26,207 nucleotides of DNA. Source: Catajapyx aquilonaris (Eukaryota). Each line of letters opens with the position of its first letter. The first letter of the stretch is position 1. The stretch covers positions 62,001 to 88,207 of the forward strand of contig KZ538281.1 of the NCBI GenBank assembly GCA_000934665.2. Direction: 5' to 3'. A program made the position numbers and the translations under genes. The notes below the pieces were generated by a model. The model did no database searches, was not told the origin of the DNA, and saw only the letters and a program-made list of their open reading frames with translations. This document shows, one piece after another, positions 1 to 26,207 of the stretch.

Positions 1-596
1 ATAAAACTTATATTCACAGATCCACAATGCATGTGTCTTAACACTAATACTGATTAAGAATAATTGCACCCTCACTCTGGTCATTTGAAAATGAGGATTA
101 TTATTATTTTTTTTCAAAGGACAAATTTATGTTCTAGTGATCATATCACTCCCTCACGATTTAATTCAACATGACGCAAATTATTTGTCAGATTACGCTG
201 GTTGATTCGTTAGTACTCATTGTTATAAATTCTAACATGTCAATCATGGCTGCGTACATTAATTAATGTCTGTACAGGCAAATGCGTTCCGGACAGGATT
301 TTTATATAGAATCCACATGCACTTTCCGCTTTCTGCTGATGGCGAAATTTGGTGCGGTTTATACCAGTGGTAGTGCAATAGCATATTCAGTGTATCAGTT
401 AACATAGGTGCCAGCCAGTCTTATTTACAAAAATCATACGCATTGCCACAAAATCGTTACTATTGGAGATGACAACATGAGTTGGAACGTTACAAAAATT
501 CGCAACCACTTGTCCAGTTCAAGGAAATGTTAATCAAACTCCAGCAAAAGCCACACCATACTTCTCTCACACACATATCGTCAATACCTGTGATCC

Positions 597-1691
597 TCAC
601 ATTGCCATACACTTCTCGGCATGCCTACGCAATCGGATCATAGACCCGCATCTCTTTTGACAATAAGGACAAGTGAACATCCCCAAGTGAACTGACTTCA
701 TGTGTGTGCTTAAGTGCGCAAACTGTGTGAATCTGAACCCACAAACCTTGCATGTATAGGGCCTCTCACCTGTGTGGACACGCAAGTGAACTATGAGGTA
801 CTGGGACTTGATAAATTGCTTCCCGCAGGTCCTGCAAACATAACGTGACTTTTTGTTGCCACTGTTGCGATTCATGTAATTTTGTGCCTTGTAATTGGTG
901 GTGGTGTGTGGTACCTTGTAACGTAGGTTCCTCCTGGTTGGAGACTCCTCCTGTAGCAACTGACCGTTTGTAATGTTCTCGTGCGACATATTCAGCGCAT
1001 CTTCGTGTAAGGACTTCACATCAGTAACCATCAACTGCGGACCGTCCATACTTGCATCATACATATCTTCCTCATCGAACGGCTCCAGCTTCACGACCGG
1101 TTCAGCCGCTGCAGGTGCTGATCTCGAACGTGTCAACACACTTTTAAGTATAGACGGAGGTGACTTTCTACCGTCACTCTGCAGCTGTTCCTTATGGAGC
1201 ATCTGCATGTGTCGCTCCAAGTTCCGGAGTGTGGATATCGCAACTCCGCATACTTTACACCTGCATTTGGCAGATTTATTGGGCTTCGTGTGTGATCTCA
1301 TGTGTGTTCTCATACCTGTCAAAGTGGTAAACTTTGTGTTACAGTACGGACACACAATTGGCTTCCTCGTCAGTGGTGCCCGTTGACGCAATGGCTTCAC
1401 ATCTTCATTTGGTTTGCGCCACACATCGTTACGCCACGGTGCTACCTCTTCTTTTGGTCTGCGCCATTGCGTTACTTCCGCTTTCGGTTTACAGCACACG
1501 GTTACAGTCACATGCGGCTGCGACTTCGACTGGCTTCCATCGCATTCGACGCTGTGATTATCGAATCCCCTTTGGTTTAAAGAGTACAATCCACATTTTT
1601 GACACAGCAGATCTTTCCCGTAGCATGAATGAGCGGACTTGTCCGCGTAAACGTTCCAACAAAATATGCAAAATTTCTTCTTGCCCTCCAT
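597..1691 (-). CDS. C2H2 zinc-finger protein, 364 aa (single coding exon; probable 5' UTR intron 1693-2110)
   Basis: Four C2H2 fingers (CPYC, CKVC, CRTC, CKVC), a TGERPY linker and a terminal C2HC-type finger (CPYC...H...C). The likely start is MEGKKK at 1691, directly after the acceptor TTCTTGCAG; a GTAAGTA donor lies at 2110-2104. The hydrophobic 38-aa N-terminal extension in the ORF track is probably intronic. Confidence 0.88.
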   Translation of the reverse strand: MEGKKKFCIFCWNVYADKSAHSCYGKDLLCQKCGLYSLNQRGFDNHSVECDGSQSKSQPHVTVTVCCKPKAEVTQWRRPKEEVAPWRNDVWRKPNEDVKPLRQRAPLTRKPIVCPYCNTKFTTLTGMRTHMRSHTKPNKSAKCRCKVCGVAISTLRNLERHMQMLHKEQLQSDGRKSPPSILKSVLTRSRSAPAAAEPVVKLEPFDEEDMYDASMDGPQLMVTDVKSLHEDALNMSHENITNGQLLQEESPTRRNLRYKVPHTTTNYKAQNYMNRNSGNKKSRYVCRTCGKQFIKSQYLIVHLRVHTGERPYTCKVCGFRFTQFAHLSTHMKSVHLGMFTCPYCQKRCGSMIRLRRHAEKCMAM

Positions 1692-1881
1692 TCTGCAAGA
1701 AATTGAAGTACATTGAAATAACAGCATGCCTATCAAAAAAATTATTACAACAAAAATATGTATGCATACGCTTATTATTATTGTGCCTCTCCTTCTCATT
1801 AGCACCTTATGTATGTGTAATTTATTTATTTATTTTAAGTGCCCCTTGACAACCTTTACAGGGTATTCGGGGGATGTGTTG

Positions 1882-1950
<69 letters not shown>
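1882..1950. repeat. (ATT)23 microsatellite in the putative 5' UTR intron of the zinc-finger gene
   Basis: Perfect ATT run of 69 nt, seen directly. Confidence 0.98.
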
Positions 1951-2284
1951 GTGTGTTGCTGTGCGTATAAAGTGAAAGTTATTGCCTGACAGGCAATGGC
2001 GTGACAGATAAAATTATTGGAACAGAAATTTTTGTTCGATTTCAGACCCGATCAATGTAACACGAATGCAAACAAAAATTACCCAAACCTTCTGTACACA
2101 CCGTACTTACTTTTTTTTATGTCTACTGACAGCCTGTCTTCTTGCCCTTCGTTTAAACCAGGTAGGACGCCAGGTAATTGTGTAAATTAATCATAAAATT
2201 GGAATAGAACTTGACACAAACCGAACAATAAAAGGTGGAGACGATGGGTTGTTCAGAAAATGGTCGGTAGATGGCAGGACGAAA

Positions 2285-2326
2285 CATTTTGTATCCAATT
2301 GAGGGGGCTGGATACAAAATGGCGGC
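2285..2326. promoter_or_regulatory. 13-bp inverted repeat overlapping a YY1/Pho-like motif (CAAAATGGCGGC); candidate promoter region
   Basis: CATTTTGTATCCA (2285-2297) / TGGATACAAAATG (2309-2321); motif at 2315-2326. It lies between the 5' end of the minus-strand ZF gene and the plus-strand SelW-like gene. Confidence 0.4.
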
Positions 2327-2501
2327 GAGCGCGTGGATTTGAATTATATTTTTTTTGGAAGAAATTATTGTCAAAATATGTTTGCAAAATTAGTTGTGAT
2401 GGACAGTGCAGCTATTTGGGGGGCCACAATTTTTTTTTAAATATATTAAACCTTGATATGGCATGATAAGGACTAGAATGAGTGGCAATGCACACTATAA
2501 C

Positions 2502-2618
2502 GGAACAGTAGATGACATGATTTTATTAAATAAAAACAAGTACAAAAAATGTAAAATATCTTCATTAACAAAATTTGCATGTTACTGTACATCTGCAAAC
2601 ACAAATATGCAAGAAGGC
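2502..2618. repeat. ~120-bp direct repeat, copy 1 (copy 2 at 3924-4044)
   Basis: GGAACAGTAGATGACATGATTT(TT)ATTAAATAAAAACAAGTACAAAAAATGTAAAATATCTTCATTAACAAAATTTGCATG...TACATCTGCAAACACAAATATGCAA is shared with only small indels. Confidence 0.95.
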
Positions 2619-2920
2619 TCTATAGGCTCACTATTTATCTAACATCCCTCGTACTGTCCAAGTCCGCAGGACAACACTGGACACTAAGGAAGACGCTATG
2701 GATTGTTCACTCCAGCAACCAGTGAAGTAGCAAGTCATGTTGAGTAAATGCGGCCCTGATTGTTGCACAAAAGCAACAATAATGTGCAAAAGTCAATGTC
2801 ACCGTTGCTACTGATACCATCAGATATAACAAAGGAAATCATTCAGAGAGGACATACATTTCCCCCCTTATCCAGTGGATCCTGATACAAAAGAAGACCA
2901 TCAGAAATAATCCTGTACTC

Positions 2921-3654
2921 ATGGCTCCTGTCAGAGTTGTTGTGGAATACTAGTACGTCAAAACATTATTAATTTTATGATGCCACAATCATACACATTT
3001 CACATTTGATTTCGCAAAGTACCGCGTTGTACTGTATAGTGTAATATAATTAAATTTAATATTGAGTGTTTGTCTTCTGAGATGGGCAGGGGTGGGGGGC
3101 GGGACGGGTTGTTTACTGTTTTTTAAAAATTAGTTCATATTTTGGGTTTGCTTGTGGTGGCTCCCGTCATCGCTGCATGACTACCCCTTTATATACTTGT
3201 AGTTTAAAGTACTTAGTATTAATCTTGCCACACGCTGCTAATTTTTCAGTGGGTCATGAGGGAACAGAAGGCGCTATGAAGAGCTGGCCAGGGCCATCGA
3301 AAGGGGCTGCTGACCTGCTGAAGTTCAGGGACATACTGGTAGTCGCCTAGGCAAGCAACATTTTTCATAAGATAACTGCACTTTATGCTTGTAGCTGAGG
3401 TTTTTATAACTGTAGTCAACTGAAGTATAATTTTTAGACATTATTTTGTGAAGTTAGTGATGTCAACGTGGCTTATTTTAAAATATCTTCATTTATTTAC
3501 AGGGTCATTTGAAATTATGGTAAATGGTACCCTCATTTACTCCAAGTTAGCAAAACGTAAGTTCCCTGTTTATGATGAAATCGTCAGTATCGTTAAGGAT
3601 GTCAGCAAAGGGAAGGAATGCAGACAAGCAGTTCTAGTGGCTGATGATGTCTAA
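2921..3654 (+). CDS. SelW/MIEN1-like (Rdx family) selenoprotein or its pseudogenising copy; exons 2921-2952, 3250-3350, 3503-3654
   Basis: Spliced translation MAPVRVVVEY-Y-GS-U(TGA 3257-3259)-GNRRRYEELARAIERGC-(TGA 3311-3313)-PAEVQGHTGSRLGSFEIMVNGTLIYSKLAKRKFPVYDEIVSIV... matches the Rdx pattern VEYCxxU...GSFE(I/V)xVNGxLIYSKL...FP. Intron 2 probably uses a GC donor (AG|GCAAGC). A SECIS lies downstream. Confidence 0.85.
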
Positions 3655-3775
3655 TGAAAAAGATTACGTGGATTGTCATTTTTTTCTTGGCACACACGTA
3701 CACCATTTGGAAGAAACATGGTTTGGTTGCATATTGGTTTAATTAATTTGGTAATATTTCCCTTGCGATTTGTAA

Positions 3776-3840
3776 CTCTACATATAATGACGACTTCCTT
3801 ATAAAATGAGATACGAGGATGTCTGATGCTTTAAGTAGAG
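3776..3840 (+). promoter_or_regulatory. SECIS element (selenocysteine insertion sequence) in the 3' UTR
   Basis: Helix I CTCTAC/GTAGAG; core ATGAC (3787-3791) and TGAT (3824-3827); helix II pairs 9 of 11 positions (GACTTCCTTAT / ACGAGGATGTC); AAA at 3803, 12 nt after ATGA. Confidence 0.85.
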
Positions 3841-3923
3841 ATTGTAAGAAGCTATGGGAGATATTACCTTTCGGAAATCTATCGCAATTTATAAAAAATA
3901 TATTGCAGTAATCGAAGACAACT

Positions 3924-4044
3924 GGAACAGTAGATGACATGATTTATTAAATAAAAACAAGTACAAAAAATGTAAAATATCTTCATTAACAAAATTTGCA
4001 TGTACTGCTGTGGTACATCTGCAAACACAAATATGCAAAAAGGC
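3924..4044. repeat. ~120-bp direct repeat, copy 2, carrying back-to-back polyA signals for the convergent SelW-like (+) and F-box (-) genes
   Basis: AATAAA at 3950-3955 on + and TTTATT at 3943-3948 (AATAAA on -); near-identical to 2502-2618. Confidence 0.9.
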
Positions 4045-4158
4045 ACAAAAAAATATGCGATCACCCAATTCTCTTGTAATAAATGTCATGTTAAACTAGT
4101 ATGTAATTGCTTAAAAACTACGAGCCCAATAGAAATTATAAAAATTACTAATTTCCAG

Positions 4159-5391
4159 TTACAATGACAGAGACGTAATTTGCTTGATTCTAATGACAAG
4201 TTGTGAATTAATGTCCGGCGCTTGCTCTAATATTTGTATGGAATTGAGCTTCCGGCACTGAGAAATGTCCAGTACCCTGAGTTGCGTGCAGGCTTGTATC
4301 AAGTTAAGGACAGCGCCGGTTGCGACATGGTCAGAGTAGCTTATGTCCAGCTTCGTTAAGAGCTTGCAATTCGATGTGATTACATCAAGACAGGAATCAG
4401 TGAGCGCCGAGCATGTGATTCCGAGCACTTCCAAGTTGGAGGCCATTTTTGAAGACAGCAGTGCATGCAATGCTGCAACCGTGACGCTTCCAAGAGCCGT
4501 TATGTTAAGATGTCGCAAATTACACAAGTTGTGGATACCTTCTGATGCGGAACAGTCCTCAGGTAAATGGGTTACACTCACGCTCAACTCTTCGAGGAGG
4601 TGGCATTTCGCAAGAAGATGAGGTGCCCTCATACTGTGCCACGAAGTGTCAAGTTTCTTCAGCTGCTTTCCAACGGTTGCAACGATAAACTCCGTTTCAT
4701 CATTAGTCTGATATAATTTAACATCACACAGCTTTGGATATACTGCTGCGTATGTACCGCTCATTGTTGAATTACAATTACCTGATATAGTCAGCCTTTC
4801 CAGGTTGGAACAAACCGACAGTGCTTCCAACGGATGCTTCCCATCAGCCGGATCGTCCCAGAAGTCGATCTCCACTTCCCGAAGCTCCTTACAATTTATC
4901 GCAACTAATCCCAACGGATCGGTTGAAACAGTACGTGTCGTACTTAGCACCAGTCGTTTCAACCTGTGCGCCGTGTTGGCAACATGTTCAAGCAGCAAGT
5001 CCGCATTACTCAACCACATATTCAGCTCCAAATTTTCAAGCATTGTTGCCTGCTCCAGTAGTCGAACGGCTTTGTCTATAGTTAACATATGTGCGTTGAA
5101 AGTCATCGACCGCCAAAGCGTCGGATCTTGCGCTAGTACGTTCCAGTCTTTGCAAACGAGGGCCGCTCCTCTTGTAATATCGCAGTGGCTCAAGTAGGAA
5201 AAAATGTGCAGCTTAATCTCATTCGCAAGATCATTTATGGAAATTCTATCCTGAAATTATTATTATTATTATTAATATTTATCATTATTATTATTTTTTG
5301 GCTGGCGGATACATACATTTCCTTCAGAATTACTGCTGGCAACAACAACACAATGCCCAGTTTTCCTCCTCTTGGCTTCTGGTCCAGACAT
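4159..5391 (-). CDS. F-box/leucine-rich-repeat (FBXL-type) protein, 388 aa; exons 5391-5317, 5250-4159
   Basis: Exon 1 MSGPEAKRRKTGH...SEGN, GTATGT donor, TTTCAG acceptor (phase 0); F-box motif INDLANEIKLHIFSYLSHCDITRGAALVCKDW; then LRRs (LENLELN, LKRLVLS, LERLTIS, LTKLDISYS, LRVLDISQC). Confidence 0.9.
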
Positions 5392-5542
5392 TTTCGTCTA
5401 ATTAATCGGCTAATTAATTTTTTGGGGGAAATTAATAAATTTTTCTTCATCACATGTCAGCCATCATAAATGAAGTACAACTTGCCGCCAACAGATGGCT
5501 ACACATGTTGGCTCCAAAAAAAAAAAAGGTTGGCTAAAAGGA

Positions 5543-5556
5543 CACCAGATGGCAGC
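5543..5556 (+). promoter_or_regulatory. CTCF-like motif CACCAGATGGCAGC upstream of the F-box gene
   Basis: Resembles the CTCF core CCACYAGRKGGCRS; motif match only. Confidence 0.35.
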
Positions 5557-5760
5557 GCGGCTTTTCCGGCGGCATTTTTGAAATTATTTTTCCGAAAATT
5601 CCCCCAAAAAAACACACAAATAAAAATCGGTCAACTTTTGGGCTGCCATAATAATTACCGGTAAAAAATCTGCGTATTATTAATCATCAGCTAATTTTTA
5701 TTGAGCGTACTTATGACAATTATGGTGGTCCACCCTGCATTTTGCTGTTGTGCATAAGTT

Positions 5761-8372
5761 TTATCCGATGCGTAAGCCTCTGTAGTTCATCCAAACCCGA
5801 AAAACCGGTAGACCAGGAGATCCAAAGAGATTGACCAGCAGAAACTGTAACAAACGACCACAAAGACGAGAGAGAGTCATGTGAAACCCTTTTTGGGAGG
5901 TGTCATATAATATATACCTTGATTGCTTCTTGCCATGAGATTGAGGACAGCTCCTGCTGAGACATAGAGATGGTCAGCAGGCACAGCTTCCGGTATCCCT
6001 GTTCGATGGTGTGCTGGTCTATCTCGGACATGAAGAACATTTCGTCCAGTACTAATTTCACCTCCACATTCTCGGTTGCATTAAGTTCCATTGCTTCTTT
6101 GTGGAGGGTCGTGTACCTTTGAAAGTATAACAAAAAGTTTGAAATGAACCTGCAATCCAGTATTACAGCAAACGAATACCATGGGCAGGGAAAGATGACC
6201 TTCTCCTCAATATCGCCTTTCTTCAACTTCCTACTTAACGACGTCACGTCGCTCATCTGTTTGTGCAGAGAGATAATATCTTTATTTTTGTCCCCCAGCA
6301 TCTCATTTAACACTGAGGAAAGAGAGAGGACGATGTGCAGTGAAAGGCTGACGGGACGAAAGTGTCAGGAGTCGTGGAGGAGAGGGGCAGCGTCGCGCAT
6401 TAGCAAAGCCACAATAACGCTCGTATCTTATTCCCTTACATGCGATTTTCCTGTTGTAAACTGGCTCCATGTTGGCCCTGACCTTCTTGACCACCCTGGC
6501 GTACTCGGCCTCCAGCTTGTTGTTGGTGGCAGTAAACCCCTTCCTGGTGAGGTACAGGAGGTCGTCGGCGAAGATGACGGACTTCCTCTTCTTCAGTTTT
6601 TCCTTCGGAGGCACTTTCCATGGAGGAAGGCCGGAGAAGCTCCGTCGAACCAACCTTGCAGGCGACGGAGCTGGCCATTCAGGAATAAGTTGCCGGTGGC
6701 CGTACTCTGCCGGTTCAATCCCTACGACTGTTCCTAGCAATGACGACACCCTCCCCTCCCTTAATAAATGGGGGGGGGGGGGGTAATTAATTAATTATAT
6801 AGTCATCATCGTCATCATCAATAACATTACAAGAAAACCCCTCGCTTATTCGCTCAGAGAAAACAACTTGTTTGCTCCTGCTTTTTCTTGCACTGCATAG
6901 GATAAGTACATCATAATAATTATTATGAACTTATTTTAGGCATGGCAATCGGTACCTGTAAGCACTGGGCAGATGATTATCCTGCCCTATAAAATCCATC
7001 CCATCTGCTTTCCGATGCTTGTAAATCTTGTTCTTTAACATCTCTCGATTACATTTCTTGCGAAGTGCAATGAGTTCGTTGTATGGCATGGTAATCTGCA
7101 AACACGGAAAATTGTTGTTTAAAAATTAATATTGTAGTTTGTGTCGTACATAATGTGCACCAAAAAAATTTGATGTCCTGGCACTCAACCGTCAGCACTG
7201 TGCCGCCATGTTTAAGATTATCTATAATATTAAAATCATATAGTAGGCACGTGTAGCGTATGTGCAGTATAAGCCTTCTCATTGGTCCGATTCATACTGT
7301 TACCTCGACGTTTCAGATTGGCCCGCGTTCAGCGCATGCGCAATGGGTCGGCCACCGTTGTCGCTGTTCGTCTCTCCCGTCACCACGACCCTCCCCCGAA
7401 TCGGTCGCTGGTTATTGAAAAATAAGTTTTTCGAGTTGATTTTTTAAAATCTGCTGAGTGCCACAGGTTTAAAGCGCTATGAAACGTTTGTACGAAATAA
7501 TTATTATCGACTTATATACAGTACATCTCTCTCCAGATCCTTCTCCGTCAAGTTCAGCATGCTGACCAGCAGCTTCTTGATATTCCACACCTTTCGGATC
7601 CAGTTCCTCAACTGAATCAGACGTGCTGCTCTGAAAAGAAAAAAACGAGCCATGATTCGACATCAGTTAAATAATTAATTACAATTATTATCGACTGACT
7701 CACTCGAGCCTTTCTTCCCATTCATCCACTTCATCGGGCATCTCCAGCGTCTTCTGTGCTAATGCCAGATCCATCTTAATCTTCGCATCTTCTCTCTCTT
7801 TCCTCCTTATCAACTCTGCAGTTTCCTCAGCATTCACAGGGTACTTTTTACGCAGGTTCTGCAAGTAGTTCTGACCACACCTTACTCCTACAATACACAG
7901 ACGTATATATGGTTCAGACCAAATAGACATAGGTGGTCTTACATGGGGAAAAAACATTACATATTACAAACCTGTCAGAAGATCTTGAGACATCTCAAGA
8001 AGCTGCTGAATTCCTGTTAATCCTCCGATTGTCTTGGGCATAGGACACAATTTGATCTCATCGCTCCCATAAGGAGCAAGAACTAGAGGGTTTCCAGGAC
8101 TGAACGTTCCATATTTCTGAAAAAAGTAATGTCCTGTACGTTTACGTTGCTGCGGTATTGTTACATCTTTTTTTTACATCTCTTTACTTATTGAAGCAAC
8201 ATTACCTTAACCAATTTTCGAAGGTTCACTCGTCTCCTCGGAGGTGGTTGAAATTCCTTTCGATCCTGAAATTCAAAAAATATTATGCTGATTGGTAATC
8301 CTCTTTTACAAAACAGCACCAATGCCAATTGAACAATACTTATGGTGGTTCTTGTATGAGTTTACTTGCCAT
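5761..8372 (-). CDS. Unassigned protein X1 (~457 aa), paralogue of X2; exons 8372-8370, 8265-8206, 8116-7972, 7887-7704, 7630-7525, 7095-6956, 6759-6440 (junction uncertain; optional exon 6892-6831), 6312-6180, 6116-5918, 5844-5761
   Basis: Phase-compatible exon chain giving one ORF; collinear similarity to X2 throughout (PLVLAP, GGLxxIQxLLE, PPW, IFPCPWY, KLCLLTIS, WxxYRGL). Confidence 0.72.
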
Positions 8373-8611
8373 TTAGTTGTATACTTGGCGCTTCAGTTTC
8401 TCTTACGAAGCATATAATCTTCAGGATAAATATATTTTAAAAAAAACATGCACGGAGCAATTTCGTAAATATTTTTAAGTTACTGTGGAAACAAACACAG
8501 GGCCACCAACCACAACAAGGCAGCAGTTTCCATAAGTAACAATATTACGCTGCATATTTTCTTATAGCCTCTGGTGGCACTTTTATTGGCCCTTCCCAGC
8601 ACCTCATATAA

Positions 8612-11600
8612 TCATTCATCAATATAATCATTCTTCTTCCCCATTCTATTCGAACCATAGAGTCCTCTGTAGCCAACCCAACGATCAAAAGTGAACCCCG
8701 GAACCAGGAAGATGTTCTCCAGAATAAACTAGAGAAAAAAAAGGAGAGACGAAATCATCAATTTTACCTAAACAAACATTTATATGAATACACGTACCCT
8801 GATAGCTTGTGCCCACGATGTCGTGGCCAATTCCATGACTGGCAGAGATATCGTCAGAAGACACAACTTCTGTATACCTTTCTCCACCGAATACTCGTCC
8901 ATTTCAGAGAGATGGTACAGATTGTCCAAAGCCCTGTTCACATTGGGAGTGTCCGCCGCGTTCAGGTCTTCTGCCTGCTGGCAGAGGTCGACGTACCTGA
9001 TGAAGGGAATTGCGACAAAGACATTATAAGCAGTCATGCCACTCTATTCAGTATGTATGAGTTAGGTGGCATTAAACTTCTAAAGGACCTTACCAGGGAC
9101 AAGGAAAGATTGTCCTCTCTCTCAGAAACTCTGCCAGTGGCTGTTTTTTGCACGAGCTAATCATCCTGTAAGACTCCATCACGGACATGGACGGATCAAG
9201 AGTGCGCTCTAACTTTGAAGGCGGGACTGGAATGGACACAATTTAGTCAGCAGGGAGCATAATTATAGTACATAAGAGGCGCAATAAACTTCTATCGGCG
9301 CCTTTGATGTCCGCGTCTCTCTGTTTGGGGCCGTTGCCAAGGCTGGCGGCCATTTTGAAGTGGGGGCAACGCCAACGAGGTATAAATAGGGTACAGGCAA
9401 AAATAGGGTCCGCCATCTTTGATGGTTTTGGCGGCCATGTTGAAGTGTGGGCAACGCCAACGAGGTATAAATAGGGTACAGGCAAAAATATGGTCCGCCA
9501 TCTTTGATGGGTTTTGGCGGCCATGGAAACTACACGGCAAGAACACGCGCGAATCAAAGATGGCGGACCCTATTTTTGCCTGTACCCTATATTTATACGT
9601 CGTTGGCGTTGCCCCCACTTCAAAATAGCCGCCAGCCTTATTGGCAACGAGCCCCAAACAGAGAGACGCGGAAATCAAATGTTTGCGCCTCATGCTCCCT
9701 GCTGTAAAGTTAGATGGGCTTTTTTTCACGAGCGCAACCTAGTGCGCACCCAGTCTCGCGCAGCTCCATTGTTCCGACTGAAATCTGCGCGAAGTGCGAT
9801 GCGCACTCTGTTGCTGTATATAGCCTACTGACTTTTGCACTTTTGCTTGAAGGTGTTCTCCATGTTGATCTTGATCTTCCTGGCCACCCTGTTGTACTCC
9901 TTGGTCAGTCGCTGGTGCATCTCCATGAAGTCGTCTCTGGTGGACTGGGCGACGTCCGTGGCCATGACGACGCTTCCTCCGGGTATGGGCGCCGGGTCCA
10001 GCAACGTCCTCTGCCACGGTGGCTGTCGACGCTCGCCTTCCTTCGCCGGCGTCCTCTTCTCCAGGTATTGCTGGTTAGGGAACTTGCTTACCCGGCGTCC
10101 CATGCAAGCCTCTTTCGCTGACCTGGAAATTTCAGGAGATTACTATGGGAAAGCCCTTCTATAGGGCGCATGCGTGAAAAACCACTCGCTTCGCTCCAGT
10201 TTCGCTCGCGTTTTTTCTAGACCTGCGGCCTGCGGTGGACAGCACCATGTGTGTTTTTTTAATTTAAAGAGATATGGGGATGGAATTTTCGTCCCACTGC
10301 TACTTACTGCTAATTTAGAAGTAGGTCTAGCAGCAACTGCTAAGTTAGCAGTAACTATAGGAGTGGGACGAAAATTCCACCTATAATTTCGCCGCATTTA
10401 ATTATTGCAGCTGACTACCCCTTGTAGGGAAATGTCGTGATGGTGACGGTGATGATGATGATGATGGTGATGGTGATGATGATGATGATGATTAAGAAAG
10501 CAGTGGGTATACTCACTTCTCCCATACGCTGAGTTCTTTAGCGGCGATCCTGGTGATATTTTGCGTCATCAGGTTTTTTCCCATTCTATAATATGTATTT
10601 TTTAATTAATAAAAAATTGGCAATAATTGGTCGAAATTAAAAAAAAAGTTAAAACAAATAAGCAGCTTACACTCGATGTTTGCTGTCGTAAATCCTCCTT
10701 AATACGCGAAAATAGTTTGATGCCTTGAGCGACTTCACCACTTCTGGTTTCATAATTTTCTGCGATAAGAAACGATTGTCAAATAATATTAATTTCTCAT
10801 TATTTTGATATACAACATAGGGTGCTGGACATTTAATAGTATCGTACTGGTGGCGCCACCATCCGATGGCGGCGAAATAGCATATTCGTAGTCACTCCGA
10901 TTCGCTCTTTTTCCGCGCCATCGGATCGTGGCGCCACCAGTGCGACACTATTACCAGGCGACATACATCAGAGCTCAGATGCTCCCGAGTCATGTTCAAA
11001 ATGCTGGTAAGGATCAATCTAATTGCATCCACTTTCTCCGCATAATTCTTCACACGAAGCCCGTGGTCCACTCTGCAATTAATTTTAGAACCGAGTTTAA
11101 TGACTTATTCAAACGAGCACATTAATTATTATAATTTATTATATAGAGACACACTTACTCGAACCTGTCTGTCCACTTGTCCGGTCTTAACAGTTCGGAC
11201 TCTTGTCCAGGCAAACTCTCCCTGCTCCTATTTTCTCTCATCCTAAGTGCCTTTCCCTCATTCGACAATTCAGGATAGTGACGCTTTAAAGCCGTTAAAT
11301 AGCTTTTACGCGCCTTGGTTTCTGCAAAAAAAAAATCGCAATTGTCTCTACAAAAATCGGAAGAAAAACTTTTTTTCTCCCGAGCCCTTCATTTTTAACC
11401 CTCTTGTAGCCTATGGTGTCTATACTTCCACACCATCTAGCGGGAGGTATAGTCACGTGAATGGGTGAGTTCGCAACTTCCACGCCAGACAGGCTCTCAA
11501 AATCGAGTTCTTTACCTCATAAAGCCTATTCTTTTTTAAAAAATTATTTTTTAAAAAATTAGTTTTACGTTTGTAAAGTGTCTCAGATATTTCCAGAAGC

Positions 11601-12022
11601 TCCTGGATCGCCTGCAATCCTCCCATATTGTTGAATACATCCTCAGGCAATATTCCGAGGGTGAATTTCTGAGATCCTGGAGGTGCTAAGACCAGAGGCC
11701 TCTCCTCGTCGAAGTCCCCGTACACAGCCCTCAGTTGACGTCGAAATGTCTCTCTCATCCTACGAAGACGTCTCGCTTCCTTCTGACGAACTTGATTCTG
11801 TGCAGCCATTTTGGCTTCCTTCTCGAGAAATTCATTCCGTACAATCTTTTTCTTCTCCTTAATTAAAAAAAAACACACATCATTTCGCATTCTTGATAAA
11901 AACAGGCACAATTATAAAGTAAGCCCCCATAGAGAGAGAGAGAAAAAAAATGCATGTGGTGTTGAGAATGAGCAATTAGATTAATATTATTATATGCTAT
12001 ATATTAGTAAAATACTTGCCAT
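8612..12022 (-). CDS. Unassigned protein X2 (485 aa); exons 12022-12020, 11857-11569, 11321-11159, 11072-10967, 10759-10671, 10585-10517, 10122-9833, 9226-9094, 8996-8798, 8728-8612
   Basis: All ten exons join in phase without stops (1458 nt); several strong donors (GTAAGT, GTATGT, GTAAGC, GTGAGT, GTAAGG); AATAAA after the stop (8587-8582); 106-, 133- and 199-nt exons have the same lengths as in X1. Confidence 0.78.
9248..9704. mobile_element. Non-autonomous foldback/MITE-like DNA element in an X2 intron
   Basis: Termini CAGCAGGGAGCAT / ATGCTCCCTGCTG; long internal inverted arms; an 85-bp unit is tandemly duplicated at 9345 and 9430; no clean TSD seen. Confidence 0.8.
9734..9814. repeat. Imperfect inverted repeat (degenerate MITE-like hairpin)
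   Basis: GCAACCTAGTGCGCACCCAGTCTCGCGCAG pairs imperfectly with CTGCGCGAAGTGCGATGCGCACTCTGTTGC. Confidence 0.5.
10281..10379. mobile_element. Palindromic MITE-like element in an X2 intron
   Basis: TGGAATTTTCGTCCCACT...TTACTGCTAA / TTAGCAGTAA...AGTGGGACGAAAATTCCA inverted arms. Confidence 0.65.
10438..10492. repeat. Imperfect (GAT)n microsatellite
   Basis: GAT/GGT run seen directly, intronic in X2. Confidence 0.9.
10834..10953. mobile_element. ~120-bp palindromic MITE-like element (possible TA target site) in an X2 intron
   Basis: TAATAGTATCGTACTGGTGGCGCCACCATCCGATGGCG / CGCCATCGGATCGTGGCGCCACCAGTGCGACACTATTA. Confidence 0.72.
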
Positions 12023-12536
12023 CTCTTATAACTAATGTAGACTAATTAAACGCAGATATTCTGTTACTGACAAACGGTACCAGACGTTCAAAGCCTGGTT
12101 CAAAGCCAGTAAACAGAATGCCGTTGCCTGGAATCACCAGAATTTCCATAGCAGCCATTGTAATGATGATGATGAATTGATGATGATTACTTTTTGAACA
12201 AATTCTTCCTCTAACTTTGCACAATAAACTTTCGTGGGTTCTTATAGGTATCTTCCATGGCGTTTTATTTCTATGCTTCAAAAAAGGTATTGTTTGAAAT
12301 AAAACGCCATTATAGGTTGATCTAATCATTTTTAATGATGAAATCTTATTTTACAACTGAGAATGCTCTGAGTTTAACGAGAAAATCCAAAGTGTACTTG
12401 AAACGATGCTCAGTAACAAACAGAAGCTTACAAAAAAAAAACAACTCTGTGGCAGCAGCACAAAGTTCACAACCTCATCTTTTCATTTCAATTAATTAAG
12501 TCGACATTTTAATCCAGATTAACTTTCTGTTTTTGA

Positions 12537-12906
12537 TCAGTTGCTCTCTGCAGCAGGAGTGAGGCTGCTGGGAATGATGGATGCTGCGTTATCATTGATG
12601 GCCTTCTCCAAGCAGTCCACCAGGATCATCTGTATGGCACCCTTCATGTTGCCACCGTCTCCTTTCTTATCGCATCCTTGGTCCTTGGGAAGCTGTTTCT
12701 CGCCTGCATCTGAAAAAAAGATAACGATAGGTAATATGATACGCAGCTTGACCTTCAGAAGAAGGAGACAACGAATGCTGTACTGTACCGTCAGTCTTTT
12801 GTGGACATGGCTGATGTTGTTGCTCCTTCTGGTCAATAAACATCATTTGGCCAAGGTCCAACAAGATGTTGGCCACTTCCACCTCCTTCTCATTCCACAA
12901 TGCCAT
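12537..12906 (-). CDS. Small unassigned protein (~96 aa); exons 12906-12789, 12709-12537
   Basis: Acceptor TCTTGTAG just upstream of the ATG; MALWNEKEVEVANILLDLGQ...KTD joined through a 79-nt phase-1 intron to DAGEKQLPK...MKGAIQMILVDCLEKAINDN...ESN*. Confidence 0.5.
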
Positions 12907-13591
12907 GGTTCCTACAAGACCACACCCAAAAAAAAAACAATCTCATTCAGTTCGGAGAGATAAACTTTATAGATAAACTTACAGAAGGAAGGAGATGCGT
13001 ATACGAGCGGATTCTGAGAATTACTCAAAGACACTAAAACGACAACACAGTGTGGTGCAAACAAGTAACGCAAAGAATGTGTGCCTAACTATTAATGAGA
13101 AAAATTGCACAGAATCTTCAGATGGAATGTTTCCAAAACATATACTATTGTTTCGGTACACAACGTGTGACAAACAGATGTTTCCTCCACCGAAGCTTTG
13201 CACTAATCAAGGACGCGTGTACTTACACTCGACAATTATTAATCCCATGCAAAAATTTTGCAACATAAGGACACAGTGTGGACTGTTTCACTCTCAGAAG
13301 CTTCAAAGAGTCTTGAGAAATCCTTGCAATTTTTTTTTTACTGAAGTTCCCATCAAGTAGGTGACTCAGGATATGTAACATATATGTGTTGCCTATTAAT
13401 GTACTGATAACCTGAGACATCATGTACTGCAAAAAATAGTGTCGCTTTTCTTTCTCACCCGGCGCGGTTTCATGTGGATCATATGGCCACAGGTCGAATA
13501 ATAATGAGAGATTAAACCTATCATAAAAAAAGAGGAAATGACTCATCCCATATCTATTAACCTTGCCTCCAGGGGTCTAACTAGACATCCA

Positions 13592-13661
13592 TGTGGGTTA
13601 ATGTCATTTATGCTTTTTAAGGCCATGGTCTTAAAAAAGCATTAAATGACATTAATCCACA
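13592..13661. repeat. 70-bp near-perfect AT-rich hairpin
   Basis: TGTGGGTTAATGTCATTTATGCTTTTTAAGGCCA / TGGTCTTAAAAAAGCATTAAATGACATTAATCCACA. Confidence 0.85.
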
Positions 13662-14248
13662 AATTGTTCGAAAGAAAAATTCGACTTGAGTTCGCAATGG
13701 TTGAAATTTGCAGATGATGCTGCTCTCGAATATATATATTTTTAAATAAAATACAATATCGAATACCCTTTAATGATGCTTGATTATCTCATTTATACTT
13801 ACAGAAATTAATTAGATTGATCCGACAGCCTATCTTAGGATTTGGAGGCACAAATTTTTTTATAAGAGAAAATCAACCTAAGGAAAACGTTCCAAATTTG
13901 CCTCCCAATTTGAGCAGGATGTGCCAACCTCAAAATAAACAACTTTAAAAATCGGTTTAAAAAAAATTAGAACCATATTAAAGTCGTGCAATTTAATCGT
14001 ACTTTTTTTTACAAATATGATTTTTTTTAAAATTAATTGTATCCTTACAGTGCAGTTGGCATGATTGTTGGAATGTTTCAGGTCATTGACCTCCAGATCT
14101 TTCATATATATTTTTTTGGAACTAATTATAATAAATTAATTGTTTTCCTTGTGGTAGCCAAGTAACGCGAAAAAATGCGCTCTAAATAGTTTTTTTGATA
14201 TAGATTTTGATACAGTTTTGAATAGTTTTTCCTGTGAAAAAATAAGAA

Positions 14249-17200
14249 ATGGAAGGTAAAAGAAGAACTACCATTGACAACGACGGCAGGTCCAGAAGCC
14301 TCGCCATTTCATCTCAACAACACGAGATGATTCCCTTTCAGAACAATAAGCCTCTGCACAACTTCCACATGGACTATCTTCACAGAAGGTATGTATATAA
14401 TAATGTTCTAATAATATCATTGTTGACCATCAAGCAGTCGATGGCACACTTTATAATAATAATTACAACAACAACAACAAGTCAATTGATTATTTCTTTT
14501 TTCCAGCGTCAGCCTGGAAGGAAAGAGGCTGCCTCGACAACCTCCACCAGATCCTCTGCAAAAGTACAGGATGAATTACCCAAGCATCATGCGCATACAC
14601 TTCAAAGAAACCCAAAAGTACGACACTCAAAGTTCCCAAGTAGCACGAATCGCCCTGGAATATCCCATGGATATCCAGATATCCACTGGATATTTGGATA
14701 TCCATGGGATATTCCAGGGTGATTCGTGCTACTTGGGTTGGGACAAAATTAGAGAACATAATGTGTCAGAATGGTTTAATTGCATATTTTTTTAACAAAT
14801 TAAATGTGTGACAAATTGTGCATTATTTTGTCTCTGTCTGCAGGAAGAAGAAACCGGTCGTCGAGCCCTGGAATCCTTTTTTTAACAAACAACAGGCGAA
14901 AGATGAGACGATTCATCCCAAGATCGTTCGTCACACCAAATCTCTGGGGCCAAAGTAAGAATACTCAAAACATATACAGATCAAAAAAGTGTGCAAATAC
15001 ATATATGAATCGCAAGCCAACAACATTTTGTACACTAACAAAATTCCAACATTATAGTTGAACATTGTTCATTTTCTCTCACTGTTTGTTTGTTCGTAGA
15101 ATAACGAGATATTCAGCTCCGACCACTTCTAAGAGACTACCAAGGGTGAAGGAAGCGTATGCAGCAAACGCCGGGATCAACCTACATCTGCAGAGCACTG
15201 CGGAAGTTCCGACTTATGATGGTCAGCGTAGGATGCCCAGCAAAGATAATAGGTATCATATTGTACAGGGTGTCTCTTTAACTATAAACCAGCGTTTGGT
15301 TTCAAAAATCAAAATGTCCCAACCAGCAGCAATGAGCGGTATATAGACAATTTCAAGAACAATGGTTGTGATCAACCTTTTTAAAAAAAAAGAGACATCT
15401 CTTTTGCAGAGAGAAGTCCAGGAACGACACTCGTCTTCCGATGAAGAGTCCAGCCAACAAGGGCATGATGGTTCGAGGCAATTGCATCATCAACCAGGCT
15501 CCAAGTTGCAAAATCAGCTTCACGCAGCTTCCGAGCAACCCGTCCTCGTAAGTGCCAAAAATATATATATATTGGCGAAAAAAATTACCACTGCGTTTTT
15601 TTTTCCCCCCAAATTTTCTTAACAGAGGTTCTGTCTCAGTGGACAGCATGTGCTCAACCAGCACGGACTCGTCGTCAGATCATGATGTGCGGGTTACCAA
15701 GCGACGTAATTACGAACGTCGTGGTACCTACTTGCGTTACAGCGCCCAACGCCTTGGGTCGAGGGAAAGGTATAACTTTACCGATGGCGTTTAACAAAAC
15801 GCACACAAGTTTTTCCACACCTCACCGACCATCATTTTTCCAGGAATCGCGAGACGGCGAAGATCAAGAAGAAGCGAAAGCATAAGCGCAATAAGGTGAA
15901 GGACATGAAGTCCGTGTATGTCCAGACAATGTCCCGGACGACAAATAAGACCAGGTACGCACTCCACGACTAATTAATTCGAGTCATTACTCAATCGAGA
16001 TAATTATCATGCGATGTGCCTTTTTTTTTTCCTTCCTTATTTAGTAGGACAGAGGCCCAGGTAGAGCGTACTAGAGCTCCAGCACCACGGTATCAAACCC
16101 CTGCTTACATCTGGAACCAGCCGGCCAACATGTAAGTGTTTTACTATTTTTAAAAAAAAAAATACAAACAAACAAACAAACAAAACAGGCTGATCTGTAC
16201 TACTCGGCGAAACGGCGGGAGTTGGGGTGGAGGCGAGGGCGACTTGAGCGAGCACGAATCTGTTGGCGTATCTGTATGGCTTTCGCAGACCGCATCGGTA
16301 CTGTCGCTCTTTGTGGTCCCGCCAGGCAATGTCCGTCCATTAGCCCGATAATTTCAATTAATTTCAGAGCTGGGCGCTTTTACGTGTGTGTGTGTGAATA
16401 ATGTATGCGTATGTGTGACGCCCTAGTGCATCTCTCCGGGGGCAAAGCCACAATAACGTTCGTTGGGACAGTCAGTCACACGTTGACTCATTGGTAACAT
16501 AGTTATAGCTTTCCACGCTCGGGAAGGACAACTATGCAAATGTTGAAATGTATACATGCACCTAGGCGATGAGTCAACGTGTGTAGGGTCAGAGTCACGT
16601 CCAGCTAATTCTGCGTATGATGTTATACGCTATCGGCAAAATGGGCCAACACTGCCCGGTTCGCCACAAAACGCACAGTGCATTTTATGGGGTTACTATA
16701 TAAAATTTTGTGGCGCAGCATCCAACGAACGTTGTTGTGGCTTCGCCATGGCGAGATGTACTTGGGATGTCACATGTTGCATAACTGTTTCGCTTCAGGT
16801 CGAGGGATGGAACAGGCTGGAGTCCTGCACCCGACACTGCCGTCGGAATAGCCACTGCTCGCCGGCAACTGATGGCCCCCAACAAGCTGGTGGCCACGAT
16901 GAGGAGGGAGAACCTGGAGCTCTCGAGGAAACTGAATAAAATGAAAGCGGATGTCTACAAAACGGTACGGTTTGATGCTGTAACATAGATTGGTACTTTC
17001 ATTATTATACCATACCGTATTGACCTCTTCAGACGACCAACTCCCACATATTGAGGATGCAGATCTCGAGGGCCAAGGAGGTTCGAGCCAACGCAGGAGT
17101 CACATCTCGAACCCTGGCCAGGAAGCTGGAGGACGAGATGGCTGCAATCGCCAGGCTGAAGAAGGACATCAAGCAGAGGAACGTCACCTTGGAAGTCGTC

Positions 17201-17489
17201 AAGAAGGTACGGTATGAAAAAATAACCTATAGAAGTACGTTCTTCATGTTCTTCTCAATGTATCCAGGAGGTGCTGAACGTGAAGAAGGCGATCAGGGAT
17301 GAATGGGCCACCAGCAAGATGTTCAAGGAGGCTGTCCAGGAGGTCCTGTACGAGGCAGCTAGATGGGACTCGTACAACAGGTCTTGCGTCCAGAATTGGC
17401 TTAACCAGGATATGCTGGCTAGGTTCATCGCTAAGAACAGTGAGGACACTCAGAAGCTCATCAGCTACAGGAATAAGGCTCCCAACTAA
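14249..17489 (+). CDS. Unassigned 518-aa protein D (basic, low-complexity N-terminal two-thirds; helical/coiled-coil C-terminus); exons 14249-14388, 14507-14617, 14844-14954, 15100-15252, 15410-15547, 15626-15769, 15844-15954, 16045-16131, 16799-16964, 17033-17206, 17268-17489
   Basis: Eleven GT-AG-bounded exons join in phase without stops (1557 nt); basic tract KIKKKRKHKRNK; heptad-like C-terminus (RRENLELSRKLNKMK, ARKLEDEMAAIARLKKDIKQRN). Confidence 0.75.
14635..14737. mobile_element. 103-bp fully palindromic MITE with CCC...GGG termini and TT target-site duplication (CMC/EnSpm-like)
   Basis: Two 51-bp arms around 1 nt, with 2 mismatches; TT on both flanks (14633-14634, 14738-14739). The superfamily call is inferred from the termini and 2-bp TSD. 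Confidence 0.85.
16414..16774. mobile_element. ~360-bp TIR element in intron 8 of gene D
   Basis: ~54-bp imperfect TIRs (TGTGACGCCCTAGTGCATCTC...GCCACAATAACGTTCGTTGG / CCAACGAACGTTGTTGTGGC...GAGATGTACTTGGGATGTCACA) plus a perfect internal 15-bp inverted repeat (16477-16491 / 16569-16583). Confidence 0.72.
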
Positions 17490-17761
17490 TGTCGTTGGAT
17501 GCGGTTAATTCACACCATGTCATACGGAAGACAATTAAAAAACAAATTTCAAGTGTCGACATGTGTTAAGAACTTTGGGGGGCGGCAACAGTTGAATTGA
17601 GCGCTTCATGTCAAATGCTGACAATTTTTTTTTACTTGGGGGGGGAAATTGTCTTATGCATTTGACAGTGTATTTTCCCATCATGCATTGTGGTCCTGAA
17701 ACTTGGAAATTGGGAGTTTCCATCCCTTTTGCTTCCTGCCTTAGATTGCAAGAAGACGACA

Positions 17762-18618
17762 ATGGACAAGGCTGCTGAGAGTGGTAGGTACGCCAGCGTG
17801 TCTTCATACATACCGGTATGTGAACATTGGTGTTTTTCCAGTGGGTGATGACGGACAGGGTGTGACAGCCATTGTCGACGATGGGCCGTTGAAGGAACGG
17901 TGTGGTTCTGACGACTCATCAGCTGGTCAGGCTAGTGATGGTTCAGGCGCCTCCGACGTCTCTCCTGAAGATGCGACGACCTGCGCTCGTGCCGTCTCAA
18001 GATCAGATCTTCATCTTTCAATCGACGATGGACCTTTCATCAGACCAGGAGACAGGTACGGCATGGCGACTCTATAAGAAAAGCAGTATTGTAGTAACGA
18101 TTATTCTACAGGATGTTTACCAATTGGTCATTCTGCGTTGGATGTGAATCTCATTTTGAGAGGACGGACAATCCCGAGCAGACCAAGTGTCCTGATTGTG
18201 TCGATGGAGTACCAAGTGGTGAGTACCGCACCGTACTATTAGTACGGATGAGCATAATTAAGTATGAGTGCTTTCAGTTGAATTGCCATCTGCCGTGGAA
18301 AGGCCTAGCCGCCAGGACTTTCCAGAGAGGTTGCGTCTTGATGCTATCGGTCCGTCTGACAGCATTGTACCGTACCAGACTAGCATGGGCACCATTTATC
18401 TTCCAGCCGAGTTCGTCGGAGAAGAACCGCCATCTGCAGCCATGGGACAACCTGCGCAGATCAGAAAGCGGAGGGTGGAAACATCTGCTGACCCACCAGA
18501 TGACCCGGAGTCAAAGAGGTCAGCCGCTGATGGCACGACCCAAGATGTTGGAAACGACACAAACGGCGATGTTGACACTGCCAGCAGTTCAAGCAACGAT
18601 GCTCCTACGCAGGAATGA
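17762..18618 (+). CDS. Unassigned acidic 227-aa protein E with a C4 zinc-ribbon-like motif; exons 17762-17783, 17842-18055, 18112-18218, 18278-18618
   Basis: Three 56-59 nt GT-AG introns in compatible phases (1,2,1); CVGC-x14-CPDC; basic RKRR; AATAAA at ~18675. Confidence 0.75.
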
Positions 18619-19050
18619 ATTTTAAATCGGGTTTTAAAAAGTTGTCGACTGTGGCACGCGGGCTGGTTTCTGGAAATAAACAGATTTTTTTGAGAAATGG
18701 ATGAAATTAACGTTGGAAAGAAACTGTAGAAAATGTCAAGAAATAAATTAAATTTTATTATTAAGCATATAAATGGAGCATGTAATAGTCACACACGGAC
18801 AGTGACTTGTTTACTAACATAACATTACATCAGAAGCTCTGCGACTTATCATTCGGACTGACGTCAAACAATCATTTAAAATTTAGCCAAACCAATAAAA
18901 TGTTAATAATTTAAAACATGAAAGGATACTACGCTACACTTTAAAATACCAACTTTTTCACGAATCAATTACAGACCAATGTGATCCCATCCTGCAAATT
19001 GTCTGTTAAATGCGTTAACAAAATCTGTTGTCATACAGTGTAATTGGCAA

Positions 19051-20631
19051 TCAGAGTTTCTCCCCCGTTGCGATGTCAAGACGTCTCTTGTGCGTCCTGA
19101 GATGCAGCTTCATCGATTGCTTGTTGATGAACCGTTTGCTGCACATGCTGCATGACACTGGCTTCTCTCCGGTGTGACTCAGTATGTGGAACTGTAGCAC
19201 TTGATTCGTTGTGAAGGCCTTCCCACATATGATGCATCCGAAAGGCCTCTCGCCAGTGTGGGTCCGCAGGTGAACTCGCATGTTGTCAGGACGATTGAAT
19301 TTCTTGGGGCAGTATTTGCACGGGAAGCTTTTCTCGCCAGAGTGAACAACACTATGCTTCTTCAGATAGTAAAATCTCACAAACCGCTTCCCGCATTCAC
19401 ATACATAGGGCTTCAAACCCGCATGTATGTTAAGATGATCCCTGAAAGTATTGCGGGTAGCAAACTGTTTGCTGCAAATGTGGCACAGGAAAGGGGTAGG
19501 TCTTCCCCGTTTGTGCGATTTGTTGTGAATACTAAGCTCGCGTCTGGTCCTATACTTTTCTTTGCATGTGTGGCAATGGAACCACTTTTCCTCGGCGGTC
19601 TTTTTCGGCCGATGTACTTTCGGGTGACGAACCAGCAAATGCAGTTTGAGATCAACCCGCTTGGAAAACTGCTCGCTGCACTTGTGACACGAGAGATAAA
19701 ACTCATCGCCATAAACAACTTCAGGTGTGATCACGTTTGATAAGTTGTGTGTTACCCAATGACTTTCCAGCTCCGCTTTTGCATAAAAACTTTCCTTACA
19801 CATGAAACAATGGAAGTTCTTTTGAACCGCATGCCCTTCACTATCGCCATCTTCGCTTAAAAACCTACTCAAATCACTCTCTTGTTTAACAATACACATG
19901 CCAATCTCAGCAGGTGAGTTAATTTTATCAGAATTAATCTCTTTCACAACAGTATCAGCAGTCACATCAACATCAGAAGGATTGCTACGAGGTTTGCGCC
20001 GATAGACCCGAAGTGCCTTATCTTTCATTACGACTACAACCGGCTTCGTTTCTCCCTTGATGGGCTGGATGGGCAAATCAATAAAACCGGGATTTGGCTC
20101 CGATTTCATTGGAACAATTATGGGCACTTGCGGCGGTGGCTGTTTGGGCGTCTTGCGCTTGTACACGCGAAGAGGCTTGTAACCTTCAGCCGCATCTGGA
20201 TTACTTGTGGAATTTGGTGGAGGTTGGCTAAATATTGTCGGGTCCACTGGCATTACAGGGATAACAGGAATTCGGGGAGCGCGAGGAGACGGCTTGTACA
20301 CCCGCACTGGCCGCTTGACATCGCACACTGGAAAATCAACTTCGGGTATACCGTCCCACAAAGGGTCTTCCTCCGCACGTGAGGTTCTGGGTCCAAAAGT
20401 GTCCATGTTATGAATCATATTGTGAATGTTCAACTCCTTTATGGTCACGAAACTCCGGCTGCATTGCAAACACTGGAACAATTCAGTTTCCTCCGTGCGG
20501 ACATTGCCATGAAAGGCTCTTCTCACCGCAAGATCTTCATGTCCGTCGCCCTCCATCTCTTCTTCGACTTTGATCGAGTCGAACAGGATCATCTCGAAAG
20601 AACTATTTGCAGCCATTGTGCTCGACATCAT
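19051..20631 (-). CDS. Multi-C2H2 zinc-finger protein, 526 aa
   Basis: About nine C2H2 fingers, with a C-terminal array linked by AGLKPY, SGEKSF, TGERPF and TGEKPV; acceptor TTTATTTCAG 5 nt upstream of the ATG. Confidence 0.93.
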   Translation of the reverse strand: MMSSTMAANSSFEMILFDSIKVEEEMEGDGHEDLAVRRAFHGNVRTEETELFQCLQCSRSFVTIKELNIHNMIHNMDTFGPRTSRAEEDPLWDGIPEVDFPVCDVKRPVRVYKPSPRAPRIPVIPVMPVDPTIFSQPPPNSTSNPDAAEGYKPLRVYKRKTPKQPPPQVPIIVPMKSEPNPGFIDLPIQPIKGETKPVVVVMKDKALRVYRRKPRSNPSDVDVTADTVVKEINSDKINSPAEIGMCIVKQESDLSRFLSEDGDSEGHAVQKNFHCFMCKESFYAKAELESHWVTHNLSNVITPEVVYGDEFYLSCHKCSEQFSKRVDLKLHLLVRHPKVHRPKKTAEEKWFHCHTCKEKYRTRRELSIHNKSHKRGRPTPFLCHICSKQFATRNTFRDHLNIHAGLKPYVCECGKRFVRFYYLKKHSVVHSGEKSFPCKYCPKKFNRPDNMRVHLRTHTGERPFGCIICGKAFTTNQVLQFHILSHTGEKPVSCSMCSKRFINKQSMKLHLRTHKRRLDIATGEKL

Positions 20632-20763
20632 AGAACCTGAAATAAATTTACAAAAAGCATTAAAGGCGTTAGAAAATTTTCATCGCAACAATTTTGATAC
20701 TACGAGCCGGTTATTACACACACAAAAAATATATTTTTGACATTCCAGCCATTTGTGTTCATC

Positions 20764-20890
20764 GTTTCAAATGACCTCAGTTGCCTTCGCCTTCTGATAT
20801 AAACAACCGTTCCAAAATGGCCTCAGTTGCCTTCTAATATAAACCAACTGTTCCAAAATGGCCTCAGTTGCCTTCACCATCTGATAAAAC
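20764..20890. repeat. Three tandem ~41-46 bp units (GTTCCAAAATGGCCTCAGTTGCCTTC...) upstream of the ZF gene
   Basis: Seen directly; the units carry a YY1-like AAAATGGC core. Confidence 0.8.
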
Positions 20891-21103
20891 CATTCCATTT
20901 ACATGCGGCCAAAACTTTTTGTCCACCATAATACCTTACATAATATTACCATTATTACCATCGAATTAGTGTGTTCCGAAGCTTCCAGTTCTTCTCCGAC
21001 AAACTTAGGCTAGATGGCCGGCTTCCAAGCTGCAGAATCGGCCATTAAATCGCAAACATTTACCAGAAGAAAATCAAGTCCAAAAATATTTGCAACGTTC
21101 TAT

Positions 21104-21142
21104 CCGCCATATTGGATTTAACAAGAGCTGACATCTAGTGGC
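21104..21142 (-). promoter_or_regulatory. YY1-like (CCGCCATATT) and CTCF-like (GCCACTAGATGTCAGC on minus) motifs; candidate promoter of the 526-aa ZF gene
   Basis: Motif resemblance and position only. Confidence 0.35.
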
Positions 21143-21222
21143 TCAAAATTGTACTAGGCTGCATTACAGTACTGTAATTACAAACTATTGTTAATTACGT
21201 TTTTATCTAGTTATGTACCTTA

Positions 21223-21772
21223 GGCGGTCAGGACTTTTGGTTGTACAGGAAAGTGGCGGTCAGGACTTTTAGCGGTAGAGTGGCAGCCAGGACTACTGGA
21301 AGGACTAAGGAAATTGGCGGTCAGGACTTTTGGCTGCAAAGGAAATTGGCGGTCAGGACTTTTAGCGGTAAAGTAAAGTGGCAGTCAGGACTATTGGCTG
21401 CAAAGGAAATTGGCGGTCAGGACTTTTGGCTGTAAAGGAAGTGGCGATCAGGACTTTTAGCGGTAACGGAAAGTGGCAGTCAGGACTATTGGCTGTAAAG
21501 GAAATGGGCGGTCAGGACTTTTAGCGGTGAAGTGGCAGTCAGGACTATTGGCTGTAAAGTAAAGTGGCAGTCAGGACTATTGGCTGCAAAGGAAATTGGC
21601 GGTCAGGACCTTTGGCGGTCAGGACTTTTGGCAGTAAAGTAAAGTGGCAGTCAGGACTATTCGCGGTAAAGGAAATTGGCGGTCAGGACTTTTGGCGGTA
21701 AAGGAAATTGGCGGTAAAGGAAAATGTGTGTTGGCGGTAAATGAAATTGGCAGTCAGGGAGGCGGTGTTTCA
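21223..21772. repeat. Minisatellite-like array of ~30-bp units (GGCGGTCAGGACTTTTGGCTGTAAAGGAAATT variants), probably TE-derived
   Basis: Many copies of GGC(G/A)GTCAGGACT with variable spacers, ending in a distinct tail GGGAGGCGGTGTTTCA. Confidence 0.9.
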
Positions 21773-21828
21773 TAAGCATATTTTGGAGTGCAAAATGTTT
21801 TTTACTTATTCGGCCGACACATCTTGCA

Positions 21829-22906
21829 TTACAATTTGTGCGAATAGCGCTTGTGGATCTTGGTAACTGAATCGATTGCTTGGTTGAAACTCATTGCGCT
21901 GCTTCGCAAGATGCGAATGACGGCTTTCAGTATGTTGTGCTCCTGATCCTGGTACTTGGTAACAAGCTTCGATGTAGCGGTTTTCATCTCGGCGTTGCAG
22001 TTGGCCGCTAGGTTCATTAGCTCCTCGTTGTCCTCGCTGATTGAGTTAATCATCTCCTGCAGCTTTTTCATGAACGTGCCGTACGCTTCTTCCGAGAAGA
22101 TTGTAAACTGGTCCCTGGACTTTGAAGACACGGCTGTGTCCGTTGTCCGTTGCAGAAACTGTTCAATGGCACATTTACAGGGATGGTACTATAAATAACG
22201 AGTGAAACGGATTACCTGCGAAGATCTTCCTTTCTCAGCAGCATGCAAGCCTTTCCTTTGCTGGTCTTCCCATTTCTCCAGTTTCGTCGTAAAGATCTGC
22301 AGCTGCTCCTGGACGCTAGCAGTCATCTTCTTGTTGAAGTTGTCACGATGCTGGATCTGGCTCCTTTGCAGTTCGTTTCTGGCCGTGTTTGAATCGTTGA
22401 GATGTTGCTGAATCCAATCCGTAGCCCGAAGCAACTCCTTAAACGCGGATCGAACCAAATGTGGGGCTGGCGACATGTTCCGCTCACCTTTGTTCATCAT
22501 CTGGACACAATAATTGCATTAACATCATTTGAACAAACCATTAATATTCGCACGTACAATAGCCACGTTGTTGTACCGCTGTTTCTGAACGTCCATCAGG
22601 CAATCGCCACTTGCGGTGAGGTGGTTACAAGCAGAGTCCACAAGCTGATCATATTTGTCCAAAGTTGACTCCAGGAACGAGTTGTTGTTCGGCTTGTAAC
22701 CGCTTTTTGATGTCTCGGCCCACTGGTCGTCCAGCTCTTGAAGAGTTTTCTAGAAGACACGGTTACGTAAATAGCGGCAGATATTTTGCAATGAGCAAAC
22801 CTACCTTGAACAGCTGCAATTTTGACGGATGAAGACCACTGAGTACACTGCTTTCGCCATGTGAAGAACTCGGCTTTTCCGGCCGCATCTCGAGACCTTC
22901 TGACAT
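21829..22906 (-). CDS. Unassigned alpha-helical/coiled-coil protein G, 302 aa; exons 22906-22805, 22749-22558, 22500-22216, 22158-21829
   Basis: Three 55-57 nt phase-0 GT-AG introns give one ORF (909 nt): MSEGLEMRPEK...LFK|KTLQELDDQW...VAI|MMNKGER...SSQ|FLQRTTD...SHKL*. Confidence 0.8.
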
Positions 22907-23052
22907 GTTGGAATCTCTAGGAAAGGCCACACAAAAGGTGTAGAGCACTTAAAAATTTCTTAGAATTTAGAACACACTTTATTGTCCTTCCAGTGGTTTC
23001 TATGGATACACTTGTCGTAAACACTTAGGCACTGATGGTCACGAGTAAAAGG

Positions 23053-24799
23053 TTACTTCTCGAGCAAATACAGTTTGTACAGCTCTTCGTGATCGGGATT
23101 CTTGAACGTCGGAACAAAGTTGACCAGCAAAATCTCTTGGAATCCTTCGTCCAAAGTAGGTTCCTCGTACTTCTTGTTGTGCATGGCATAAATCATGTCG
23201 CTTACGTGTGCGTGGCTGCTGTCTGTGTATTCGCGGAACTGGAAGAAACGCAACGTTAGCGCAAACAGTCTTCTCAAAACACTAGAGACACTTACTCTGT
23301 TGTTATGCTTTGCGTGCTCCACTTCGGTTGTCATAATAAAGCATCTGCATGGCACGCCAGCTTTTTTCGCCACGTCGATAAACCGCTTTCTGGAGTCCTT
23401 GTCCGGATTTGTGTTGTCGACTACAGCCTTTTTGCCTTCCTCCAGCGCCTTTTTAATCACGGCTGCACACTTTTGCCAGGTTCCGTGAGTGTCTCGGTTG
23501 GCCGACACGTATCCTGCCGAAACCAGATGCTGCTCGGCGAAATGGCTTTTACCGGAACCGGGCGTTCCCACCATTATCACCACCTGTAAGCAACATTATA
23601 ACATGAAGAACCTGCGACTCTCATAGTATAAACAGATACCTCTAGCTTCTTAGAAGTGATGGTGGCATTGGCCTGTTCGCACAGAGGTCTCGTAGGATCC
23701 AGATTTGATGGGCAAAATTTCGGGAGCGTGAATTTGGTTGTGGGCGGATACTTGAGGAAGTGCTCCTCTGGTGTTACGAATGGAAGGTTAAGATTCATGG
23801 CAAAAAGGCGATCACCGCAGCTGAAGTCCTTCTTCACACCAGCTTTCCATCCAGCATCTCTACCAGCTGCGTCTCCGCAATAGAACGATTCCTTCATGTC
23901 TACTTCGATGCCTCCATTTTTCTAGAGTAACAAAACATTGTAATGACAGATTCAACATATAAATCCAATCCAATTACAGTTTCAACGAGGTATTTCCACA
24001 TCGCAGTGCATGGCTTCCGAAACAATCCTTTTCCTGTCGATACGAATGCTTGAATGGGGACTCCCAGCTTGGAAATGACGGCTTCTATCTTCTCCTTTAT
24101 GTCAGACGCTTTGGTCTTCCCTGTCGCAATTCCAGCTTGGTTCGTAATGAGCACTATTTTGTATCCGTCTTGAACCAGGGACTTTAGCTTTCCGGGAACC
24201 TCAGCGTAAATGATCTTCCAGTCGTACTTGTCCTTTGCGAACACCCTGCCCGACGCAGTGGTGATCAGTGTGCCATCCATGTCATACGAAGCTATCTGTA
24301 ATTTCAGAAAGTGATTACAGCCAAGAAGTTCACATTACGTAAGTGCCGCCCACGGTAATTATCACCCGCAATAAGCGAACGTAATGAGATAAGATCACCT
24401 TTGAGGAGGGAGCGACTCCAGGCTTGGTGAAAATGAGCAGCGAATCATCGCACACATCCTCCCATCCGCCCTTCCCGTCTGATTCCATCTTTGACTTCTT
24501 CGCCTGGGGCTGCTCTTCCGCAACCTCGCTCCTCTTCTTCCCCTTTGTCGCTCCACTTTTGGGGCTGGCCTTATTCTCTTCGGCTACGACCCCGGCATTC
24601 TTCTCCCCAATCTCCTCGTCCTCTCCTCCCGAGAACTCCACCACGTGCCTGTACTTCCCCGCCAGCAGCTCCAGCACGTCTCCGTGTCTCAGCGTCACCT
24701 TCTTCCCCACCCCAATTGCGGCTCCCTTGGCTCTGGACAGGTTGGCGCCAACCTGCTCCACAATCACGATTCTGTTGTTGCAATCAGCCACTATGGCAA
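23053..24799 (-). CDS. PNKP: Bifunctional polynucleotide kinase 3'-phosphatase, 5' partial; exons 24799-24399, 24295-23978, 23921-23640, 23583-23296, 23238-23053
   Basis: C-terminal half of an FHA-like domain (LRHGDVLELLAGKY); HAD phosphatase motifs YDMDGTLITTASG, TNQAGI, RKPCTAMW, SFYCGDAAGR, DFSCGDRLFA; kinase P-loop GTPGSGKS, NRDT, VVDNTNPD. Confidence 0.96.
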
Positions 24800-24880
24800 C
24801 TGGAAAGAGAATAATTACGTTACTTATTACCAATTTTCTTGTGTTCAGGACGTACAACAGCTAGCCTCAAATACTCTACT

Positions 24881-25380
24881 TAATGTAACATAACCTAATA
24901 TAACTAATGGGATGAACATAATATAACTAATGGGATGAACATAATATAACTAATGGGATGAACATAATATAACTAATGTAACATAACCTGATATAACTAA
25001 TGTAACATAACCTAATATAACTAATGTAACATAACCTAATATAACTAATGTGATGTAGCTAAATTATATAATGCAACTAATATAGTGGAACACAATATAG
25101 CTAATGTGATGTAACCTAATATAACTAATGTGATGTAACCTAATATAACTAATGTGATGTAACTAAATTAATATAATGTAACTAATATAGTGGACCCTAA
25201 TATAACTAATGTGATGTAGCTAAATTATATCATGTAACTAATATAGGGGAACATAATATTTAACTAATACAATGTCAATGTAATAGAATATAGCTTGATT
25301 TTATATAATAAAATGTAACTAAATTAATGTAGCTAATAAAATACAACTAAATTAATACAGATAATAAAATGCAACTAATT
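24881..25380. repeat. AT-rich minisatellite (23-24 bp unit TAATGTAACATAACCTAATATAAC and variants) in the PNKP upstream intron
   Basis: Tandem copies seen directly, decaying towards the 3' side. Confidence 0.92.
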
Positions 25381-25382
25381 AA

Positions 25383-25560
25383 TCCCCATATATATAAAGC
25401 TCAAAATTTGTACGTATTAATAAATGTATGTATGTCACGCCTAATTAAGCCACTTCCCGGGCACGGAGAGCGCTCAAATTTCTCAGAGCCATGTCTTACC
25501 TATCACTGACCCCGCAAAAAGTCCCAAACCCGAACTTTTTGGAGTCTAAGGGGGGTTTTC
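25383..25560 (+). mobile_element. Possible 5' fragment of a non-autonomous Helitron-like element
   Basis: TC...ATATATATAAAG start, short (TGTA)n tract, GTCACGC, then AAATTT; layout recalls insect non-autonomous Helitrons. No 3' hairpin/CTAG identified. Confidence 0.4.
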
Positions 25561-25666
25561 AGCAGATTAACCAATTGCCTAGCAACCCTGGCTGTCAACA
25601 AGCCCAAAGGATGGATCTGCCTCTCTCACTCATGTTCTACAATAATCAAACATTGCATATTCAACA

Positions 25667-25860
25667 ATGAAACCAATAGAACAAGGGCAGGTTGTCAAGA
25701 ATAATATAATTGCAGTATAAGAGTAGGGTATTGTAACAATGAACGCGGTTGGAGTACTTAGGGGAGTGCCGAGATCAACAATACCGAACAATACAGTACT
25801 GTACAGTGCGTATTGATAGAACCTGCCACAAGGCACCAGGAAACACAGAGGAAAGAAGAG
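25667..25860 (+). pseudogene. Possible decayed Tc1/mariner-type transposase N-terminal (HTH) fragment
   Basis: MKPIEQGQVVKNNIIAV*E*GIVTMNAVGVLRGVPRSTIPN has an HTH-like GVPRSTI and in-frame stops. Confidence 0.3.
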
Positions 25861-25974
25861 CAGGTATACGTTCGGGTGTTTGGTCTCAGAAGTGTTGGAG
25901 TGATGCCTTCATGTTCAGATTGTGTTGTCATCATTTTTTTTTATAATTCTGATACAAAATTTTCAAATGTAATT

Positions 25975-26193
25975 TTAAAAACGGGGTTAATGCGAAAAGG
26001 GGTAAACTGGAGCTGCGTAAAACGGGTACTTCCCTCATGGGAAATCTTTCTTTGCCGTTTCACAATCAGCAGGCTATCATAATTTCCACGTTATCACAAT
26101 TTTTCAATTGAAAAATTTTATGATGTCATTTTCAAACCGGCGTTAATGTGGAACGGCGTAAAATGGAGGGGTGTAAAACGGGTACCTACTGTA
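25975..26193. mobile_element. Right end of a pogo/Tigger-like non-autonomous element
   Basis: Ends ...GTAAAACGGGTACCTACTG|TA (reverse complement TA|CAGTAGGTACCCGTTTTAC); subterminal motifs GTTAATG and GTAAAACGGGTAC are repeated internally; left end not found. Confidence 0.55.
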
Positions 26194-26207
26194 TTATTTT
26201 GATAATT

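Follow-up and report, generated by a model that had tools for sequence, protein, structure and literature searches.

Does a gene of the Rdx family in which tyrosine has taken the place of the first active-site cysteine, and in which a second in-frame TGA follows the catalytic one, encode a protein with two selenocysteines, or is it a gene in decay? The question is raised by a locus within a 26,207-nt stretch of contig KZ538281.1 of Catajapyx aquilonaris (the whole stretch is referred to as the window). The original prediction held two readings side by side, one of a decaying duplicate with a cysteine loss and a nonsense mutation and one of a functional protein with two selenocysteines (two-Sec). 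Comparison of the window copy with its own genome, homologous proteins, read-derived contigs and known selenoproteins indicates that it is very probably a young unprocessed (intron-containing) duplicate of a SELENOW2-type gene on contig C2164, and that it is decaying. The features of the locus are listed in Table 1.

Table 1. Features of the Rdx-type locus and its surroundings in the window
Feature	Position	Strand	Remarks
Left direct-repeat copy, ~120 nt	2502-2618	+	Target-site-like duplication; 3' end region of neighbouring F-box gene
Copied 5' flank of parent	2623-2920	+	C2164 homology starts at 2623; 298 nt upstream of ATG
Coding exon 1	2921-2952	+	Ends TA/gt
Intron 1 (GT-AG)	2953-3249	+	Ends match parent, middle does not
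Dispersed-repeat fragment in intron 1	3002-3189	.	78-83% identical to at least 38 other places over most of its length
Exon 2, parent-derived part	3250-3339	+	Starts ag/T; contains catalytic TGA and second TGA
Near-perfect 8-nt tandem duplication	3306-3321	+	7/8 identical; includes second TGA; net +3 nt relative to parent
48-nt multi-copy repeat terminus	3340-3387	+	Replaces last 8 nt of exon 2, GT donor and 5' part of intron 2
Intron 2, remaining 3' part	3386-3502	+	Acceptor intact
Coding exon 3	3503-3654	+	Frame open; C-terminal half of Rdx domain; in-frame 6-nt insertion
SECIS element	3777-3839	+	Rfam SECIS_1, 25.8 bits, E 0.04; 42-nt core identical to parent
Right direct-repeat copy	3924-4044	+	Past end of parent homology (3906)
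Neighbouring ORFs	597-1829, 4159-5256, 19051-20679, 23053-24860	-	Two C2H2 zinc-finger, F-box/LRR, polynucleotide kinase-phosphatase

Reading the codon split by intron 1 directly gave Tyr-Gly-Ser-TGA (Y11-G-S-U14, with the catalytic TGA at 3257-3259), as had been claimed; the motif is YGSU, CxxU and CxxC both being absent, whereas the parent has CGSU. Where the parent has G, the window copy has A at 2952, a single change that turns Cys into Tyr and at the same time hits position -1 of the donor of intron 1. The frame of exon 3 was found to be open, in agreement with the original prediction, and this exon matches the Pfam family Rdx (PF10262) with 26.5 bits (cut-off 22.6). The four neighbours named in Table 1 are ordinary ones; for the polynucleotide kinase-phosphatase, the best relatives among the 120 listed are at most 65% identical. 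The SELENOW2/MIEN1 (Rdx12) branch (PF10262; 2LJK, 2NPB) has in common with the window copy the Rdx domain, a UGA at the CxxU position and a 3' SECIS, but the copy differs from it in its Tyr for the first Cys, its second UGA and its lack of a native intron-2 donor. Invertebrate genes are placed on the SELENOW2 branch in PMC13134290.

A DNA search of the same genome did reveal an intact CxxU paralogue elsewhere, on contig C2164 (G000:C2164:20595-21768), with 87-91% identity to the window copy in three blocks. It has C-G-S-U, GT-AG introns and an open frame, and sense codons (N-A-C-P) with no TGA at the site of the second TGA. It is the intact parent of the window copy. Scanning the genome for Rdx domains returned five matches at four loci, namely C5216 (twice), C2164, the window's contig C498 and C1060, and a search with the 3' UTR matched only the window copy and the parent. 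The third gene, on C5216, is a canonical SELENOW2-like gene that reads C-G-A-U, ends in a CaaX-like sequence and gives a weak hit for a SECIS; its exon 2 is 61% identical to that of the C2164 parent, and its introns lie at the same positions as those of the window copy. These genome searches covered C. aquilonaris itself. The parent is a diverged SELENOW2 duplicate in its own right: it lacks the C-terminal CaaX-like end, is one residue shorter than C5216 past the loop Pro, has a Cys ahead of that Pro, and carries Asp in a turn where the window copy and C5216 share Asn-Gly. Of the 28 hits of a representative-protein search, eight long multi-stretch proteins (450-3364 aa) were dropped as repeats and 20 were kept, among which only P0151 includes the CxxC region and three usefully cover the loop of the second site. 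A C-terminal C-x-x-x end is present in 17 of the 20 homologues and in C5216; the window copy, like its parent, is without one. A word-based protein search with exon 3 of the parent gave no hits among 18 candidates.

The homology to the parent is confined to positions 2623-3906, about 1.3 kb in all including the 298 nt of 5' flank; beyond it, no sequence is common to about 36 kb of C498 and about 30 kb of C2164. The insert keeps its introns, adjoins a minus-strand F-box gene at a site unrelated to the parent locus, and lies between direct repeats of about 120 nt. An intact parent, retained introns and a non-syntenic insertion were thus all found, as in an unprocessed pseudogene. The flanking repeat has two matches in the genome, both in the window's contig, and its identification as a piggyBac remnant was dropped on account of these being its only two occurrences. 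The left and right copies differ by one substitution in 115 aligned nt and by three indels, far less than the 5.1% between the window copy and the parent. This low divergence may mean that the insert arrived later, via an intermediate, or that the repeats were homogenised or constrained.

One alternative is an assembly artefact or an allele, the window copy being the C2164 gene in mis-assembled form or in another haplotype. Over 2918-2952 the read-derived contigs gave the parent allele alone, which favours that possibility; the A at 2952 is here the letter of the assembly, only a parent-type contig with G was found, and the hole proves nothing, contig building having presumably dropped the short window-type path. 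Against it, window-type contigs without a single difference cover 2553-2892, 3497-3677 and 3802-3972 at depths of 25-51 and cross the two junctions of the insertion, while parent-type contigs are present at a similar depth, and the flanks of the window and C2164 contigs are unrelated. Since flanks are unshared outside the homologous segment and depths are similar, the copy and the parent are paralogues rather than alleles; allelism was ruled out on these grounds, and an artefact or allele is the least probable of the readings considered. At the second TGA, a window-type contig spans 3254-3314 with no listed difference in three of four runs (depth 29-38), and the codon is therefore present in the reads. 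These contigs derive from runs of one sample, possibly the source of the assembly, and in that respect are not independent of it. In run X5 a contig matches 4007-4200 without difference but the exons and SECIS of copy and parent are uncovered, so that this run has no weight either way.

The second TGA (3311-3313) lies inside GGC TGC TGA CCT (3305-3316), which would read G-C-U32-P, and the distance of 18 codons from the first TGA was confirmed (54 nt). Positions 3306-3313 are a 7-of-8 tandem copy of 3314-3321, with the same 7-mer at 3307 and 3315, and the new TGA is an out-of-frame reading of the adjoining Ala-Glu codons. Six of the 19 coding substitutions, together with the net gain of 3 nt, fall within 15 aligned nt at this point (p about 0.004 after window correction). 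A single event of deletion with templated insertion would explain both the tandem duplication and the TGA; a route in which the Cys codon was duplicated and one copy then changed to TGA would also fit. Selection could be another cause of the cluster. Neither a Cys-Cys nor a Cys-Sec pair precedes the Pro in any of the six comparators that span the loop (P0151, P0133, P0132, C5216, 2LJK and 2NPB), and G-C-U-P is absent from these six and from the parent.

The splice sites had been described as intact, which does not stand for intron 2: its native donor has been deleted and a repeat terminus occupies its place. Parent homology in exon 2 stops at 3339, 187 letters of the parent correspond to 46 in the window copy, and the right junction of the 48-nt terminus with intron 2 has 3 nt of microhomology. 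At no more than one mismatch, the terminus occurs at 29 places in the genome, whereas the reversed control gave none. It differs by one or two mismatches from each of the seven copies examined, never at the candidate donor, and the sole in-frame GC donor candidate (3351; 6/9 consensus match) is therefore a stretch of the repeat left unmodified. The alternative, a GT at 3339 that is also in frame, matches 5/9. Five native donors were scored and reached 7/9 except for donor 1 of the window copy, which is only 6/9 (7/9 in the parent) because the Cys-to-Tyr change is its -1 base. With intron 2 unspliced, the frame ends at an in-frame TAA (3368-3370) within the terminus itself.

Over 85 aligned codons, copy and parent differ with pN of 6.6-7.1%, pS of 8.8-10.6% and a dN/dS of 0.60-0.79, which is not distinguishable from 1 (Fisher p 0.39 and 0.77) in a test of low power, resting on 19 substitutions with both branches pooled. 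In the aligned non-coding DNA 37 of 729 positions differ (5.1%), and pN is not below this value; the coding sequence thus gives no sign of protein-level constraint on the window copy. When six amino-acid changes were polarised by eye against C5216, four fell on the window copy (Cys-Tyr, Tyr-Asn, Lys-Glu and Gln-Leu) and two on the parent, including Gly-to-Asp in the Asn-Gly turn. The disabling lesions of the copy are the loss of a donor, the loss of the motif Cys and the extra in-frame TGA, with no frameshift: the coding indels are of +3 and +6, and splicing at either candidate donor would keep the phase. The chance of finding no frameshift is about 0.12 if the window branch alone was neutral and 0.015 if both were, and that of an unchanged 42-nt SECIS core is 0.12-0.34.

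The SECIS was correctly predicted to be intact, in that its 42-nt core is unchanged, although both the copy and the parent (27.7 bits) score below the gathering score of 35 bits; its survival is attributed to the youth of the copy. That one SECIS can recode more than one UGA is supported in two sources, by SelL, where a single SECIS serves two Sec (PMC3316567), and by the dependence on position, several UGAs in the same region being servable by one element (PMC3737529). The two UGAs lie 376 and 322 nt from the SECIS. As for the idea that the Cys-Sec pair replaces the resolving cysteine, the closest full-length homologue, P0151, was folded (mean pLDDT 76.5); its best match is MIEN1, by sequence (E 3e-15) and by fold, and mouse SelW also matches. 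In this homologue model CxxC occupies residues 14-17 and is followed by a helix at 19-33, while C31-U32 of the window copy aligns to residues 33-34. The pair falls past a 15-residue helix, about 22 A from U14 by an estimate from helix rise. Being separated from the active site by the whole of helix 1, C31-U32 is, on this model, unlikely to stand in for Cys11, and that part of the prediction was not borne out.

The reading as a decaying duplicate, which had been one of the two predicted, is supported by the intact parent, the lost donor and the absence of any sign of constraint. The copy would have reached its site when a break was repaired with template switching, which duplicated the target. 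Cys11 was then lost, a local rearrangement left an out-of-frame echo of the adjoining codons as TGA, and the end of exon 2 with the intron-2 donor disappeared through a repeat insertion plus deletion. A transcript, if any, would be poorly spliced at intron 2 and would read into the TAA at 3368 or stop at either UGA, giving little or no folded protein, and the function would be carried by the intact CxxU parent and by the canonical SELENOW2 gene on C5216. SelW pseudogenes are common in mammals, with 19 in 13 species according to PMC3316567; there too a short selenoprotein gene has additional copies that look well conserved, while the parent is intact. The window copy differs from them in keeping its introns, as in a duplication at the DNA level, and in its intact SECIS core; the primate example in the same text has lost a GA pair of its SECIS. 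Several points count against decay: the coding region is free of frameshifts, the SECIS core is unchanged, the changes cluster at the new TGA, the dN/dS test has low power with both branches pooled and two derived changes in the parent, and a GC donor can work efficiently despite being weak, GC donors in general being those of about 1% of human introns (PMC3167603).

A copy that is transcribed but catalytically dead or truncated, using a borrowed divergent zinc-finger promoter and GC-donor splicing to give a low-level short or single-Sec product, seems improbable to us, if less so than any other alternative to decay. The second UGA would have no selected role in such a copy. The putative 5' end of the zinc-finger gene on the minus strand is indeed within a few hundred nucleotides of where the copy starts, the frame and SECIS of the copy are intact, and pufferfish SelW2c, with CxxR and its Sec lost, has ESTs (PMC3316567); but just 298 nt of the parent's 5' flank were copied, both donors are weakened and protein-level constraint was not seen. 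We give still less credence to a functional two-Sec Rdx protein, in which one SECIS would serve for both U14 and U32, splicing would be rescued by a GC donor of transposon origin, and the vicinal C31-U32 would form a new redox centre separate from the CxxU site instead of replacing it. The frame-keeping indels, the unchanged SECIS core and the changes clustered at the new site count in favour of such a protein, and both distances to the SECIS exceed the minimum of 51-111 nt that PMC3316567 cites. PMC7539508 describes a few cases, in amphioxus and algae, in which Sec replaced Cys ahead of a SECIS that was already functional, two-Sec SELENOW among them; across 44 vertebrates no such conversion was found (PMC3316567). 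SELENOW, an Rdx fold with CxxU, is moreover glutathionylated at Cys33 in mammals (PMC13437758), a residue that by our own reading of the 2NPB alignment would lie in the same helix-1/strand-2 loop region as the C-U pair. Yet the intact CxxU paralogue, the missing intron-2 donor, the distance of the pair from the active site, the GC donor without any adaptation and a pN not below the non-coding divergence all speak against this protein, and within about 5% divergence a Cys loss, a repeat insertion into a coding exon and a new UGA would all have had to be tolerated.

Comparison with known proteins bears on the same point. The two-Sec forms of SELENOW, found in amphioxus and Ostreococcus lucimarinus, are UxxU (PMC7539508, with a two-Sec SelW in amphioxus also in PMC3473315). 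The window copy resembles these and SELENOL in coding for a thioredoxin-like protein with a pair of in-frame UGAs, but theirs are both in a UxxU active site, whereas U14 and U32 are 18 codons apart and the first Cys is lost. The Gly-Cys-Sec-Gly tail of thioredoxin reductase is the flexible C-terminal arm of a flavoenzyme. G-C-U-P resembles it in having an adjacent Cys-Sec after Gly, but is internal, at a helix end and within the scar of a tandem duplication. No Rdx protein with YxxU or an internal Cys-Sec was found in the literature examined by broader terms, in partial texts that included few subscription journals. That one repair event made the Cys-Sec pair in the helix-1/strand-2 loop, giving a newborn selenoprotein of the type YxxU ... 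CU, is a very doubtful proposition.

As a decaying duplicate the locus matters little in itself, but it serves as a warning: as long as a young pseudogene is followed by a live SECIS, any in-frame TGA that it acquires will resemble selenocysteine. It also illustrates what Cys-to-Sec gains could start from. Should the two-Sec reading be true, the locus would offer a datable de novo gain of Sec outside the active site, with a splice site donated by a transposon, to be compared against an intact parent of 90% identity.

Some minor observations were also made. The repeat to which the intron-1 fragment belongs occurs at no fewer than 38 other places, the best 40 of 771 candidates having been scored. 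Identity among its members is mostly 88-96%, against the 78-83% of the fragment, which may predate the duplication or come from another subfamily. Copies of the 48-nt terminus often lie less than about 100 nt from a contig end, and six of eight loci examined reach or come near one. Such a pattern is what a young transposon would produce if its many copies interrupt the assembly. The C2164 parent stands head-to-head with a minus-strand ORF (L011 2797-3447), which we take to be membrane-transporter-like, and the match on C1060 (44237-44311, minus strand) belongs to another Rdx-family gene, presumably SELENOT-like. On the minus strand of C5216, the end of exon 1 is near 11250, exon 2 lies at 9288-9385 and the SECIS-like hit at 867-925. 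Between the last two, exon 3 is present twice in tandem, with starts at 2616 and 2409; the first copy stops early and lacks a CaaX-like end, and the second ends in a CaaX-like tetrapeptide. Possibly prenylation is switched by a choice between two last exons, or one copy is an exon duplicate in decay.

Follow-up and report, generated by a model that had tools for sequence, protein, structure and literature searches.

Gene structure at the locus

On the forward strand of the window, i.e., the whole stretch of 26,207 nucleotides that was analyzed, three exons at positions 2921–2952, 3250–3350 and 3503–3654 splice to a frame of 94 codons. Judged from its sequence, this is a true gene of three exons that belongs to the Rdx family and is of the SelW/MIEN1/SelW2 type. 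Rdx proteins are small thioredoxin-like redox proteins, in which a Cys-x-x-Sec active site starts the first helix. The following features were assigned to the gene and its 3' region:

2921..2952, + strand: coding part of exon 1, beginning with ATG, with the ten codons M-A-P-V-R-V-V-V-E-Y followed by TA of the junction codon
2953..3249, + strand: intron 1 (GT-AG), donor gtacgt at 2953, acceptor tttttcag
3250..3350, + strand: exon 2, from the last base of the junction codon through G-S-U-G-N... to its phase-1 end
3257..3259, + strand: TGA at the Sec position of the C-x-x-U motif, found at the same place in the related loci L001, L002, L005, L006 and L007
3311..3313, + strand: second in-frame TGA, either a second Sec codon or a premature stop, beside a conserved Pro and kept in the second haplotype
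3351..3502, + strand: intron 2 (GC-AG), ag/gcaagc ... tttacag/gg, phase 1, one codon before S-F-E
3503..3654, + strand: coding part of exon 3, the C-terminal half of the Rdx domain (G-S-F-E-I...S-K-L...F-P...), with the TAA stop at 3652–3654
3777..3839, + strand: SECIS-like stem-loop, with the AUGA core at 3787–3790, AAAA in the apical loop and UGAU at 3824–3827; it starts 123 nt after the stop
3946..3955, + strand: overlapping poly(A) signals, ATTAAA at 3946–3951 and AATAAA at 3950–3955

A first-pass annotation of this DNA had proposed three exons joined at 2952/3250 and 3350/3503 to give a protein of ~94 codons, and both the positions and the phases of these junctions match those of the related loci described below. 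It had also claimed that the open reading frame track misses the gene. The ORF scan does overlook it, because the frames of the gene contain no ORF of at least 80 amino acids. The AATAAA that was said to follow the stem-loop was located at 3950–3955. The gene model, the TGA and the stem-loop of that annotation were thus confirmed, while the Y-G-S-U form of the motif, the second TGA and the GC donor had been omitted from it.

Exon 2 opens at 3250 with the letters T GGG TCA TGA GGG AAC. Intron 2 was accepted as a GC-AG intron because its junction is conserved and because an in-frame alternative GT donor at 3339 was rejected; its flanks, AG/GCAAG, are near the donor consensus. Splicing from 3339 would delete residues aligning with G-x-x-G-R of the homologues, and the tblastn match extends to 3346. 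Three further alternatives to the gene model were discarded. An upstream stretch reading ...R-V-V-Y-C in the ORF at 3081–3350 lies out of frame and lacks a donor, and an internal GT...AG pair at 3253–3328, which would remove both TGAs, leaves a 3-nt exon or creates a TAG. A variant genetic code with TGA as a sense codon is unlikely, since the window has ORFs of 365–542 codons that stay open when the standard code is applied.

The gene lies between a single-exon C2H2 zinc-finger ORF (597–1829) and an F-box/LRR ORF (4162–5256), both on the opposite (–) strand. A search with the F-box gene yielded matches of only 25% identity. A second single-exon C2H2 zinc-finger ORF is located at 19051–20679 (–), and exons of PNKP (polynucleotide kinase 3'-phosphatase) were recognized at 23053–24334 on the – strand (PNK3P, E 1.2e-34; AAA_33, E 1.7e-17). 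The ORF at 1717–1989 contains a long run of Ile codons at about 1900–1990, which indicates a simple trinucleotide repeat. Long hairpins at 10279–10381, 13588–13667 and 14634–14738 matched unrelated microRNA families on both strands, far below the gathering scores (for example, MIR7807 with 56.6 against a gathering score of 90), and they are probably inverted-repeat (MITE-like) elements and not miRNA genes.

Membership of the Rdx family

The Rdx assignment made in the first-pass annotation was borne out by exon 3, which alone matched PF10262 with 26.5 bits (cut-off 22.6; E 7.7e-6) over profile positions 44–74 of 74; exon 2 alone had no Pfam match. PF10262, the Rdx family, comprises SelW, SelT, SelH, SelV and MIEN1. 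An exhaustive HMMER scan with exon 3 returned 23 proteins with E <= 1e-3; every one of them is of the Rdx/MIEN1 type, and none exceeds 58% identity. A protein-language-model look-up with the same exon led to Rdx clusters, and the word-indexed protein searches with it ('longer' and 'near') returned no match. When a profile built from exon 3 and five homologues was compared with solved structures, human MIEN1 (2LJK) was found with E 3.8e-16 and mouse SelW (2NPB) with E 1.7e-3.

A tblastn search with proteins of the family had been suggested as a check and was run with the homologues. It found this locus only, thus a single gene copy in the window, with E values down to 5e-14 for exon 3. Exon 2 was matched by the homologues P0022 at 3245–3340 (E 0.005) and P0016 at 3272–3346 (E 0.022), both matches spanning the second TGA, and the order and frame of the exon 2 and exon 3 matches are those of the gene model.

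The features of the second half of the family, i.e., the G-x-F-E-V strand, S-K and F-P, are present: F2, E3, S13, K14, F20 and P21 of exon 3 are invariant in alignment A2, with K14 and P21 invariant in alignment A1 too. The C-x-x-C/U redox motif immediately after the first strand is absent from the window allele, which has Y-G-S-U, and present in the second haplotype as C-G-S-U. There is no C-terminal Cys-a-a-X box, as the window protein ends in ...A-D-D-V with no Cys in its last four residues; among the 21 short homologues within the 23 HMMER matches, 18 have a Cys at position –4. A hidden exon carrying such a box (G-C-I-L-V-stop at 3725–3742, in another frame) was considered and rejected, having no phase-compatible acceptor and being broken in the second haplotype by a 2-nt indel. 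We take this stretch of the 3' UTR as chance or a relic.

Conserved putative selenocysteine codon and introns in related loci

A scan of metagenome contigs with the narrower of two alignments yielded seven related loci (L001–L007). The claim that the TGA at 3257–3259 occupies the Sec position of Rdx proteins agrees with these loci, as the codon aligns with a TGA within C/G-G-x-U-G-Y in all five that show the N-terminal exon (L001, L002, L005, L006 and L007). The homologue P0022 prints W at the aligned position (C-G-A-W-G-Y), and we infer that the gene caller translated a TGA as Trp here.

Intron positions are conserved as well. Intron 1 interrupts the Cys codon in phase 2 in the window, L001, L005 and L006; exon 1 of L006 ends in ...GAG TAC TG/gtgagc, and the next exon in L001, L005 and L006 starts with the last base of the Cys codon. 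L006 and L007, although from different metagenome records, represent the same G+C-rich homologue, with exon 1 ending in TG/gt and exon 2 reading C-G-M-U-G-Y. Comparison of these two with the window therefore places the intron within the Cys codon in very different genomes. Intron 2 of L005 is in phase 1, one codon before S-F-E, as in the window, and L003 and L004 have the acceptor at the same position.

The SECIS-like element

In eukaryotes, SBP2, eEFSec and tRNA-Sec use the SECIS to read an in-frame UGA as selenocysteine. The first-pass annotation had described a stem-loop with ATGA...AAA...TGAT geometry ~120 nt after the stop; it was found at 3777–3839, beginning 123 nt past the stop, and is the sole match to Rfam SECIS_1 (RF00031) at E <= 1 on both strands of the 26-kb window. 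The alignment to the model is full-length, with AUGA, the 12-nt helix arm, AAA and CUGAUG conserved, and all motifs and spacings are present. In helix 2, the 5' arm of 12 nt following AUGA, GACUUCCU, pairs with AGGAUGUC. The score of 25.8 bits lies below the gathering score of 35 (E = 0.013 when 801 bases were searched and 0.42 for the whole window, both over all 4227 families). However, the same model matched only one of the seven related loci (L004, 28.5 bits), though five of them carry an in-frame Sec TGA. The model thus appears to have low sensitivity for this family, and the sub-threshold score is therefore weak evidence against the element.

The stem-loop has a fold z-score of –2.5. A crude SECIS descriptor of our own matched once in the window, at 3777–3839, against a mean of 0.75 per shuffled window, and matched none of the related loci, so it is insensitive. 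A search for tRNA-Sec within the window gave no match.

Changes in the window allele

Relative to the related loci, the window allele departs from the family at several positions. The codon across the exon 1/2 junction is TA/T (Tyr), which gives Y-G-S-U instead of C-x-x-U; relatives carry TG (Cys) where exon 1 of the window ends in TA. The last base of exon 1 (2952) is A in the window and G in relatives and in the second haplotype, and this A both converts the motif Cys to Tyr and deprives the donor of its consensus G at position –1. In the window allele, Asn replaces the conserved Tyr that follows Sec, and the intron 2 donor at 3351 is GC (gcaagc) and not GT.

The second TGA (3311–3313) lies 54 nt after the first and stands where relatives have V, I, F, Y or H beside the conserved Pro. 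A TGA at this position was found in none of the eight aligned homologues covering the site, L001, L002 and L005 (inspected by eye), or the two solved structures. By their coordinates, both UGAs precede the SECIS by more than 300 nt in the mRNA. A-to-I editing that would rescue TAT to TGT at 2952, along with TGA to TGG at 3313, was considered and set aside, as it is unneeded at 2952, where the G form exists as DNA.

A second haplotype

Haplotypes were compared in the DNA contigs of one sample. Two forms of the locus are present at similar depth, about 32–40 each, one of them identical to the window where covered. They differ at 16 of 285 coding positions (~6%) and at 9 of 321 adjoining non-coding positions (~3%). 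The coding differences comprise 12 nonsynonymous and 4 synonymous changes, with pN/pS 0.89, a value that comes from 16 differences only and is compatible with moderate constraint (omega about 0.5).

In the second haplotype, position 2952 is G, making the junction codon TGT (Cys), and position 3263 is T, so its motif is C-G-S-U-G-Y as in the family consensus. Gaps adding up to 3 nt immediately precede the second TGA and leave it in frame, and a 6-nt gap at 3642 is also in frame. Both coding indels therefore keep the frame, whereas three of the four indels in adjoining non-coding sequence have lengths not divisible by three; across 285 nt the reading frame has survived ~6% divergence and three gap events. 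The 16 substitutions introduce no further stop codon. The SECIS of the second haplotype, which could be followed to 3813, has no substitution, and its only change is a 2-nt indel at 3782, within the internal loop upstream of AUGA. The sequences also differ at 3340–3385.

The A at 2952 was seen in no DNA contig, and since only a G-bearing contig covers this site, A-2952 may represent either an uncommon allele or a mistake in the assembly. The second form could itself be a recent paralogue, i.e., a very recent duplicate, instead of a haplotype.

Within intron 1, a stretch of 211 nt (2988–3198) is absent from the second haplotype, which joins 2987 to 3199. It contains a repeat (core about 3045–3160) whose words reach a depth of 4,000–15,000 in the DNA contigs, compared with about 40 elsewhere, and a search of the window found no second copy of it. 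The stretch resembles a polymorphic insertion of an element present in very high copy number.

A selenoprotein locus probably under relaxed constraint

On balance we lean towards a genuine SelW/MIEN1-type selenoprotein locus under relaxed constraint, of which the window allele is most likely crippled. Relaxed constraint is suggested by the pN/pS of 0.89 and by the coding divergence (16/285) set against the non-coding (9/321), and also by two changes of the window allele that fall on the invariant C and Y of the motif. A reading as decay is based on the loss of the –1 G at donor 1, the GC donor of intron 2, the lost Cys box and a second TGA that occurs in no relative. The gene would give an mRNA with a SECIS about 130 nt past the stop, on which UGA 3257–3259 may be read as Sec. 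The window allele would have lost function through the changes from Cys to Tyr and from Tyr to Asn, the GC donor and the second UGA. With a SECIS on the message, the second UGA would presumably be read partly as Sec and partly as a stop. As its C-G-S-U-G-Y motif is intact, the second haplotype may still make a two-Sec protein.

The first-pass annotation had concluded that the genome encodes, or recently encoded, a SelW-type selenoprotein. This hedge fits the loss of the motif Cys and Tyr, the unique second TGA and the pN/pS obtained here; its interpretation was supported for the Rdx assignment, the TGA at the Sec position, the SECIS and the junctions.

It is possible, although we consider it the less probable case, that the locus encodes a fully functional two-Sec protein of the SelW type served by a single SECIS, with the Tyr/Cys and Asn/Tyr differences being tolerated polymorphisms or assembly errors. 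Such a reading fits the in-frame indels, the want of any other stop, the presence of the second TGA in both copies, in frame despite the adjoining 3-nt indel, and a SECIS core that is intact and, in the second haplotype, without substitution to 3813. The distance of both UGAs from the SECIS is also in its favor, and PMC3737529 reports that, in the mRNA of one mammalian selenoprotein, Sec was inserted at whichever UGA position was tested. PMC3473315 (amphioxus) and PMC2375036 (Ostreococcus lucimarinus) supply precedents. Against these points stand the near-neutral pN/pS, a window allele without the motif Cys and the conserved Tyr, and a second-site TGA shared with no homologue examined. The residue replaced would moreover be a structural hydrophobic where helix 1 ends, distant from the active site, according to the alignment with 2LJK and 2NPB and their thioredoxin-like fold. 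A more specific version, in which a two-Sec SelW-type protein with the second Sec in place of the helix-1 hydrophobic segregates with an old divergent Tyr allele, is held only tentatively. If true, a two-Sec gene with a Tyr allele would amount to a test, set up by nature, of whether an Rdx protein can do with Sec alone.

We regard it as improbable that the locus is a dead, unprocessed pseudogene whose working paralogue lies elsewhere and whose second TGA is an inactivating nonsense mutation; as regards the window allele, this explanation overlaps with relaxed constraint and was counted within it. Near-neutral pN/pS, the lost Cys box, the GC donor and the second TGA unique among relatives could all be explained in this way, and a table in PMC3473315 gives 1 to 3 SelW genes per invertebrate genome studied. 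A dead copy is contradicted by the frame kept over 285 nt at ~6% divergence with three gap events, by the perfect C-G-S-U-G-Y motif of the second haplotype, and by the intact SECIS; a single copy is present within the window. That there is no gene at all, the exons and stem-loop being chance resemblances, is effectively refuted, for although the SECIS scores below the Rfam gathering score and exon 2 alone has no Pfam match, exon 3 exceeds the Pfam cut-off, the tblastn matches to exons 2 and 3 have the expected order and frame, two intron positions and phases are conserved, and the only SECIS match of the window lies 123 nt past the stop on the same strand.

Significance

Annotation routinely truncates or misses selenoprotein genes, and a correct call here fixes one gene model. 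SECIS-bearing selenoproteins of the SelW/MIEN1 type are common in aquatic animals and protists, so the gene itself is ordinary; were the DNA from an insect, finding a selenoprotein of the SelW type would carry more interest. What is notable is the second in-frame UGA common to two copies that diverge by ~3–6%, and the coexistence of an allele with a Cys-less motif and one that bears the Cys. Together they could represent a selenoprotein gene caught being lost, or a rare multi-Sec small redox protein.

Comparison with known systems

The nearest sequence relatives found belong to the MIEN1/SelW2 type. MIEN1 (C17orf37, Rdx12) is also the best structural match of the family profile (2LJK, over the whole length), and it has in common with the window protein the G-Y..Y.EL helix, the G-x-F-E-V strand and the S-K-L and F-P motifs. 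Unlike MIEN1, the window protein has no C-terminal Cys-a-a-X box, has Sec and not Cys at the second motif position and, in the window allele, Tyr at the first, and has an extra TGA. PMC3316567 describes SelW2 as a selenoprotein of fishes, frog and shark, with Rdx12 as the mammalian form that has Cys.

SELENOW (2NPB) resembles the window protein in its Rdx fold of ~90 residues, an N-terminal C-x-x-U, the lack of a prenylation box and a single SECIS in the 3' UTR, although the similarity is weaker than that of MIEN1. Vertebrate SelW contains a single Sec. One source that seemed to offer a further two-Sec precedent, PMC2874816, was discarded, since its 'two Sec' means two SECIS elements in Ciona SelW1. 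The closest parallels to the two UGAs are a SelW with 2 Sec residues found in amphioxus (PMC3473315) and a SelW-like protein with two predicted Sec in Ostreococcus lucimarinus (PMC2375036). Going by their descriptions, both have two in-frame UGAs interpreted as Sec, comparable to the two UGAs of the gene studied here, and in them, as at this locus, the second Sec is a prediction from sequence.
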